DNA from: Bacillota bacterium
Lineage (GTDB): Bacteria > Bacillota > DTU025
Direction of reading: 5' to 3'
DNA: 64,000 nucleotides
Assembly (NCBI GenBank): GCA_050951805.1
Contig: JBMNJT010000002.1
Span: forward strand, 64,001 to 128,000
Each line of letters opens with the position of its first letter. Within the stretch, counting starts at the first letter, position 1. The position numbers were made by a program, and so were the translations under genes. The notes under the pieces were generated by a model, which worked only from the letters and a program-made list of their open reading frames with translations, did not search any database and was not told the DNA's origin. Shown one piece after another: positions 1 through 64,000 of the stretch.

Positions 1-1188
1 AACCTTCCCGTCCACTATTCGGTAGGCCTCGGCGACGCCGAACATGAACTCTGCCGTGGCGTCGGCCTGGCCGCCCTGACCAAGTTCCTTAAGAAAGAAC
101 CCGTCGTCTATCCCGGCAATCATCTCGTCTAAGTTGTCCTCGCCGGGTAGTATGAAAGTGTTAGTCATTCTGATTATGGGCTCATCGCGATAAGTGAAGG
201 CCCGCGCATTGCCCTTTGGCTCCATTCCGAAGGCTGCTGCTGATTCGCGGGAATGCAGGTAATCTCTGAGGATGCCATGGTCGATGATGACCGTGCGCTT
301 TCCGGCCACACCCTCATCATCCACCAAAACCATTCCGGCGGCGCCGGCTACAGTCCCGTCGTCCACCATGGTCACCAGCTCCGAGGCTACTTCCTTCCCG
401 ATCTTGCCATTGGCAACCGAACCGCTCATCACGAAATCGGCTTCTACGGTGTGGCCTATGGCCTCATGCGATAGGACTCCAACGAGCCCCGGGTCGAGTA
501 TGACTATGTACTGTCCGCCTTTGGCATACTCCGCATCGAGCTTCTTTACGGCCAGGTCCACAGCTTCATCCACAAGTGTGTTGAGGTCGCCCTTGCGCAT
601 CAAATCAGCCCAGGAGCCTGTAACGCCAGCGCTCTTGATCGCCGTTTCAAGCTGGCCATCGCGCCCGGCAGTGGCGAACACATGGAAGCTGGGCTTGTTA
701 TCGAGCACATGGACGGCGGACCCGTCTGAGGTGACTATGTACTTCTCGTCTTCATACTGTGTATACCTTGTAATGCTGCCTACAATGAGAGGAGATCGCT
801 CGCGAAGGCGCTTTTCGGCCTCAAGGAGTGCGCGAATCTTCTCTGCGATGTCGGGCTCCTCGGTTGCATCGTAGTAGACGAGCTTTCCTTGGGCAGGTTC
901 AACAGCAGCCAGTTGAGCTTTGTCTTTCCGGACTGCCGCTCCGGCCCGGGCTGCGGCTTGGGCTTCAGATAGAGCCTTTTTCAGCCCCGACTCGGTCACG
1001 TCGTTAGTGGAGACAAATCCCCATCCTCCGTCCGCTAAAACTCTGATACCTGCCCCCGCCAGGGTCCTATGCTCCACCTTTGTGAGCGCGCCATTTCGGG
1101 CTTCGATGATATCCTGAATGCGCTTGTGATATCTGATTTCTGCGTAGTCGTTGCAGCCTGAGATGACTGACTTTAACAAATCTAGCAT
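1..1188 (-). CDS. tldD: TldD/PmbA family metalloprotease (runs off the window start)
   Basis: Manual translation from ATG at 1188 (RBS GGAGGG): MLDLLKSVISGCNDYAEIRYH...GAGIRVLADGGWGFVSTND; HExxGH motif LSHEAIGHTVEAD; later GNARAFTYRDEPIIRMTNTFI. Absent from the ORF track, presumably because its stop lies outside the window. Confidence 0.9.
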   Translation of the reverse strand, partial: MLDLLKSVISGCNDYAEIRYHKRIQDIIEARNGALTKVEHRTLAGAGIRVLADGGWGFVSTNDVTESGLKKALSEAQAAARAGAAVRKDKAQLAAVEPAQGKLVYYDATEEPDIAEKIRALLEAEKRLRERSPLIVGSITRYTQYEDEKYIVTSDGSAVHVLDNKPSFHVFATAGRDGQLETAIKSAGVTGSWADLMRKGDLNTLVDEAVDLAVKKLDAEYAKGGQYIVILDPGLVGVLSHEAIGHTVEADFVMSGSVANGKIGKEVASELVTMVDDGTVAGAAGMVLVDDEGVAGKRTVIIDHGILRDYLHSRESAAAFGMEPKGNARAFTYRDEPIIRMTNTFILPGEDNLDEMIAGIDDGFFLKELGQGGQADATAEFMFGVAEAYRIVDGKV

Positions 1189-1215
1189 TACATCACCCTC
1201 CTTGAATAAGTACTG

Positions 1216-1263
1216 TCTTCGGTTCGGGGCGCAATAGCTGGGTGAACAGGGTCGAACCGAAGA
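1216..1263. repeat. 11-bp perfect inverted repeat in the tldD leader
   Basis: TCTTCGGTTCG (1216-1226) / CGAACCGAAGA (1253-1263). Confidence 0.6.
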
Positions 1264-1912
1264 TGCTGGGAAGTGCCGAGTGCTTTCAGGGAGCGCGGAT
1301 GCCCGAAAACCATGTCACATCGCCACACCACGACGTTGCCGCAAAATGGTCAGTGCAGGGAGGCGCGTTCACTGGGGAGGCTGCGCCTGCGCCGGTCTAG
1401 CCGGCGATACATCACCTGCCCGGTAAAGAGCGGGAGTTCTGCGGGTTTGACAATGCGTCCTCTAACTCCGTTAAGGTATGTATCATCGTGATTTCCGGTA
1501 ATGTCAGGTTTTCATCTTTCCCTTTCAGCCAGATGCTGTCCGTGCCCGCCCCTATGCAAGGGAGTACATCTATTTTGATATTATCTCCTACATAGACGCG
1601 ATTTCAAATATCAACATTAACTCTTCTCCGACCTCTGTCCTTCGAGTTTTCGGAAAGAAGATTCACTTCATAATAACGTCTGTAGAGTCTCAATTGTTTG
1701 CCGGCTGAGATGGTTTTGACAACATGCTAGAACTGCTTGAGGAAAGCGAGCGCGCGCTCTTGAGCCTTTTTGCCCCCGAGCGGCTTGTAGAAGCATCCTA
1801 CAGCGTCGCGCCTGCCCCTCCTGAGAAGAATCCCTGATGCTCTTCCTGCAATGGCCGGATGTACGGTAAGATGGTGTTGAAAGATGCACTTGGAATGAGG
1901 AGGGGCGGGTGA

Positions 1913-2389
1913 ATGGCTGACAAGGCTGAAGTTTTAAACGATGTACTGGTAAAGCTGTTCAACAAGATATTGTCGATCGAGGAAGAGGCGATAACGAAGG
2001 CAGCCGCTTTAGGGGTTACGATGTCTGAAATCCATGTCATCGAGGCAATAGGTACGGATGAGCCCAAGTCGATGTCGGAAGTCGCCTCAACCTTAGGCGT
2101 AACAATGGGCACGCTAACTGCTTCTGTCAACAGATTGGTTCACAAAGGCCATGTTTCGCGGTTCCGTCCGGAGGAAGATCGGCGCGTTGTTCTTGTGACC
2201 CTCACCGAGGATGGTCGTCTTGCTCATTCAATCCATGAGAGGTTTCATAGGCGGATGATCAATGGGATATTGCAGGATCTTGATGAGGAGAGCCAAGATG
2301 CTATCATAGTGGCTGCTGAGAAGCTATACGAGTTTTTCGAACGGGTGAAGCCTGAAGACTTGCTGCTGGATAACGATTCCCGGCAGTGA
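1913..2389 (+). CDS. MarR family regulator, FabT-like
   Basis: wHTH motifs (MSEVASTLGVTMGTLTASVNRLVHKGHV, EDRRVVLVTLT); sits directly upstream of the fab cluster. Confidence 0.85.
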   Translation: MADKAEVLNDVLVKLFNKILSIEEEAITKAAALGVTMSEIHVIEAIGTDEPKSMSEVASTLGVTMGTLTASVNRLVHKGHVSRFRPEEDRRVVLVTLTEDGRLAHSIHERFHRRMINGILQDLDEESQDAIIVAAEKLYEFFERVKPEDLLLDNDSRQ

Positions 2390-2434
2390 CCCCAATGTTC
2401 TGTCCCCAAGACATTTTGCCCCCATCAATTGCAC

Positions 2435-2477
2435 TTGACAACGTCTTGCTTTGGCCTTAAACTTTGAATAACAAACA
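2435..2477 (+). promoter_or_regulatory. sigma-A promoter of the fab operon overlapped by a FabT-like operator
   Basis: TTGACA(2435)-17 bp-TAAACT(2458); ACTTTGAataACAAACA at 2461-2477 resembles the ACTTTGA-N3-TCAAAGT FabT palindrome. Confidence 0.65.
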
Positions 2478-2569
2478 ATTTGAAGCACAAAGTAAAGAAC
2501 GCGGCATGCTGCTTTCTGGTCTTGGGCGAACCTCCAAGGCAGGAGCGGCAGGCCTCGGGGGCATGCAAG

Positions 2570-3559
2570 ATGTACACAAAGATCCTGGGAACCGGAAGCG
2601 CACTTCCGAAACAACGCGTAACCAATGAGGATCTGGCTATGCTCGTCGATACGTCGAACGAGTGGATAACGTCACGCACCGGCATATCGGAGCGACGGAT
2701 ATCCACTGGAGAGAGCGCGTCATACCTGGCTGCAGAAGCGGCAGCCAAGGCTCTTGCAGACGCTGATGTGGAGCCTTCTCAAATAGACCTGGTGATGTCG
2801 GCCACAGTATCACCTGACAACTTCACTCCGACTGTGTCGTGCGAGGCGCAGAAGGCCTTGGGCCTTTCGCGGGCGACATGCTTTGACTTGTGGGCGGGAT
2901 GCACCGGGTTTATCTTTTCTCTAATGACAGCCGATGCGCTGGTGAAATCGGGCCTCTTCTCGCATGCGCTCGTGATCGGCGTTGAAGTTCTTTCAAAACT
3001 GGTCGACTGGCAAGATCGTAGCACATGCGTCCTCTTCGGAGACGGGGCGGGAGCAGTGGTGTTAAGCTCTTCCAGCCAGCCAGGCCTTGTGACTCATGTA
3101 TCCGGCTCTGATGGAACCCGAGGCGACGTCCTCACGATAGCCGGTATCCCACTGGCTAATCCGTGGATGGCTCAACATGTTGGGGAGTTGGAGACAGGCT
3201 CCCAGAGCGTGATCTGCATGAATGGCCAGGAAGTCTTCAAGTTTGCAGTCAAAACCATGGAATCGTCTATACGCCGCGTAGTGGAGCTGTCAGGCTCTAG
3301 CCTTCACGACATTTCCTACATCATTCCCCACCAGGCCAACAACAGAATCATAGAATCGGTTGCGGGCAGGATGAAAATCCCCCGCGAAAAATTCTTCACA
3401 AACCTCGATCACAGAGGGAATACGTCCTCCGCCAGCATTCCGATGGCCCTGGATGAGATGAATCGAGCGGGCCTGCTCTTGCCCGGAATGCATCTGGTGC
3501 TTGTGGGGTTTGGCGGAGGTCTGACGTGGGGCGCAAGTATGGTTCGATGGACGCGGTAA
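2570..3559 (+). CDS. fabH: 3-oxoacyl-ACP synthase III
   Basis: TKILGTGSALP, DTSNEWITSRTGI, catalytic Cys (AGCTGF), His (PHQAN), Asn (GNTSSAS). Confidence 0.95.
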   Translation: MYTKILGTGSALPKQRVTNEDLAMLVDTSNEWITSRTGISERRISTGESASYLAAEAAAKALADADVEPSQIDLVMSATVSPDNFTPTVSCEAQKALGLSRATCFDLWAGCTGFIFSLMTADALVKSGLFSHALVIGVEVLSKLVDWQDRSTCVLFGDGAGAVVLSSSSQPGLVTHVSGSDGTRGDVLTIAGIPLANPWMAQHVGELETGSQSVICMNGQEVFKFAVKTMESSIRRVVELSGSSLHDISYIIPHQANNRIIESVAGRMKIPREKFFTNLDHRGNTSSASIPMALDEMNRAGLLLPGMHLVLVGFGGGLTWGASMVRWTR

Positions 3560-3642
3560 TGATAAGGCTCCGTTGAAGGGGCGACAGTACCTTGACCTAA
3601 CGAGAAAGAAGAGAGAGCCGCAAGGCTGAGGAGGGTTATTAT

Positions 3643-3882
3643 ATGACATTGGATGAATTGAAGGCGATCATCTCCGATCAGCTGGAGGTATCCCCGGAAG
3701 AAATATCGACTGGAACCAGATTCGTTCAGGATCTAGGAGCCGACTCCCTCGACATGGTGGAACTGATCATGTCGATCGAGGAGAAGCTTGGGGTCCGCAT
3801 AGAGCAGCAGGAAGTGAAGGACATGGTTACCGTGGGAGATGTGGTGTCGTACATCGAGGCGCACAAGCAGGCTGTGAAGTAG
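3643..3882 (+). CDS. acpP: acyl carrier protein
   Basis: DLGADSLDMVEL phosphopantetheine motif; 79 aa, acidic. Confidence 0.95.
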   Translation: MTLDELKAIISDQLEVSPEEISTGTRFVQDLGADSLDMVELIMSIEEKLGVRIEQQEVKDMVTVGDVVSYIEAHKQAVK

Positions 3883-3903
3883 GCGGGCCGGATATGGTAT
3901 GAG

Positions 3904-4893
3904 GTGGGTGATGTAAGGATGCCTGTGAGGCGCCTGGGAGAGAAGCTGACGCATCTTTTTGGCATAGAGTATCCGGTGCTGCAGGGCGGAATGGCTTGGG
4001 TGGCCGATGCGCGGCTGGCGGCTTCGGTGTCGAACGCCGGAGGACTTGGGATTATTGCATCGGCTCACTTGTCCCCCGATGAGCTTCGGGAAGAGATCGA
4101 ATTGGCTAGAAGCTTCGCCGGCAGTCATCCTCTGGGAGTCAACATAATGCTGGCAAGCCCGAATGCTATGAATGTCGCGAGGGTGTGCCGTGAGAAGAAA
4201 GTCGAGGTCGTGACGACCGGTGCTGGCCATCCAGGCGAGTTGATAGGGGAAATGAAGGATGCGGGCATCTTGGTCATCCCGTTGGTGGCTTCAACGGCTC
4301 AGGCTAAAAGAGCAGTGGCTGCGGGCGCTGATGCCGTGATAGCAGAGGGTTACGAGGCCGGAGGGCATATAGGCGAGTTGACCACTATGGCTTTGACGCC
4401 TCAGGTAGTCGACTCGGTCGATGTGCCGGTGGTGGCTGCAGGGGGTATCGCCGATGGCCGTGGCATGGCTGCCGCCTTTTGCCTGGGCGCTTCAGGGGTC
4501 CAGGTAGGCACCGCATTCCTTGCGGCTCGCGAATGCACTGTCCATAGCAACTACAAGCGCAAGGTGCTGCAGGCCAAGGACTCAGACACTCAGGTTACAG
4601 GGCGCAGCCTGGGGCATCCTGTGCGCGTGCTGAAGAATCGATTCTCGCGCGAATTTGCCCGCATGGAGCGCGAAGGCGCAGATCCCGACGGAATAACGGC
4701 TTATGGCATGGGCAGACTTGCTGCCGCTGTCCGTGATGGAGATGTGGAATGGGGCTCGGTTATGGCCGGCCAGATCGCGGGGCTTGTAACTGCGGAACGG
4801 ACGGCTGAGGAGATCGTGCGCGGTCTCGTGGAAGATGCCGCGCGTGTCCTGGAATCGTTGCGAGTATGCCAAAAAGGGGAGTGTTGCCCTTGA
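3904..4893 (+). CDS. fabK: enoyl-ACP reductase II (alternative start 3919)
   Basis: IEYPVLQGGMAWV, EGYEAGGHIGELTT, AAGGIADGRG, GSVMAGQIAGL; fab context. Confidence 0.92.
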   Translation: MGDVRMPVRRLGEKLTHLFGIEYPVLQGGMAWVADARLAASVSNAGGLGIIASAHLSPDELREEIELARSFAGSHPLGVNIMLASPNAMNVARVCREKKVEVVTTGAGHPGELIGEMKDAGILVIPLVASTAQAKRAVAAGADAVIAEGYEAGGHIGELTTMALTPQVVDSVDVPVVAAGGIADGRGMAAAFCLGASGVQVGTAFLAARECTVHSNYKRKVLQAKDSDTQVTGRSLGHPVRVLKNRFSREFARMEREGADPDGITAYGMGRLAAAVRDGDVEWGSVMAGQIAGLVTAERTAEEIVRGLVEDAARVLESLRVCQKGECCP

Positions 4894-5963
4894 AGATAGC
4901 TTACGTCTTTCCCGGACAGGGAGCACAGTATCCGGGGATGGCCAAAGAAATCTACGATCAGTTCGCGTCGGCCCGTCAAGTCTTCAAGACTGCCAGCAGA
5001 ACTCTGGGCTACAGCATGGAGCGCCTGTGCTTTGAGGAAGGCGACAGACTGAACCTGACTGAGTATACTCAGCCTGCACTGGTCACTGCGAGCTGTGCGG
5101 TTCTGGCGGCTATGCACGAGTCCTTGAATCTTTCGGCGGATACTGCAGCAGGGCTAAGCCTGGGTGAGTATTCTGCGCTCGTTTGTGCAGGGGCAGTTGA
5201 TTTTGCCGACGCCGTGATGCTTGTCAGCAAGCGCGGACGGTTCATGCAGGAAGCCTGTCCGGCCGGCGCCGGTACAATGGCCACAGTTCTCGGACTCGAC
5301 CGCGACTGTGTGATAGACATATGCCTTGACGTACAGAAGGCAGGCGCAGGCATCGTTGAACCTGCCAATTTCAATTGCCCTGGGCAGATCGTCATCTCCG
5401 GCGAGACGGCAGCGGTGGAACGCGCGGCTGAGCTTGCTCAGTCGAGAGGCGCTCGCCGGGTGATAAGACTGAATGTATCAGGGCCTTTCCATTCGAGCCT
5501 GCTTTCTGCGGCGGGAACGCGCCTCCGCAGCGAACTTGCGCAGGTGGATATCACAAGCCCTACAATCCCAGTGTATTCCAATGTGGCCGCGAGACCTTCA
5601 ATGGACCCGGATGAAATCCGGGAGTTGCTTGTGAGGCAGGTGGCCAGTCCCGTACTGTGGGAGCAGACTGTTGCCAACATGGCTGAAGCTGGAATAGACG
5701 TTTTCATCGAGGTTGGCCCGGGCAGAACGCTTACAGGCCTTGTGAAGAAGACTGTGCCCCATGCGGTGGCGATGAACGTGGGAGACTTGTCTTCCCTTGA
5801 GGCGCTCAGAGAGTTTTTGGCCGAGCATGCATCCGGGCATCTTCCCTCTCAGGTAGCGCAGGTTGCGGCTGCAGCACCTAAAACGGAGCCCGCGTCCTTG
5901 CGAAAGGTTTCGTACGCAACCCAACCCGAGCTCGTGTCTTCTTCGAAGAGGGCATATCGATGA
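4890..5963 (+). CDS. fabD: malonyl-CoA:ACP transacylase with C-terminal extension
   Basis: FPGQGAQ, GLSLGEYSA, VSGPFHS; TTG start overlapping the fabK stop. Confidence 0.95.
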   Translation: MKIAYVFPGQGAQYPGMAKEIYDQFASARQVFKTASRTLGYSMERLCFEEGDRLNLTEYTQPALVTASCAVLAAMHESLNLSADTAAGLSLGEYSALVCAGAVDFADAVMLVSKRGRFMQEACPAGAGTMATVLGLDRDCVIDICLDVQKAGAGIVEPANFNCPGQIVISGETAAVERAAELAQSRGARRVIRLNVSGPFHSSLLSAAGTRLRSELAQVDITSPTIPVYSNVAARPSMDPDEIRELLVRQVASPVLWEQTVANMAEAGIDVFIEVGPGRTLTGLVKKTVPHAVAMNVGDLSSLEALREFLAEHASGHLPSQVAQVAAAAPKTEPASLRKVSYATQPELVSSSKRAYR

Positions 5964-6727
5964 CTGCGCCGAGACTGGACAACAGAGTAGCCCTTGTAAC
6001 AGGAGGGGCCCGGGGGATAGGCCTTGCCATTGCCCAACGGCTTGCCGCTGACGGCGCTCGCGTTGCCATCAATTATTGTTCCTCAGACCCTCAAGTGGTT
6101 GAAAAGGCCGTCATGTCTATTGAAAGCGCAGTGGCCGGGGCTGGGCAGAAAGTGCGGGCCTATAGGGCAGATGTGTCCAAACATGAAGAGGTTGGGCACA
6201 TGTTTGAGCAAGCAATGTCCGAGTTGGGCCGTCTCGATATCGTGGTAGCCAATTCGGGGATAACCCGCGACGACTTGGCTGTGCGGATGGAATCTCAGGC
6301 CTTCATGGACGTGATCGAGACGAATCTTCTCGGCGCTTTTCTCTGTGCCAAAGAGGCGGCCCGGGCCATGTTGCGGCAGCGATCAGGCAGGATCGTGCTG
6401 GTCTCGTCAATTGTCGGACTGGATGGAAATGCGGGACAGGCAAACTATGCTGCGAGTAAGGCCGGGCTTGTGGGGCTGGCAAAGTCGCTCGCTCGCGAAC
6501 TCGGGTCCCGCGGGATCACCGTGAACGTAGTCGCCCCTGGGTTCATCGACACCGACATGACGAGGGCCCTTCCAGAGAAGATGCGCGATTCGTGCATCGC
6601 CCGGGCTGCGCTCCGCAGGATCGGGTCGCCTCAGGAAGTGGCCGATGCCGTAGCGTTCCTCGCCTCTGAAGAGGCCAGCTACATCACGGGCCAGGTTCTT
6701 CGAGTAGACGGAGGGCTCGTTTTGTAA
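5960..6727 (+). CDS. fabG: 3-oxoacyl-ACP reductase
   Basis: TGGARGIG, GNAGQANYAASK, VAPGFIDTDMT. Confidence 0.95.
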   Translation: MTAPRLDNRVALVTGGARGIGLAIAQRLAADGARVAINYCSSDPQVVEKAVMSIESAVAGAGQKVRAYRADVSKHEEVGHMFEQAMSELGRLDIVVANSGITRDDLAVRMESQAFMDVIETNLLGAFLCAKEAARAMLRQRSGRIVLVSSIVGLDGNAGQANYAASKAGLVGLAKSLARELGSRGITVNVVAPGFIDTDMTRALPEKMRDSCIARAALRRIGSPQEVADAVAFLASEEASYITGQVLRVDGGLVL

Positions 6728-6777
6728 CTTGATATTTCTCGGGTGCCCAGTATGCGGGCGTAATTGAGGTGTTTGTT

Positions 6778-8016
6778 ATGAGAAGACGAGTTGTGGTTAC
6801 CGGAATGGGGGCAGTGACGCCCGTGGGATGCGGATGGCGTCCTTTCTGGGAGGCCATCAGTTCCGGACAATCAGGCATTCGTCGGATTGAGCGGTTCGAT
6901 CCGAGCACGTGCCCTGCTAAGATTGCAGGGGAGGTGCGCGAGTTTGATCCAGACCGGTATCTTGACCGCAAGGATAGAAAGCGAATGGACAAGTTTGCGC
7001 AATATGCTGCAGTTGCTGCCAGTCAGGCCATGGAGGATGCGGGTTTTGCGGCAGGGGGAGCGCCGGCCCCTGAGCGGCTGGGTGTGGCCTTCAGTTCGGG
7101 CGTGGGAGGTATGGAGACATTCGAAGAGCAGCATAAAAGGCTCATCGAACGTGGACCAGAGTGGGTTAGCCCATTCTTCGTGCCTATGATGATCGCCAAC
7201 ATGGCGGCCGGCAATATTGCCATCATGTTTAACGCAAAAGGTCCAAGCGAATGTCAGACAACTGCCTGCGCGGCGTCGTCGCACAGCATTGCCGACGCCT
7301 ACAGGCTCATAGCAGAGGGACGGGCTGATGCCATGATAGCAGGGGGCGCCGAAGCTGCGATCACTCCGCTTGCCATGGCTGGATTTGCCAACATGCAGGC
7401 CCTATCCCGAAGTGAGGATCCTCAAGCTGCGCCATGTCCTTTCGATCGGCGGCGCGACGGATTCGTGATGGGCGAAGGATCTGGCGCATTAATACTGGAG
7501 GAGCTTGACTCTGCATTGGCCCGAGGGGCTAGGATATATGCTGAGATCATAGGTTGCGGGTTTTCCACAGATGCGCACCATATTACCAGTCCTCCTCCTG
7601 GAGGGGAGGGAGCGGCTCGCGCCATGCAAGAGGCGCTTCATGACGCGTCATTGGCGCCCGGCGATATCGACTACATCAACGCCCACGGCACAGGGACGCC
7701 GTACAATGATCTTTATGAAACCCAAGCTATCAAGGCAGTCTTCGGAGACGATGCCTATCGGCTCGCGGTGAGCTCGACGAAGTCCATGACCGGGCACCTG
7801 TTGGGCGCGGCAGGCGCAGTGGAGGCTATTGCCTGTGTAGGCGCGATCACAGAAGGCTTTGTGCCGCCGACGATCAACTACCTGGAGCCCGACCCCGAAT
7901 GCGACCTCGATTACGTGGCAAACGAAGGACGAAAGATGGAGGTTCGCAGAGCCATGAGCAATTCCTTTGGCTTCGGCGGGCACAACTGCTGCATAGTTTT
8001 TACCCGATGGGAATAG
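6778..8016 (+). CDS. fabF: 3-oxoacyl-ACP synthase II
   Basis: RRVVVTGMG, TACAAS, NAHGTGT, KSMTGHLLGAAG, SNSFGFGGHN. Confidence 0.96.
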   Translation: MRRRVVVTGMGAVTPVGCGWRPFWEAISSGQSGIRRIERFDPSTCPAKIAGEVREFDPDRYLDRKDRKRMDKFAQYAAVAASQAMEDAGFAAGGAPAPERLGVAFSSGVGGMETFEEQHKRLIERGPEWVSPFFVPMMIANMAAGNIAIMFNAKGPSECQTTACAASSHSIADAYRLIAEGRADAMIAGGAEAAITPLAMAGFANMQALSRSEDPQAAPCPFDRRRDGFVMGEGSGALILEELDSALARGARIYAEIIGCGFSTDAHHITSPPPGGEGAARAMQEALHDASLAPGDIDYINAHGTGTPYNDLYETQAIKAVFGDDAYRLAVSSTKSMTGHLLGAAGAVEAIACVGAITEGFVPPTINYLEPDPECDLDYVANEGRKMEVRRAMSNSFGFGGHNCCIVFTRWE

Positions 8017-8026
8017 GCAGAATCGG

Positions 8027-8551
8027 ATGAATCGGACGGAGGCGAAGGAAATGGGTGAGACGGGCCAGTTGCGTTCGCTAGATGATGCGCTTGCATTACT
8101 CCCCCATAAAGACCCATTTGTATTTGTTGACGAGATCGTCTATTTGGAGCCCGGAGTCAAGGCTGTAGGGATCAAAAGGGTCAGGCCGGACGAATTTTGG
8201 GTGCCTGGGCATTTTCCAGATCGGCCGACCATGCCAGGGGTGTTGATAATAGAGGCCATGGCGCAGGTGGGTGCAGTGGCGCTGTTGGCTAAAGACGTAG
8301 ACGGTGTTAGGAAGAACCCCAAAGAGAGCGCGAAGGGGCGGCGCCTGTTGCCCTTGTTTGCGGGAGTGGACAAAGCCAGGTTCCGCCGACCGGTCCGTCC
8401 GGGAGATTCACTCGCTCTGGAAACGGAATTGCTGGGCACATGGGGCAATTTCGGCCGTGCGCGTTCCATCGCACAGCTGACAGACGGCAGCCCTGTTGCA
8501 GAGGCAGAACTCATGTTTGCACTGGGAGATTTGGATGGAGGAGATCTATGA
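8027..8551 (+). CDS. fabZ: 3-hydroxyacyl-ACP dehydratase (alternative start 8051)
   Basis: LPHKDPFVFVD, GHFPDRPTMPGVLIIEAMAQ, RFRRPVRPGD. Confidence 0.93.
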   Translation: MNRTEAKEMGETGQLRSLDDALALLPHKDPFVFVDEIVYLEPGVKAVGIKRVRPDEFWVPGHFPDRPTMPGVLIIEAMAQVGAVALLAKDVDGVRKNPKESAKGRRLLPLFAGVDKARFRRPVRPGDSLALETELLGTWGNFGRARSIAQLTDGSPVAEAELMFALGDLDGGDL

Positions 8552-8922
8552 GGGTCCCGTGCTATTCTGCGTTCTGATGGATGTGCCATGTGGATTTTCG
8601 CTTGCAAGATTGATGGAGAGGGCATTGCGTAGCATTTGCTGAGAGCCACCGCCGGTTGGGCGAGAAGAGTAGAGACCAGATTGGGCTCGACGCCTGTTTG
8701 GAGTGTGAATTCAGATTCCCGTGACTCGTCGACAGAGAAGATAAGGCAGTTTCCTATTGCGTTGGCCTGTTGTACTTTTCGGACAGGCTCTGGCCGCGCA
8801 AAGATCCGCATATTCGAAGAGAGAGTGTATAGTCTGTCCCCTCGAAGAGGCACCCCTTTCCCGCAAAGTCTGTGCTATACTAAAGGCTGTGCTACAGAAA
8901 GAGAGGTGCCCTATTAGAAGAA

Positions 8923-9702
8923 TTGATCGATTGTCATATGCACTCTGTACATTCACCCGATTCTGACGCCACGATGGACGAAATGTGTGAGGCTGCGATC
9001 GACGCAGGACTACGCGGAATATGTTTCACAGAACATGTCGATTTGGACCCGCACTATTACTCCTATGGCAGTTATGACTACGCTGAAACTATGAAAGATA
9101 CCGCGAGATGCAGAAAAAAATACGGTGACCGCCTGATAATCAAGTCGGGAGTGGAGATCACCTATCTGACTGAGTACGCCGATGATGTCCGACAGTTCCT
9201 TACGGAGCACCAGTTCGATTATGTCCTCGGTTCGATACACATAATCGACCACGTCTTCGTAGGAAGCGAAGAACATTTTATCGGCAAGACTGAGCAGGAA
9301 GCCTATGAGCCTTATTGGCGAGAGATGATTGCCATGATGGAAAGCGGCCTCATCAAGAGAGTAGGCCACATGGATTATATAAAGAATCACAGGCCTAAAG
9401 AGTATGGTCCTTTCGATTTGAAAAAATGGGAGGATTACATCAGGCATATACTCCATTTGGTCGTGGAAAACGGAGCTACTCTCGAGGTCAATACGTCAGC
9501 CATAAGAAGAGGCTTTCCGGAACCCTATCCCAGCTGGGACATACTCGAGCTCTACCGGGAGGTCGGGGGAACGCAGGTGACGATAGGATCGGATGCACAC
9601 AAACCTGACGACATTGGACAGTATTTCGCCGATGTTGCCAAACGCCTAGATGAAATGGGTTTTGTCGTTTGTGGAGAAGAGATCTTCTCCTGTAGGGTCT
9701 GA
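8923..9702 (+). CDS. histidinol-phosphatase, PHP (HisJ/HisK) family
   Basis: DCHMHS, FTEHVD, GSIH, GHMD, EVNTS, GSDAH; supplies the phosphatase step missing from the his operon at 36-43 kb. Confidence 0.8.
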   Translation: MIDCHMHSVHSPDSDATMDEMCEAAIDAGLRGICFTEHVDLDPHYYSYGSYDYAETMKDTARCRKKYGDRLIIKSGVEITYLTEYADDVRQFLTEHQFDYVLGSIHIIDHVFVGSEEHFIGKTEQEAYEPYWREMIAMMESGLIKRVGHMDYIKNHRPKEYGPFDLKKWEDYIRHILHLVVENGATLEVNTSAIRRGFPEPYPSWDILELYREVGGTQVTIGSDAHKPDDIGQYFADVAKRLDEMGFVVCGEEIFSCRV

Positions 9703-9788
9703 CAACAGCATATGTACCCATAGCGCCGGCGCAGACTGTGGGCGGCACGCATATGGTGCAGTGGACTCTATCCAGGGGAGTGATCTCA

Positions 9789-10700
9789 ATGCCAGATGAT
9801 AGGGAAGAGTCAGGAATGCGCCAGGCGCCGCAGTGCCCTGGCGGGTTCCTATACCAGATCAGATCTGGTGATACCCTCTACGCGCTTGCGGGCCGTTACG
9901 GGACAACAGTAGAAGCTATAACAAGGGCCAACCCAGGTATAGACCCTAACAGCCTCCGCGTTGGGCAGCTTATCTGCATCCCGGTTGCCGCGGCTCCGCC
10001 CGGACCGCCTGCAGGGGCTTGTCCAGCTGGATCCACGCCTTATGTAATCCGCTCGGGAGACACTTTCTACAGTATTGCTCGGCGCTTTAACACCACCGTT
10101 GCTGCTCTTACTGCAGCCAACCCGCGCGTAAACCCGAACAACCTCCGTGTCGGCCAGTTGGTATGCATCCCAACTGCTCCGCCGCCAACTGCGGCTTGTC
10201 CGCCGGGTTCTACGCCCTACGCAATTCGCTCGGGCGATACGTTTTACAGGATTGCCCAAAGGGCGGGAATTAGTGTAAGCGCTCTAGTTGCGGCCAACCC
10301 GGGCGTCGATCCCAATAGACTCCGCGTGGGCCAGGTCATATGCATTCCAGGCGCACCGCCTCCTAGACGTGTTTCGTGCACGATGAATCTTCTGGCGCCA
10401 GCCGGGAGTCCTGCGCCCGGTGCCACGGGTAGATTGTGGATAGACACGAACGCTGCAGGCAACTTGCAGATAACAGTGGCAGGCGTGGATCTCCCTGCTC
10501 CTGCCACCTTAGGAGCCAACATCTACACTGCAGTATTTTCCGCGGACGGGGTGCGGTTTTCCGTTCCTATGGTCGCTACGGTCGAGGGTCGGTGGACCGG
10601 GACTATGGTTCAGCCGCCTTCAACTGCATTGCTGACGCGCGGGCGCGTGGACATATATCCAGGCCCTGTTTTAAGTGGCCTATTGGCAAATTGCAGGTAG
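9789..10700 (+). CDS. triple-LysM protein, SafA/ExsA-like spore-associated type
   Basis: Three repeats of CPxG..YxIRSGDT...ANPxxxPNxLRVGQxICIP with Pro-rich linkers; RBS GGGGAG before ATG 9789. Confidence 0.85.
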   Translation: MPDDREESGMRQAPQCPGGFLYQIRSGDTLYALAGRYGTTVEAITRANPGIDPNSLRVGQLICIPVAAAPPGPPAGACPAGSTPYVIRSGDTFYSIARRFNTTVAALTAANPRVNPNNLRVGQLVCIPTAPPPTAACPPGSTPYAIRSGDTFYRIAQRAGISVSALVAANPGVDPNRLRVGQVICIPGAPPPRRVSCTMNLLAPAGSPAPGATGRLWIDTNAAGNLQITVAGVDLPAPATLGANIYTAVFSADGVRFSVPMVATVEGRWTGTMVQPPSTALLTRGRVDIYPGPVLSGLLANCR

Positions 10701-10929
10701 AAGCCTAAACCAGCCTGCGATGCGTGAGATGGTAAGAGCATCGGCCCGCCTCTCGCCCTTTGCGCCCTGAGCGCGGAGGGTGCAGGGGTGGGCCGGCGCG
10801 TTAAGGTCAGCATGTGGACGGAGGAGTCGGTATGGCGCGAGCAGAATCCTTCGGGGCAAGCGAAGTACTGAAAGAGGTCAGGCCGCGCGTTGAAGCGCGG
10901 GGATCGAATTTGGAAAGTGGTGAGTCTGT

Positions 10930-12099
10930 ATGTCGACTTCAGAATACGGCTTTGACTACGCTGATCTGCGCGAATCGATGGTGGAGGAGTTCTGTGAACT
11001 CGTGAGGATCGACGCGGAATCAGGTCAAGAGGCGGAGCTAGCCAGTGTAGTGGCTGCGAAACTGGAGAACTTGGGGTTTGATGTAACGCAGGATGATGCC
11101 GGGAGCAAGTTCGGGGGAAACGCAGGAAACGTTATTGGACGTTTTCCAGGCGTGCCAGGCCTTGAGCCTATTCTGCTTTCCGCCCACCTTGACAGGGTGA
11201 CTCCGGGCAAGGGCATTGTGCCGTCAATCGACGGCGATCGAATTGTGTCGGGGGGAGATACTGTTCTGGCGGCAGACGACCTTGGCGGAGTGGTTGCGAT
11301 TCTTGCCGGTATAAGAATGGCGCGCGCAGCATGCAAGAGATTACCGCCGTTGGAAGTAGTATTTACTGTGAGCGAGGAAAAGGGCCTCAGAGGGGCCAGA
11401 TGCCTCGACTACTCTCAGATACAATCGAAAACGGGCTACATCTTCGATGCCTCGAGCCCGGTAGGCGTGGTTGTCGTTCAAAGCCCTACGCACATCAGTG
11501 TTGATGCAACGATTACGGGTAGAGCAGCCCATGCAGCGGTAAATCCCGAAGGCGGCATAAGCGCGATACGCGTGGCTGCTGAGGCTATCGGTAAGTTCCC
11601 GTTTGGACGAGTCGATGACCGTACGACTGCGAACATCGGTATAATCTCGGGCGGAACGGCCACGAACATCGTCTGCGAGAAGGTCTCGTTCAAAGGAGAA
11701 ATACGCAGTTTGGATACGCAGCGCGCACTCGATCTTGCGAAGGAGGTAGCGGAGCAGATAAAGACTACTGCCGGAGGATATGAGGCTTCGGCGGAGGTCA
11801 CAACTACGGTGGACTACTACGGGTACACCATACCCCGCGATGCCCAAGTGGTGAGGCGAGTCGAAAAGGCGTTGGCTATGTCAGGCCGGGAGGCTGTTTT
11901 AGATTCGACCATGGGCGGCAGCGATGGGAACATATTCAACACCAAGGGCATAGAGAGTGTCGTCATTGGCATGGGGGCCATGGATGTTCATTCGACAAAG
12001 GAAAGTCTGCCCATTTCCGAGCTGGTGGCCGCCGGCGAGCTGGCCAGGAACATTATACTGCTGGCGTCGGGCACGCAGGATGCATCTTTAGCCGACTGA
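10930..12099 (+). CDS. M20/M25/M40 family metallopeptidase (peptidase T-like)
   Basis: SAHLDRV, LAADDLGG, SEEKGL, GRAAHA, GGSDGN, DVHSTKE. Confidence 0.9.
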   Translation: MSTSEYGFDYADLRESMVEEFCELVRIDAESGQEAELASVVAAKLENLGFDVTQDDAGSKFGGNAGNVIGRFPGVPGLEPILLSAHLDRVTPGKGIVPSIDGDRIVSGGDTVLAADDLGGVVAILAGIRMARAACKRLPPLEVVFTVSEEKGLRGARCLDYSQIQSKTGYIFDASSPVGVVVVQSPTHISVDATITGRAAHAAVNPEGGISAIRVAAEAIGKFPFGRVDDRTTANIGIISGGTATNIVCEKVSFKGEIRSLDTQRALDLAKEVAEQIKTTAGGYEASAEVTTTVDYYGYTIPRDAQVVRRVEKALAMSGREAVLDSTMGGSDGNIFNTKGIESVVIGMGAMDVHSTKESLPISELVAAGELARNIILLASGTQDASLAD

Positions 12100-13111
12100 G
12101 CAGCTTCTATTGGCGCTCGGGGCACGTTTTTCGGGGGAAAGCTCAGAAGTAGCCTATTGACACGCATTGGACTCGTTTTTGTGAGTTCGGGCCGGTTTAT
12201 GCATTGAGCCTGTCCACAAAAAGGTATCCGCTGGTTCGCCTCAATGGGATGTGTCTGGAAGTTCGCCAGGTTCGTTGACAACCCCCGCTTCTCTTCGCAG
12301 CAGACCTTGGCCATCGCCACACACTTGTTGTCCGGGCCTCAAAGGGCAGCCGAGCATTTCAGCGCTCTTTGCGCGACTGTTGAATCGCGCTCGCCATCCG
12401 GCGTAAGGGCTTCAGCCGCTAGGATTTGGTGAGTATCGCGGCTATGTTAGGCGGTGGGTGTGCAAGGCGGGCAAGGGAATAGCCATTGCAAACACTCACC
12501 GCCATTGCCTATAGATGCAGCATATATCTGCAGCTCAGACCTTGGTTGTTTGATCCGGGCAAGATACTTCTTCCAAGCTTAGGCGCTAACCATCTCAGAC
12601 TGCGAGATGGAATCCAGGTTCTTCTCGAACATGGGCCTTGTCATGCCCTTGATTAAGGAGAGGACCGCGGCGCGTGACAGATCTTGCTGCGGTCTGCCAT
12701 AACAGGCACGCCCTGTTGGGAAGGTTTAAGAGCAGCCCTGTGTTGCGAAGATTCCCGCCGAACTGTCTGATGATCGCGTCTACGATGAATACGGCGCATT
12801 AACGGCCACGCGAAAGCAGAACATCTCCTTCACTGACCTAGTGCCCTACTCCTTTCTTCCATGCATCTTCATATATCTCGGGGCCATTCGGGCAGAATCC
12901 GATCGCTCGGGATCATGGAATTCACCTGCTCATTGCGTGTTTTGACTATACTGCACAACCTTTGGCTCTGGTGCATTAGCCCCTCTCTTCAACCGTTTTA
13001 TCTCTGACCCGCCCGCTATCTGCCGAGTGATAACACGAACATGTCAATGAATAGATCTGATATCGGCGTCAAATAACGTGGCGGGCGGCATCGTTCTCGC
13101 GGGGGCTGCTG

Positions 13112-14158
13112 ATGGCCGTGGCGGCGAAGCTGTTCAATTGCACGCCGCGATCGAGAGGGATGAAAGGCATAGTGTTCAAAGCCAGGCTCCTCTGTCCCGG
13201 TCTGCTCATGCTGGTAGTTATCGCCCTTACAATTCCGATGTCGTTCTTCGAGTATGTGCCATGGATGGAGGGGGACATGGCATCGCGGGTAATGGAGCCA
13301 GTATTGGTCTGCGAAGAGATCATCTACAAAGAGATTGGCGAAATGTCATTGGGGTTCGACATCTACAGAAGCAGCGAGATATCGGCCAGCCCTCACATGG
13401 CGCCGGTGGTGGTATATGTCCACGGCGGCGCCTGGATGGTCGGGGACAAACGGAGCGGACTCCGGCTTGCCTGGCCCATGTTGGAAGCGCTCTGCAGCAA
13501 GGGTTTCGTCTTCGTAAGCACCGATTACCGTCTTGCAAACATCTACACCAAATTCCCTGCTCCTGTTGAGGACGTGAGAGACACCGTGCGCTATCTCAAG
13601 AAAAACGCCGATCAACTCGGGATCGATTCCGAGAGGATAGCTCTCATGGGCGTATCGGCCGGCGGACACCTTGCGCTCATGGCGGCGTTGGCGCCGGACG
13701 ATAGTCTCGGAGGCGATCCCGAGCTATGCACGTATTCCGGCAGGGTGCGTGCTGTTGTATCGTGGTGCGGTCCGACAGATTTGCGTATCGAACAGCATCG
13801 CACGCCTATCCGCGAAATTCTGGTTGCAGAGCTTGTGGGTCAACCCTTCCAGAACGACTCGTATCTGTATAGTGCAGCGAGTCCAGCAGCGTATGTCTCC
13901 AGCGCAAGTCCCCCAATTCTCCTTTTGCATTCCGAGGAGGATAGCCTTGTCCCCTATGGGCAGGCGCAATGTATGTACGAACAGGCCATGGTTGTGGGAG
14001 CCGATGTGATGCTGATCAGTATCAAGAATTCGGGACATGTATACAAGAAGATAGATGACAGGGAAATCCAGCCGGGGCTCGAAGATATACTCAAGTTGAT
14101 TGCCGACTACATAGAACGGCAGCTGGGGTTAGCATTTGGCCCCTGCGAGCATCGGTAG
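13112..14158 (+). CDS. alpha/beta hydrolase (esterase) with N-terminal hydrophobic anchor (alternative start 13160)
   Basis: VHGGAW oxyanion motif, GVSAGG nucleophile, HSEEDSLVP, SGH. Confidence 0.88.
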   Translation: MAVAAKLFNCTPRSRGMKGIVFKARLLCPGLLMLVVIALTIPMSFFEYVPWMEGDMASRVMEPVLVCEEIIYKEIGEMSLGFDIYRSSEISASPHMAPVVVYVHGGAWMVGDKRSGLRLAWPMLEALCSKGFVFVSTDYRLANIYTKFPAPVEDVRDTVRYLKKNADQLGIDSERIALMGVSAGGHLALMAALAPDDSLGGDPELCTYSGRVRAVVSWCGPTDLRIEQHRTPIREILVAELVGQPFQNDSYLYSAASPAAYVSSASPPILLLHSEEDSLVPYGQAQCMYEQAMVVGADVMLISIKNSGHVYKKIDDREIQPGLEDILKLIADYIERQLGLAFGPCEHR

Positions 14159-14205
14159 CTTCAAACGGAGCAGGCATTCTGCTGTCAGACGAAAAGGAAT
14201 TCTTC

Positions 14206-14235
14206 TTGGCGGCGCGAGCTGCCCTGTGATACAAT
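14206..14235 (+). promoter_or_regulatory. putative sigma-A promoter of the hyd maturation operon
   Basis: TTGGCG(14206) then extended -10 TG-A-TACAAT (14227-14235). Confidence 0.5.
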
Positions 14236-14274
14236 GGTTTTGGGTAAAGCCATAAGATTTGGCTGAGCTATTGA

Positions 14275-14466
14275 CACAACTGAATAGGTATGCCTGCGGG
14301 TAGGGTTAACGCCTCAACCTAGGGCTGGTGATTTTTGTGTGTGCCTGTCCGAAGCTTTTGGGGAATGCTTAAAACGGGTTCCTGAAGCTAGGGGGCGCGC
14401 TATCCATCTGTGATATCCGATCTCAAGCACCAAGGATCATTAGCCCGTCCTCGCGACGGGTTTTTT
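14275..14466 (+). ncRNA. structured 5' leader (attenuator or riboswitch candidate) ending in an intrinsic terminator
   Basis: Hairpin 14301-14321; long helix 14322-14342/14427-14446; terminator CCCGTC-ctcgc-GACGGG-T6 (14444-14466) overlapping that helix. Confidence 0.6.
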
Positions 14467-14585
14467 GATTGGTGCACACCTAGCGGAGTCTGGCAACGAG
14501 CCGCTGATCAACGTTCCCTTCCCGAAGGTATTACCTGAGAAAACGTCAGATCTTATCTGACAGTCCCAAAGGAGGTTCAACTGAA

Positions 14586-14891
14586 ATGGCGTGTGAAAAG
14601 CAAGATGGGAGATCCGGCCAGCCAGAGGCCAAGAGAGTGGGTGTAGCCGCCATCATAATTCAGGATCGGCTGAATGCGGCGCCCGCTGTAAACAAGATCC
14701 TGAGCGAATACGGCGAGATCATAGTGGGACGCATGGGCATTCCCTATACAGATAGGCACGTCTCTGTGATTGCCCTCATCGTTGACGGCGACACAGATGC
14801 GATCGGGGCCATGACCGGGAAACTTGGCTCGATCCCCGGGGTCAAAAGTCGCGTCACATTAGTCCCTTCCGACAACGAGAGTGGTGAATGA
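14586..14891 (+). CDS. TM1266-family iron-only hydrogenase system putative regulator
   Basis: RVGVAAIII..VNKILSEYGEIIVGRMGIPY..VSVIALIVDG..IGAMTGKLGSIPGV; lies upstream of hydEG. Confidence 0.9.
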   Translation: MACEKQDGRSGQPEAKRVGVAAIIIQDRLNAAPAVNKILSEYGEIIVGRMGIPYTDRHVSVIALIVDGDTDAIGAMTGKLGSIPGVKSRVTLVPSDNESGE

Positions 14892-16104
14892 CGCAGATTT
14901 CACAGAGGTTTTGGGGATGGCCATGTCCCATCCTGAAGAGCTTGGCCTCAACGAGGTGATAGCCCTTTTGAACCCTCCGGGACCTGCTCAGGAGATGGCG
15001 CTGTGGCAGGCAGCCCATTCGGTCAGGGTTTCCGTGATGGGCATGTGTGTACACATGAGGGCGATAATCGAGTTCTCAAATTACTGCCGCCAGGATTGCC
15101 TCTATTGCGGCCTCCGCCGGAGCAACAATAGGATTTCGCGGTACAGGATGAGCCCGGACGAGATTGTGGAGGCCGCAATAGAAGCTCACAGCATCCACCC
15201 ATTCGGCACATTCGTGCTGCAGTCGGGGGAGGATCCGGGTTATGCTGCAGATCAACTAGCGGTTGCGGTTCGAAGGATTGCGGAAACTACCGGATCCGCG
15301 GTTACTCTCAGCATTGGGCAGATGCCCGATGAGGATTACCGGGTTCTCAGGGAAGCGGGGGCCGACCGATTTCTCTTAAAGTTCGAGACTAGCGATGAAC
15401 GGCTTTTCCGACAACTGAAGCCCACCACCTCGTTAGAGCATCGCCTTGGATGTCTAAGATCCCTGAGGAGGATGGGGTATCAAGTAGGATCCGGCATTAT
15501 CCTCGGCCTTCCTGGGCAGGATCTCTCTTCTGTTGCGGCCGATCTCTTGCTCTGCCGGGATGAGGATTACGAAATGGTCAGCATAGGGCCGTTCATCCCG
15601 CATCCCGACACTCCGCTGGGCAATGGGGAAAGCGGTGTCGCCGGTGGCAGCCCAAAAGCGGGCTTCGACACCAACGGGACGGAGGCGTCGACAGGGGCGG
15701 CAGTGGGGCCTGGGTTAGCCTCAGTGCGAACAACCATAGATGCCGTAGCTGTGGCCCGTCTTCTCGTTCCGCGTGCCCATATGCCTGCCACTACGGCTCT
15801 TGCGGTTATGGGCGGGAATGATGCTTCGTGGAAAGAGATTGCGCCATCTCCTCGACTGACAGATGCCCGGAGTCTGGCCCTTGTATCTGGCGCAAATGTG
15901 TTGATGTTGGATGTGACTCCAGCGAAGTATCGCGAGTTCTACACGATCTACCCTGGGAAATCTGGAGCCGATGGTGATGTGATTTCGGATTTCGTGAGGC
16001 AGGCAAAAGAGGATATTGACGCTTTGAAGATGACGATTTGCCCTGGCAAGGGCGACAGTCCGAAAATGCCTTGGGGAAGGGGAGGTAAAGGTGTTGACAG
16101 GTAG
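14881..16104 (+). CDS. hydE: [FeFe]-hydrogenase maturase HydE (radical SAM)
   Basis: IEFSNYCRQDCLYCGLR, VLQSGEDP, GPFIPHPDTPL, PATTAL, GANVLM, YTIYPGK. Confidence 0.88.
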   Translation: MVNDADFTEVLGMAMSHPEELGLNEVIALLNPPGPAQEMALWQAAHSVRVSVMGMCVHMRAIIEFSNYCRQDCLYCGLRRSNNRISRYRMSPDEIVEAAIEAHSIHPFGTFVLQSGEDPGYAADQLAVAVRRIAETTGSAVTLSIGQMPDEDYRVLREAGADRFLLKFETSDERLFRQLKPTTSLEHRLGCLRSLRRMGYQVGSGIILGLPGQDLSSVAADLLLCRDEDYEMVSIGPFIPHPDTPLGNGESGVAGGSPKAGFDTNGTEASTGAAVGPGLASVRTTIDAVAVARLLVPRAHMPATTALAVMGGNDASWKEIAPSPRLTDARSLALVSGANVLMLDVTPAKYREFYTIYPGKSGADGDVISDFVRQAKEDIDALKMTICPGKGDSPKMPWGRGGKGVDR

Positions 16105-17482
16105 AACCGAGTGCACCTTCATAGACGATGAGAAGATCCGCGGAGCCCTCGAGGAAGGGGCAAGGTACAGTCCAGCGGCGGTCAGAGATGTTTTGGCGAA
16201 GGCGCGAGAATTGCAGGGCTTGGAACTTGAGGAGCTGGCAGCCTTGCTCTGGGTGGAAGACCCGGCCCTCGAAGAAGAGATTTACGCCGTTGCTAGAAAA
16301 ATCAAAGAGACCATTTATGGGAAAAGACTAGTTTTTTTCGCCCCTCTGTATGTGAGCGACTATTGTGTGAATAATTGCAGATACTGTGCCTACAAGAGGG
16401 ACAATCGGCAGCCTAGGCGAAGATTGGGTATGGATGAGGTCAGACAGGAGGTCCTTGCCATTGAGGACATGGGCCACAAGCGCATCGCTCTGGAGGCCGG
16501 CGAGGACCCGGTCAATTGTCCCGTCGATTACATCACCGAGGTGATGGAGACCATATACGACACGCATTCAGGGAACGGGAGCATTCGCCGGATAAATGTG
16601 AACATTGCCGCTACAACAGTGGATGACTACCGGAAGCTGAAGGACGCCGGAATCGGGACTTACGTACTGTTCCAGGAGACGTACCACCGCGATACGTATG
16701 TGGCTGTCCATGATGGACCAAAATCCGACTATGATTGGCACGCTACGGCCATGGACAGGGCGATAGAAGGCGGAATCGATGACGTGGGAATAGGCGTGCT
16801 CTACGGCTTGTATGACTGGCGCTACGAGACCGTCGCCATGCTTGCCCATGCCCACCATCTTGATGAGACATACGGGGTTGGACCGCATACCATTTCATTC
16901 CCGCGACTGAGGCCTGCAGCAGGCGTGTCGCTCGAGAATTTTCCAAGCCTCGTCTCCGATAACGACTTCAAGAAGATAGTGGCGTGCCTGAGGCTGGCTG
17001 TGCCATATACAGGGATGATCCTGTCGACAAGGGAGTCGCCGGAGTTCCGCGAGGAAGTGATAGCTCTGGGGATCTCGCAGATAAGCGCCGGTTCTTGCAC
17101 TGGCGTAGGCGAGTATAGCAGGCGCAAGGCGCATGATACTCCCCAGTTCGAGGTGAGCGACCGTCGTGATCTGGATGAGATAATCAGGGACCTTTTGCCG
17201 TCAGGTTACGTACCCAGTTTCTGCACTGCATGTTACAGGTCGGGTAGGACGGGGGAGGCGTTTATGTCTCTGGCGAAAAGCAGCCACATACATGAATTCT
17301 GCCAGCCCAACGCAATACTGACGTTTGAGGAATACTTGTGCGATTATGCATCGCCTGCTACTGTGAAAGCGGCTGAGCCGGCGATCCGCGCGGCCCTGGA
17401 AGAAGTGGATCCGAAGCTACGCGACGAATGTGAAAAGAGAATTGAGCGGATACAAGGTGGCGAAAGAGATCTCTACTTCTAA
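16091..17482 (+). CDS. hydG: [FeFe]-hydrogenase maturase HydG (radical SAM)
   Basis: CVNNCRYC; GVGPHTISFPR; C-terminal SFCTACYR-x-C auxiliary cluster motif; ends ERDLYF. Confidence 0.95.
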   Translation: MLTGRTECTFIDDEKIRGALEEGARYSPAAVRDVLAKARELQGLELEELAALLWVEDPALEEEIYAVARKIKETIYGKRLVFFAPLYVSDYCVNNCRYCAYKRDNRQPRRRLGMDEVRQEVLAIEDMGHKRIALEAGEDPVNCPVDYITEVMETIYDTHSGNGSIRRINVNIAATTVDDYRKLKDAGIGTYVLFQETYHRDTYVAVHDGPKSDYDWHATAMDRAIEGGIDDVGIGVLYGLYDWRYETVAMLAHAHHLDETYGVGPHTISFPRLRPAAGVSLENFPSLVSDNDFKKIVACLRLAVPYTGMILSTRESPEFREEVIALGISQISAGSCTGVGEYSRRKAHDTPQFEVSDRRDLDEIIRDLLPSGYVPSFCTACYRSGRTGEAFMSLAKSSHIHEFCQPNAILTFEEYLCDYASPATVKAAEPAIRAALEEVDPKLRDECEKRIERIQGGERDLYF

Positions 17483-17583
17483 GTAAATCTCGCTATATGC
17501 AGCAACGCGGGAGTGAGTGGAATTGAGGATCGCAAAGATCAGTTTTTGACCAGGGGTTGTCTGGCAATTAGGGAGTCTTTTGT

Positions 17584-17645
17584 TTGACAAAACAATAGAT
17601 GGGGGTATACTCTCCTGCATAGACACTGATTGTGACAAACAATCA
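17584..17645 (+). promoter_or_regulatory. sigma-A promoter upstream of hydF with downstream palindromic operator
   Basis: TTGACA(17584)-16 bp-TATACT(17606); perfect TGATTGT-N5-ACAATCA at 17627-17645. Confidence 0.6.
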
Positions 17646-17940
17646 ATATGGCACTGTTTAGCGGTTTGTTCTTGGAAAATATCGGAGTCGGACCTTGAAT
17701 GTCTCAAAGTCAGTTGCCCACAGCCGAAAAGGGGCCGGCTTTTAAAGACATCCCACGAAGGCAAGCCGGCGGATGCCTTTGACTCAGTTTTGCGCTATAT
17801 ACACACTCACACTGGGCGGTTCCAAGCTGTGCCCGTTTGAAAGTGTTCAACTGTTTTCCCGAAGTTGCTTAGCCAAAGGGCCTCAAGCGTTCGCGCGTGC
17901 ACATCAGTCTAGCGCCGCAGAGGCGGACTGGAGGACGGAA

Positions 17941-19164
17941 ATGAGTTTCGACAAGGCTCCCAGATCCAATCGGATACACATTGCTATCCTCGGGCGAATG
18001 AACTCGGGCAAGTCGAGCCTTATTAACACCTTAGCAGATCAGGACGTTGCCGTGGTTTCGCCGATGGCCGGAACGACTACGGATATCGTCTACAAGTCGA
18101 TGGAGATACATGGGACCGGCCCGGTCGTGTTCATCGATACCCCCGGAGTAGATGATGACAGCCTTCTCTCAGAAGCGAGGGTTGCCAGGACCATGAGGGC
18201 GATCAACAAGGCCGATATGGCCGTAGTTGTGGTCGATGCCGAGTTGGGCGAAGGGGAGCCTGAGGCCCAGCTATATTCCTGTCTCGAGCGCAAGAGGGTT
18301 CCCTATATTGTGGCCGTGAATAAGACGGACCTTTGTGATGCCGACTGCGTTTTATGTGATGGTGCGGGCGCCTCCGGGGAAGGGGATGCGCCTCGTGTGT
18401 GTGTAAGTGCTAGGACGGGAAGGGGAAAAGAGGAACTGCTAGGTGCCATAAGCCGGTTGGCTCAATCCGTAGGCGGGCTGGGCGAGGGGCCCCCCATAGT
18501 AGGCGATCTTGTAAGCTGTGGAGACATAGTGGTTCTGGTCATTCCGGCAGATGCCCAAGCCCCGAAGGGTAGGTTGATTCTGCCTCAGGTCCAAACCATA
18601 AGAGATGTTTTAGATCACGAGGGGATTGCGGTCGCCGTAAGAATTGACCAATTGAGGCAGCTCTTTGCCGATAAGGATTTCCTGCCGAGATTGGTTGTAA
18701 CTGATTCCCAAGCCTTCGGGGAGGTAGCCCCCGTAGTCCCGGAATCCGTTCCCATGACATCTTTTTCGATTCTCTTCGCACGCCATAAGGGTGACTTCGA
18801 ACTTCTGGTCGAAGGCGCTCGCGCCATAGAAGGCCTTGAGCCTGGCGATGTAGTGCTCATATCCGAGGCGTGTACTCATCATCCCATCGAAGACGACATA
18901 GGGACTGTGAAGATCCCACGCCTTCTCAATGCGAAAGTCGGCGGAGAGCTGAGATATGAATGGCAACGCGGAGGCGATTTTCCGGAGGATTTGGACAGAT
19001 TCAAGCTTGTTATTAACTGTGGCGGGTGTATGCTTAACAGGAGAGAGATGTGTTCGCGCCTTGAGGCCGTGGCAGACGCCGCTGTTCCAGTCACAAACTA
19101 TGGAATGGCAATCGCAGCGTGTCTGGGGATCTTGCCCAGGGCCTTGCGGCCTTTCGCACTCTGA
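17941..19164 (+). CDS. hydF: [FeFe]-hydrogenase maturation GTPase HydF
   Basis: GRMNSGKSS, GTTTD, DTPG, NKTD, APKGRLILPQVQ, EACTHH...NCGGCMLN. Confidence 0.95.
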   Translation: MSFDKAPRSNRIHIAILGRMNSGKSSLINTLADQDVAVVSPMAGTTTDIVYKSMEIHGTGPVVFIDTPGVDDDSLLSEARVARTMRAINKADMAVVVVDAELGEGEPEAQLYSCLERKRVPYIVAVNKTDLCDADCVLCDGAGASGEGDAPRVCVSARTGRGKEELLGAISRLAQSVGGLGEGPPIVGDLVSCGDIVVLVIPADAQAPKGRLILPQVQTIRDVLDHEGIAVAVRIDQLRQLFADKDFLPRLVVTDSQAFGEVAPVVPESVPMTSFSILFARHKGDFELLVEGARAIEGLEPGDVVLISEACTHHPIEDDIGTVKIPRLLNAKVGGELRYEWQRGGDFPEDLDRFKLVINCGGCMLNRREMCSRLEAVADAAVPVTNYGMAIAACLGILPRALRPFAL

Positions 19165-19271
19165 AATGAACCGTCGACCGGTGATCCGCGAGTACCTCGA
19201 GGCCTAAGGAGCAGAGATAGCGGACTGTGCGGCCGATCCCCAAGTCGAATCTTTATTGCCCGATACTTGAA

Positions 19272-19387
19272 TTAGGTGTGTCGACGCCCCAACTGCATTG
19301 GTCATAATGCTTCAGCCTTGCCCACACCATGCCCAAAAAGGTGAGACAACAAGGCGAGGGACGTCGACATTTCACATTATCTAAGGG
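19272..19387 (+). repeat. attC/dif-like imperfect hairpin site
   Basis: GTGTCGACGCCCC (19278-19290) pairs with GGGACGTCGACAT (19358-19370); followed by TTCACA-TTATCTAAGGG. Confidence 0.55.
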
Positions 19388-19598
19388 ACTTTTCTGCAGA
19401 CGGGAGGTGTATTTGGCCGACAAGGTTGGCTCCAAGACGCAAGGCTCCGGCTTGGTCCTGCGATACCAGGCCGGAGCTTTACATCTGAAGAAGAGAGTTG
19501 AACCTCCCGCCAACTACATTCTCTTCATTGATGGGCTGACCGTTGTAGGAATATAATAGTTATACTTAGCCGTGAACAACCATCCGGAGGTGGGCGTT

Positions 19599-20021
19599 TT
19601 GGCGATTAGTCCAAGACTGCTTGAGATACGGAGTTGCCTTGTGCATGACTACGAACCGTTGATAGATTACGGTGCATGGCGTGTGGCCGCTATATGCTCC
19701 TCCGAGCACAACGCAGTTGACGGGGTGAAGTCCCTTGAAAGGCATAACGAGACAGACGAAGTCTTTTTGCTCTTGGCAGGCAGGGCCTTTCTCATTATAG
19801 GCGAGGGAGACGCAAGTGTTGAAACGTTTCATGCTGTGGCGATGGAGCCGCTCAAGGCATACAACGTGAAGCGAGGTGTCTGGCATTCGTGTGTGCTCGA
19901 CACAGATTCTGTAGTGCTTGTTGTTGAGAATCGCGATACTACCCACCTGAACTCGGAGTTTCTCGATCTTCCGTCCGAAATATGCCATCAATTGCCCGAC
20001 ATCTGCGGTGAGATAGTTTAG
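19599..20021 (+). CDS. cupin-fold / ureidoglycolate-lyase-like protein
   Basis: ERHNETDEVFLLLAG and YNVKRGVWH cupin motifs; RBS GGAGGT before TTG 19599. Confidence 0.7.
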   Translation: MAISPRLLEIRSCLVHDYEPLIDYGAWRVAAICSSEHNAVDGVKSLERHNETDEVFLLLAGRAFLIIGEGDASVETFHAVAMEPLKAYNVKRGVWHSCVLDTDSVVLVVENRDTTHLNSEFLDLPSEICHQLPDICGEIV

Positions 20022-20211
20022 AGCCTCGGCATGTTCCGCGTCAGGCTGCCGCTTTGCCAGTTATGCAAATCTCAAGCCACATCGGAAAAACCTGAGCCGG
20101 TGAACGCCAATAACCTCAAAAGACAGAGGAGTTTCGGACATCTAGTGCGAAACTTACATGCAGAAGCATATCCTCATCCTGCCTGTGCTGGTAGCTCGCG
20201 ACCTATTCCCA

Positions 20212-20370
20212 AACTAAGTCATGCGGGCGACTCCGAGCCGATTCTTATCATGATCAATCTCTTGGTTTTTATAGATCGAGCGTGATTACAAAGTGAATTC
20301 AAGCGTCGAGTCACACCCTTACACCTCCTTCTTTGCTGATTCTCGGGAGGGCCGTTAAGTTAGCTGAAAA
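20212..20370 (+). repeat. attC-like imperfect hairpin site
   Basis: AACTAA..GCGG..CTCCGAG pairs with CTCGGGA..CCGT; ends GTTAGCTGAAAA (20359-20370). Confidence 0.4.
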
Positions 20371-20446
20371 TGTGAAGATGGTGACTTGGAAATGATGTAT
20401 CATTTTGTGCCAATGGGCTGTAATTGTCGAGATGAGGTGATAGTCA

Positions 20447-21337
20447 ATGTCCAGAAGAAGAATAGCAATCGTCCTTGTATGTTTTTTCATTCTGTCGCTC
20501 GGGCTTGTAGTGGGAAGCCCGGCATACTGCGGCGAAACCTTGGCAAGCACCACATATTATCAGGGCGGCAAGAGATTTCAAGTCGATGTTGACCTGGGGG
20601 CAAATTGGGAGATGACCCTCACCGTCTACCGGATTGAGCTGAGCGGAAAACCGCGCAAGTTGTGGAGTTATACGGGTGACCACATAGAATTGGAAATGGT
20701 GCGGGATGTTGACGGGGATGGGTTCGTTGAAGTGTTGGCGATGGAGTACGGCGGGAATACCTACGCCTGCCCGATCCTGTTCCGCGTGGATAAGAACGAG
20801 AAGGTGCGGCAGATACCGATCGATCTAGGGAAGATGTATGAGAAACCGAATTACATATTGATTGCCAGAGCAGCTTCGTTCATAGATCTGGATGATGATG
20901 GAGTGGATGAGCTTATCGCCTGGGTTCCACAGTATTGGATGCCGTATTACGCCAATAGCGATATGGTTTATGCGTCGATCATATGCAAAGCGAAGGACAA
21001 CCGTTATGTGGCGGCTGCCGGCGATTATGCTTCAGTATACCGGTTCCTCATAAGTGAATTGAGAAATGAAATAGCTACATACGGAACTGACATCTTGGAA
21101 CTAGACGTCGGGCCATACCTCCAAAATTGCTGTTTGCTGTTGCTCTATCGATCCCTTGTTGGCGAGATGACGCAGGGACTCCAGGAATTCGATACCCTGT
21201 TTCCACATGCATTGAAGGTCATCGACCCTGTTGCTGACAAGTGGTTTGCCGATACATGGAAGGATTTCATGAAGCGCAGAGTGGATCTGCTGACGCAGGC
21301 AACCAGGGATTTCGGGGGGATTGCGCAGAAACGCTGA
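20447..21337 (+). CDS. secreted hypothetical protein with two FG-GAP-like Ca-binding loops
   Basis: Signal peptide; DVDGDGFVEV and DLDDDGVDEL motifs. Confidence 0.7.
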   Translation: MSRRRIAIVLVCFFILSLGLVVGSPAYCGETLASTTYYQGGKRFQVDVDLGANWEMTLTVYRIELSGKPRKLWSYTGDHIELEMVRDVDGDGFVEVLAMEYGGNTYACPILFRVDKNEKVRQIPIDLGKMYEKPNYILIARAASFIDLDDDGVDELIAWVPQYWMPYYANSDMVYASIICKAKDNRYVAAAGDYASVYRFLISELRNEIATYGTDILELDVGPYLQNCCLLLLYRSLVGEMTQGLQEFDTLFPHALKVIDPVADKWFADTWKDFMKRRVDLLTQATRDFGGIAQKR

Positions 21338-21540
21338 ATTAGTGCGGGCCGATTGGAGCATGAACGAGCAGCCCCACTACTGGGATTGCATGGTAATGGC
21401 GCCAACCGACACCTGACGAATGGCCAACTATTCATTGAAGGTATATTGCTGACGAAGATGGAAGTATCACACGCGTGTCTGTTGCGGAAGGACTAATGCC
21501 TAAAGCCCAGGTTGTGTGACCGGGGAGGTGCTCAAAGCGA

Positions 21541-22344
21541 ATGGAGCGGAGCAGGATATATGGCGCTTTCGAGCGCGTGAGTAGAAAATGGTGGTTCTAC
21601 GTCTTGGTCGTTATGGCCCTGGGGATTCCGCCTTATGCATCCACGGGAGTAGCCCCTGAACAGATAGCCAGTTTAGTTCAAGAAGTTCTTTCTCAGGGGT
21701 TGACGGCATATAGCGCTCTCATGCCCATGCTGCACATTGCTGTTGCAGCTCTGGTCGTGTTGGTGGGCATTTACGGAAACAGGGTGGGAAGACTCTTCAG
21801 CGCTTTTATGGGGCTTCACTATATATTCATAGCCATTGCGCAGAACACTGCCGTAACTCCTACTTTCGGATATGCCGTTATCAGCAGCAATGTCCTTTTG
21901 TTCATGGTAATCGGGATAATGTGGTTGTGGGATGCAGCGATCGGGAAGACCGACTACACGCTGCGAGGGCCGCATCCGTGGTGGACGTATTGGGTTCTGC
22001 CTCTGGCAGTCTTGGCGTTTTGGGGACCTGATGTCCCGTGGAGTTTCCATCTTCGGTACCTAGTGACGTCCAGTTCTGTCGGAGCGTTCTGCCTGATGAC
22101 GCCTATCTACCTTTCTGTCTTGAACTTCTGTCCTAGGCATAATCTTCCTGCGGTTCGACTCACAAGCTTTGTCGGAATACTCATGGCCATATTCAATTTC
22201 ATGATAGGCTTGTCTCTTTGCATAGGCGGCAATGCAAGCCTCGGGATATACCAGGTATTCATACATCTGCCGCTGGCGGCACTGTCGACATATTCTTTCA
22301 TAAGCTCGTTTCGGGCGGGTCGCGCGAGGCAACCCTGTTCGTAG
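21541..22344 (+). CDS. multi-pass membrane protein of unknown function
   Basis: About 8 hydrophobic segments; RBS GGGGAGGTG. Confidence 0.75.
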   Translation: MERSRIYGAFERVSRKWWFYVLVVMALGIPPYASTGVAPEQIASLVQEVLSQGLTAYSALMPMLHIAVAALVVLVGIYGNRVGRLFSAFMGLHYIFIAIAQNTAVTPTFGYAVISSNVLLFMVIGIMWLWDAAIGKTDYTLRGPHPWWTYWVLPLAVLAFWGPDVPWSFHLRYLVTSSSVGAFCLMTPIYLSVLNFCPRHNLPAVRLTSFVGILMAIFNFMIGLSLCIGGNASLGIYQVFIHLPLAALSTYSFISSFRAGRARQPCS

Positions 22345-22422
22345 CGAGGATCCAATTGATCTTCAGAATGAGCGTGGGGGAGCCCTCGAGTTAATTCGTT
22401 AAGAGGTGGAGGGAATTACGAA

Positions 22423-22911
22423 GTGGAGCCTTTTGCGTCTCTTGACCATGAGAGGTACATGCGGGAGGCCCTATCTGAGGCAGAAAAGGCCTTTGAGCGG
22501 GGCGACAGACCGATAGGCGCCGTTATTGTGCATGACGGTGAGATAATCGCCAGAGGTTCTAATAGGTTCTTCAGCGAGAGCAGCTATATTGCCCATGCCG
22601 AGCTTAACGCATTAGTATCAGCAGCACCCTACCTGTATGACCATGGACGAGAGTGCGTCATTTACACCACTGTTGAGCCATGCGTAATGTGTCTTGGCGC
22701 TATTATACATGCCAACATCAGGAATATTGCGTTCGGGATGCACGACAACTACATCCAAGCCCGTAAGATCATCGATGCGGTTGAATACGTAGACAGGAGA
22801 GTCCATAATTACCTCGGCGGCATACTCGAAAAGGAATGTGTGGAGCTTTACAGGCGCTACTCCGAAAGGGAAGCACAGCTAATGCTGACGGGAACGCAGA
22901 ACTCCTGGTAG
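22423..22911 (+). CDS. nucleoside/tRNA deaminase (TadA-like CDA fold)
   Basis: AHAE...TVEPCVMC zinc motif; PIGAVIV. Confidence 0.88.
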   Translation: MEPFASLDHERYMREALSEAEKAFERGDRPIGAVIVHDGEIIARGSNRFFSESSYIAHAELNALVSAAPYLYDHGRECVIYTTVEPCVMCLGAIIHANIRNIAFGMHDNYIQARKIIDAVEYVDRRVHNYLGGILEKECVELYRRYSEREAQLMLTGTQNSW

Positions 22912-23407
22912 GTTTGAAAAGTGCTCAGAGGAGGGATAGCTATATTCGTCAGATAAATGGATATTGACAGGTGAGCGCCATGGGGGCAAAGACTCCAGAT
23001 AGCGTGAATCGCGAAAACGTGCAGGAATCTGCATCATCGGCAGCCTGGGTTTTGAGTAGACTCCGATCGCGCGAGACGGAGGCCGTTTCTGGCAGCCGGT
23101 TACTGCGGAGGCTCGCCCCTTGGAGGTTCGTCCTGCACACCTGCTAAGCGACTTCAAATTGGTTCTTGCGAGAGTCTTATGAGTAAGACCATGCGGCAAG
23201 GCTGTTTTACGAGAGCCCATCGACGCATGAAATGTGAGGTTGGCTGATCTCGCTCGTGAGAAGGATTTGCTGTTTGTGACTGGTAAAGCTGAAGTCGTGT
23301 ACATTCTGACTGGCCAGGGTTATTCATTGGTGTTGAGCGTTGAAACCCAAGGCCAGTTCCTGTCTGCGCTAGGCAAGTTATGATATTTGGAGGGGGATTG
23401 GCTTATC

Positions 23408-24223
23408 ATGCGTCGAAAAGCTCGAGAACGAGACGATTCTCTATGTGAAACGCAGTACGAGGGGTTCTTTTCAGAGTTCTATGACTTGCTGCACTCATCC
23501 TACAATGCTGATCTGCCCACATACTTGGACTTGGCTGAGGAATATGGCGATCCCATTTTAGAGCTAGGATCCGGAACCGGGAGACTGTTGATTCCTCTTG
23601 CCAGGGCTGGATACAGGGTGACCGGACTCGATTGTGCTGAAGACATGTTCGCACTCTGCAGGAAGAAGCTTGAGGCGGAAAACGGGGCTACACGGGAGCG
23701 AGTGACTCTTGTAAATGGAGACATGAGGGATTTCGATCTCGACATGAAGTTCAACATGGTTTTGGCGGCGTGCAATACGATACTTCACTGCACCACCATT
23801 GATGATCTTCTGGCTGTGCTTGCCAGAGCCCGTCGGCATCTAAGCCAAAAAGGAGTCTTCGTAGTCGATTTTGCCATACCTAATATCCTCAGGATGCTTC
23901 AGACAAATGGCGCCGAGGCCAGGTTTGAAATGGTCCATCCTGTGAGCGGCACTCGCATAATCGATACATATGTCGCAGGCTACGATTTCACCAAACAGAT
24001 GGAGACGTACGAGGCGCGCATTGAGGAATGGGACGAAAGCACGATGCTGAGATGGAGCGAGGTCAAGACTGAACGGGCCTTCTATTTTCCCCGCGAGATA
24101 GAGCTTGCCCTCAGGTGCAGTGGTTTTGAGATAGTCAAAACATGGAAAGGTATGCGCGGAGGTCCGTTGGTGGAGACCAGTCAAGACATGGTTTACGTGT
24201 GCAGATTGGCTCGGCAGGGTTAG
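23408..24223 (+). CDS. class I SAM-dependent methyltransferase
   Basis: ILELGSGTGR, VTGLD, GDMRDF. Confidence 0.9.
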   Translation: MRRKARERDDSLCETQYEGFFSEFYDLLHSSYNADLPTYLDLAEEYGDPILELGSGTGRLLIPLARAGYRVTGLDCAEDMFALCRKKLEAENGATRERVTLVNGDMRDFDLDMKFNMVLAACNTILHCTTIDDLLAVLARARRHLSQKGVFVVDFAIPNILRMLQTNGAEARFEMVHPVSGTRIIDTYVAGYDFTKQMETYEARIEEWDESTMLRWSEVKTERAFYFPREIELALRCSGFEIVKTWKGMRGGPLVETSQDMVYVCRLARQG

Positions 24224-24274
24224 TCGAGAGGATCTAGCCATGTTACAGGCGCCAGAGGCCAAGCATGTTTAGAT

Positions 24275-24757
24275 TCATGATTCGTCTATCGTGATTGTCT
24301 GGAGCAACGAAGCCGCTTTGGGTAGAGACTCGAGATCGAATTCTGCACACGCGACATGCAGAGTGATACAGCAGGGTTCGATGCTGATGCCTTCCAGATC
24401 GAGCGAACGGAAGGCGCCCTCGTATATCTGGAGCAGATCGATGAGGATGAGCCCCCGTCCGAGGTAGTCAACGCCGGGCGGCAGAACGGGCATGATAGAA
24501 CTGAGGACTATGTCGGGAAGGCTGAGTCCTAGTGGCCCGGAGATTCTGAGGGCGACGACGGCCCCTTGGACCGTCGGGTTCGAGAGGCAGATTACCGGAT
24601 GGAACTTTATATTGTACGGCAGTGCCAACTGGAGCGTAATCATACCCGATGCGATTTTTACATCGACTACCTTCAGCCCTTGAGGCAGCTCCATGTTTTG
24701 CAGGGCGTGTTTGATTTCTGCATCGCATATTCTCACTGTCAAGGATTCCACTCTCAT
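24275..24757 (-). CDS. hypothetical protein
   Basis: 160-aa ORF filling the gap, with purine-rich RBS-like sequence upstream; no recognised motif. Confidence 0.6.
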   Translation of the reverse strand: MRVESLTVRICDAEIKHALQNMELPQGLKVVDVKIASGMITLQLALPYNIKFHPVICLSNPTVQGAVVALRISGPLGLSLPDIVLSSIMPVLPPGVDYLGRGLILIDLLQIYEGAFRSLDLEGISIEPCCITLHVACAEFDLESLPKAASLLQTITIDES

Positions 24758-24801
24758 TCATGTCTCACCCACCCTTCCAGAAGCCCCTCGGCCACTCATT
24801 C

Positions 24802-24908
24802 TTATAGGCGTCGATTGGGGAGTATGCGATAGCAGACGATTCAGGCAACTGGGAGCGAAGCTTGCAATTGCTTGGCGAATCCGGTCGAACTTTCACATTA
24901 GGTTACAG
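24802..24908 (+). repeat. attC/dif-like imperfect hairpin site
   Basis: TCGATTGG (24811) pairs with CCGGTCGA (24881); GTCGAACTTTCACATTA (24884-24900) is 15/17 identical to 19363-19379; arm TTAGGTTACAG. Confidence 0.55.
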
Positions 24909-25090
24909 AATTCTTCGATACTGCGTGTGCTTCCTCCTTTATTCCATTCCTGCAGGAAGTATCTTAGCTGATTGCTCCATCAGCAGGCCACCTCGGAATG
25001 GCCTATGCCATTCTATGCTTGCAGGAGTGGAAGCCATTTAGGCGAATCTGCAGAATCAAGCCGGTGATGTGCGCGATGACGGGAGGGATC

Positions 25091-26155
25091 ATGGTGAAGA
25101 GAATTGCCAAGGCGATACTGATTGTCGTAGCCGTGGCTTTGCTCGCACTCGTCGCGTTCATAGTGGTTATAGCCGCCACAGACTACAGACCTTGTGACAT
25201 TGAGCCAGTTGAAGTCGAAAACCGCCGTGAATGGGTGACCGAATCGGGTGCAGAGTTGAGCGTGACCACGTTCAACATAGGCTATTGCGGACTGGACAAG
25301 CACACCGACTTTTTCATGGACAAAGGCACGATGTCGCGGTCTATAAGCCGGGAGCAGACAGAGATCAACGTCGACAGAGTCTCACAGTTCCTTCAGGAGG
25401 CCGATTCCGATTTCTACCTTGTGCAGGAAGTAGACCGGAAGGGAAAGAGGAGCTACAATATCGATCAATACAAGAGATTCATTCGCGACTTTCCCGAATA
25501 CAGCAGCAGTTTCGCTACGAATTACAAAGTTGCATGGGTGCCGATCCCCGTCACCCACCAGTACGGCAACATCTACTCCGGGATTGCCACATACTCCACG
25601 CGCCGGGTAGACTCTGCCGAAAGACTCTCATTGCCCGGGCAGTATCCTTGGCTGAAACAACTCTTTATGCTCGATCGTTGTCTTTTGGAAAGCAGGCTTC
25701 CTGTCGATAACGGGAAGGAATTAGTCCTCGTCAATTTGCACCTGTCCGCATATGATCAGGGCGGGACCATAAGAGCCCAGCAGCTCGCGTTCGTAAAGGA
25801 GTACGCTGTGCGAGAGTGGGGCAAAGGAAACTACGTGATTTTAGGGGGAGACTGGAACCACCTACTATCGGCCACTCCCAAGGAGAAGAAGGCGTCATAC
25901 GGAGATGCCTGGCCTGATTGGCTCCAGCTTCTGCCCGACGATTTTGTCCTGGAGGGGTTCGAGTGGGCCATGGATGAGGAAGTTGCCAGCAACAGATGTG
26001 TGGATCGACCCTACAACCCGGCTACCACGGTTGTGCAGACGATCGACGGTTTTCTTGTGTCGCCCAATGTGGAGATTGTAGCCGTGCAAGGCACTGATTT
26101 GGGGTTTGAAAACTCAGATCATAACCCTGTTACTGCCGTATTTAAGCTGAAATAA
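25091..26155 (+). CDS. endonuclease/exonuclease/phosphatase family protein with N-terminal anchor
   Basis: TFNIGY, VQEVD, NLHLSAYD, GGDWN, IDGFLVS, SDHNPV. Confidence 0.9.
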   Translation: MVKRIAKAILIVVAVALLALVAFIVVIAATDYRPCDIEPVEVENRREWVTESGAELSVTTFNIGYCGLDKHTDFFMDKGTMSRSISREQTEINVDRVSQFLQEADSDFYLVQEVDRKGKRSYNIDQYKRFIRDFPEYSSSFATNYKVAWVPIPVTHQYGNIYSGIATYSTRRVDSAERLSLPGQYPWLKQLFMLDRCLLESRLPVDNGKELVLVNLHLSAYDQGGTIRAQQLAFVKEYAVREWGKGNYVILGGDWNHLLSATPKEKKASYGDAWPDWLQLLPDDFVLEGFEWAMDEEVASNRCVDRPYNPATTVVQTIDGFLVSPNVEIVAVQGTDLGFENSDHNPVTAVFKLK

Positions 26156-26272
26156 CAGATCGTTGGGAGCGCATGTTGTGTAAAACTGCATCGAGGGGCT
26201 TGGTTGCCCCGTCCCGTGCCTTGCAAGCTTCGCCTGCTCTGACGGCTGTGTTGAAGCGGATGTTATGGGTGT
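26150..26272 (+). repeat. attC-like site overlapping the EEP stop codon
   Basis: AAATAAC (stop TAA inside) ... GTTGAAGCGGAT-GTTATGG at 26262; imperfect internal stem. Confidence 0.45.
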
Positions 26273-26597
26273 CTGGTTGACGCATTCTTTCGAACACCCC
26301 CGAGGGCACGTGCATGTCCCATTTTCCAGATGATATCACCAAGGCGAATCTGGAGAAGCCGAAAGCCGCCGGAGCAACAATGGCCAGAGGCCCTTCAACA
26401 GAGGCTGCGCAGGCCCTCGTCGATCATTGCAGAAGGATAGGGCGGGAAAGGACTTCTGTTCGGGCATTTGCAGAGCCCGGCACAAAGAGACACTTTTTGT
26501 TGTTCAATATGGTTTTTGGGGCTTCGGCATATCTGCCGCTACGTTGCTCTGGTTCGAGTTCTGAGTGCCAAATAAATGTGGTTTGATTTGTAGGGAG

Positions 26598-26683
26598 AAT
26601 GGCCAATATCGGCTGATAGATGAGACGGCTCATTCAGTGCAGTGCCTGGTTTCAGCTAAGAAGTATTGCACATTAGCAAATTT
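26598..26683 (+). repeat. attC/dif-like imperfect hairpin site
   Basis: AATG..CAATAT.GGCTGA pairs with TCAGCT..GTATTG..CATT; ends TGCACA-TTAGCAAATTT. Confidence 0.45.
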
Positions 26684-26696
26684 GGAGTGATTCTGT

Positions 26697-27236
26697 ATGA
26701 AAAGAGTGCTCAACAAGGTCAAAGTGGCAACAGTGGCGGCGGTTCTTGCGCCACTTTTATTTGGACTCTTCTGCCCCTATTCCACGGTTGCGGCAACACA
26801 GATCTCCGAAAAATGGATAGGAAAATCATCTCCGGATTTCGTGCTGAGAACATTGGACAGCAAGAAGATTGCACTCGGCGATGACCCGAAATCCGTCTAT
26901 GTGCTGGATTTCTGGGCTGTAGGGTGCGGACCCTGTAAGAGGCTCGCCCCTCACCTTCAGACTTTACATTCAAAGTATGCACCAAAGGGAGTTACGGTAG
27001 TAGGGGTAAACGTGGGGGACAGTCCTAGCGCGATAAGCAAGTACGCAAAAGAGAACAAGCTCACTTATACGATGGCAATTGGAGATGCGAGGACGGTGGA
27101 TGCATTTGGAGTCTACGCATTTCCCACAGTCGTCATCATTGACCGCAAGGGCGTAATCAGAGACGTGTATGTAGGATACCTCCCTGGCTGGGAGCAGAAG
27201 ATGGAGAACACTATCAAACAGATATTGGGGGACTAG
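26697..27236 (+). CDS. TlpA/ResA-like thiol-disulfide oxidoreductase, exported
   Basis: Signal peptide; DFWAVGCGPC; FPTVVIIDRKG. Confidence 0.9.
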   Translation: MKRVLNKVKVATVAAVLAPLLFGLFCPYSTVAATQISEKWIGKSSPDFVLRTLDSKKIALGDDPKSVYVLDFWAVGCGPCKRLAPHLQTLHSKYAPKGVTVVGVNVGDSPSAISKYAKENKLTYTMAIGDARTVDAFGVYAFPTVVIIDRKGVIRDVYVGYLPGWEQKMENTIKQILGD

Positions 27237-27240
27237 CGCT

Positions 27241-27405
27241 GTGGCGGAGAGATTTGGAGCTGGTCCAACCCGCCAAGTTCCAGTATGGGCTTTGATTCTG
27301 ACGGCGGGCGTGGGGCTGATGGCGGTTGGCGCAAGACTGGGCGACTTCGAGATGATATTTCTGAACGCAAAACTAATCTGCCTTTCGTGCATAGGGATTG
27401 AGTGA
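27241..27405 (+). CDS. CD1871A-family CXXC motif small membrane protein (54 aa, not in ORF track)
   Basis: Manual translation ends ...GDFEMIFLNAKLICLSCIGIE; one TM helix; directly upstream of the 4Fe-4S membrane gene. Confidence 0.8.
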   Translation: MAERFGAGPTRQVPVWALILTAGVGLMAVGARLGDFEMIFLNAKLICLSCIGIE

Positions 27406-27408
27406 TAG

Positions 27409-28224
27409 ATGGCTATACGAAAACGGAAATCGTCGGCCCGTTCCATCGTGCAGGCGCTGGCGACGATTGCTGCAAATTCAGGCTTTCCACAGATGAAGAT
27501 CTGCCCGTACCCCGGGCTGAACTGTTATGCCTGCCCCTTGGCATCCTTTGCGTGTCCCATTGGGTCGCTTCAGAAGTTCATCGCCACAAGGCAGTTCCCT
27601 TATGCCATGACCGGGTTTTTTGCGACGGTAGGAGCTGTAGTGGGGCGGGCTGCTTGCGGGTGGGTATGCCCCTTTGGATTTCTCCAGGATCTCCTGGCAA
27701 AATTGGGGCCGAAGCGGAAACTTCTTCGATCTCAGCGAGGGAATTGGATCAGATACGCGGTCTTGATCGCCTTGGTCGGAGTGGGAACATACGCAGTCGG
27801 GCAGCCGCTGTTTTGCAAGATATGTCCGGCGGGGACACTAGAAGGCGGAATACCGCAGGTGCTTACGAAACCCGCGCTAAGAGTGCTCATCGGACCGCGC
27901 TACTGGGTGAAGATCGGCCTTTTGGCTGTGATGATCGCGGCTTCGATATTGATCAAAAGGCCGTTCTGCCGATTTGCATGTCCGTTGGGGGCCATCTGGT
28001 CGCCATTTAACAAGGCGAGCTTGATGCGCTTGGAGGTGGACGAGGGAGCTTGCACTCAGTGTGGAGCATGCAAGAACGTTTGCCCTGTTGAACTTGAGGT
28101 TTACCGAGATCCGAATTCGGACGCGTGCATCAGGTGCCTGGAGTGCACAAGGTGTGATGCGGTGAGCGTGAGCTGGAGCCGGAAGTCTACCAGCGCAGGC
28201 AAAGCTTGCGTTGGCGGTCTGTAG
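27409..28224 (+). CDS. 4Fe-4S binding membrane protein (NapH/MauN-like)
   Basis: GLNCYACP, CPIGSLQ, CGWVCPFG, FCKICPAG, FCRFACPLG, CTQCGACKNVCP, CIRCLEC. Confidence 0.9.
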   Translation: MAIRKRKSSARSIVQALATIAANSGFPQMKICPYPGLNCYACPLASFACPIGSLQKFIATRQFPYAMTGFFATVGAVVGRAACGWVCPFGFLQDLLAKLGPKRKLLRSQRGNWIRYAVLIALVGVGTYAVGQPLFCKICPAGTLEGGIPQVLTKPALRVLIGPRYWVKIGLLAVMIAASILIKRPFCRFACPLGAIWSPFNKASLMRLEVDEGACTQCGACKNVCPVELEVYRDPNSDACIRCLECTRCDAVSVSWSRKSTSAGKACVGGL

Positions 28225-28225
28225 G

Positions 28226-28690
28226 GGTCAAGTGGAGGAGATCCCGCACGCAGTGGATGGCGTTTCACGGAGCGGGGCTTTTTACACATTCATCAGCTTT
28301 GAGCAAAACAATGCAGTCTATAGAACCGATCATAGAGCGCTATCGAAGCCCGACGCAGACGAGTATTTCGGTCTCTTCCAGGATGCAGGCTGGGAGCACG
28401 TGGCATCCTATTCGAATACCCACTATTTCAGGTGTCTGCCTGAGGCATGCGAGTTCCCGGAAATCCATTCTGATAGGGATTAGTTGAGGGACGAGTATCG
28501 GCGCAGGGACTGGATAATGCTGGCCTTTATTGTGATATACTTGCCTGATTGGATCACCATTGTCTTAAGATCGGTCCCATCAGGGAAAGGCCCATTTCTG
28601 ACCGGGCTCTATTCGTTAGGAAGACGGGGTTGCGTCCTCTTGATCGCCATGGCCGTATACTGGATGTACATGCTGATGAGGTCGGACTAG
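28226..28690 (+). pseudogene. DUF2812-like membrane protein remnant, 5'-truncated, with in-frame TAG
   Basis: DEYFGLFQDAGWEHV..HYFR..EIHSD; TAG at 28481-28483, then the same frame continues into TM helices. Confidence 0.65.
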
Positions 28691-28704
28691 GCGACCTAGG
28701 TTCG

Positions 28705-28973
28705 TTAGCGTCTCGAGCAATCCTGATGATCATATTCCTGTTTGGCTCCTATGCATGGGGTGTCCCGTGCACGGAATCAGACTTGGACACCTATGTGGTG
28801 CTGCCTGAGAACGTAGACATGAGAGGGTGAAGTTGATTCGCAAAGCCATTTATGACAAAAAGACAATGCCCGTGGATGTGATAGTAAGCAAAGAGAACGA
28901 GTCTAACCGCTGGAAAATTGCCCCCACTATTGAACGGTAGTTTGTGTAGGAGAGAATAGTGCTGTATGGATGA
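28705..28973 (+). pseudogene. MNT-type nucleotidyltransferase remnant
   Basis: FLFGSYAWG..ESDLD motif, then a frameshift; PVDVIV..IER..IVLYG with internal stops. Confidence 0.7.
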
Positions 28974-29042
28974 CAGCATAGTCTAGGGACTGATAAGTCA
29001 GTCAGTCGAAGAAAGCAGATCAGAGCTTGTTGGCGATACCAG

Positions 29043-29179
29043 GTTATGGAACGCTGCGAATAATTCGCAGTGTTTTGGCATGACACTACGAATATTTCGC
29101 GGATAGCATTACAGTTAGAGACAGTTAATGGAATGTAATACCTTTCGGGGCGCTGAATCCCCATATTTGTCCACATAGC
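29043..29179 (+). repeat. tandem hairpins (gene-less cassette-like unit plus attC-like site)
   Basis: GTTATG-GAACGCTGCGAA/TTCGCAGTGTTT-tgg-CATGAC (29043-29084); ACGAATAT/ATATTTGT stem ending CCACATAGC. Confidence 0.45.
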
Positions 29180-29242
29180 AGGCCAGTACAATAGCATGAA
29201 TAGGTAATATCCGGGTCGGTATGGAAAATACAAACCATATAA

Positions 29243-29270
29243 AGTCATTCCAATTCATATTATGTAAACT
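29243..29270 (+). other. dif-like Xer recombination site
   Basis: AGTCATTCCAA-TTCATA-TTATGTAAACT: 11-6-11 layout; right arm identical to the B. subtilis dif XerD/RipX arm. Confidence 0.6.
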
Positions 29271-29640
29271 TCACTTCTAACGCTACGATTTTTTCGTAGC
29301 ATAAGAAAAAATACTACGACAAAATCGCACTGTAGCCCTTGTCTTGTCCGATTCCCGCCTAATGACGACCGACAGGGATCATTTCATGCGCGCAGGCACT
29401 GATTTGGATAGGTGCTATTCGGTATTTGTCCTCGTTTTCAAAGAGCGCCACACAACTGGCCGGGTTTTGTTCAGCAAACCAACAACTAAAGATGATCTTG
29501 ATCCCAATGTCATATGGTCACCTACAGCCGTTCCATTGGCAACTCGAGCTATTTCGGTTTTGGCATTCTGCTCTGTTCACAAGATAAGTGCCTCGAGCTA
29601 CCGTTGTCAATCACCATCATCCACAGCAAAGACGCGTGTT

Positions 29641-29691
29641 TGACGCTGGGATAAGTGAATAAGATGTGCCGGCAGATACGTTATGGAGTTG
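29641..29691 (+). repeat. attC-like hairpin at the end of a remnant ORF
   Basis: TGAC-GCTGG...CCGGC-AGATAC-GTTATGG; the TGA is the stop of ORF 29344-29643. Confidence 0.4.
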
Positions 29692-29868
29692 TGGTCCACA
29701 ATTTCGTAAGGCGCAGGCAGCTTCAGCCATCCGGTCTCACGACTTCTGTGGTAGTATCAGGTGGTGGGTTTCACTTAGGTCATTAATAATCATCGAGGGT
29801 CTTAGTGAAATCTGTGGGTAGGGATAATGGGCTTTCCCCTGCTCAACCACTGTATGGAGGGAAATAGA

Positions 29869-30510
29869 TTGGCTAAGGGATTGAAGGATCCGGTTAGCGG
29901 GCTGACTCATCTTGCAGGTGCGATCATGTCCGTTATAGGCCTTGTTGTACTGTTGCGAGCAGGTATTGCCAATGAAGATCTGTGGCAGATTGTGTCGTTT
30001 TCAATATTCGGCGCCAGCCTGATATTGCTTTACTCCGCCAGCGCTGCATATCATTTGCTCAATGTCCCGTCCAGTGTGGAACTTGTATTGCGCAAGCTCG
30101 ATCACATAATGATCTTCGTTCTCATAGCCGGCACATACACTCCGGTCTGTCTCGGTCCGCTGCGTGGCGCTACGGGCTATGTCATACTGACGATAATCTG
30201 GGCTTTGGCTATTGCCGGCGTGTTCTTCAAGGTATTTTATCTCAACGCTCCGAGGTGGTTGTATACCGGCATATACTTGGCAATGGGCTGGCTTATTATC
30301 TTTGCTACAGGCCCTTTGGTCCGTGCAGTAGGCCTTCACATTCTCAGTTGGCTCCTTATCGGGGGAGTCTTCTACTCCATCGGGGCAGTGATCTACGGGC
30401 TCAAGAAGCCGGATCCGTTCCCGGGCCGGTTCGGCTTTCATGAGATATTCCACATCTTCATCCTCCTCGGCAGCCTGAGCCATTTTCGTTTTATCCATTT
30501 GCTTGCGTAG
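29869..30510 (+). CDS. hemolysin III / PAQR family membrane protein
   Basis: KDPVSGLTH, SAAYH, RKLDHIMIFVLIAGTYTP, GFHEIFHIF. Confidence 0.92.
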   Translation: MAKGLKDPVSGLTHLAGAIMSVIGLVVLLRAGIANEDLWQIVSFSIFGASLILLYSASAAYHLLNVPSSVELVLRKLDHIMIFVLIAGTYTPVCLGPLRGATGYVILTIIWALAIAGVFFKVFYLNAPRWLYTGIYLAMGWLIIFATGPLVRAVGLHILSWLLIGGVFYSIGAVIYGLKKPDPFPGRFGFHEIFHIFILLGSLSHFRFIHLLA

Positions 30511-30652
30511 CGTATCTTTCTTGCTGCATTGGTCTTCTCTTTTTTTCTGAAGGCCAAGTTGCGGGTATTATGGCAATTAGGTTACAAGCTGTATTTCTGC
30601 TATGATTAGTTGAGATGAGTCTTTCCTCATTTACACATCGGGAGGTGGCCGT

Positions 30653-32035
30653 ATGAGGTTCGCTGATCTTATTGCCACAGCTGTGCGGCGGTGTCGCGCA
30701 AGGCTCCTGGAGTCGTTCCTCATTGTGCTGGGCATTGCTCTCGGAGTTGCAGTGGTGGCTGCTTTTTCAGGACTCATCGGCACAGTAGGAAAAGAGTACC
30801 GCCAGTTCAGTGATTCCATAGCATTCAGAGAGATCTGTATCGAGTCAACGTCAGGGCGAAGCGGTGGAAGCTACTCCACTGATAGGCCGGCGTTTGCCCT
30901 GTCGCGGACTGGCGAGGCGCCGTACGAACTATCCCTACATGATGTGGATCGCATCAAGTCTAGGGTTTCTCCTGACGTGTACGTCTACGCATATGAGGAC
31001 TTCTTTCAACATCTGCGGCCTGGGGACGATCTCTCGGTCGGTTCATCCCTGGACGATTCTATTCCGAAATCTTCAGAAAACCCGGAAAAGGGCCCTGTGC
31101 CGCGAAATGTTCGAGTGATTGCTGCCACGGAAGAGGTGTTTTCCGCCTACGGCGCCGAATTCCGGGAAGGCATAGGGTTCTCCCGCCCTGATGTAGGTTC
31201 CGGCGAAAGGTGCATGGTTCTCGGCAGCAGGCTGGCTGAGAGGTTCTTTGGAGATGCACCTGCTGTAGGGAAGAAGATGATATGGCAGAACGAATGGATG
31301 GATGGCCCCACAGGTGAACTTGAGCTTTCGCCTTCCGGGTATGTCTATACTGTGATCGGAGTTATGGAACGGATTGAGCCCCCGGTTTCAGCTGGGAAGG
31401 CAGGCGAATCTCCAGATGACATTGATTTCTCCATCGATGGAAGTGCCTATATTCCCATAACTTCAGCCCCTGGCATGGAGGGCCCCAATCCGAAAGTCCA
31501 CGAGATCCATGCTATATCAGCCTTATCCAAAGATGCTGCACGAGCTATGGATGAGGTGAGGCAGGCGATAGAGACGGAATACGATGGGCGTCTTGATGCG
31601 AGCTCGGGGATGGAATACATGAAAGAGAGTATGCGCGAGCTGCGAAGCTTTGCCACTGGCATTCTGGTTTTGGCTTCGGCGGGATTGGTCATAGCATCGA
31701 TCAACATTCTCAACCTAATGCTTGCACGGGTTTTGCGGCGTACTCGGGAGATCGGTATTTCGGCTGCCCTGGGCGCAGGCCGGCGTGAGATATTCCGAGA
31801 GAGTCTGGCGGAGTCGCTGGTGCTTGGGATATCAGGAGGCGTAATAGGCCTTCCGCTCTCTTACGGCCTGGTAAAGCTGATGTCCCGCATTATGGAGGGG
31901 CTCGATGTGTCCGTCGGCCTTACAGGGGTTTTAGCCGGGGCTTTGTCCTGCATCGTAGTAAGCGTGATTTTCGGACTCTATCCAGCCTACCTCGCTGCCT
32001 GTATAATCCCGGCGGACGCCCTGAGGGGGGATTAG
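30653..32035 (+). CDS. ABC transporter permease, MacB/FtsX family
   Basis: LGIALGVAVV; large extracytoplasmic domain; INILNLMLARVLRRTREIGI; FGLYPA. Confidence 0.9.
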   Translation: MRFADLIATAVRRCRARLLESFLIVLGIALGVAVVAAFSGLIGTVGKEYRQFSDSIAFREICIESTSGRSGGSYSTDRPAFALSRTGEAPYELSLHDVDRIKSRVSPDVYVYAYEDFFQHLRPGDDLSVGSSLDDSIPKSSENPEKGPVPRNVRVIAATEEVFSAYGAEFREGIGFSRPDVGSGERCMVLGSRLAERFFGDAPAVGKKMIWQNEWMDGPTGELELSPSGYVYTVIGVMERIEPPVSAGKAGESPDDIDFSIDGSAYIPITSAPGMEGPNPKVHEIHAISALSKDAARAMDEVRQAIETEYDGRLDASSGMEYMKESMRELRSFATGILVLASAGLVIASINILNLMLARVLRRTREIGISAALGAGRREIFRESLAESLVLGISGGVIGLPLSYGLVKLMSRIMEGLDVSVGLTGVLAGALSCIVVSVIFGLYPAYLAACIIPADALRGD

Positions 32036-32039
32036 GCCG

Positions 32040-33491
32040 ATGACTTCGCATCTGTTCAAATCCGCGTGGATCAATATGAGTCGACGCCCAATGCAGTCTA
32101 TTCTGACGATCATTCAAGTGGCTCTTGCAGTAGCCTGCATGGTTTCGGTGGCAAGCTACAGGATGAATGTGTCGACAGCGGTCGACCGTTTCAAGTCTTG
32201 TACTGATGACATAGTGATTGCCATGGGCGGGATGGAAAAGCGCACTGAGGGCGGGTATATGAGAAACATGTACAATATTTTCGATGACGACGACATTGCC
32301 CAACTCAATGCTGAAGTTTCCCTCGTGGAGTCTGTAACTGTTTACGAGGATATGTGGGACATTGAGGCTGATGTGGATGGAACGTTGTATCGAATTGGCT
32401 TAGGTGCGTTAGTCGGGCCTGGCTATCAAGACGTGGTCGGCTTCGACATGATCGAAGGCAACTTCATAACCGATGTGGATATGAAGGCGCAGTCCCGCGT
32501 GGTCGTTATCTCGGAAGCCCTCGCGAAGATTCTGTTTGGGGAGGGCCCCTACGTAGGCAGAACGCTTGGCATTATGCCAGTCTGGGCGCGACGGAATTTT
32601 GCTAATGAAGACGGGGCCATGCCCGTGGCACCCACTGAATACCATGTTATAGGCGTATACAGCAATTCTAAGACGTCTACGTCAGCGATGTCGAGCTATA
32701 GTGGCATGCATCCAGCCATCCTCTGTCCGCTCACGTCCGATCCCAATCAGATTTACAGTTCAGGCCAGGGCTGGTTATGCATGGACGAAGAGTATTATCC
32801 ATACGGCACATTGATGATCAAGGCCGCCCCCGGCAAAGCTGCAGCAGTTCGTGACCGTATCGTTGCCATGGTGTCAGGCCGTCCGAGTCCCGATTCATTG
32901 AGCGGAAGTAGTGGGAGTATGGTGGTCATGGGAGGCGGAAGCGCTGAATTTGACGGGCCAGGGTCAGATGGCGAAGGCTCCGATTGGTATTCGCCCCCTG
33001 ATGAAGAGAGCGGCGCGTCGGTGATATTCGAGAGAACTGATGACTTGGAGCAGATGATAGGCTCATCTATGACTAGGATGACGTTGTTGCTCGGCGGCGC
33101 TACGCTTATTGCGATAATCGTGAGCGCTCTGGGCATTCAGAGTGCTATGATGGTAAATGTGACTGAACGCACCCGCGAGATCGGCTTAAGGCGCGTTCTT
33201 GGCGCCTCCCGCCGCGTTGTGGTGGTCCAGTTCACCGTTGACGCCATGATACTCGCGGCAGTAGGAGGCGGATTCGGAGGGCTTCTGTCATTTGCCCTGT
33301 ATCCATACCTAATGAATTCTGTCTTTTCCAGTATGGGCCCGGGATGGCTTTTGGACGTGAGTGCGAGGCCTGTGGGATGGGCCATATTAGCCGGGATTGT
33401 TCTTTCCGCCGCAGTGGGTGCCCTCTTTGGGGCGATACCTGCGGCACAGGCTGCCCGTGTTCAGCCTGCAGATATAGTGAGAGAGCTTTGA
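32040..33491 (+). CDS. ABC transporter permease, MacB/FtsX family
   Basis: RRPMQSILT; MMVNVTERTREIGLRRVLGA; FGAIPAAQAA. Confidence 0.9.
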   Translation: MTSHLFKSAWINMSRRPMQSILTIIQVALAVACMVSVASYRMNVSTAVDRFKSCTDDIVIAMGGMEKRTEGGYMRNMYNIFDDDDIAQLNAEVSLVESVTVYEDMWDIEADVDGTLYRIGLGALVGPGYQDVVGFDMIEGNFITDVDMKAQSRVVVISEALAKILFGEGPYVGRTLGIMPVWARRNFANEDGAMPVAPTEYHVIGVYSNSKTSTSAMSSYSGMHPAILCPLTSDPNQIYSSGQGWLCMDEEYYPYGTLMIKAAPGKAAAVRDRIVAMVSGRPSPDSLSGSSGSMVVMGGGSAEFDGPGSDGEGSDWYSPPDEESGASVIFERTDDLEQMIGSSMTRMTLLLGGATLIAIIVSALGIQSAMMVNVTERTREIGLRRVLGASRRVVVVQFTVDAMILAAVGGGFGGLLSFALYPYLMNSVFSSMGPGWLLDVSARPVGWAILAGIVLSAAVGALFGAIPAAQAARVQPADIVREL

Positions 33492-33508
33492 TTCGGGGAG
33501 GTATTCTT

Positions 33509-34834
33509 ATGGCTGCAGGTACGCCGGAAACCGAAAGAGAGTATGAGCCCATAGTCACCAGTCCGGCGCGGACTTCATCGAGCAAGACCCGCCGCGACAT
33601 GGGCATGCTCATATTCATCATAGCCGTGTTGGTTGGCGCGGTTGCCCTGGCTGCACGGTTTCTCATACCCAAAGAAAAACCCTACCTCCTCTCGAACTAC
33701 ACATTTGCCCATGTCAGCACGGCTGATTTCACTGACTCTGTGAGCGCCCCCGGAACCGTAGCGCCGGCTACCACAGTGGACGTGCGTGCTGACGTTTCTG
33801 GGGTGGTTGCCAAGCTCAGCGCCGCTTTAGGTGATGAGGTGAATGTGGGCGACCCCATATGCGTTCTTCAGTCGCCAGAGCTTGTTACAAGACGTGACGA
33901 GGCAGTGCGCCAGGTGGTTGCTGCTGAGGATGCACTCGCCAAGGCAAAGCTCGATGCTGCTCAATCGGAGGAACGGGTGAGGAGAGAGATCGTCGTAGCC
34001 GAGCAGGCGGTTTCAGATGCACTTAATCGACGTGAAGATATGGAGAAGCTGTTCGAGGCGGGCGCTGTGTCCCGAGTCCAGGTGGACGAGGCGCGGGCCG
34101 CGGAAAGCAAAGCGCGTATGGCGCTGGATAACGCGCGGTTGGATCACGATGCCACTATTAGGTCGAACGCCCTCTCGATCGACACGGCCACAAGGCAGGT
34201 TGGCGTGGCACGGAATGCTTTGCGCGCTGCCGAGGATTGTATTTCACAGCTCACAGTCTGCTCGCCTATTAAAGGCAAGGTGTTGGAACTGAGTGTCGTT
34301 TTAGGCGCAACAGCGAGCCAAGGGGGAGTGGTCGCCCAGGTGGCGGATATGGAGAGCATAGTGGTAAAGGCCAAAGTTGCCTCCACAGATGTCCGCCGGG
34401 TGACGGTAGGGCAGCCTGCTTCGATAAACCTGGGAGGCAGAAAGGTGGCTGGAGTAGTTCGCCATGTGGCGCCCAAGGCCGAAGCGAGCGGACAGGGAGC
34501 GACTGTTGAAGTGACAATCGATTTTGATGAACGGCCGGGCGACGTGCCCCCAAACAGTGCTGCATTCGTCGATATAGAGGTGCAGAGACGTACAGATGTG
34601 CCGTCCTTGCCCCGCGGCGCTTACCTGGCCAGCAGCAGAGAACTGTTCGTATACGTAATCGAAGGTTCCAAAGCGGTCCAACGGGACGTGAGATTCGGTT
34701 CAATCTTCGGCAACCGAATCGAAGTAGTAGACGGGCTGTCGGTGGGCGAGAGCGTGATCACCTCATCCTATGAGGAGTTCAAGGATAGGCGGGAGATAAA
34801 AGTTGCGCCTGAGGGAGGACGGGAAAGCCAATGA
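33509..34834 (+). CDS. efflux periplasmic adaptor subunit (MacA/HlyD-like)
   Basis: N-terminal TM; lipoyl-like VRADVSGVV..GDEV; long coiled coil; SPIKGKV; GLSVGESV. Confidence 0.9.
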   Translation: MAAGTPETEREYEPIVTSPARTSSSKTRRDMGMLIFIIAVLVGAVALAARFLIPKEKPYLLSNYTFAHVSTADFTDSVSAPGTVAPATTVDVRADVSGVVAKLSAALGDEVNVGDPICVLQSPELVTRRDEAVRQVVAAEDALAKAKLDAAQSEERVRREIVVAEQAVSDALNRREDMEKLFEAGAVSRVQVDEARAAESKARMALDNARLDHDATIRSNALSIDTATRQVGVARNALRAAEDCISQLTVCSPIKGKVLELSVVLGATASQGGVVAQVADMESIVVKAKVASTDVRRVTVGQPASINLGGRKVAGVVRHVAPKAEASGQGATVEVTIDFDERPGDVPPNSAAFVDIEVQRRTDVPSLPRGAYLASSRELFVYVIEGSKAVQRDVRFGSIFGNRIEVVDGLSVGESVITSSYEEFKDRREIKVAPEGGRESQ

Positions 34835-35541
34835 ACGAGGATAGACAGGCTCAGGCTTTCATACAGCTTGAGGACGTGTGCAAAGTATACGCGATGGGGG
34901 ATGTCAGCGTTGCGGCGCTGGGAGGAATTTCACTCGAAATCCCCCGTGGGGAGTATGTAGCGATAATGGGACCGTCCGGTTCGGGGAAGTCCACTCTGCT
35001 CAACATCATGGGCGGTTTGGACGTGGCAACATCAGGCAAATACCTGCTAGAGGGCGTCGAGGTAACGCGTCTGCCCGATGCTGAGCTTGCCAGGATCAGG
35101 TGCCGTCACTTCGGATTCATCTTTCAAAGTTACAACCTCTTTCCCGAACTCACAGCAATCGAAAATGTGATAGTCCCCATGATGTACGCAGGCGTTGCGC
35201 CGGCTAATCGGACGCAACGGGCTGCAGAGCTCCTTGATTCGCTGGGGATGGGCCACCGGCTTCGCCATCTCCCAAGTCAGCTTTCAGGCGGAGAACAGCA
35301 GCGCGTTGCGATTGCAAGGGCGCTTGCCAACGACCCCGACGTGATATTCGCCGACGAGCCTACTGGAAACCTGGCCACAGCGCAGGGCGAGGAGATATTG
35401 GATATTCTTGAAGGGCTCAACAAAAGAGGGGTTACCATAGTGATAGTGACTCACAGCGAGAACGTTGCCGACCGCGCAGAACGACTCATAACCATGCGCG
35501 ATGGGCGAGTATATTCAGACCAGACGGCGGCTCGGGTGTAG
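34831..35541 (+). CDS. ABC transporter ATP-binding protein (MacB/LolD-like)
   Basis: [35 protein letters not shown]. Confidence 0.95.
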
Positions 35542-35889
35542 GTCGGGCGCAGCAAGCCTTGCCTGACTGACAACCTCTCATCATTTGACCCGCAACTCAA
35601 AACAGAGCTCAAATCCGTCTGCGTAACGTCGTCTCTTTAGTCGGCCGGACTGCCAGTCTCTCCTGAGATCCGCAAATGGCGCCCATTCTGCCAGCGGCCA
35701 TACATATTCTCCCCGAAAAGAGGATTGCAGATATCCAACGGTTGCTTTTGTCACAATGAGAGTCCCACAGCAAGTGTGGATAAGCCACTGCGCGATTCTC
35801 TTTAGTTCAGATCTTGGCCGCCTGCTCAGATCAAGATGCTCTTCGCAAGTTGCGCAGAAGCACAAGATGGGGGGAGGGACTTTTTCCTA

Positions 35890-35918
35890 TTGCATAATCT
35901 CCCCTGAGGTGCTATCAT
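35890..35918 (+). promoter_or_regulatory. sigma-A promoter of the his operon
   Basis: TTGCAT(35890)-17 bp-TATCAT(35913) with TG extension. Confidence 0.7.
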
Positions 35919-35945
35919 CTAACGTAATATACAAATACACACGTT

Positions 35946-36269
35946 AAAGCGATGATCGGGAAGAGTAGGCGCGGACCTTTCGGGCAGCGAGCCGGGGACG
36001 GTGCGAGCCCGGTCCGAAAGAGCGACTGAACCACACCCGGGAGTGCGGGCTGAACGCGGGCGCGAAAGCGTTCTGCTATTAGGTTCCGACGGAGTCTTTC
36101 ACCGTTACAGGAAAGGGGATATAAGGCAGCACTGCTTCTGTCGCCTGTTGCGCCGCTGTCCGTATCCTTGATGAGTGGGTTCGAGGCGCCAGCTTCGGGC
36201 TAATTAGGGTGGGACCACGGGAAGATCATGCTTCTCGTCCCTTTGCGGGACGGGGAGCATTTTTTCTTT
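35946..36269 (+). ncRNA. T-box riboswitch, histidine-specific
   Basis: AGTA and AGCGAG/GGTGCGA stem I motifs; specifier CAC (36032-36034); T-box AATTAGGGTGGGACCACG with UGGG matching the tRNA-His C73 discriminator; terminator at about 36228-36269. Confidence 0.93.
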
Positions 36270-36350
36270 AGTGCGCACTGTGTCCGCCCAGTCCAACTTG
36301 TCTTCGCAATGATATCGTCGACAAAACAGCAGACAGGAGCGTGATCGATT

Positions 36351-37430
36351 GTGGACAGCTTTCCGACTTGGGGAAGATACTATCTCCCCGCTGATGCCCT
36401 CATCAGACGACATATTGAGAGCAGTCTGGCGTGGACGTTCGAAGCCCGGGGCTACGAAGAGATAGTCCCGCCGCTGCTGGTGGGGTTGGATATGGCTGTA
36501 CTCGACTCGAGTGGTTCGACCTTTACCAATGGCCTGGCTGGGGCAGAGAAGCCATACGCAGTCCTTGCAAGGGATGGCAGCTTCTTTGCCCTGCGGTCTG
36601 ACATGACTGTCCCTGTTGCAGCTCTGGCAGTGCGCCACCTCTTGCCATCGGAAAGTCCTGTCCGCCTCTATTACTCAGGCAGCGTCTTTCGCCCCCAGAA
36701 GGCGGGAAATGGAAAACCGGAGGAGCGGCGCCAGTTTGGCGCTGAGCTGATCGGGACAGACGCTGCAGACAGCGTCAAAGCCGATTGTGAGATTCTTGCC
36801 ATGGCTGCCGAAGGGCTAATCAACACAGGAGTGCGGGACTTTTGCATCGGCCTGAGCGACGCTAAGCTCTTCTTGGCCATGCTCGATGCAGCACGGGTCG
36901 AGGATGATGCGAAAGATGCCATCTGGTCAGCGCTGGCATCACGAGACTATGTCCGCTATGGCGAGCTCGTATCGTCCCTCGATGACGGCGGCGATCCTCA
37001 GAAAGCCCTCGGAATCGATCTTCTCAAGCGCTTGCTTGCCCTAGAGTCAACAGAGGAGTCGCTCGATGCGCTCAGGAGGGCAGGGGTCTGCGATGCAGCT
37101 TCCGAGCTTATCAGGATACTTGATGTCTTGGAAGAGAGGGGTTTGGGCAAGTGCTTTCGTCTCGACCTGTCCATAGTCCGGGAATTTCGGTACTACACCG
37201 GAGTCGTGTTCGAGGGATATGCCGTTGGGTGCGCAAATGCCGTGATCGGCGGTGGACGGTACGACAAACTGCTGGCGCGATTTGGGTCGTCTGCGCCCGC
37301 AGCGGGTTTGGCTGTGGATGTGGACGCCGTGGTGTCGGCTTTGCAAGCAGTAGAAGGAGGTGAGCGTCGATGGAACAGGTATCTGTGGCCCAACGCACGC
37401 CCGTGCGCGAAAGTGAGGTCGCGTCACTAA
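36351..37430 (+). CDS. hisZ: ATP phosphoribosyltransferase regulatory subunit
   Basis: ALRSDMTVPVA, RLYYSGSVFR, QFGAELIG, YYTGVVFEGY, GGGRYDKL. Confidence 0.92.
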   Translation: MDSFPTWGRYYLPADALIRRHIESSLAWTFEARGYEEIVPPLLVGLDMAVLDSSGSTFTNGLAGAEKPYAVLARDGSFFALRSDMTVPVAALAVRHLLPSESPVRLYYSGSVFRPQKAGNGKPEERRQFGAELIGTDAADSVKADCEILAMAAEGLINTGVRDFCIGLSDAKLFLAMLDAARVEDDAKDAIWSALASRDYVRYGELVSSLDDGGDPQKALGIDLLKRLLALESTEESLDALRRAGVCDAASELIRILDVLEERGLGKCFRLDLSIVREFRYYTGVVFEGYAVGCANAVIGGGRYDKLLARFGSSAPAAGLAVDVDAVVSALQAVEGGERRWNRYLWPNARPCAKVRSRH

Positions 37431-38119
37431 ATCTAGGGAACTGTCTCAGCATCGCGCTTCCCAAAGGTCGATTGCTCCAGCCATCGCTGGATGCCCTGGC
37501 GGAAGCGGGACTTCAAGTTCCAAGCATGGATGAGATAGACAGAAGACTCATCTACACGACGGGTGACGGCAGTATGCGGTTCATTCTTGCCCGCCCTGCG
37601 GATGTGCCAGCATATGTCGAACATGGCGCTGCCGACCTAGGGATAACCGGAAAGGATGCGTTGCTCGAAGGCGATTGGGGCGTTTGCGAACTCGTCGACT
37701 TAGGTTTTGGGAGATGCCGCTTGGTTGTTGCAGCGCTTCAGGGGGCGATTGCCCCAGATGGCTGCGGCTCTGAGGGGGCCGTCTGCAAGCTGCCTTTGCC
37801 GCGTAGTGGCCACACTCTACGGGTAGCCACCAAGTTTCCGGCCATTGCCAGACGCCACTTTGCGCTGAAACGGGATCTATGCGTCGAGATCATCAAGCTC
37901 AATGGGGCTGTGGAGATTGCTCCTATTGCGGGGCTTTCCGACGTAATCGTGGACATAGTGGACACCGGCCGTACATTGGCCGACAACGGGCTTGTGCCAA
38001 TAGAGGAGGTAGCGCAGTTATCAGCGAGGCTCATTGCGAATCGCGCGAGCCTCAAGCTGAAATCTACAGTCATCCATCAGATTGCGTCGGCGCTTTGTGA
38101 TCGAAGCCGCAGCATCTGA
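37370..38119 (+). CDS. hisG: ATP phosphoribosyltransferase, short form
   Basis: IALPKGRL, DVPAYVEHGAADLGITGKD, RVATKFP, GAVEIAP, DIVDTGRTL. Confidence 0.95.
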   Translation: MEQVSVAQRTPVRESEVASLNLGNCLSIALPKGRLLQPSLDALAEAGLQVPSMDEIDRRLIYTTGDGSMRFILARPADVPAYVEHGAADLGITGKDALLEGDWGVCELVDLGFGRCRLVVAALQGAIAPDGCGSEGAVCKLPLPRSGHTLRVATKFPAIARRHFALKRDLCVEIIKLNGAVEIAPIAGLSDVIVDIVDTGRTLADNGLVPIEEVAQLSARLIANRASLKLKSTVIHQIASALCDRSRSI

Positions 38120-38217
38120 CGGACTTAGGCATCGAGCAGACAGATGGATTGCTGTAAAGCTGAGGCGAGGTTTATGGCCATTAAAACATGCCAATGCCAG
38201 GAGGTGTTGAGGCGAAG

Positions 38218-39516
38218 ATGAATACGCCAATCGGGATAAAGACTATTGCAGCTTGCGACTACTTGCAGCAACGAATCCGTCGAGGGCCTGAGGACTTCGA
38301 AGAGGTTGAGCAGAAGGTTCGCCCCATCATTGAAGACGTCCGAAGACGCGGTGACCAGGCTGTGCTCGACTACACCGCGCAGTTCGACGGTGCAGATTTT
38401 GTGCCAGAAAGCATTGAGACCACGAGCGCCGACATTGATCACGCCTACTCTGTGGTGGATCAGGGCGTTGTAGAGGCTCTCCGGAAGGCGGCCGACAATA
38501 TTCGGTGCTTCCACGAGCGGCAGGTACAGCAGACTTGGGCGTGCATTCTGGATGATGGAGCCATCATGGGGCAGGCAATCCGACCAATAGAACGGGTTGG
38601 CATCTACGCGCCTGGCGGCGCCGCGGCCTACCCGTCCTCTGTGCTCATGTGCGCGGTACCTGCCCGGATAGCCGGGGTGCAGAGCGTGATTGTCTGCACT
38701 CCACCTGGTCCCGGTGGCGTTGCCAACCCCTATGTGCTCGTGGCGGCCGACATCGTTGGCGTCGACAAGGTGTTCAAGGTTGGGGGATGTCAGGCCATCG
38801 CGGCGATGGCTTTTGGCACCGAGTCCGTCTGTGCAGTAGACAAAATCGTGGGACCGGGCAATGCTTATGTGACTGCAGCCAAAAGGTTGGTCTTTGGCTA
38901 TGTGGACATCGATATGCTCGCCGGACCGAGCGAACTTGTCGTGCTAGCAGACATGTCCGCCGACCCGCGCTTCGTGGCGGCGGACATGCTTTCTCAGGCT
39001 GAGCACGGTCCTGACTCGGAAGCCATATTGGTGACAACCAGATGCGAGGTTGCCGCGAGTGTTGTCCGCGAAATAGCCGTTCAGGTTGAGTCCCTGTCTC
39101 GTCGCGATACGATTATACGTTCTTTAAGCGAACACGGCCTTATCATAATCGCCGACGATCTCGACCAGGCTGTAGACGTGGTAAACCGCTATGCCCCTGA
39201 ACACCTTGAAGTGATGGTGGACGATCCCCATGCCCTTCTCAGTCGGCTGCGCAACGCCGGCAGCATACTGCTAGGTCCGCTCACGCCGGTGGCGGCCACC
39301 GACTACGCCGCCGGACCGAACCATGTATTGCCCACAGGTGGCACAGCTCGCAGTGGATCGCCTCTTTCAGTTCGGGATTTTGTGAAGATACAGAACATCA
39401 CATCGCTTACGCGGGTTGCACTAGACGATATGATGGATGCCGCCGAGACCATCGCAGCAGTCGAAGGGCTGGATGCTCACGCAGCTGCCCTTGGGGCAAG
39501 GAGGGTAGGATTATGA
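38218..39516 (+). CDS. hisD: histidinol dehydrogenase
   Basis: GIYAPGG, DKIVGPGNAYV, DMLAGPSE, SQAEH, APEHLE, GPNHVLPT. Confidence 0.96.
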   Translation: MNTPIGIKTIAACDYLQQRIRRGPEDFEEVEQKVRPIIEDVRRRGDQAVLDYTAQFDGADFVPESIETTSADIDHAYSVVDQGVVEALRKAADNIRCFHERQVQQTWACILDDGAIMGQAIRPIERVGIYAPGGAAAYPSSVLMCAVPARIAGVQSVIVCTPPGPGGVANPYVLVAADIVGVDKVFKVGGCQAIAAMAFGTESVCAVDKIVGPGNAYVTAAKRLVFGYVDIDMLAGPSELVVLADMSADPRFVAADMLSQAEHGPDSEAILVTTRCEVAASVVREIAVQVESLSRRDTIIRSLSEHGLIIIADDLDQAVDVVNRYAPEHLEVMVDDPHALLSRLRNAGSILLGPLTPVAATDYAAGPNHVLPTGGTARSGSPLSVRDFVKIQNITSLTRVALDDMMDAAETIAAVEGLDAHAAALGARRVGL

Positions 39517-40691
39517 TAGCCTCAGTTGCCGGGAGAGGAGGCGCCAATGAACGGGATATGGGTTCGGTGGCCGAGTTCGCCAGGCCTGAACTTCAAGGGC
39601 TTCGAGCTTGCGTGCCTGATTGGCATGGCGTCAGAGTCAAACTTGACAGCAACGAAAGCCCCTTCGATCTCCCTGCATGCATAAAGGAAAATGCCCTGAG
39701 GAAGTTGCGGGAGATCCCGTTCAATAGGTACCCTCAAGGGCTGGCGGCGAAGCTCAGGGAGACGATTGCATTCCGCGACGGGGTCAGCGAGACACAGGTG
39801 ACCCTCGGCAACGGGCTGGACGAGGTAATCTACATTATCCTGCAGGCTTTTGGACCAGGCAGGAAAGTAATAATCCAGAAGCCCTCTTTTACTACGTATA
39901 CCTATGCGGCTCTTTCCGCTAGCGCTGATATCCGGGCAGTTCCCCTCGACGAGGGACTGCGCTTGAGCACAGCGGGGCTTATCGAAGAGGCGAATGCTGC
40001 CGAGTCGCCTTGTATCTTGATCATATGCAACCCTCACAACCCTACCGGAGGGCGGTTTATGGAGGAAGACATCGTGGATGTGCTCGAAGCTACGAATTCC
40101 ATGGTCATAGTCGACGAGGCATACGTGGAGTTTTCGGGCGGAAGCGTTCTCCCGTTGGTTGCTGAGTATGATCGACTGATCGTGCTGCGGACGTTGTCAA
40201 AGGCTTTCGGGTTGGCCGGGGTGCGTGTCGGGTACTCCGTGTCGAGCTCTGAGATCGCTGCCGAGTTGGACCGGATCAGGCAGCCGTTCAACCTCGACTC
40301 GCTTGCCTTGGTTGTTGCTCAGACCGCTCTGGAAAACGACAACTATTGCCGGGAAGCGGTCGTCCGCATTGTCGAAGAGCGCGAGCGGCTTTTGGGCCGC
40401 CTTGGAGAAATTCACGGAGTGACCTGTTTCCCGTCTTGTACGAATTTCATTCTGTTTAGGACAACGATGCCAGATGCAACGATGGTCAGAGATGCTCTTC
40501 GTCGGTATGGCGTATCTGTTCGCGTGTTTCCCGATGAGCCCATGCTTCGCGGGTGCCTGAGGGTGAGCTGTGGGACAAAGGAAGAGGACGACGCATTCCT
40601 GGAGGCTTTGGAGAAGGTGTTGGCAGAAGCAAACCAAACGTCCGCCGGTCTTCGTGACGACGACGGAAAAAGGATTGAGGGTGGTGAGTAG
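39513..40691 (+). CDS. hisC: histidinol-phosphate aminotransferase
   Basis: KLDSNESP, NRYP, CNPHNPTG, VDEAYVEF, RTLSKAFGLAGVRVG. Confidence 0.95.
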   Translation: MIASVAGRGGANERDMGSVAEFARPELQGLRACVPDWHGVRVKLDSNESPFDLPACIKENALRKLREIPFNRYPQGLAAKLRETIAFRDGVSETQVTLGNGLDEVIYIILQAFGPGRKVIIQKPSFTTYTYAALSASADIRAVPLDEGLRLSTAGLIEEANAAESPCILIICNPHNPTGGRFMEEDIVDVLEATNSMVIVDEAYVEFSGGSVLPLVAEYDRLIVLRTLSKAFGLAGVRVGYSVSSSEIAAELDRIRQPFNLDSLALVVAQTALENDNYCREAVVRIVEERERLLGRLGEIHGVTCFPSCTNFILFRTTMPDATMVRDALRRYGVSVRVFPDEPMLRGCLRVSCGTKEEDDAFLEALEKVLAEANQTSAGLRDDDGKRIEGGE

Positions 40692-40692
40692 G

Positions 40693-41307
40693 ATGCCCAA
40701 ACCGAGACTGGCCGAAGTGCACCGCAAGACATCGGAGACATCAGTCGAGCTGAGGTTGATCCTCGACGCTGCCAGAGACCATGGCTGCTCTGGCAGTCAT
40801 CAGGCGAACATCTCAACTTGCTGCGGATTCTTTGATCACATGCTCAGGCTGCTGGCATTTCATGCCCAGTTTAGCTTGGATCTTCATGCCACGGGAGACA
40901 TCGAAGTCGACTATCACCATCTTGTGGAAGATGTGGGCATCTGTATCGGCGAGGCATTCTGCGAAGCGCTAGGCGACAAGCAAGGCATTGCGCGCTTTGG
41001 CAGCGCCCTTGTGCCAATGGATGACGCTTTGAGCATGGCCGTCGTGGATCTGTCGGGGCGTCCATTCCTTCATTTCAATGTGTCCATGCCATGCGCGAAG
41101 GTTGGCGATTTCGATACAGAGCTGGTGGAAGAGTTCATGCGGGCTTTGGCAAGTAACGGGAAGTTCACATTGCATGTAGACCTGCTCCACGGGTGGAACA
41201 CGCACCATATCATAGAATCTGTCTTCAAGGCGGTGGCTCTTGCATTGAGGCAGGCCGCGGCAGCAGGAGACACGTCTTCGATTCCGTCCACGAAAGGGGT
41301 GTTGTAG
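40693..41307 (+). CDS. hisB: imidazoleglycerol-phosphate dehydratase
   Basis: RKTSET, FFDHML, DYHHLVED, PMDDAL, NTHHIIESVFKA, PSTKGVL. Confidence 0.95.
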   Translation: MPKPRLAEVHRKTSETSVELRLILDAARDHGCSGSHQANISTCCGFFDHMLRLLAFHAQFSLDLHATGDIEVDYHHLVEDVGICIGEAFCEALGDKQGIARFGSALVPMDDALSMAVVDLSGRPFLHFNVSMPCAKVGDFDTELVEEFMRALASNGKFTLHVDLLHGWNTHHIIESVFKAVALALRQAAAAGDTSSIPSTKGVL

Positions 41308-41308
41308 G

Positions 41309-42880
41309 ATGCTAGTGCTTCCGGCTATAGATATCCACAACGGAAAGTGTGTTCGCCTGTTTCAGGGAGACTTTGCGAAAGTCACCGAGTATTCCGATGA
41401 CCCGTGCCAAACTGCCCGGCGATGGGCGAACATGGGCGCTCAGATGCTGCACGTGGTCGATTTAGACGGAGCCCGGCAAGGTATGCCGGTAAACTTGGAG
41501 GTTGTGCGCGGCATCATAGCCCACACTGGTCTTCCTGTACAAGTGGGCGGAGGTTTCAGAACTCCGAAGGACGTCGAATCGGCCCTTGAGGCTAAAGCGG
41601 CGCGAGTCATCCTAGGGACTGCGGCCTGTAGCGACCCGGCAATGCTCCGCGACCTTGTTAGGAGATTTGGCGAGGATAGGATCGTGGTGAGTATAGATTC
41701 CAACTGCGGTGCAGTTATGACAGATGGATGGGTGCGAGCCTCCGGCATCGCTCCTTCAGAACTTGTCGAGCGCGCCCTGGACTCTGGGATCCAGACAGTC
41801 ATTTGTACTGATGTGTCTCGAGACGGCACTTTGGCCGGGGTTAATGTTGATTCCATCGCTCAGCTGTTGTCGGCAGGCGCAAACGTTATAGTTGCAGGCG
41901 GAGTCAGTTCGATCCAGGATCTTCGTCAGCTGAAAGGCCTGGAAAGCCAGGGAGTGAGCGGAGTCATCATCGGCCGCGCTCTGTACACTGGCGCGATCAG
42001 ATTCCGAGATGCGTTGAGAGCGGCAGGAAGCAGGAGAATCATTCCTTGCCTTGACACGAAGGACGGCCGCGTGGTGAAGGGGGTTAACTTCGAGAATCTG
42101 AGGGATGCAGGCGACCCCGTTGGATTGGCTGAGATCTATGAGAGCCAGGGAGCTGACGAGCTGATGTTGCTCGATCTGTCTGCTACTGCTGAGGGACGCA
42201 GGACTGCCCTGGATCTTGTGGGCCGGGTCGCGTCTGCCGTCTCGATTCCCCTTTCAGCGGGCGGGGGCATCACAAGCCTCGATGATGTCGGGCGAGTTCT
42301 CGATGCCGGCGCGTCAAAGGTGTGCATCAACTCTGCAGCGGTGCGAAACCCTCAGTTGCTCCAGCATGCGGCGAAGGCTTTCGGGGTTGACCGGATCGTC
42401 TCCGCCATAGATGCATCCGCCATTGCGGAGCCATTTTTGGATGCAGGCAACAGACATGGCGATCGTGATGTCAACGACATCGTAAGCATCGAGGTTGACA
42501 GCAAGAACGATGGTAATGGTGACGGCTGTGGCAGGTGGGTTGTGTGCACATTCGGGGGCAAGCAACGCACGGATCTCGATTTGATTGAATGGGCTCGCAC
42601 CGTTGAGCGGCTGGGGGCAGGCGAAATCCTCCTCACGTCTGTGGATAGAGACGGGTCGACGGACGGCTACGACTTGCGGCAGCTGCGGGCCGTGACCCAA
42701 GCGGTGGGCATTCCTGTGATCGCGTCGGGCGGTGCAGGAACACCTGAGCATTTCCGCGATGCGTTCGTGGAAGGCGGAGCTGATGCTGCCCTTGCAGCCT
42801 CGGTCTTCCACTTCGGAACGCTGAGCGTGGGAGATGTAAAAAGACACCTCAAGCGGGAAGGAGTTGACGTCAGGTTATGA
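41309..42880 (+). CDS. hisA/hisF: HisA-HisF fusion (ProFAR isomerase plus ImGP synthase cyclase)
   Basis: Residues ~1-240 HisA (LPAIDIHNGKCVRLFQG, HVVDLDGA, QVGGGFR, GVIIGRALY); then HisF (RRIIPCLD, DAGDP, ADELMLLD, GEILLTSVDRDG, AALAASVFHF); no stop between them. Confidence 0.92.
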   Translation: MLVLPAIDIHNGKCVRLFQGDFAKVTEYSDDPCQTARRWANMGAQMLHVVDLDGARQGMPVNLEVVRGIIAHTGLPVQVGGGFRTPKDVESALEAKAARVILGTAACSDPAMLRDLVRRFGEDRIVVSIDSNCGAVMTDGWVRASGIAPSELVERALDSGIQTVICTDVSRDGTLAGVNVDSIAQLLSAGANVIVAGGVSSIQDLRQLKGLESQGVSGVIIGRALYTGAIRFRDALRAAGSRRIIPCLDTKDGRVVKGVNFENLRDAGDPVGLAEIYESQGADELMLLDLSATAEGRRTALDLVGRVASAVSIPLSAGGGITSLDDVGRVLDAGASKVCINSAAVRNPQLLQHAAKAFGVDRIVSAIDASAIAEPFLDAGNRHGDRDVNDIVSIEVDSKNDGNGDGCGRWVVCTFGGKQRTDLDLIEWARTVERLGAGEILLTSVDRDGSTDGYDLRQLRAVTQAVGIPVIASGGAGTPEHFRDAFVEGGADAALAASVFHFGTLSVGDVKRHLKREGVDVRL

Positions 42881-43590
42881 TTGAACGATTGGAATCGGAT
42901 GATGGCGAAAGCCTGGAAGGATGGATAGACACGCTCAAATTCGGTGCAGATGGACTGATTCCCGCTGTCATTCAGGAGAGTGTGACTGGCCAGGTGCTGA
43001 TGGTCGGATACATGAATCGCCAGTCCATCGAAATGACGCTCCGTGAAGGCCGGACATGTTTTTGGAGCAGGAGCCGCCAGAGGCTGTGGACCAAGGGAGA
43101 GACTTCCGGACATTTCCAGAAAGTGCGGGCGGTCTTCTGCGACTGCGACCGCGACTGCTTGCTCATAGAGGTTGACCAGACGGGCGAGGCTTGTCACTTG
43201 GGCCGAAAGTCCTGTTTCTTTACGCAGTTATGGGGCAGTGCAGATGCTGCTGGGACCGGGTTCAGTCTGGATAAGCTCTACGAAACAGTGGAGGATAGAA
43301 AGGCAAGCCAACCGGAAGGTTCGTACACGGCCAAGTTGATCCGATCCGGGCAAGACCGAGTGCTGAAAAAAGTGGCTGAGGAGGCCGGCGAAGTGATGCT
43401 GGCTTCCAAGAACGACGACAGAGAGGAGATCATCAGGGAGATGGCGGACTTGTGGTTCCATTCCATCGTCGTTTTGGCATACCACGATATTCCTCCGCAG
43501 GCGATCCTGGACGAGTTGGCCGATCGTCACAGTAATGCGCGGAAAGCGGAAAGCTTGTGCACAGAAAGAAAAGAGGGCCCTGGATACTGA
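42877..43590 (+). CDS. hisIE: bifunctional PR-AMP cyclohydrolase / PR-ATP pyrophosphatase
   Basis: WSRSRQRLWTKGETSGH, DCDRD, ACHLGRKSCF; GSYT, KKVAEEAGE, EMADLWFH. Confidence 0.95.
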   Translation: MIERLESDDGESLEGWIDTLKFGADGLIPAVIQESVTGQVLMVGYMNRQSIEMTLREGRTCFWSRSRQRLWTKGETSGHFQKVRAVFCDCDRDCLLIEVDQTGEACHLGRKSCFFTQLWGSADAAGTGFSLDKLYETVEDRKASQPEGSYTAKLIRSGQDRVLKKVAEEAGEVMLASKNDDREEIIREMADLWFHSIVVLAYHDIPPQAILDELADRHSNARKAESLCTERKEGPGY

Positions 43591-43630
43591 GGCAAGAGCG
43601 TCCGCGGGCCCTGCACATGGACGGGAAAGC

Positions 43631-45145
43631 TTAGATGTTGTCGGAGCCTACGGACTGCAATAGCCTGGACTTTGCCATGAAGCATGCAGCCAGTTGATAG
43701 GCGAGATCGGACTCGGCTTTGCGCACTGCGTCTATAGCTTCTGAGACTTCTGCATACGCGACTGCGCCAATACGGCATTGCTCCTCTCTTATGTCCAATG
43801 TTGCCGTGGCGATGGCGACAGCCAAACGCGCCAGCTCGACCGATGACTCTGCTTCGCGAAGATTGTAGAATGCTTCAACTACTTCAAGGAGTATGGAATC
43901 CCTTGTTTCGACGGCATTTGCTTTAGCCTGTTCCACTCGGCCTTTTGCGGACTCGATGGCGATCTCTGCAGCGTAATCCCTAGTAAGCAGTGCGGAGACC
44001 TCTAGGCCCACGCGCCAGTGTCCCCCGGATGACGCTTGCCCTTGGAAAAAGACATCCGGGCGTTTGGCCGCAATCGCTTGAGCGAGGGCAGCCTCGGCAT
44101 CTGCGACATCTTGCTCTGCCATGGGAATTTCGGGCCTCGTTTCGAGCGCCGCCCGCGTACAGGTGTCGAGATCCAGGTCTTCAGGCCATCTCACATACTC
44201 TCCGGCCGGCGCGAGGTGCACTAAAGTTTCCAGGTCTCTGCCTATAGCACGGTTAAAGCTGATGGAAGCAATAGCCAGATTGTGCCGGGCAGATTGAGCT
44301 GCCGCTTCGGCTCTGTCGGCGCCGGCCTTTGCTTCTAGTGCATCAAGTTCGCTTGCGTTCCCCGCAGAACATCGCCCCTCCACGAAAGCCGCATGAGTGC
44401 GGGCACGCGAGAGACCGCGGTCAGCGGCGGCGACTCGGTCTTCCGCTGCAAGGAGATTGAAGTATGCGGCCTGCGCTGAAGCACGCGCTTGGCGTATCGA
44501 CTGGTCGAGCTGGAACTGAGCACTCCGCAATTGAGACTGGGCAGAGCTTGTTGAGCTTGGGGCCTCGCCCGGGGAGCTAGCGCCGAGTATGGGCAGGGAC
44601 AGGCTTGCACTGCCGTTCCAGGCGCTTTTGCCCGATAAGGCCGGGTCTGAAAATGCAAAGGATGCGGTGGCCGACAATGAAAGGCTCCCGCCACCCAGCG
44701 GAATCCGCACGTCTCCGCCAGCTTGCGAAAGCGCATACATGGACGTCTCGCCTTTTCCCATCGGTTTGCTGTCTTCTTCGACGACACTCTGGACACTTAG
44801 CGGCCCAATCCCTATTTGCAGAGGTGCGGCATGGACCGTTATAGAAGGCCGCTTTTGAGCTTCGGCAGCCTGGAGCTGAAGCATTGCGAGCTCCACAGCG
44901 CGCTTGGCCGAAGCGACCGATGGCGAGGAGGATTCGGCCAGGCGCATTACATCTTCCATGGTCAGAGCCAGACTCTCGTCGGCGTGTGATGCGCCTAGAG
45001 AAGAATCCGCAGCAAAGGTGCATGGTGCAAGGGCGAGGAGTAACATCACAACGCAGATACAGATGTCTGCAGCTCTACGGCTGAACGGAACCGTGACAAA
45101 AGCCGTCTGCCGCTGCTGGCTTTTGTGTTGAGCAGTCTGGCTCAT
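43631..45145 (-). CDS. TolC family outer-membrane efflux protein
   Basis: Signal peptide; LTMEDVMRLA, AYFNLLAA, ALETRPEI, AFYNL repeats typical of OEP domains. Confidence 0.8.
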   Translation of the reverse strand: MSQTAQHKSQQRQTAFVTVPFSRRAADICICVVMLLLALAPCTFAADSSLGASHADESLALTMEDVMRLAESSSPSVASAKRAVELAMLQLQAAEAQKRPSITVHAAPLQIGIGPLSVQSVVEEDSKPMGKGETSMYALSQAGGDVRIPLGGGSLSLSATASFAFSDPALSGKSAWNGSASLSLPILGASSPGEAPSSTSSAQSQLRSAQFQLDQSIRQARASAQAAYFNLLAAEDRVAAADRGLSRARTHAAFVEGRCSAGNASELDALEAKAGADRAEAAAQSARHNLAIASISFNRAIGRDLETLVHLAPAGEYVRWPEDLDLDTCTRAALETRPEIPMAEQDVADAEAALAQAIAAKRPDVFFQGQASSGGHWRVGLEVSALLTRDYAAEIAIESAKGRVEQAKANAVETRDSILLEVVEAFYNLREAESSVELARLAVAIATATLDIREEQCRIGAVAYAEVSEAIDAVRKAESDLAYQLAACFMAKSRLLQSVGSDNI

Positions 45146-46290
45146 CGGGGATCACCAGGCTCAGCCTCTTCGGCCGGATAGTTTGCCCAGGCATCAAAGT
45201 GCAGTCGGGCGATGTTGTAGCTCATTATCGATTGAAGCTCGGAGAGCCTGGCCTCGGTGAGGCTCAACTGCGCTCCCAAGAGTGAATTGGCGATTTCCAT
45301 GCCGTGCTCGTAACGGAGCTTCATTATTCTGTAGTTTTCCTCTGCCTGTTTGGTCGCGGCTGAGGCGATTGAAATCGCCCTGTGGGATTCCTCAAGCGAC
45401 AGATACATCTGCCGGGCTTCAACTCGCACTCCGCGCTCAGCCTGGCCTGCGGCGAGCCTGGCCTGTGCCAGAGCATTATTGAGCTGCCGCTTGGTCAGTT
45501 CGGGAGTGTATTCGTTATCTGCGAACTTCGCTTCGAGCTCGCAGATCTCCAGGGTTTCTCGGGCCTTGACGATCTCCGGGCGATTCTTCAAAGCAAGGGC
45601 GAGTGCGGCTTCGTAGTCAACATCTCCGGCAATTGGCTGGGCTGAATCGATCGCAATGACAGGTGTGTCAAGGTCCATGCCTAAGGTGCGCTTTAGGGCC
45701 AGTTGTGCCAGTTCAAGATGGTTTTTGGCAGACAACGTCGAGGTTACTGCCTGCTCCAGAGCGATTTCAGCTGACATGACATCCATCTTGCTTGCCAGGC
45801 CGGCTTCGAATCTAAGACGAACGATTCGCAGGCTTTCCCTGGCCTGTTCTTCGGAGGCATGTATTATGTTGGCACGCTCTTGCGCTGTCACAAGATTGTA
45901 GTAGGCCTCGTCTACATCGAGCATGAGGGATTGTTCTTTTGCGACAAGGGCACGTCTAGCGTCCCGTCTGGCGCCGGCTGCGCGTTTGGAGGCGATCACG
46001 GATGGCCTTATGAGGGCATCTGCCTCTGCCATCTGGAACTGGATTTCGGATGCTTCGAACTCGAGCACTGCCATGGCATAATCATAGCTGTGGTCAATCG
46101 CGTAGCTGCGCGCTTCATCCAGGGTCAATTCCAAGGGCTCAGGCTGAGCTACTGCGCATAGCCCGCCGGATCCGGAGAGGGCGAGAAGCGCCAGAATGGC
46201 CATGGTTATGGCTAGAGGTGACTGTCGGAAATGCCGGGCGTGAGCGGGATTTTTCAACCTCAAACTTTTGGAAAGCGGTTTGATTGTCAT
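45142..46290 (-). CDS. TolC family protein (short form)
   Basis: LTLDEARSYA, AYYNLV, RFEAGLASKMDV, ALKNRPEI, AEENYRIMKLRYEHG. Confidence 0.82.
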   Translation of the reverse strand: MTIKPLSKSLRLKNPAHARHFRQSPLAITMAILALLALSGSGGLCAVAQPEPLELTLDEARSYAIDHSYDYAMAVLEFEASEIQFQMAEADALIRPSVIASKRAAGARRDARRALVAKEQSLMLDVDEAYYNLVTAQERANIIHASEEQARESLRIVRLRFEAGLASKMDVMSAEIALEQAVTSTLSAKNHLELAQLALKRTLGMDLDTPVIAIDSAQPIAGDVDYEAALALALKNRPEIVKARETLEICELEAKFADNEYTPELTKRQLNNALAQARLAAGQAERGVRVEARQMYLSLEESHRAISIASAATKQAEENYRIMKLRYEHGMEIANSLLGAQLSLTEARLSELQSIMSYNIARLHFDAWANYPAEEAEPGDPR

Positions 46291-46642
46291 TATTCCAAAG
46301 TCCTCCTAACGGGAATCACTTGGGTCTGATAATAGGTAGTTCGCCGTACGGCCGGTTCCTCCTTCGGAGGCACATGAAGGGTGTATGTACGAGAGGAAGG
46401 TAGGCTTTGGGCTGTTTTATCCGTTCAAATTGATGATGGATGCAGGCGGCACAGACGTGATTCATCTGCAGGATGTGAGCATACGGGAAATGGAACTGAC
46501 TGAGAAACCTTGCAAAGGAAATTGACTACGGTGGAGCGCCAGCTTACCCCATAGGGTGATCGCTGGCTGTCCGCCGGGAGCCGCCATAAGCCAACGCATG
46601 AGCACGCAGCAACTATATGATAGCCTGTGGCTGTTGCCTCGC

Positions 46643-47821
46643 TCACTCTGATGCAAGTTCCGCCAATGCCGTGGCTGCCCTGTCGACGTCAGCGATGGTA
46701 TTGAACCATCCGAAACTGAACCGGACCGTGCCTTCAGGGAAGGTGCCCACAGTCTTGTGCGCTAGGGGAGCGCAGTGAAGTCCCGACCTTACCATCACTC
46801 CAAATTCCGCATCGAGCTCGTAGGCGAGTCTTCCCGGGTCGATGCACCCGTCTTCAAAGCTGATTGACACGGTGGCAACTGCGTCATCGGCAGACGCCTC
46901 ACCCGAGCCCCACGGTCCGAGAACGCGGACTTTCGGCCCAATGTCGACCGCCTGTTGAACGAATCGACTGGCCAATTCGGCTTCGTGACGCCTTATGCGG
47001 TCAGGACCGGTTTTTTGAACGAATTGCATGCCCGCGGCCAGCCCGGCTATTCCGACGGTATTCGGAGTTCCCGGTTCGAACTTATCCGGTAGAAATCCGG
47101 GTTGTCTCTCTTCATCAGACTTGCTTCCGGTGCCTCCCTGAGCGAGTGGGAGCATTTCCGCGGCTGCCCTGTCGCTCACGATCATTCCACCTGTTCCTGG
47201 CGGGCCGTATAGTGCCTTGTGGCCTGTGAAAGCCAAGATGTCGGCACCGAGGGCCCCGAAATCGAGGTCGATAACGCCGGCGGTTTGCGCTGCATCCACA
47301 ACGAAGAAAGCTCCTGCTTCGGCCGCGATTCGACCTACATCGGCAACTGGCAAGATTGTCCCGACGACGTTGGAAGCTCCAGTCATCACTATCATCTTTG
47401 TGTTCGGTCTGATCGCTTTCCTGATATCATCTGGGTCAAGTCTGCCTAGGGAATCGCACCCGACTATCGATACTTCGACGCGGTTTTGATCCTTTGCATG
47501 GCAAAGAGGCCTGATTACCGAGTTATGCTCCATGCTGGTCGTTACCACGTGGTCTTCAGGGCGGAGCAAGCCGTGGATGGCGCAGTTTAGGGCGTATGTT
47601 ACGTTGGGGGTGAAGACGACGTGCTCCTCTGAAGGGGCGCGAAAGAGCCTTGCCGCCGCAATGCGCGCATTCAGAGTCAGACGCCCTGCATCAAGGCTGA
47701 GGGAGTAGCCTCCCCGCCCGGGGCTTGCTCCGATGTTGAGCATGTACTGTTGCATCGCTTCCCATACCTGAGGCGGCTTGGGGAACGAAGTTGCAGCGTT
47801 GTCCAGATAAATCTTTGCCAT
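46643..47821 (-). CDS. cysteine desulfurase / selenocysteine lyase-like class V aminotransferase
   Basis: IYLDNAATSFPKP, SPGRGGY, VDAAQTAG, AFTGHKALYGPPG, RSGLHCAPLAH. Confidence 0.92.
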   Translation of the reverse strand: MAKIYLDNAATSFPKPPQVWEAMQQYMLNIGASPGRGGYSLSLDAGRLTLNARIAAARLFRAPSEEHVVFTPNVTYALNCAIHGLLRPEDHVVTTSMEHNSVIRPLCHAKDQNRVEVSIVGCDSLGRLDPDDIRKAIRPNTKMIVMTGASNVVGTILPVADVGRIAAEAGAFFVVDAAQTAGVIDLDFGALGADILAFTGHKALYGPPGTGGMIVSDRAAAEMLPLAQGGTGSKSDEERQPGFLPDKFEPGTPNTVGIAGLAAGMQFVQKTGPDRIRRHEAELASRFVQQAVDIGPKVRVLGPWGSGEASADDAVATVSISFEDGCIDPGRLAYELDAEFGVMVRSGLHCAPLAHKTVGTFPEGTVRFSFGWFNTIADVDRAATALAELASE

Positions 47822-47856
47822 GGTTGAAGACTTGATGGAGCGACAATCGTCTATAT

Positions 47857-48837
47857 TCAACTGTAGTCCCTTTCTTTCTGCATCATGTGTCGTTTTCGCG
47901 TCATTTCCAATTCGTCCGCAGTCGATTCTCTTGGATGCAAGAGCCTCTCCAAGACGAAATCTCGGAAGGCCAGAGCAGTAGGTGATAGGACTTTTCGCTT
48001 GTGGTTGATCATGTAAAGTTGCCGATGGAGGTCGATGCCCTTTATGCGCACGGCTTTCAGCTTTCTTTCCGCTATCTCCGCAGCCGCGGCCCGCGCTGAC
48101 ACGATGCCAAGCCCCAATCCCGCGTCTGCTGCAACTGCCGCCTTGATTGCCTCTGCGCTTTCAAGGCGGGCTCTGATATTGAGTCCGCGGGGGTCTATGC
48201 CGTGCTCCTGCAGTGCCTTATCGAATGTGACCTGGGTGCCAGACCCCGGCTCGCGGCAGACGATGGGTTCGGCAAGCAACGATTCTATGTCAATTATATC
48301 TCCCCAAGCCGCGTATTTGCTTTTTGGAGGAGCGATCAATATCACTTCGTCTTCTATGATGGGAAATGATTCTATGCTAGCCTCGTTGCCAATTGATCCG
48401 ACGATGCCTAGATCTGCATCGTAATTGAGAATTCTGTCCCACACCTCTTGCGAATCCGCATGGCGCAACTGGATGAAGACTTTCGGGTACTCGGCCAAGA
48501 ATTCGGCCACGAACTCTGGGATCACATACCCTGCTGGAACACTGCTGGCCAGCAATGTTAGGGTTCCCGAGAAGTCCGACTTGTAATGGTCGATGGCTTC
48601 CGCTGCTCGATCGCGCATGGCGAGGATATCGGCGGCGTAAGGCTTCAGCACCTGACCTGCAGGAGTAAGTGTCACTCCATGGCTTTTCCTTTCGAAAAGT
48701 GTGACCCCTAGTTCGCGCTCGAGTGCTGCAATCTGCACGCTGATGGTCGGCTGCGACATGAAAAGGGATACTGCGGCCTCGGTAAAGGAACCGTGGTTGG
48801 CGACGGCAAGAAAGATAGAGAGTTGCTTTATGTCCAT
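47857..48837 (-). CDS. LysR family regulator, selenium-metabolism-associated type
   Basis: SFTEAAVSLFMSQPTIS HTH; ASSVPAGY; REPGSGT; divergent from yedE. Confidence 0.88.
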   Translation of the reverse strand: MDIKQLSIFLAVANHGSFTEAAVSLFMSQPTISVQIAALERELGVTLFERKSHGVTLTPAGQVLKPYAADILAMRDRAAEAIDHYKSDFSGTLTLLASSVPAGYVIPEFVAEFLAEYPKVFIQLRHADSQEVWDRILNYDADLGIVGSIGNEASIESFPIIEDEVILIAPPKSKYAAWGDIIDIESLLAEPIVCREPGSGTQVTFDKALQEHGIDPRGLNIRARLESAEAIKAAVAADAGLGLGIVSARAAAAEIAERKLKAVRIKGIDLHRQLYMINHKRKVLSPTALAFRDFVLERLLHPRESTADELEMTRKRHMMQKERDYS

Positions 48838-49134
48838 GATGTCAATTCACTCTCCGGCTTCAAGGTAAGCATGGCCAACGGCAATCGTTGACGGCAGGGA
48901 AAAACACGCGTCCCATCGCGGGCCGCTTGCCCCCTTATGCAAGTATCTCGCGGCGCACCGCCATTGTCAACATGATATTAGATAGCGTAATTCAATTGAT
49001 ACGAATTATTAATAGTCTGTATTGTGAACGCCTGGAGATGGTCATATACTTCAATTGGCTCCACATTGTGCGAGACTACATTTTCTCCATTTTATAGTTG
49101 GAGTCCATGTTCTAAGGGAGGTCAGGTCGTCGTT

Positions 49135-50235
49135 ATGAACCAACGTCGTGTCGTAATAGTTGCCGGCGCTATCGTGGGAGCGCTCAGCATCATTCTGGTG
49201 GCAACGGGCAATCCGGGCAATATGGGGATATGTGTTGCGTGCTTTATACGTGACATCGCGGGAGCTCTGGGATTGCACCGCGCTCCGATAGTTCAGTATA
49301 TTCGCCCCGAGATTCCGGGCTTCATCATCGGATCGATGATCGCTGCAATGGCTGCAGGGGAGTTCAAGACCAGGGGCGGATCATCTCCGCTTCTCCGGTT
49401 TGTTCTCGGCTTTTTTGTAATGATAGCGTCATTGGTATTCTTGGGATGCCCGCTCAGGATGGTTTTGCGCCTGGCAGGCGGCGACCTCAATGCGCTTTTG
49501 GGCATTGCGGGTTTTGCATTCGGCATATGGATAGGAACACTCTTCCTCAAGCGCGGCTTTACTTTGGGAAGAAGCACAGCAATGCATAAGGGAAACGGGG
49601 CTGTAATGCCGCTGATCAGCATTGCGCTGATCGCGCTTTTAGTGGCCGCTCCTGCGTTCATCTTCTTCAGTGAGACCGGTCCCGGCTCGATGCACGCACC
49701 GCTCATACTGGCGCTGCTTGCTGGAATCATCGTTGGGGTGGTAGCACAGCGTTCGCGCCTCTGCTTGGCAGGGGGAATCAGAGACTTGATATTGATACGC
49801 GATCCACACCTATTCAATGGTTTTGTGGCCATATTCGCAGTAGCCGCACTCCTCAACCTCCTCACAGGCAGGTTCCAGTTCGGATTTGACGGACAGCCTG
49901 TGGCCCATACTGATGGCCTGTGGAATTTCCTCAGCATGTCAGTGGTGGGACTCGGTGCAGTGCTCCTCGGCGGGTGCCCGCTTCGTCAATGCATACTCTC
50001 TGGCGAAGGTGACGGAGATGCTGCGATTGCATTCCTCGGGATGCTTGTGGGGGCGGCATTTGCGCACAACTTCGGCCTGGCGTCTTCGCCAGCGGGGGTG
50101 ACCGGCGCAGGTAAGGCTGCTACCTTGATCGGACTTGCGGTTATGCTGGCAATCGGTTATTTTGGGGCAGTAAACGCTGTTGACGCATTGAGTACAGTCG
50201 GTGGCGGCAAGAAGACTGCTGGCGGCAGCAGATAA
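49135..50235 (+). CDS. yedE: YedE family putative selenium/sulfur transporter
   Basis: GNPGNMGICVACFIRD, QYIRPEI, GCPLR twice, QRSRLCLAGG. Confidence 0.9.
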   Translation: MNQRRVVIVAGAIVGALSIILVATGNPGNMGICVACFIRDIAGALGLHRAPIVQYIRPEIPGFIIGSMIAAMAAGEFKTRGGSSPLLRFVLGFFVMIASLVFLGCPLRMVLRLAGGDLNALLGIAGFAFGIWIGTLFLKRGFTLGRSTAMHKGNGAVMPLISIALIALLVAAPAFIFFSETGPGSMHAPLILALLAGIIVGVVAQRSRLCLAGGIRDLILIRDPHLFNGFVAIFAVAALLNLLTGRFQFGFDGQPVAHTDGLWNFLSMSVVGLGAVLLGGCPLRQCILSGEGDGDAAIAFLGMLVGAAFAHNFGLASSPAGVTGAGKAATLIGLAVMLAIGYFGAVNAVDALSTVGGGKKTAGGSR

Positions 50236-50248
50236 GGGGGGATGGACC

Positions 50249-50479
50249 ATGGCAACACAAGTAGACGCTAGGGGGCTTTCTTGTCCTCAACCTGTAGTTC
50301 TTACTAAGAAGGCTATGGATTCGATCACATCAGGAGAAATCGAAGTGCTCGTGGACAACCCTGCTGCCAGGGAGAATGTCGCAAGATTTGCGAGGAATGC
50401 TGGATGTTCGGTGGAGATTGGTGAGGAGAGGGATGGCTCGTATGTCATTTCGATTTCCAAGGCAGGACGTAAGAGCTAA
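50249..50479 (+). CDS. TusA/SirA/YedF family sulfurtransferase
   Basis: VDARGLSCPQPVVLTKKA. Confidence 0.9.
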   Translation: MATQVDARGLSCPQPVVLTKKAMDSITSGEIEVLVDNPAARENVARFARNAGCSVEIGEERDGSYVISISKAGRKS

Positions 50480-50639
50480 GCAGAATAACGTTGAGCCGCC
50501 CCATGAGGCTGAATCTTATGAGAGCAGGGCCGGTGCCTCCGGCCCTGCTAGTTGCGTTGCGGGATGTTCGTTTGGGGTCGGAAGAGGAGTCGAGGGAGCG
50601 CCGAAAAGGGAAAAGGAAGCGGCTGAGTCGGCAGAAGAA

Positions 50640-50984
50640 GTGGAGCTGCTTGTTACATTCCCCAGTGTACATCATGCGCTCAAATTGGAGCGGATGATCA
50701 AAACATGTGCGTGTGGGCAGGACGGCTCGGGACGGTCAGTCGATCTGATGCCTGTTCCACGCCGGATAAGTTCCAGCTGTGGTCTGGCTGCCAGCGTTTG
50801 CGTGACCATGGGCGCGGGGAGTACGTCCGGGAATGGTGTTGCCCGATTGGGCAGCCCGGGTACTGTTTGCCGTTCTTTGGTGGAGGAGTTGAAGGCGGCT
50901 GGCGTAGAATACCAGGGCATATACCTGCCTCTGCCTGGCGGCGAGTTTCAGCTTCTGACCGATGGTGAAGAGGCGGGGATGTAG
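50640..50984 (+). CDS. DUF3343 family protein (start uncertain; frame is open from 50376)
   Basis: VTFPSVHHALKLE...LMPVPRRISSSCGLA. Confidence 0.75.
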   Translation: MELLVTFPSVHHALKLERMIKTCACGQDGSGRSVDLMPVPRRISSSCGLAASVCVTMGAGSTSGNGVARLGSPGTVCRSLVEELKAAGVEYQGIYLPLPGGEFQLLTDGEEAGM

Positions 50985-51530
50985 CGAACCCGGGATAGAC
51001 CGGGCGGACGGCGAGATGAGATGATAGTTTCGCCGTTTATTCTGATTTACCTAAAAACCGTCACAAGCCCAATATGGGAAGTCCTTTGCCTGGCCTGCGC
51101 TGCGAAGTTCACCTTGCTTGCAGCGTTTCATCTGGCCAGCTGGTGCGGGCATTAATAGATTGATGTTGCTTTAAATGCCAACTTGCACCCATCTCCTATA
51201 AATCCAGTCTGATTTGACGCATGTACGCATGCGTGCTCAACCAATTCATCTCCTGTTTCACTCAAGTTGGTTTGCCTATGCGGTTGGACGCGTTTTCGAA
51301 TATGGGAGCGAGAGCTGGTGAATGTTAGGGGAGCGCGGATGCGCCCAGTCTCCCCGATTGCCTACTCTGGAGGTTCTGATTTTCCCAAATCGCTGCTGAG
51401 CTGAGCTCGGAAAGTGGCGAGCAAACCACGGAATTTGAAGCAAACACGGGCAGGGAAATCATTGAGGTCTGAGGAATAGTAACAAGAACAATATATGGAA
51501 CTGCGCATTGAAATTGGAGGTGGCTCCGGG

Positions 51531-53333
51531 TTGAATAGGAGACCATTGCGTTCGGAGGTTCCGGTAGAGGAAACCTGGAGATTGGAAGACCTGTTCGGAT
51601 CGGATGAGGAATGGGAGGCCGCGCTGAAATCGTTGGACGCCGGGATTCCGGCTGTTGCCCAATACATGGGAAGGCTTAAGGATGGACCGAGGCTGATGGC
51701 GGAGTGCTTTGAGGCTGCAGAAAACCTGATCAGACGTGCTGCGCCAGTTGGGCTCTACGCTTACCTCCGTCTTGCGGAAGACGGTTCAAATCCGGCCAAT
51801 CAAGCGATGATGGGCCGTTCAGCGGCGATGCAGGCCCAGATCGGGGCAGCGCTAGCATTTATTGAGCCCGAGGTTCTGAGCCTGCCGGACGGGACCGTAG
51901 AGCGATATCTGAAAGAGGAGCCGAGGTTGCACCCGTTCCGGCGCCGTCTCGAGCGTATCCTTGACGACAAGCCTTACGTTCTGACCTTTGAGACCGAAGC
52001 GGCCCTTGCAATGTTGGGCGAGGTCATGAACGCCCCGCAGATGCTGTACGAGCGGGCCAAGAGCTCTGACATGCACTTCGATTCCGTAGTTGATTCTGAA
52101 GGAAAAGAGATTCCGGTTTCGTTCGCCACCTACGAGGTGATGCTCGAGAAGTCGCCAGATGTCACGCTCAGGCGGAATGCCTACGCTTCATTTACCGAAG
52201 GATTGAAGAAATACCGTAACGTGCTGGGAGGCACATTTGGGACGGAGATCAAAAAGAACGTTGTCATGGCGAAGATGAGAGGGTTCGATTCGGCTACTCA
52301 CATGTTTTTGCACCAGCAAGAGGTGCCGATCGATGTGTATGAGAATTTGCTCAATATTATCCAAGAGGAATGTGCGCCGCACATGCGGAGATACGTGGGG
52401 CTTCGCAAGTCTGCGCTAGGCCTCGATAAAATACTCTATTGCGACATAGAAGCACCACTCGACCCCGAGTTCGACCCTGAGATCAGCTACGAAGAAGGTG
52501 CGAGGCTCATTATCGATGCTGTCCAGGTAATGGGGGCTGAATACGCGGAGATCGTGCAGATGGCCCTCGAGGACAGGTGGGTAGATAGGGTAGACAATGT
52601 AGGCAAATCGACGGGGGCTTTCTGCGCGCCTGCTTACGACAGCCACCCCTACGTCCTTACTACTTGGGGTGGGCACATGCGTTCGGTCTTTACTCTCGCT
52701 CACGAGCTTGGGCACGCGGTCCACAGCTCTCTCACAGCTCGCAACCAGAGGCTTGTCAATACGGAAGTATCTAGGGTTTTTGTTGAGTCGCCTTCCACGT
52801 TCAATGAAATGCTGCTGGCGCGCCACATATTGAGCAAGACGGATGACAAAAGGATGCGTCGCTATGTCTTGATGCAGCTTTTAGGGACCTATTATCACGA
52901 TTTCGTCCGCCATATGCTCGAGGCAGAGCTGCTTAGGCGCGTATATGCCCTTGCCGAAAAGGGCCAACCTATTACCGCCTCGGTCCTTTCCGAGCTGCAG
53001 GGCGAGATTCTGGATGATTACTGGCAGGGACTGGTCGAGGTAGACGAAGGGGCCCGCCTCACTTGGATGCGCCAGCCCCACTACTACATGGGGTTGTACC
53101 CCTACACGTACTCGGCAGGGCTTGCCTGTTCCACCGCTGTTGCGCAGGCTCTCGATGAGGGGAATACTCAAGAAGTGGCAGGCCGTTGGGTGCATGTGCT
53201 GAAGTCGGGAGGCACCCAAAAACCGCTCGATCTGATGAGGACGGCAGGGGTCGACCTTGAGGATGCAGGTACTATCAGGGGCGTTGTAGATTATGTTGGA
53301 AGCATCGTGGATCAAGTGGAGGAGACTATGTAG
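51531..53333 (+). CDS. pepF: oligoendopeptidase F (M3B), copy 1
   Basis: RSEVPVEETWRLEDLF, GKSTGAF, TLAHELGH, QPHYY; RBS GGAGGT before TTG 51531. Confidence 0.93.
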   Translation: MNRRPLRSEVPVEETWRLEDLFGSDEEWEAALKSLDAGIPAVAQYMGRLKDGPRLMAECFEAAENLIRRAAPVGLYAYLRLAEDGSNPANQAMMGRSAAMQAQIGAALAFIEPEVLSLPDGTVERYLKEEPRLHPFRRRLERILDDKPYVLTFETEAALAMLGEVMNAPQMLYERAKSSDMHFDSVVDSEGKEIPVSFATYEVMLEKSPDVTLRRNAYASFTEGLKKYRNVLGGTFGTEIKKNVVMAKMRGFDSATHMFLHQQEVPIDVYENLLNIIQEECAPHMRRYVGLRKSALGLDKILYCDIEAPLDPEFDPEISYEEGARLIIDAVQVMGAEYAEIVQMALEDRWVDRVDNVGKSTGAFCAPAYDSHPYVLTTWGGHMRSVFTLAHELGHAVHSSLTARNQRLVNTEVSRVFVESPSTFNEMLLARHILSKTDDKRMRRYVLMQLLGTYYHDFVRHMLEAELLRRVYALAEKGQPITASVLSELQGEILDDYWQGLVEVDEGARLTWMRQPHYYMGLYPYTYSAGLACSTAVAQALDEGNTQEVAGRWVHVLKSGGTQKPLDLMRTAGVDLEDAGTIRGVVDYVGSIVDQVEETM

Positions 53334-53372
53334 ACATTTGCTCATGACCACGTTGGAAGCGGAGGTGTGCAT

Positions 53373-55187
53373 ATGGCTGAAAGACTGGCGCGTTCGGAGG
53401 TGCCCGTCGATGAGACATGGAGGCTCGATGACATGTTTCAATCGATGGAAGCATGGGAAGCCGAGCTGGCAGCGGTTGAGCGGATTATTCCACAAGTCGC
53501 AGAGTTCCAGGGGAGACTGGGGGATGGCGCAAGCGTTCTCCGAAAGTGTTACGAGACGGTGGAGTTGCTTGCAAGGCGGTTTGAGAAGATCTCTACCTAT
53601 GCCTACTTGCGATTCTCGGAAGATGGGACGAATCCTGTAGGCCAGGAACTGATGGGACGAACGATGGCAGCGCAAGCTAGGCTCGATTCTGCGATCGCGT
53701 TCATGCGCCCCGAAATACTCAGTCTGCCGGATGGAACCATCGAAGGCTATTTCTCGGAAGAACCAGGCCTTGAGACGTTCAGAAGGCGTCTGGAGCTAAT
53801 CCTCTCCGACAGGCCATATGTTCTGTCAGCTGAAACCGAAACTGCCATCGCAGCACTTAGGGAGGTTCTCGACGCTCCAGAGATGGTGTACGAATGGACA
53901 AAGACGTCGGACATCTCATTTGAACCTGCCGTAGACAGCGAGGGACATGAGGTTCCTGTCTCCTTTGCAACGTATGAAGAGATACTCGAGGTCTCGCCCG
54001 ATGCTGCGTTGAGGCGCAGCGCGTATACTTCTTTCTCGCGCGGTCTGGCGCGCTATCAGAATGCCTTGGCCGGCACGTTCGCAGCAGAGGTAAAGAAGAA
54101 TGTGGCGCTGGCGAGGATCAGGGGCTACGAGTCGGCAACCCATATGTTTCTGCATCAGCAGGAGGTGCCGGTGGAGGTATACCACAATCTGCTCGATGTG
54201 ATTGAGGAAGGTCTTGCGCCGCATATGAGGCGGTATGTAGACCTTCGAAGGCGCGTGCTGGGGCTGGACAAGATAATGTACTGCGATATCGAGGCACCCC
54301 TTGACCCCGACTTCATGCCTGAGATCAGCTATGAAGAGGGAGCTAGGCTCATCATAGATTCTGTTGCGGTCATGGGAGCGGAGTATGCGGATATCATTCG
54401 GGTCGCTCTGGAGGACAGGTGGATCGATCGTGCGGATAATATCGGCAAGTCGACCGGGGCTTTCTGTACGTCTACGTACGACGTGCACCCTTATATCCTT
54501 GCAACATGGGGCGAGAGCATGCGTTCAGTCTTCACCATCGCTCATGAGCTTGGCCATGCAGTGCAGTCGGTTTTGGCAAGTTCAAACCAGCGGTTCGTAA
54601 ACGTCGAACCGTCCCTGGTTTTCATAGAAGCGCCATCGACCTTGAATGAACTGCTTCTCGCGGAGCACATCCTGGAGAGTGCCGATGACTTTCGAATGCG
54701 CCGTTGGGTGCTCATGCAGCTTCTAGGGACTTATCATCACAACTTCGTCCGCCATCTGTTGGAAGCGGAGCTTGTAAAGCGCATCTACGCGCATGCCGAG
54801 GCGGGTCGGCCGATAACGGCAGCGTTGTTATCAGCGGAAAAGGGCGATATTCTGGAGAGCTACTGGGACGGGGTTGTAGAGATAGACGATGGTGCAAAGC
54901 TGACATGGATGCGGCAGCCCCACTATTACGCCGGTCTTTACTCGTACACTTATTCTGCAGGTCTGACCTGCGCAACTGTTGTGGCGCAGTCTGTGCGCGA
55001 GGAGGGCTCGCGAGCTGCTGAAAGATGGGTGAATGTGCTGAAACAAGGGGGCTCAATGGCACCTTTGGAATTGATGAAAACGGCCGGCGTCGATCTGGAG
55101 GACGCGGCTACTATTGGCGATGCAGTGGACTATGTGGGGCGAATTGTGGACGAGGTGGACAGAGGTTTTGGAGGACAGCCTCACTGA
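53373..55187 (+). CDS. pepF: oligoendopeptidase F (M3B), copy 2
   Basis: RSEVPVDETWRLDDMF, GKSTGAF, TIAHELGH, QPHYY. Confidence 0.93.
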   Translation: MAERLARSEVPVDETWRLDDMFQSMEAWEAELAAVERIIPQVAEFQGRLGDGASVLRKCYETVELLARRFEKISTYAYLRFSEDGTNPVGQELMGRTMAAQARLDSAIAFMRPEILSLPDGTIEGYFSEEPGLETFRRRLELILSDRPYVLSAETETAIAALREVLDAPEMVYEWTKTSDISFEPAVDSEGHEVPVSFATYEEILEVSPDAALRRSAYTSFSRGLARYQNALAGTFAAEVKKNVALARIRGYESATHMFLHQQEVPVEVYHNLLDVIEEGLAPHMRRYVDLRRRVLGLDKIMYCDIEAPLDPDFMPEISYEEGARLIIDSVAVMGAEYADIIRVALEDRWIDRADNIGKSTGAFCTSTYDVHPYILATWGESMRSVFTIAHELGHAVQSVLASSNQRFVNVEPSLVFIEAPSTLNELLLAEHILESADDFRMRRWVLMQLLGTYHHNFVRHLLEAELVKRIYAHAEAGRPITAALLSAEKGDILESYWDGVVEIDDGAKLTWMRQPHYYAGLYSYTYSAGLTCATVVAQSVREEGSRAAERWVNVLKQGGSMAPLELMKTAGVDLEDAATIGDAVDYVGRIVDEVDRGFGGQPH

Positions 55188-55285
55188 GCCGCTCAGCTTC
55201 GTCAAGGCCATGACGGGATAGGGGGCGGATATTGAAGAAGGAAGCGCCGCGACGGTGCAGAAACCGGTCGCGGGCTCCCTAGCTA

Positions 55286-57109
55286 TTAGCTATTGCTGGA
55301 CTTGCTTTCGGGCTCGCCGTCTGACTCGCAAGCAGAGTCCGCTGGCTCGTGGTGACCACTGTAGGCTGGAATAGACGAAAGCGAATTGAGATACTCGTCC
55401 CGCTGAATTGGGGTGAGGTATTTTTCCATGAGGCGAACGTCGCGAATCTCCGGTTCTAACTCGATGAGGAGCTCGACGGGAACACTCGCCCATATTCTTC
55501 TTTTGCCTGCCGCAATAGGGAGAATATTCGAAATAGACTCACATGTAGTCGGCGAAGGGATGACTCTGCAGGCGTCTGCTGAAGGCGAGTCGAGTTTGCC
55601 ATCATCATTCTTGCTCCAGTTGAACAATGCTGCCCTGGGGCTTGCGGCCTCAACTTCGAGTCCTTCTTCGACCTTCGCCTCACTGGACGAAAAGTCAATT
55701 CGGAGCATGCAAGTTTCATCAAATCCCGCTTCCACAAAGAGACGGGGGAGGTTGTACACGCGATAATTTTGCACATAATCGATTTCAAGTTCAACGAGGT
55801 GTTCCGACCTGTCGCATATGTCTGACACAGATGACAGGACAGAAGGGTTGGCGCGAACAGCGGTCACTATCTTCCCCTGCCTAGGATCCACGCAGATGAA
55901 CTCCTCTGGCGCTTCCGACTCTTCTTTGGGCGTCATTGCTGTGCCCGCAGGGATCAGTTCGTGCTCTGAGCCGTCAGCCAAAAGAAGGGATATGTCAGAG
56001 ACCAGCCTGGGTATGCAGTTGCGATAGGCCATGATCGCTGCCCCTTCGGCGATCAGGGTTGAGGAAGCGGAAGGCCTCACTATGCGATCCGGGGTCATCA
56101 GGCGTCCAAAGCCCTCTACAACCGGGGGCAGATTTGTGCTTTCTCCGATGAGCAGGCAGAGATCTACGTCGGATGGCTTGGCGCCTGCCGATGAGAGCAT
56201 CTCTTCTGTCGCCTGAAGGACACGGTCGACAATGGGCCTGATCAAATCCTCAAACTCGGCTTTGGAGAAAGACTCTTCGATATCGTAGTCAACCCCGTCC
56301 ACGCTGCAGAACCCGGCCTTTGCGATCTGTGTCTCGCTATCCGAGCTGAGAGCGATTTTCGCCTGTTCTGCCGCGCTTAGCAGTGCCTCTTCAGGAGCCA
56401 AACCGGGCATCGCTTCCTCCAGTTTCTGACGAGATAGGCCGTTGCGCTTCATAAAACGTTTGAGCGCTTCTTCTGCGAGGAGGGCATCGATATCATCGCC
56501 GGCTACATCGTCGAGGGAGCAACTTGCTACTTCGACGAGGCAATCATCGGTCATTATGACCAAGGTTATTTCCACATTCCCGGCGCCCCAGTCCGCCACG
56601 ACGACTCTGCGGCATTCGGATGCATCGATGGGCTCGCGTTCCAGATATCCGACGAGCGCAGCGAGGGGCTCGGACACGAGGAAGCTGGGACTAAAACCTG
56701 CAGCCTTGGCTGCCCTCATGATCTCTTTGCGTTGATCCCGAGCGAGAGAGTTCGGGATTGCGATGACAAATCTATCATCTTGCTCGGGCGAGATTTTCGC
56801 TTCTTTCAGCAAGAAGTTGAATATCACTTCAGTTGCTGTTTCTGTGGATATCGTGCGCGTTGCCAGAGTGACGGTGTCGTCTGATGCAAGACGCCTCTTG
56901 ACGGATTTGATGAATGCATGGTCAGGGTCTCCGAGAAGGGACGAATACGCGTCCTTCGCTTCGGTTCCCACACGCGGTTGCCTGCGCTTTTGATACCAAA
57001 CAAGCGACGGATGCCCGTGGCCGTCTGCGAGCAGGGCTTCAGCACTTTTCCCATCAAACGTTGCCAACATAGAATTAGCTGTTCCAAAATCTACTCCTAT
57101 ACCACGCAT
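55286..57109 (-). CDS. divergent Hsp70 family protein (not DnaK)
   Basis: GIGVDFGTANS, EPLAA, DWGAG, AEQAKIALS; C-terminal half unlike the DnaK substrate-binding domain. Confidence 0.8.
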   Translation of the reverse strand: MRGIGVDFGTANSMLATFDGKSAEALLADGHGHPSLVWYQKRRQPRVGTEAKDAYSSLLGDPDHAFIKSVKRRLASDDTVTLATRTISTETATEVIFNFLLKEAKISPEQDDRFVIAIPNSLARDQRKEIMRAAKAAGFSPSFLVSEPLAALVGYLEREPIDASECRRVVVADWGAGNVEITLVIMTDDCLVEVASCSLDDVAGDDIDALLAEEALKRFMKRNGLSRQKLEEAMPGLAPEEALLSAAEQAKIALSSDSETQIAKAGFCSVDGVDYDIEESFSKAEFEDLIRPIVDRVLQATEEMLSSAGAKPSDVDLCLLIGESTNLPPVVEGFGRLMTPDRIVRPSASSTLIAEGAAIMAYRNCIPRLVSDISLLLADGSEHELIPAGTAMTPKEESEAPEEFICVDPRQGKIVTAVRANPSVLSSVSDICDRSEHLVELEIDYVQNYRVYNLPRLFVEAGFDETCMLRIDFSSSEAKVEEGLEVEAASPRAALFNWSKNDDGKLDSPSADACRVIPSPTTCESISNILPIAAGKRRIWASVPVELLIELEPEIRDVRLMEKYLTPIQRDEYLNSLSSIPAYSGHHEPADSACESDGEPESKSSNS

Positions 57110-57558
57110 CAGCACAGTTCCACCTCTTAACATGTTTGCTGCCCATGAAAGGGTTTCTGGGCGTATATTACTATAGTACCATCAATATCCGAAATAAGAA
57201 ACCCGGTCCAAGAAAGCAATACATAATCGGCTTTTGTCCTAGCGGATGGAATTGACCGGAATTTGCGGGACGGGTCCTAAGAACGCCAGTTGAGGGCCGG
57301 TAAAAGTGAAGAATCGATGAAGCGGGGCAGGCACTGGCAGTGTTCTCGTGCCAGGAAAACATGGATGAAGGATGTTGTTGTGATTCTCATGTGGTAGACT
57401 ATTGTCTAGCTGAAGTTGCTAGTGGCAGTCGCGAAGACGAAGCTCTGCGGGGAGGGCGAAAGCGCTTCCTAGCCTCGCTGCGCGGCGTTATCACATCTGC
57501 GGGAGCGACTGCAGACTTATGGGTGCATGTCACTCAAATACATCATCACGGCTAGGAA

Positions 57559-59172
57559 GTGTTAGTATTGTCGGGCGATGCTAGCAAGACTTTGGCCAAG
57601 TCGGCAGGGATTGTGGCCCTTGGCTCTGTACTCAGCAAGATACTTGGCTTTCTGCGAGAGAGCGCTCTCGCATCGGAATTCGGCGCCAGCTATGCGACGG
57701 ACGCATATCTGATGGCCATGATCATACCGACGTTGATGCTGTTTGGTGTGGGACCTGCAGTCACCACCACATTGATACCTGTCTTTACCGACTTGGAGAA
57801 GCGCAAGGGGCGCGATGCGGCATTCAAGTCAGTCAGTTGCATCATAAATGCCTGCATCGTAGTGGCAGCTGCTGTGACCGTTGCCGGATTGGTGTTTGCC
57901 GAGCCGTTGGTAAGCTTCGTTGCGCCTGGATTTTCAGGGGAGACTTACGAACTGACAGTGGACTTGACCAGGCTGTTGTTTCCAATAGCCATCTTTACGG
58001 TTATCACCCACTGCATAACCGGGGTGCTGCACGCACTGGGCAGGTTTGCGGTGCCGGCAATGACCGGCCTGGTGCAGAATGTGATAATAATCACTTCGAT
58101 ATTGGTGTTCGGACCGAAGTATGGGATAACGGCGGTGGCTGTTGGAACGGCGCTCGGGGCTGCATCGATGTTTCTGGTGCAGTTGCCAGCGTTATTCTCA
58201 TCTGGGTTCAGATATCATTTCGCGCTCGACTGGCATGATCAAGGGCTTCGCCAGGTGGGCAAGTTGATAGGCCCGATCGTCCTCGGCTCTGTTGCCGGAC
58301 AAGCTGGCACGGTGATTATACGGATATTGGCATCGAGGCTCCCTACAGGGTCTATTACGTATCTCAATTACTCTCAGCGCCTTGTGGGCTTGCCTGTAGG
58401 CGTTTTCGGGACTGCGCTGGTTACGGTCTTGTACCCGACTTTCGCGCGGATGCATTCTGAGGGGACTAGAGAGGACTTTGCGAAGACATTCCGCCGATCT
58501 GTGGGCGTAGTATTCTTTACGCTTGTGCCCATGGCGGTCGGGCTTGCGGTCCTTGCAACCCCCGTGGTCCGCCTGGCTTTCGAACGGCGGGCGTTTACGC
58601 CTGAGGCCACTGCCGCCACAGCTGCAGCACTGGTCTATGCTTGCGTGGGGATACCGGCTATGAGCCTGTCTGATCTGTCATCGAAGGCTTTTTATGCCAT
58701 GCAAGACACAATCACGCCTGTGCTGGTCAATATGGGGGCTGTTGGGGTCAATGTGGCACTCAGTTTGGCGCTTGTAGAGCCTATGGGCCATACGGGATTG
58801 GCTTTGGCCGGCGCATGCCAGCCGATAGCTTCCTTTTTGATGCTTCAAGCTGTTTTGAGATATCGCGAGAAGAAATGGACGAGGAAGGCTAGAACAGATG
58901 GTGTCGCTGACAATTACAGCCTGGCCGGGTCAATCGCCAAGTCCGTTGTGTCTGTTGTTGTGATGTGGTTTGCTGTATCGTATTTTGATGCTTGGATAAC
59001 AGAGGTGTTTCCGGGTATGGGGACAGGGCGGCAGATAGTGCGGCTGGCTGCGTCAGTCGGCGTTGGAGCAGTTGTCTACTTTGCGATGGCCGCGATGCTT
59101 AAAAGCCAGGAACTCTCATTTGCCTTCAGCACCGCAAAAAAGAGGGTCAAGGAGAGGAAAACAGCAGTGTAG
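57559..59172 (+). CDS. murJ: lipid II flippase MurJ/MviN
   Basis: SKILGFLRE, TDAY, LVGLPVGVFG, KAFYAMQDTITP; many TM helices. Confidence 0.92.
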   Translation: MLVLSGDASKTLAKSAGIVALGSVLSKILGFLRESALASEFGASYATDAYLMAMIIPTLMLFGVGPAVTTTLIPVFTDLEKRKGRDAAFKSVSCIINACIVVAAAVTVAGLVFAEPLVSFVAPGFSGETYELTVDLTRLLFPIAIFTVITHCITGVLHALGRFAVPAMTGLVQNVIIITSILVFGPKYGITAVAVGTALGAASMFLVQLPALFSSGFRYHFALDWHDQGLRQVGKLIGPIVLGSVAGQAGTVIIRILASRLPTGSITYLNYSQRLVGLPVGVFGTALVTVLYPTFARMHSEGTREDFAKTFRRSVGVVFFTLVPMAVGLAVLATPVVRLAFERRAFTPEATAATAAALVYACVGIPAMSLSDLSSKAFYAMQDTITPVLVNMGAVGVNVALSLALVEPMGHTGLALAGACQPIASFLMLQAVLRYREKKWTRKARTDGVADNYSLAGSIAKSVVSVVVMWFAVSYFDAWITEVFPGMGTGRQIVRLAASVGVGAVVYFAMAAMLKSQELSFAFSTAKKRVKERKTAV

Positions 59173-59362
59173 GCAGGGGTAATCTTGATGCTGGCTATGG
59201 CTTTTGCCAGTCGGATATTGCCCGGAGGGACCTATTAATCCAGTGTATTATGTTGTGTTGAGTGCATCAGTCGTACCCATGGGCTGCGCTTTTTGCCCAT
59301 GGCGCGACTCGGTCTGCAGATGCTAGGCGCAGCTGATTTGGGGCAATTGACGGAGGTCGGAT

Positions 59363-60238
59363 ATGCGAGTTCATCTAGATTGTATTGCTTGTACTTTGAG
59401 GCAGGCTCTAGAGGCGGCCCGCCTCGCTACCGCTGATATCGATGTTCAGGAAAGGATAATCCGCAGATCCCTTGAGACACTTGCGGATTATGACCTATAT
59501 AGGACCCCGGCCGAGCTGGGCAGTGCAGTTCATGAGCTTGTCAAGGAGTGTTCGGGCAACCCGGATCCTTACCGGAATGTCAAGAAAGCTACCATCGAAA
59601 TGGCCCATGCCATTTACCCTGGGCTGAAAAGGTTTGTTGAGGAGCAGGACGACAGATTGCTCGTGGCATTGGAAGTTTCGGCGGTGGGGAATCTGTTGGA
59701 TGCGGGGGTATATGGGGATCTGCGCACTGTTGATCTGGAAGAGACGCTCAAAGAGGAACTGAGCAGGGGCTTTGCCGTGTGTGATATTGACTTTCTTCGC
59801 GCCGATTTGCTTGGCGCAACCAAGGTGCTGATCATTGGGGACAATGCAGGTGAAACAGTGCTCGATCGGATTCTGATATCTGAGATCAAAAGGGCTTGCG
59901 GAAAAGAGGATAAGGTGAATGTGTTCTATGGAGTCCGCAGCGCCCCTATGATAAATGATGCAACAGCGGAAGATGCTGTCGCATCAGGGCTGGATCATGA
60001 TGCAACTATTGTGGATACTGGCTGCTGCACACCTGGACTCGTTCTTAGAAATGCCACGCCGGACTTTTTGAAGCTGTATGAGGAAGCGGATGTTGTGATC
60101 AGTAAGGGTCAGGGAAACTATGAGACGCTCAGCGATTCCGCAGGGCGCACTATTCACTTCGTGCTGAAGGCGAAGTGCAGGGCAGTGGCCGAGGATACCG
60201 AGGTAAACATAGGCGAGTATGTGCTGCTTCGGCGGTGA
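59363..60238 (+). CDS. DUF89 / ARMT1-like damage-control phosphatase
   Basis: DCIACTLRQ, DPY, GNLLD, DNAGE, INDAT, SKGQGNYETL, LKAKC. Confidence 0.9.
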   Translation: MRVHLDCIACTLRQALEAARLATADIDVQERIIRRSLETLADYDLYRTPAELGSAVHELVKECSGNPDPYRNVKKATIEMAHAIYPGLKRFVEEQDDRLLVALEVSAVGNLLDAGVYGDLRTVDLEETLKEELSRGFAVCDIDFLRADLLGATKVLIIGDNAGETVLDRILISEIKRACGKEDKVNVFYGVRSAPMINDATAEDAVASGLDHDATIVDTGCCTPGLVLRNATPDFLKLYEEADVVISKGQGNYETLSDSAGRTIHFVLKAKCRAVAEDTEVNIGEYVLLRR

Positions 60239-60303
60239 GCAATTCTATTTTTGACCTGTTGCTTTCCACCTGAGTTTGCGGGCAGTTTGGGACTGTTAAT
60301 CTG

Positions 60304-60332
60304 AGAGGCCGATGCTTTTAGCATCGGCCTCT
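60304..60332. terminator. hairpin between convergent genes
   Basis: Perfect 13-bp stem AGAGGCCGATGCT-ttt-AGCATCGGCCTCT. Confidence 0.7.
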
Positions 60333-60672
60333 GCCACATGAATCACACGTATTCCATTCACAACAGGCGCTCTCTGCCTTTCGCTCGCTCTGCGTAGTCA
60401 TCCTCGACCGTGAGGGCTTAGTAGGCCAGCGTATTAAGGTTAACACTGCTTTCGAACCCGCATGCCAGCATCGTTTTATAGGCGCTGGCGGCGCCCTCCC
60501 TGTCGTTCAGGTTGGTGCATACAACTGAGGTGCTCTCGGCTTGGCTCGAGGGCCTCAAGAATCTCTCTGCTCCGCTTCTCGATGGACTGATCCTCGGTTG
60601 TGTAGTACGTGCCCGTGAAATAGACGCGGGACAAGATCTCCAATTCCCGGAGTTCTCCCGGCTCAACTTCTA

Positions 60673-61960
60673 TTAGTCCTTTTGGATTAGGGCCTGCTCC
60701 AAAATACAGGCCGTTGCTGGAGGATATGACATTGCCGTGCTCGTCGAGGGCCAGAATCCGCTCCTGTCAGGTAGATGGGAAGTATCGGAGGCGTACCCGC
60801 CGAACTGAACTTCGGGAATGCTGTTGATCTCAAAGGCGGTATCAGCAGTCCTCATCGAACTTATGTCCATGGAATCGTAGCCGTGTTCGCCGTAGCTGAT
60901 CGAATGAAAGACGAAGCCTGTCCCCGGCTCCAAGATTTCTACCGGTTCTACGAAACGCAAGGCGACTTCTCTTGTTTTCCCTGATTCAAGGGCGAGTTCA
61001 GCGCCGACCTGCCCCTCAATGACCTAGGGCAGTTCCCACCTCGTATCGGCGTCCTGCGGGCAGGTTGAAACAGAACTCGCCATCATCGCCGACGGTGTGC
61101 CGCGGGAGGCCGGTGCAATCTGTGGAGAAAGCAGTAGTCTCCTTCATTTCGCGCACAATGATGCGCGCACCCGGCAAGGGTTTCCCGTCAAGGAGCACGA
61201 TGCCTTTAATCTCTCCCATGCCTGCACCGCCGTCTGCGCCCTCTAGGGCATCGAGAGTTGACTGCCTCGCCGTAGATCCCAATGGGTTTGCTCTTAACCG
61301 AAGTGGAATCAGGATCTCCGGGCTGCTCATACGTTTCCTGCCGAAGCCGGTCTTCATCTTCGAACATTTCGAGGATCTTCTCATAGGCTGCTCTTGCCCT
61401 TTGATAGTCTCCCATTGCAACCAGAAGATCGCCCCTCTCTTCGCGGCGGGCTGTGGGCATTGGTAATCCGGCATGGCCTCTGCATCGTCAAACCGGCCTT
61501 CCGCGACGTACATGTCGACGAGGAGAAAGGCGGCTTCAATGCGGTTGCCTATGTTTCTTCCTTAGCTCTCGGATCACCTGAATGGTACAAACCGCCAGCT
61601 GATGCGTGGCGTCAGGGGCCGACCAGTGATCGGGATGGTCGGTGCAGATCTTGAGCAGCCTCTCCTATTTGGTCAACGTTCCTTCGGGAATCTCGTCGAT
61701 CACATTATGGCTCCGCGTTGTCCACATCTGCACGGGAAGATGATAGCTATGAAGCTTCGGTCGTCCGGCAGGATAGAGGCTGACCAGTATGAGGCATCCG
61801 GTATTTTCTCATTGTCCAGATACTCGGAGATGAACTTGTCATAGTAGGCAAGTGCCTTGACCGGATCATTGCCTTCGCGCGCACGCTCGGCTATCTTGAG
61901 CAAGTAGGCCCCGTCCACCACGTGGTAGATGTTGACTTGTGATTGGGCTTTTGAAGGGCG
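60673..61960 (-). pseudogene. fragmented TPR plus carboxypeptidase-regulatory-like protein (probable anti-sigma or exported partner)
   Basis: TPR-like pieces (KALAYYDKFISEY; RARAAYEKILEMF) and GIVLLDGKPLPGARIIV spread over different frames. Confidence 0.55.
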
Positions 61961-61984
61961 GTCGCGCCGGGTACTGCAGGCGGT

Positions 61985-62396
61985 GCCTGTGTGCAAGAGG
62001 CTCTTAATTGTGCCGACAGGCTTGCCTGTGATATCCGATATTTCAGGGATGGAAAATTCTTCGTAGTAGAACATCACAATGACTTCCCGGTATCGGGGCG
62101 GAAGGCCTTCGACGGCTCGGGAATGTGTGAAAAATCCTCAGGAGGCAAGAGCTTGGAGGTGCTTTGGGCTTTCCGTCGGTGACGCTGATAATGGCGGCAG
62201 TGCCTTATGAGGATTGTATACATCCATGAGTAGAGTGTGGATTCGCCACGGAAGTGATCGCCCAGGATGAGAGTCACAGCCCGTCGGTGTACATGTCGAC
62301 CAACTCGTTCGCCGCTTCCTCATGGCCTGCCTTAAGCCTCTTCACATGAGGTTCGTGCATCGAGACGCATAGGCATAGATAGTTCCCTATGGCCAC
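61985..62396 (-). pseudogene. ECF sigma factor pseudogene
   Basis: KRLKAGHEEAANELVDMY; region 2 FRGESTLYSWMYTI; region 4 YREVIVMFYYEEFSIPEISDITGKPVGTIKSLL; broken by frameshifts and a stop. Confidence 0.8.
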
Positions 62397-62901
62397 AGCT
62401 CTTCCCCCCTCCACCTATTAAGAGATGGGCGGGGGCGAAAAGGTTGCACTCCACTATGTTTATATTAGCGTTCTTGCTTTTGTAGAGGAATGTTAGTATG
62501 TTACGGCATTAGGAGAGCAGAGGTGGTGATTGTCCATGGCCCATTGCGTTTTGCGCGTGGCGGCATGTTGCAGCAGGCGGGGGGTTGTGGCGGGGAGGGG
62601 TGAGCAGATGGTGGTCGTTTCTTAGGGGGAGTAACACGCACCCGGTCATTACCCCCCGAAACTGACTCCATGTTAATCACTCCTCCTCCCGGGCGTACTG
62701 TACGTAGCTGGCTGACCCGGGCTTTCCGTGTTGGGGTGGTGAGTGGCCCACTGGCGGTCATTCTGCGAACGAAATGAATGCCAGAGAGTCGTACTTCGCC
62801 TAAATTGACCCTTTGCGGGTCATTTATCAGGTGAGCTCCGGAAACTCTCGTCCATCCCCATCCAACTGATATATGTTCGAGCAGGCATCTCGGGCTGGTG
62901 T

Positions 62902-63615
62902 CTAAGCGCCTTCGCCGTACATGATTATCACAAACTCAAGTCCATCTTCGTCATCTGTCCAGAAGCTGTGGGCGGTGTTCGCCGGTATTATGTATGCTTC
63001 TCCTTCTGCGAACCTGTATTCTGTGTGTCCGAGCTTTATGGAGCCCTCTCCTTTTGTGCCGATGACAAGAGTGTTGAAGGGATTGTACTGGTCGTCCTCT
63101 TTTTCGTTGATGACCATGCCCTGTTCCACTCTGTACCAGGCTGTTCTGAGGCCTGAAGTATATACCAAAGGCACTGCGTATCCGCCATGCACCACCCTGG
63201 CGTGGTCCTTGCCAAATAGTATCTTCTCCGGTTCTCCGATTACGAAGAAGTGAAATGCGAAATCCATTAGGTCCAAGTCTTTTGGCGGGCTATAGCCATC
63301 GATGAACCTGACATCGAGCGGGGCGTAGTCGTTCATCTTGGCTCTTCCTGCGGCGGTTAGGAAATGCATCTTCCCCAAGTAGATGTCTTCCAGTGTTTTA
63401 GCTGTGCTCACAAGGTAGAATGTGGGCTTGGAAGGCTTGCAGTTCGCAATCGTGTAGCTGCCTTCCTTCTGTATAGAGACCGTCCACCATTGGCCGTCAT
63501 TGATGAGGAAACCGAAGGAGATGTCAACCGGGTTTGGGGTTTTGGCGATGTAGGACGTGCAGAAACCCTCCAACATCTCCCGAACTGGCAGATTGGCGCT
63601 CTTGTCAATTTCCAT
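62902..63615 (-). CDS. SCP2-like N-terminal domain plus C-terminal cupin domain protein
   Basis: WWTVSI..PTFYL..LEDIYLGKMHFLTA; cupin GEGSIKLG..GEAYIIPANTAHSF. Confidence 0.7.
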   Translation of the reverse strand: MEIDKSANLPVREMLEGFCTSYIAKTPNPVDISFGFLINDGQWWTVSIQKEGSYTIANCKPSKPTFYLVSTAKTLEDIYLGKMHFLTAAGRAKMNDYAPLDVRFIDGYSPPKDLDLMDFAFHFFVIGEPEKILFGKDHARVVHGGYAVPLVYTSGLRTAWYRVEQGMVINEKEDDQYNPFNTLVIGTKGEGSIKLGHTEYRFAEGEAYIIPANTAHSFWTDDEDGLEFVIIMYGEGA

Positions 63616-63654
63616 GTGGATCGCTCCTTTTGCATGAGTTTAAGCTCTTTTTTC

Positions 63655-64000
63655 TCATCTGAACATCGCATTCAGATAGGCCACCATGCCGAGGTCGCCG
63701 TCGATCTCGATGCGCCCCCGCGTCATGAATGCTTCGGGAGAGAGAAAGCCTGTCATCAGGCCTTCAAAATCGGCTTTGCTCAATGCAAGCCTGAGGTCTG
63801 CCTCTTCCTTTGCGCCTTGTTCTATCTCCACTTTGTGTTGGCCTTTTGAAACATGATAGGTTATGCCATCATCGGTGAAACATATTTCGATGATTCCGTC
63901 CTTCAGTGTGCCTGCGTTGTGCTCCAATTTGCGTTTTGCCACTTCGAACAGATCATCGAGTGACTTGTTGCCGTGCTCTGGTGCTTGAGGGCCTTCTTCA
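63655..64000 (-). CDS. protein with C-terminal SCP2 sterol/lipid-binding domain (5' end outside the window)
   Basis: ADLRLALSKADFEGLMTGFLSPEAFMTRGRIEIDGDL; frame stays open to the window edge. Confidence 0.75.
   Translation of the reverse strand, partial: EEGPQAPEHGNKSLDDLFEVAKRKLEHNAGTLKDGIIEICFTDDGITYHVSKGQHKVEIEQGAKEEADLRLALSKADFEGLMTGFLSPEAFMTRGRIEIDGDLGMVAYLNAMFR

Follow-up and report, generated by a model that had tools for sequence, protein, structure and literature searches.

A HisA-HisF fusion in a hisH-less Bacillota lineage: a candidate ammonia-dependent ImGP synthase

Described ImGP synthases and their relation to the window protein

ImGP synthase serves as a textbook example of ammonia tunnelling and inter-subunit allostery, and its dependence on HisH in vivo is, to our knowledge, generally assumed. 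In T. maritima HisF, D98 is the salt-bridge partner of HisH K181 (passages of bioRxiv 10.64898/2026.05.29.728626), Q123 of HisF contacts the HisH-bound glutamine (passages of PMC9052757), and D11 and D130 are the catalytic residues, with HisF alone working with ammonium salts at basic pH (both in passages of PMC11350729). The hisH mutants of E. coli and Salmonella are auxotrophic despite ammonia in the medium, as passages of PMC3896937 state; therefore, HisH-independence is not automatic and may need kinetic adaptation. The same passages mention unpublished observations that C. glutamicum grows without hisH and that its hisF can stand in for a deleted hisH in E. coli, and say that no case besides C. 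glutamicum HisF had then been reported.

Compared with the HisF:HisH heterodimer (T. maritima, E. coli; PDB 1GPW, 1KA9), the HisF encoded in the window (the whole stretch of 64,000 nucleotides analysed here) aligns over its full length and has the same D11/D130 and gate, but its genome is without HisH, other residues stand at D98, Q123 and nearby interface positions, and it is joined to HisA and carries a 35-residue insertion predicted to be disordered. Like C. glutamicum HisF, it would be a bacterial HisF that uses ammonia in vivo, as proposed for the former in passages of PMC3896937, but C. glutamicum still encodes a functional HisH, whereas the window family has lost the gene and its docking face has drifted. 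The hisH pseudogenes of Blochmanniella represent another natural hisH loss with hisF kept, and passages of PMC12779916 carry the authors' suggestion that synthesis there runs on abundant ammonia; unlike these reduced insect endosymbionts, the window lineage belongs to free-living anaerobic Bacillota, in which hisH loss recurs in many families and accompanies loss of glutamine synthetase. A functional parallel is the single-domain NAD synthetase NadE, a glutaminase-less form that uses free ammonia in vivo in competition with glutamine synthetase, though with unrelated fold and chemistry, and with the ammonia form thought to be ancestral in NadE and a secondary loss in the window lineage (NadE from passages of PMC3376133). 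In the literature searched, which left most subscription journals outside its coverage, descriptions were found neither of a natural HisA-HisF fusion protein nor of free-living hisH-less lineages; the 'hisA/hisF fusion' in passages of PMC1963479 is an ancient internal gene elongation, not a HisA-HisF fusion protein.

The HisA-HisF fusion and its operon

A single ORF at 41309..42880 (+) in the ORF listing of the window encodes the 523-aa HisA-HisF protein, in which Pfam finds two His_biosynth stretches. Residues 3-234 match the HisA family TIGR00007 well above its cut-off of 228.95 bits and over profile positions 1-230 of 231, and residues 242-522 match the HisF family TIGR00735 (cut-off 294.55; scores in Table 1), with the paralogue models scoring lower on this half: WbuZ (TIGR03572) reached 331.8 bits, and AglZ/HisF2 283.9 bits, under its own cut-off of 310. 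A WbuZ/HisF2 glycosyl-amidation identity was rejected, as the gene sits between hisB and hisIE and not by WbuY/HisH2 or WbuX-type genes; true WbuZ-like paralogues, in G013 and G038, lie beside hisH-like genes and on separate long branches of the HisF tree. Past the junction (DALRAAG-SRRIIPCLD, ~42029), the first in-frame ATG/GTG/TTG is the GTG of GRVVKG, 3′ of the catalytic Asp of CLD, and therefore no separate functional HisF can begin there; the single HisA-HisF reading frame lacking an internal start, as described in an earlier note on this DNA, was thus borne out. Unbroken ORFs of 496-514 aa were found in five independent genomes (G001, G003, G007, G009 and G011), fused HisA-HisF also occurs among the database proteins P0001-P0017, and metagenome contigs of runs X3, X5 and X6, from three studies, span the junction without indels, the X3 and X5 contigs being near-identical and possibly derived from the source of the window DNA itself. 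The junction is therefore intact in relatives as well as in contigs, and the fusion is real and no assembly artefact. By eye, the junction may stem from a 13-nt deletion relative to unfused sister genera; a MAFFT alignment shows no such gap.

Both halves appear to be maintained. The dN/dS values between the window genome (G000) and G001 were 0.158 for the HisA half and 0.166 for the HisF half (overall range 0.095-0.18), indicating purifying selection, and among 46 fused homologues (alignment A3) HisA D8 is invariant and D130 nearly so, residues which we take to be the equivalents of T. maritima HisA D8/D127. Four small contigs of the metatranscriptome run X18 lie on the gene, weak as expression evidence since DNA carry-over is possible. 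The AlphaFold2 model comprises two barrels (pTM 0.77); Foldseek gave a TM-score of ~0.9 for HisF when normalised to the HisF target chains, and returned no solved chain covering both barrels, the TM-score normalised to the query being at most 0.46.

The fusion lies in a complete his operon of order hisZ-G-D-C-B-AF-IE, with all seven genes intact and tightly coupled (Table 1). The hisB start is likely the ATG at 40693, with the longest ORF beginning at 40570; its stop lies 1 nt ahead of the hisAF start, leaving no hisH in between, and the hisIE ATG overlaps the hisAF stop (ATGA). Ahead of the operon, the T-box match covers the full model (1-219) with a marginal pass of the gathering score, and its specifier region, read by eye in that alignment, is GAA-C-CAC-A; as the specifier reads CAC, the T-box probably senses tRNA-His.

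Table 1. Features of the his locus, in window positions
Feature	Position	Strand	Evidence
T-box leader upstream of his operon	35943..36245	+	Rfam RF00230, 93.8 bits vs gathering score 93
hisZ, ATP phosphoribosyltransferase regulatory subunit	36351..37430	+	TIGR00443 221.7 bits, under cut-off 271.65, best family
hisG, short form, start codon uncertain	37370..38119	+	Pfam HisG 168.9 bits
hisD	38188..39516	+	Pfam Histidinol_dh 553.9 bits
hisC	39513..40691	+	Pfam Aminotran_1_2 189 bits; position inside operon
hisB, IGP dehydratase	40693..41307	+	Pfam IGPD 210.6 bits
HisA domain of fusion, residues 1-240	41309..42028	+	TIGR00007 368.9 bits; (beta/alpha)8 barrel in model, pLDDT >90
HisF (predicted cyclase) domain of fusion, residues 241-523	42029..42877	+	TIGR00735 385.7 bits; T. 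maritima HisF alignment; Foldseek TM-score ~0.9
Ser codon at D98 position	42314..42316	+	alignment to T. maritima HisF
Asp-Arg at Q123 and 124 positions	42389..42394	+	alignment; Q123 = Asp, codon 42389-42391
Lineage-specific loop insertion, ~35 residues, after strand beta5 (after AIDA)	42425..42529	+	query 133-167 unaligned to T. maritima HisF
hisIE	42877..43590	+	Pfam PRA-CH 116.8 bits, PRA-PH 80.5 bits

Absence of hisH and probable drift of the HisF docking face

In the window genome, which is 97% complete and not closed, no hisH was found with the TIGR01855 profile (best 25 bits, cut-off 105), nor with an HMM built from 31 HisH sequences of related genomes and run on 37,448 six-frame ORFs, whose best match of 34 bits was PurQ, compared with 159-329 for true HisH. 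Above cut-off, hisH was found in 0 of 12 family genomes, 11 of which yielded hisA and hisF, and in the hisH-less operons of G000, G001, G004, G011, G013, G023, G026 and G029 hisB is directly followed by hisA or hisAF, with no other gene in the place of hisH. The HisF half aligns over its full length with the T. maritima and T. thermophilus HisF (E 1e-73 to 1e-77), and in T. maritima numbering, set by phmmer alignment to the T. maritima HisF chains, the catalytic D11 and D130 and the gate residues R5, E46, K99 and E167 are all present, while positions 98 and 123 read Ser and Asp, exactly as the earlier note had read them. With no HisH subunit or domain encoded and S/D in place of D98/Q123, the window enzyme stands apart from the HisF:HisH holoenzyme. 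The inserted loop (pLDDT <50 for residues 376-405 in the AlphaFold2 model) was rejected as a functional novelty, since it is predicted disordered, its length ranges from 2 to 36 among relatives, and the HisF of the hisH+ genome G018 is also longer by 35 residues at this site.

Among 61 relatives, all 35 HisFs of hisH+ genomes had Q123, and all 18 of hisH-less genomes had another residue there; D98 was replaced in 14 of these 18. Position 98 in 35 HisH-partnered HisFs of the phylum was Asp in 34 and Glu in one, and Q123 was replaced in 0 of the 37 partnered HisFs examined in the phylum, so that the substitutions are not a common feature of HisFs that keep their partner. An unbiased column scan for positions at least 90% conserved in hisH+ HisFs but retained by no more than 50% of the hisH-less ones returned, outside the insertion, only T. 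maritima positions 4, 33, 49, 55, 73, 98, 123, 124, 150 and 186; positions 71, 74 and 77 shift in the hisH-less group too. In an even sample of 201 genomes of the phylum, each at least 90% complete, mostly MAGs and searched with a loose first pass, intact hisH was absent from 38 of the 175 that carry HisF, with Q123 replaced in 30 and D98 in 21 of these 38 and Q123 retained in eight, that of G201 being fully canonical. Three hisH-less genomes are closed or nearly so (G194, 1 contig; G133, 2 contigs; Amphibacillus, complete), hisH has decayed to fragments of 60-75 aa in G072 and G175, and the insertion-bearing HisH of G027, G083 and G122 scored only in pieces, yet was detected.

Outside the phylum, Q123 was retained at 50 of 51 loci having hisH in the locus, and four genomes chosen for a replaced Q123 (an Aerococcus viridans isolate, the complete genome of Amphibacillus sp. 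Q70, an Alkaliphilus MAG and a Halanaerobiales MAG) were all without hisH genome-wide; one Nitrospiria genome has hisH and yet S123. Replacement of Q123 and D98 therefore appears to be a strong, not absolute, signature of hisH loss. On the HisF tree, a single starred pair (four on all branches) separates the hisH states, too few for a sign test, and the hisH label needs 4-5 changes, with the starred branches compatible with a single origin.

The earlier note had taken the HisH interface to be remodelled. The change itself stands, but decay fits it better than remodelling, because the replacing residues differ among lineages: hisH-less HisFs bear S/C/A/R/T/N/H at position 98 and D/E/H/P/A/R/S/G/K at 123, with Arg recurrent at 124. 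Wherever these positions could be read, all hisH-less HisFs examined have D11, D130 and E46, and R5, K99 or E167 is lost in several other hisH-less HisFs.

It had also proposed that a HisA-HisF double barrel replaced HisH-HisF, of which the absence of hisH was supported and the replacement was not. Family members with unfused hisA and hisF (G004, G005 and G006) are likewise without hisH and have S98 and D/P/A at 123, so the loss is independent of the fusion. D/E98 and Q123 are retained in 88 of the 120 homologues of the entire fusion found in databases, almost all of them as long as a fused protein (~490 aa). Bacteroidales fusions (e.g. that of the Prevotella sp. AGR2160 record, L077), together with those of many metagenomic lineages, share the HisA-then-HisF chain of ~490-530 aa; unlike the window protein, to which they are 41-43% identical and with other junction sequences, the Bacteroidales ones keep D98/Q123 and have hisH directly upstream (8 of 8), and P0047 is a HisH-HisA-HisF triple fusion.

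Ammonia as the probable nitrogen donor, alternatives and implications

Neither glutamine synthetase nor GOGAT nor Amt was matched in searches of the window genome; this genome has a GDH, and its GMP synthase (GuaA) is without a glutaminase domain. PyrG and PurQ have retained their glutaminase parts, and therefore the cell still handles glutamine. Of the 175 HisF-bearing sample genomes, 137 have both hisH and glutamine synthetase, none has hisH alone, 22 have glutamine synthetase alone and 16 have neither, that is, all 16 genomes without glutamine synthetase also lack hisH. Loss of glutamine synthetase is not required for that of hisH, because 22 hisH-less genomes retain it, and since the relatives are not independent and give one starred pair, the link allows no valid statistic. 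A near-identical gene was found in anaerobic digester, bioreactor, landfill and activated-sludge metagenomes (studies P2-P6), supporting the ammonium-rich habitat that the earlier note had supposed.

On comparative evidence, we consider it fairly likely that the fusion makes ImGP with ammonia and independently of HisH, and that its docking face, no longer in use, has decayed. The HisA barrel would convert ProFAR to PRFAR and the HisF half, which we infer to be a cyclase, would turn PRFAR and ammonia into ImGP and AICAR. As the lineage is without the HisH glutaminase, the ammonia would be free cytoplasmic NH3/NH4+ and not tunnelled from glutamine, so that this step in the window enzyme most likely runs on free ammonia. 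Such a route would be workable because the organism's anaerobic waste habitats are rich in ammonium and no glutamine synthetase or GOGAT draws ammonia down, with nitrogen presumably assimilated via glutamate dehydrogenase; passages of PMC3376133 state that glutamine synthetase normally holds free ammonia low and that a weak NadE that depends on ammonia is rescued when glnA is mutated. After HisH loss, the docking face (4, 49, 71-77, 98, 123, 124) would have become unconstrained and drifted, the catalytic Asp residues staying, as did the four gate residues in the window protein. The HisA fusion would be a separate, later event inside a family already hisH-less, its benefit likely being that 1:1 expression is fixed and the PRFAR intermediate kept close by.

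Among the alternatives, the least improbable, though still unlikely, is that a non-orthologous glutaminase stands in for HisH: a C26/PuuD-like class-I amidotransferase (241 aa, G000:C2:768516-769238) whose docking partner would be HisF, possibly along with the glutaminase-less GuaA, and whose ammonia would come from glutamine or a gamma-glutamyl compound. Of the three PF00117 matches in the window genome, two are PyrG and PurQ, which leaves this as the one class-I GATase-like protein to which no synthase is assigned; the Cys-His-Glu triad (C113, H216, E218) does not vary across 21 homologues, homologues occur in 17 of 18 hisH-less relatives with HisF versus 18 of 38 hisH+ relatives, and the gene lies ~7 kb from guaA in G000, G004 and G013. 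However, it coexists with hisH in those 18 genomes and was never inside the his loci examined, a full-length C26 protein was not found in the complete hisH-less Amphibacillus genome, its best family is gamma-glutamyl-GABA hydrolase (99.7 bits, under cut-off), and the variation of the former HisH face across hisH-less lineages points to relaxed constraint rather than a new shared interface. A complex prediction of the HisF domain (A2) with this protein (A1) speaks neither for nor against binding (score 0.00, mark 0.32). Less probable is that the HisA barrel has taken the place of HisH on HisF, making HisH dispensable and passing PRFAR directly. The HisF N-terminus sits on the barrel face that binds HisH, as known from the 1GPW structure, HisA helix alpha8 (232-239) runs into HisF strand beta1 (242-251) with two linker residues between, and the two-barrel model predicts a fixed arrangement; yet the unfused hisH-less members, with the same positions substituted, and the HisH-partnered Bacteroidales fusions stand against it, and since a (beta/alpha)8 barrel has both chain ends on the face away from its active site, two barrels joined by a short linker would be expected to have active sites that face apart. 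Linker length was rejected as a discriminator, as it did not separate fusions with Q123 from those without, the Q123-retaining P0025 and P0097 having equal or shorter junctions.

That the pathway is a decaying relic, with histidine imported and the HisF domain non-working, seems very improbable: carB and TrpE/PabB, searched for in the window genome, gave no match, and the hisH fragments of G072 and G175 would suit such decay, but the seven his genes are intact and coupled under purifying selection, the catalytic residues do not vary, ahead of the operon stands a T-box whose specifier is His-like, and the X18 contigs, weak as they are, lie on the gene. Slighter still is the chance that a hisH was missed, through an assembly gap or a form too divergent for the models; the genome is not closed and insertion-bearing HisH scores piecewise, but such forms were still detected, two independent profiles over all six frames gave nothing above 34 bits, the whole family is without the gene, the hisB-hisAF gap is 1 nt, and closed or near-closed genomes are hisH-less as well.

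Beyond the ammonia-dependent synthase itself, we tentatively suggest, as a wider reading about which we are rather more doubtful than not, a 'glutamine-sparing' nitrogen economy recurrent in anaerobic Bacillota of ammonium-rich habitats. Glutamine synthetase/GOGAT would possibly have been lost first, HisH and the N-terminal glutaminase of GuaA then shed, and the freed enzymes would use free ammonia. Their synthase parts would show adaptation on top of decay, an adaptation suggested by the recurrence of Arg at HisF 124 and by the HisA fusion here. On the same tentative footing, about a fifth of the HisF-bearing species of the phylum may need no glutamine to make histidine, and the lack of a glutamine synthetase, with no exception in the sample, might predict such glutamine-free synthesis.

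Pathway-reconstruction schemes count HisH as a component of the pathway (passages of PMC7311316 and PMC9026213). If the ammonia-dependent reading is true, hisH-less genomes, 38 of the 175 HisF-bearing ones in our sample, should not be scored as histidine auxotrophs, and the HisH-released HisFs would form a graded natural series from an intact interface to a fully drifted one, a natural experiment separating the residues of partnership from those of catalysis. On the same condition, a lost glutamine synthetase may serve as a simple genomic marker from which to predict ammonia-run amidotransferases in digesters and landfills. The cultured hisH-less organisms Aerococcus viridans and Amphibacillus sp. 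Q70 permit direct testing.

The HisA-HisF chain and its operon

The hisAF gene is a single open reading frame of 523 residues in which both the HisA profile (residues 3-234; TIGR00007, 368.9 bits, cut-off 228.95) and the HisF profile (residues 242-522; TIGR00735, 385.7 bits, cut-off 294.55) scored above cut-off, bearing out the earlier note that one frame joins the two enzymes, with DALRAAG-SRRIIPCLD at the junction. Its residue assignments were upheld by alignment to T. maritima HisF, whose numbering is used here: the catalytic and gate residues (D11, D130, R5, E46, K99 and E167) are kept, while D98 is changed to Ser (codon 42314-42316) and Q123 to Asp (codon 42389-42391). An insertion of ~35 residues after AIDA in the HisF half is predicted to be disordered in the AlphaFold2 model (pLDDT 91.2, pTM 0.77; residues 376-405 below 50). 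Each half matched solved HisF or HisA chains (TM-score ~0.9 normalised to target), and no solved chain spanning both halves was among the Foldseek matches. The encoded protein belongs to both the HisA and the HisF family but falls outside the glutamine-dependent HisF:HisH holoenzyme class.

Features of the his operon
Feature	Position	Strand	Remark
T-box leader, upstream of hisZ	35943-36245	+	93.8 bits, barely above gathering score
hisZ	36351-37430	+	
hisG	37370-38119	+	
hisD	38188-39516	+	
hisC	39513-40691	+	
hisB	about 40693-41307	+	
hisAF	41309-42880	+	
hisIE	42877-43590	+	

The hisAF start lies 1 nt after the hisB stop, leaving no space for hisH at the usual hisB-hisA site, and the hisIE start overlaps the hisAF stop. 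The specifier region of the T-box, read by eye from the alignment as GAA-C-CAC-A (codon CAC), suggests that the leader senses tRNA-His. Flanking the operon at 43631-46290 (-) and 33344-35538 (+) are two TolC-like outer-membrane efflux genes, together with a MacA/MacB-like adaptor and an ABC ATPase; outer-membrane components beside the his operon of this Bacillota genome are consistent with a diderm lineage.

Absence of hisH and the HisF interface

In the genome carrying the window (G000; 2.75 Mb, 8 contigs, 97% complete), the best TIGR01855 match to HisH, the glutaminase that normally feeds ammonia to HisF, reached only 25 bits, and the same search was positive in 14/14 control genomes. A custom HMM of 31 HisH proteins from relatives, applied with --max to every six-frame ORF of 40 aa or longer (37,448 in all), likewise retrieved no hisH from G000, its best score of 34 bits belonging to PurQ as compared with 159-329 bits for true HisH proteins; the absence of hisH supposed in the earlier note thus held genome-wide by both profiles. 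No hisH exceeded the cut-off in any of the 12 genomes of the G000 family, 11 of which had detectable hisA and hisF, G002 (72% complete) lacking both.

Among 61 relatives, the HisFs of hisH-bearing genomes kept Q123 in 35/35 cases and had Asp in 34 and Glu in 1 at position 98, whereas in hisH-less relatives with data Q123 was replaced in 18/18 and D98 in 14/18; the two changes thus go along with hisH loss. Three paralogue rows (G013_L063, G038_L061 and G038_L062) were excluded from these counts, and G013 was scored hisH-less, its sole TIGR01855 match lying beside a WbuZ-like paralogue and its his operon reading hisB-hisA-hisF::hisIE. Besides canonical hisH and hisF, G038 carries a second, divergent HisF-like gene (L061; C107:50058-50444; K5, N98, D123, V167), which sits on a long branch of the HisF tree, close to the hisH-less clade.

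An unbiased scan for columns at least 90% conserved in hisH-bearing HisFs and retained by no more than 50% of those without hisH returned, outside the insertion, positions 4, 33, 49, 55, 73, 98, 123, 124, 150 and 186; positions 71, 74 and 77 shift as well, from E/F/F to S/S/L. Interface salt bridges fD98-hK181 and fE71-hR18 (f, HisF; h, HisH), with fD74 in the same network, are described in bioRxiv 10.64898/2026.05.29.728626, and fQ123 is placed at the bound glutamine and fF49 on an allosteric path in PMC9052757. Position 124 (window 42392-42394) is Cys in 34/35 hisH-bearing HisFs of the phylum and Arg in 12/18 hisH-less relatives; Arg124 appears again in G069, G139, G155, G103, G101, G121, G159, G161, G192 and the Amphibacillus locus L130, and its recurrence across several lineages may reflect more than drift.

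In an even phylum sample of 201 genomes, each at least 90% complete and mostly MAGs, HisF was found in 175 and hisH (E<=1e-30) in 135. Three (G027, G083 and G122) of the 41 HisF-bearing genomes without a hisH match have an insertion-bearing HisH that matches the profile in three pieces and is overlooked by strict E-value thresholds, so 38/175 (22%) carry no intact hisH. These large-insertion proteins, from one genus, lie in ORFs of 373-555 aa (G027:C1:665323-666213, G083:C1:706887-707843, G122:C1:1934524-1935438). Two of the 38 retain only 60-75-aa remnants (G175:C228:59704-59865, ~0.8 kb from hisF; G072:C15:16902-17051) that match only HisH positions 134-187 and look like hisH caught in decay. 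Among the 38 HisFs, Q123 was replaced in 30 and D98 in 21: the canonical interface is kept in G175, with its fragment beside hisF, and in G201, G133, G166 and G194 depart only at position 74, and G139, G155, G090 and G103 each carry at least one change, some of them several. Many other hisH-less HisFs have lost gate residues (R5 to K/L, K99 to R, E167 to A/I/S/Y), and D11, E46 and D130 are retained by every one with data there. Such a gradation resembles the stepwise decay of a surface no longer in use. Outside the phylum, 51 of 80 loci had hisH and 50 of these 51 kept Q123, the exception being a Nitrospiria MAG; all four genomes picked for a replaced Q123, among them that of an Aerococcus viridans isolate and the complete one of Amphibacillus sp. 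Q70, lacked hisH genome-wide.

Origin of the fusion

The same continuous ORF occurs in five further family genomes (G001, G003, G007, G009 and G011), the junction is present in database proteins P0001-P0017 (58-99% identity), and contigs of three runs from three studies, two maybe of the same source as the window, bridge it without indels; the fusion is therefore intact and not split by a sequencing indel. The earlier proposal that fusion to HisA replaced HisH was not supported by the comparison: G004, G005 and G006 of the same family encode hisA and hisF separately, and these hisH-less genomes show S98 together with D/P/A at 123; eight true Bacteroidales fusions, including one from a cultured Prevotella, have hisH directly upstream, and a metagenomic database protein of 704 aa (P0047) is HisH-HisA-HisF on a single chain. 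D/E98 plus Q123 are kept in 88/120 database homologues of the fusion. The loss of hisH predates the fusion and is independent of it. Other his fusions were seen as well, namely HisA-HisF-HisIE in a metagenomic database protein (P0112, 687 aa) and HisF-HisIE in G013 and G026.

In several relatives hisA and hisF share a frame with one stop codon between, so fusions form easily. At the junction (42020-42046), codons AGC AGG AGA include an AGGAG; in unfused sister genera (L016:2190-2290; L018:1420-1520) the 3′ end of hisA contains the hisF ribosome-binding site (GGAAGGAGCAGGAGAA-ATG), and the hisA frame there reads G-R-S-R-R. A 13-nt deletion removing the hisF start would yield the fused G-S-R-R-I-I-P, and the junction of this clade may stem from such an event, MAFFT aligning this ambiguous region differently.

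Probable ammonia use and nitrogen supply

Values of dN/dS were 0.158 and 0.166 (HisA and HisF halves) for G000 versus G001 and 0.181 and 0.095 versus G007, rough figures as dS is near or above 1, which point to retained function in both halves. HisF without its partner is described as catalysing the reaction in vitro when ammonium salts are supplied at basic pH, the assays being run at pH 8.5 with 100 mM ammonium acetate (PMC11350729); hisH is reported dispensable in C. glutamicum (PMC3896937), and Blochmanniella lineages carry hisH pseudogenes (PMC12779916). Most likely, hisAF is an ImGP synthase that depends on ammonia and is joined to the enzyme of the preceding step.

The main alternative is that another glutaminase stands in for HisH on HisF. 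G000 encodes three class-I amidotransferase proteins (PF00117), PyrG, PurQ and a 241-aa peptidase-C26-like protein, the last of which keeps the Cys-His-Glu triad and occurs in 17/18 hisH-less relatives. It is also present, however, in 18/38 hisH-bearing relatives, and none of the inspected his loci contains its gene; the complete Amphibacillus genome yielded no full-length member. Variability of the residues on the former HisH face argues against a new common partner.

No match to glutamine synthetase, GOGAT, Amt, CarB or TrpE/PabB was found in the whole G000 genome, which has one glutamate dehydrogenase (C2:1094489-1095193), on which alone its nitrogen assimilation seems to rest. Its GMP synthase, adjoined upstream by a phosphoribosyltransferase gene, is a 332-aa ATP-pyrophosphatase/GMP_synt_C part alone (C2:776047-776982; L145:1441-2439, outside the window); the GuaA N-terminal glutaminase domain (TIGR00888, E<=1e-25) was detected in 1/12 family genomes, G004 only, and is likewise absent from G023, G026, G028, G029, G052 and G055. 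The runs in which 0.96 or more of the hisAF sampled words were present came from anaerobic digester, bioreactor, landfill and activated-sludge metagenomes and belonged to five studies besides the possible source of the window; such habitats are generally rich in ammonium.

Across the 175 HisF-bearing sample genomes, glutamine synthetase was present in all 137 with hisH and in 22 without it, the other 16 hisH-less genomes having neither; hisH was thus missing from 16/16 synthetase-less genomes, which span ten family codes. Within-family contrasts of hisH and glutamine synthetase occurred in f20, f35, f48 and f60; the sample genomes are mostly MAGs, kin among them are not independent, and the HisF tree gives too few independent pairs for a valid test of the link. 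Free ammonia is described as normally held low by glutamine synthetase, a glnA mutation rescuing a weak ammonia-dependent NadE (PMC3376133), which would offer a mechanistic rationale for the link between hisH and glutamine synthetase.
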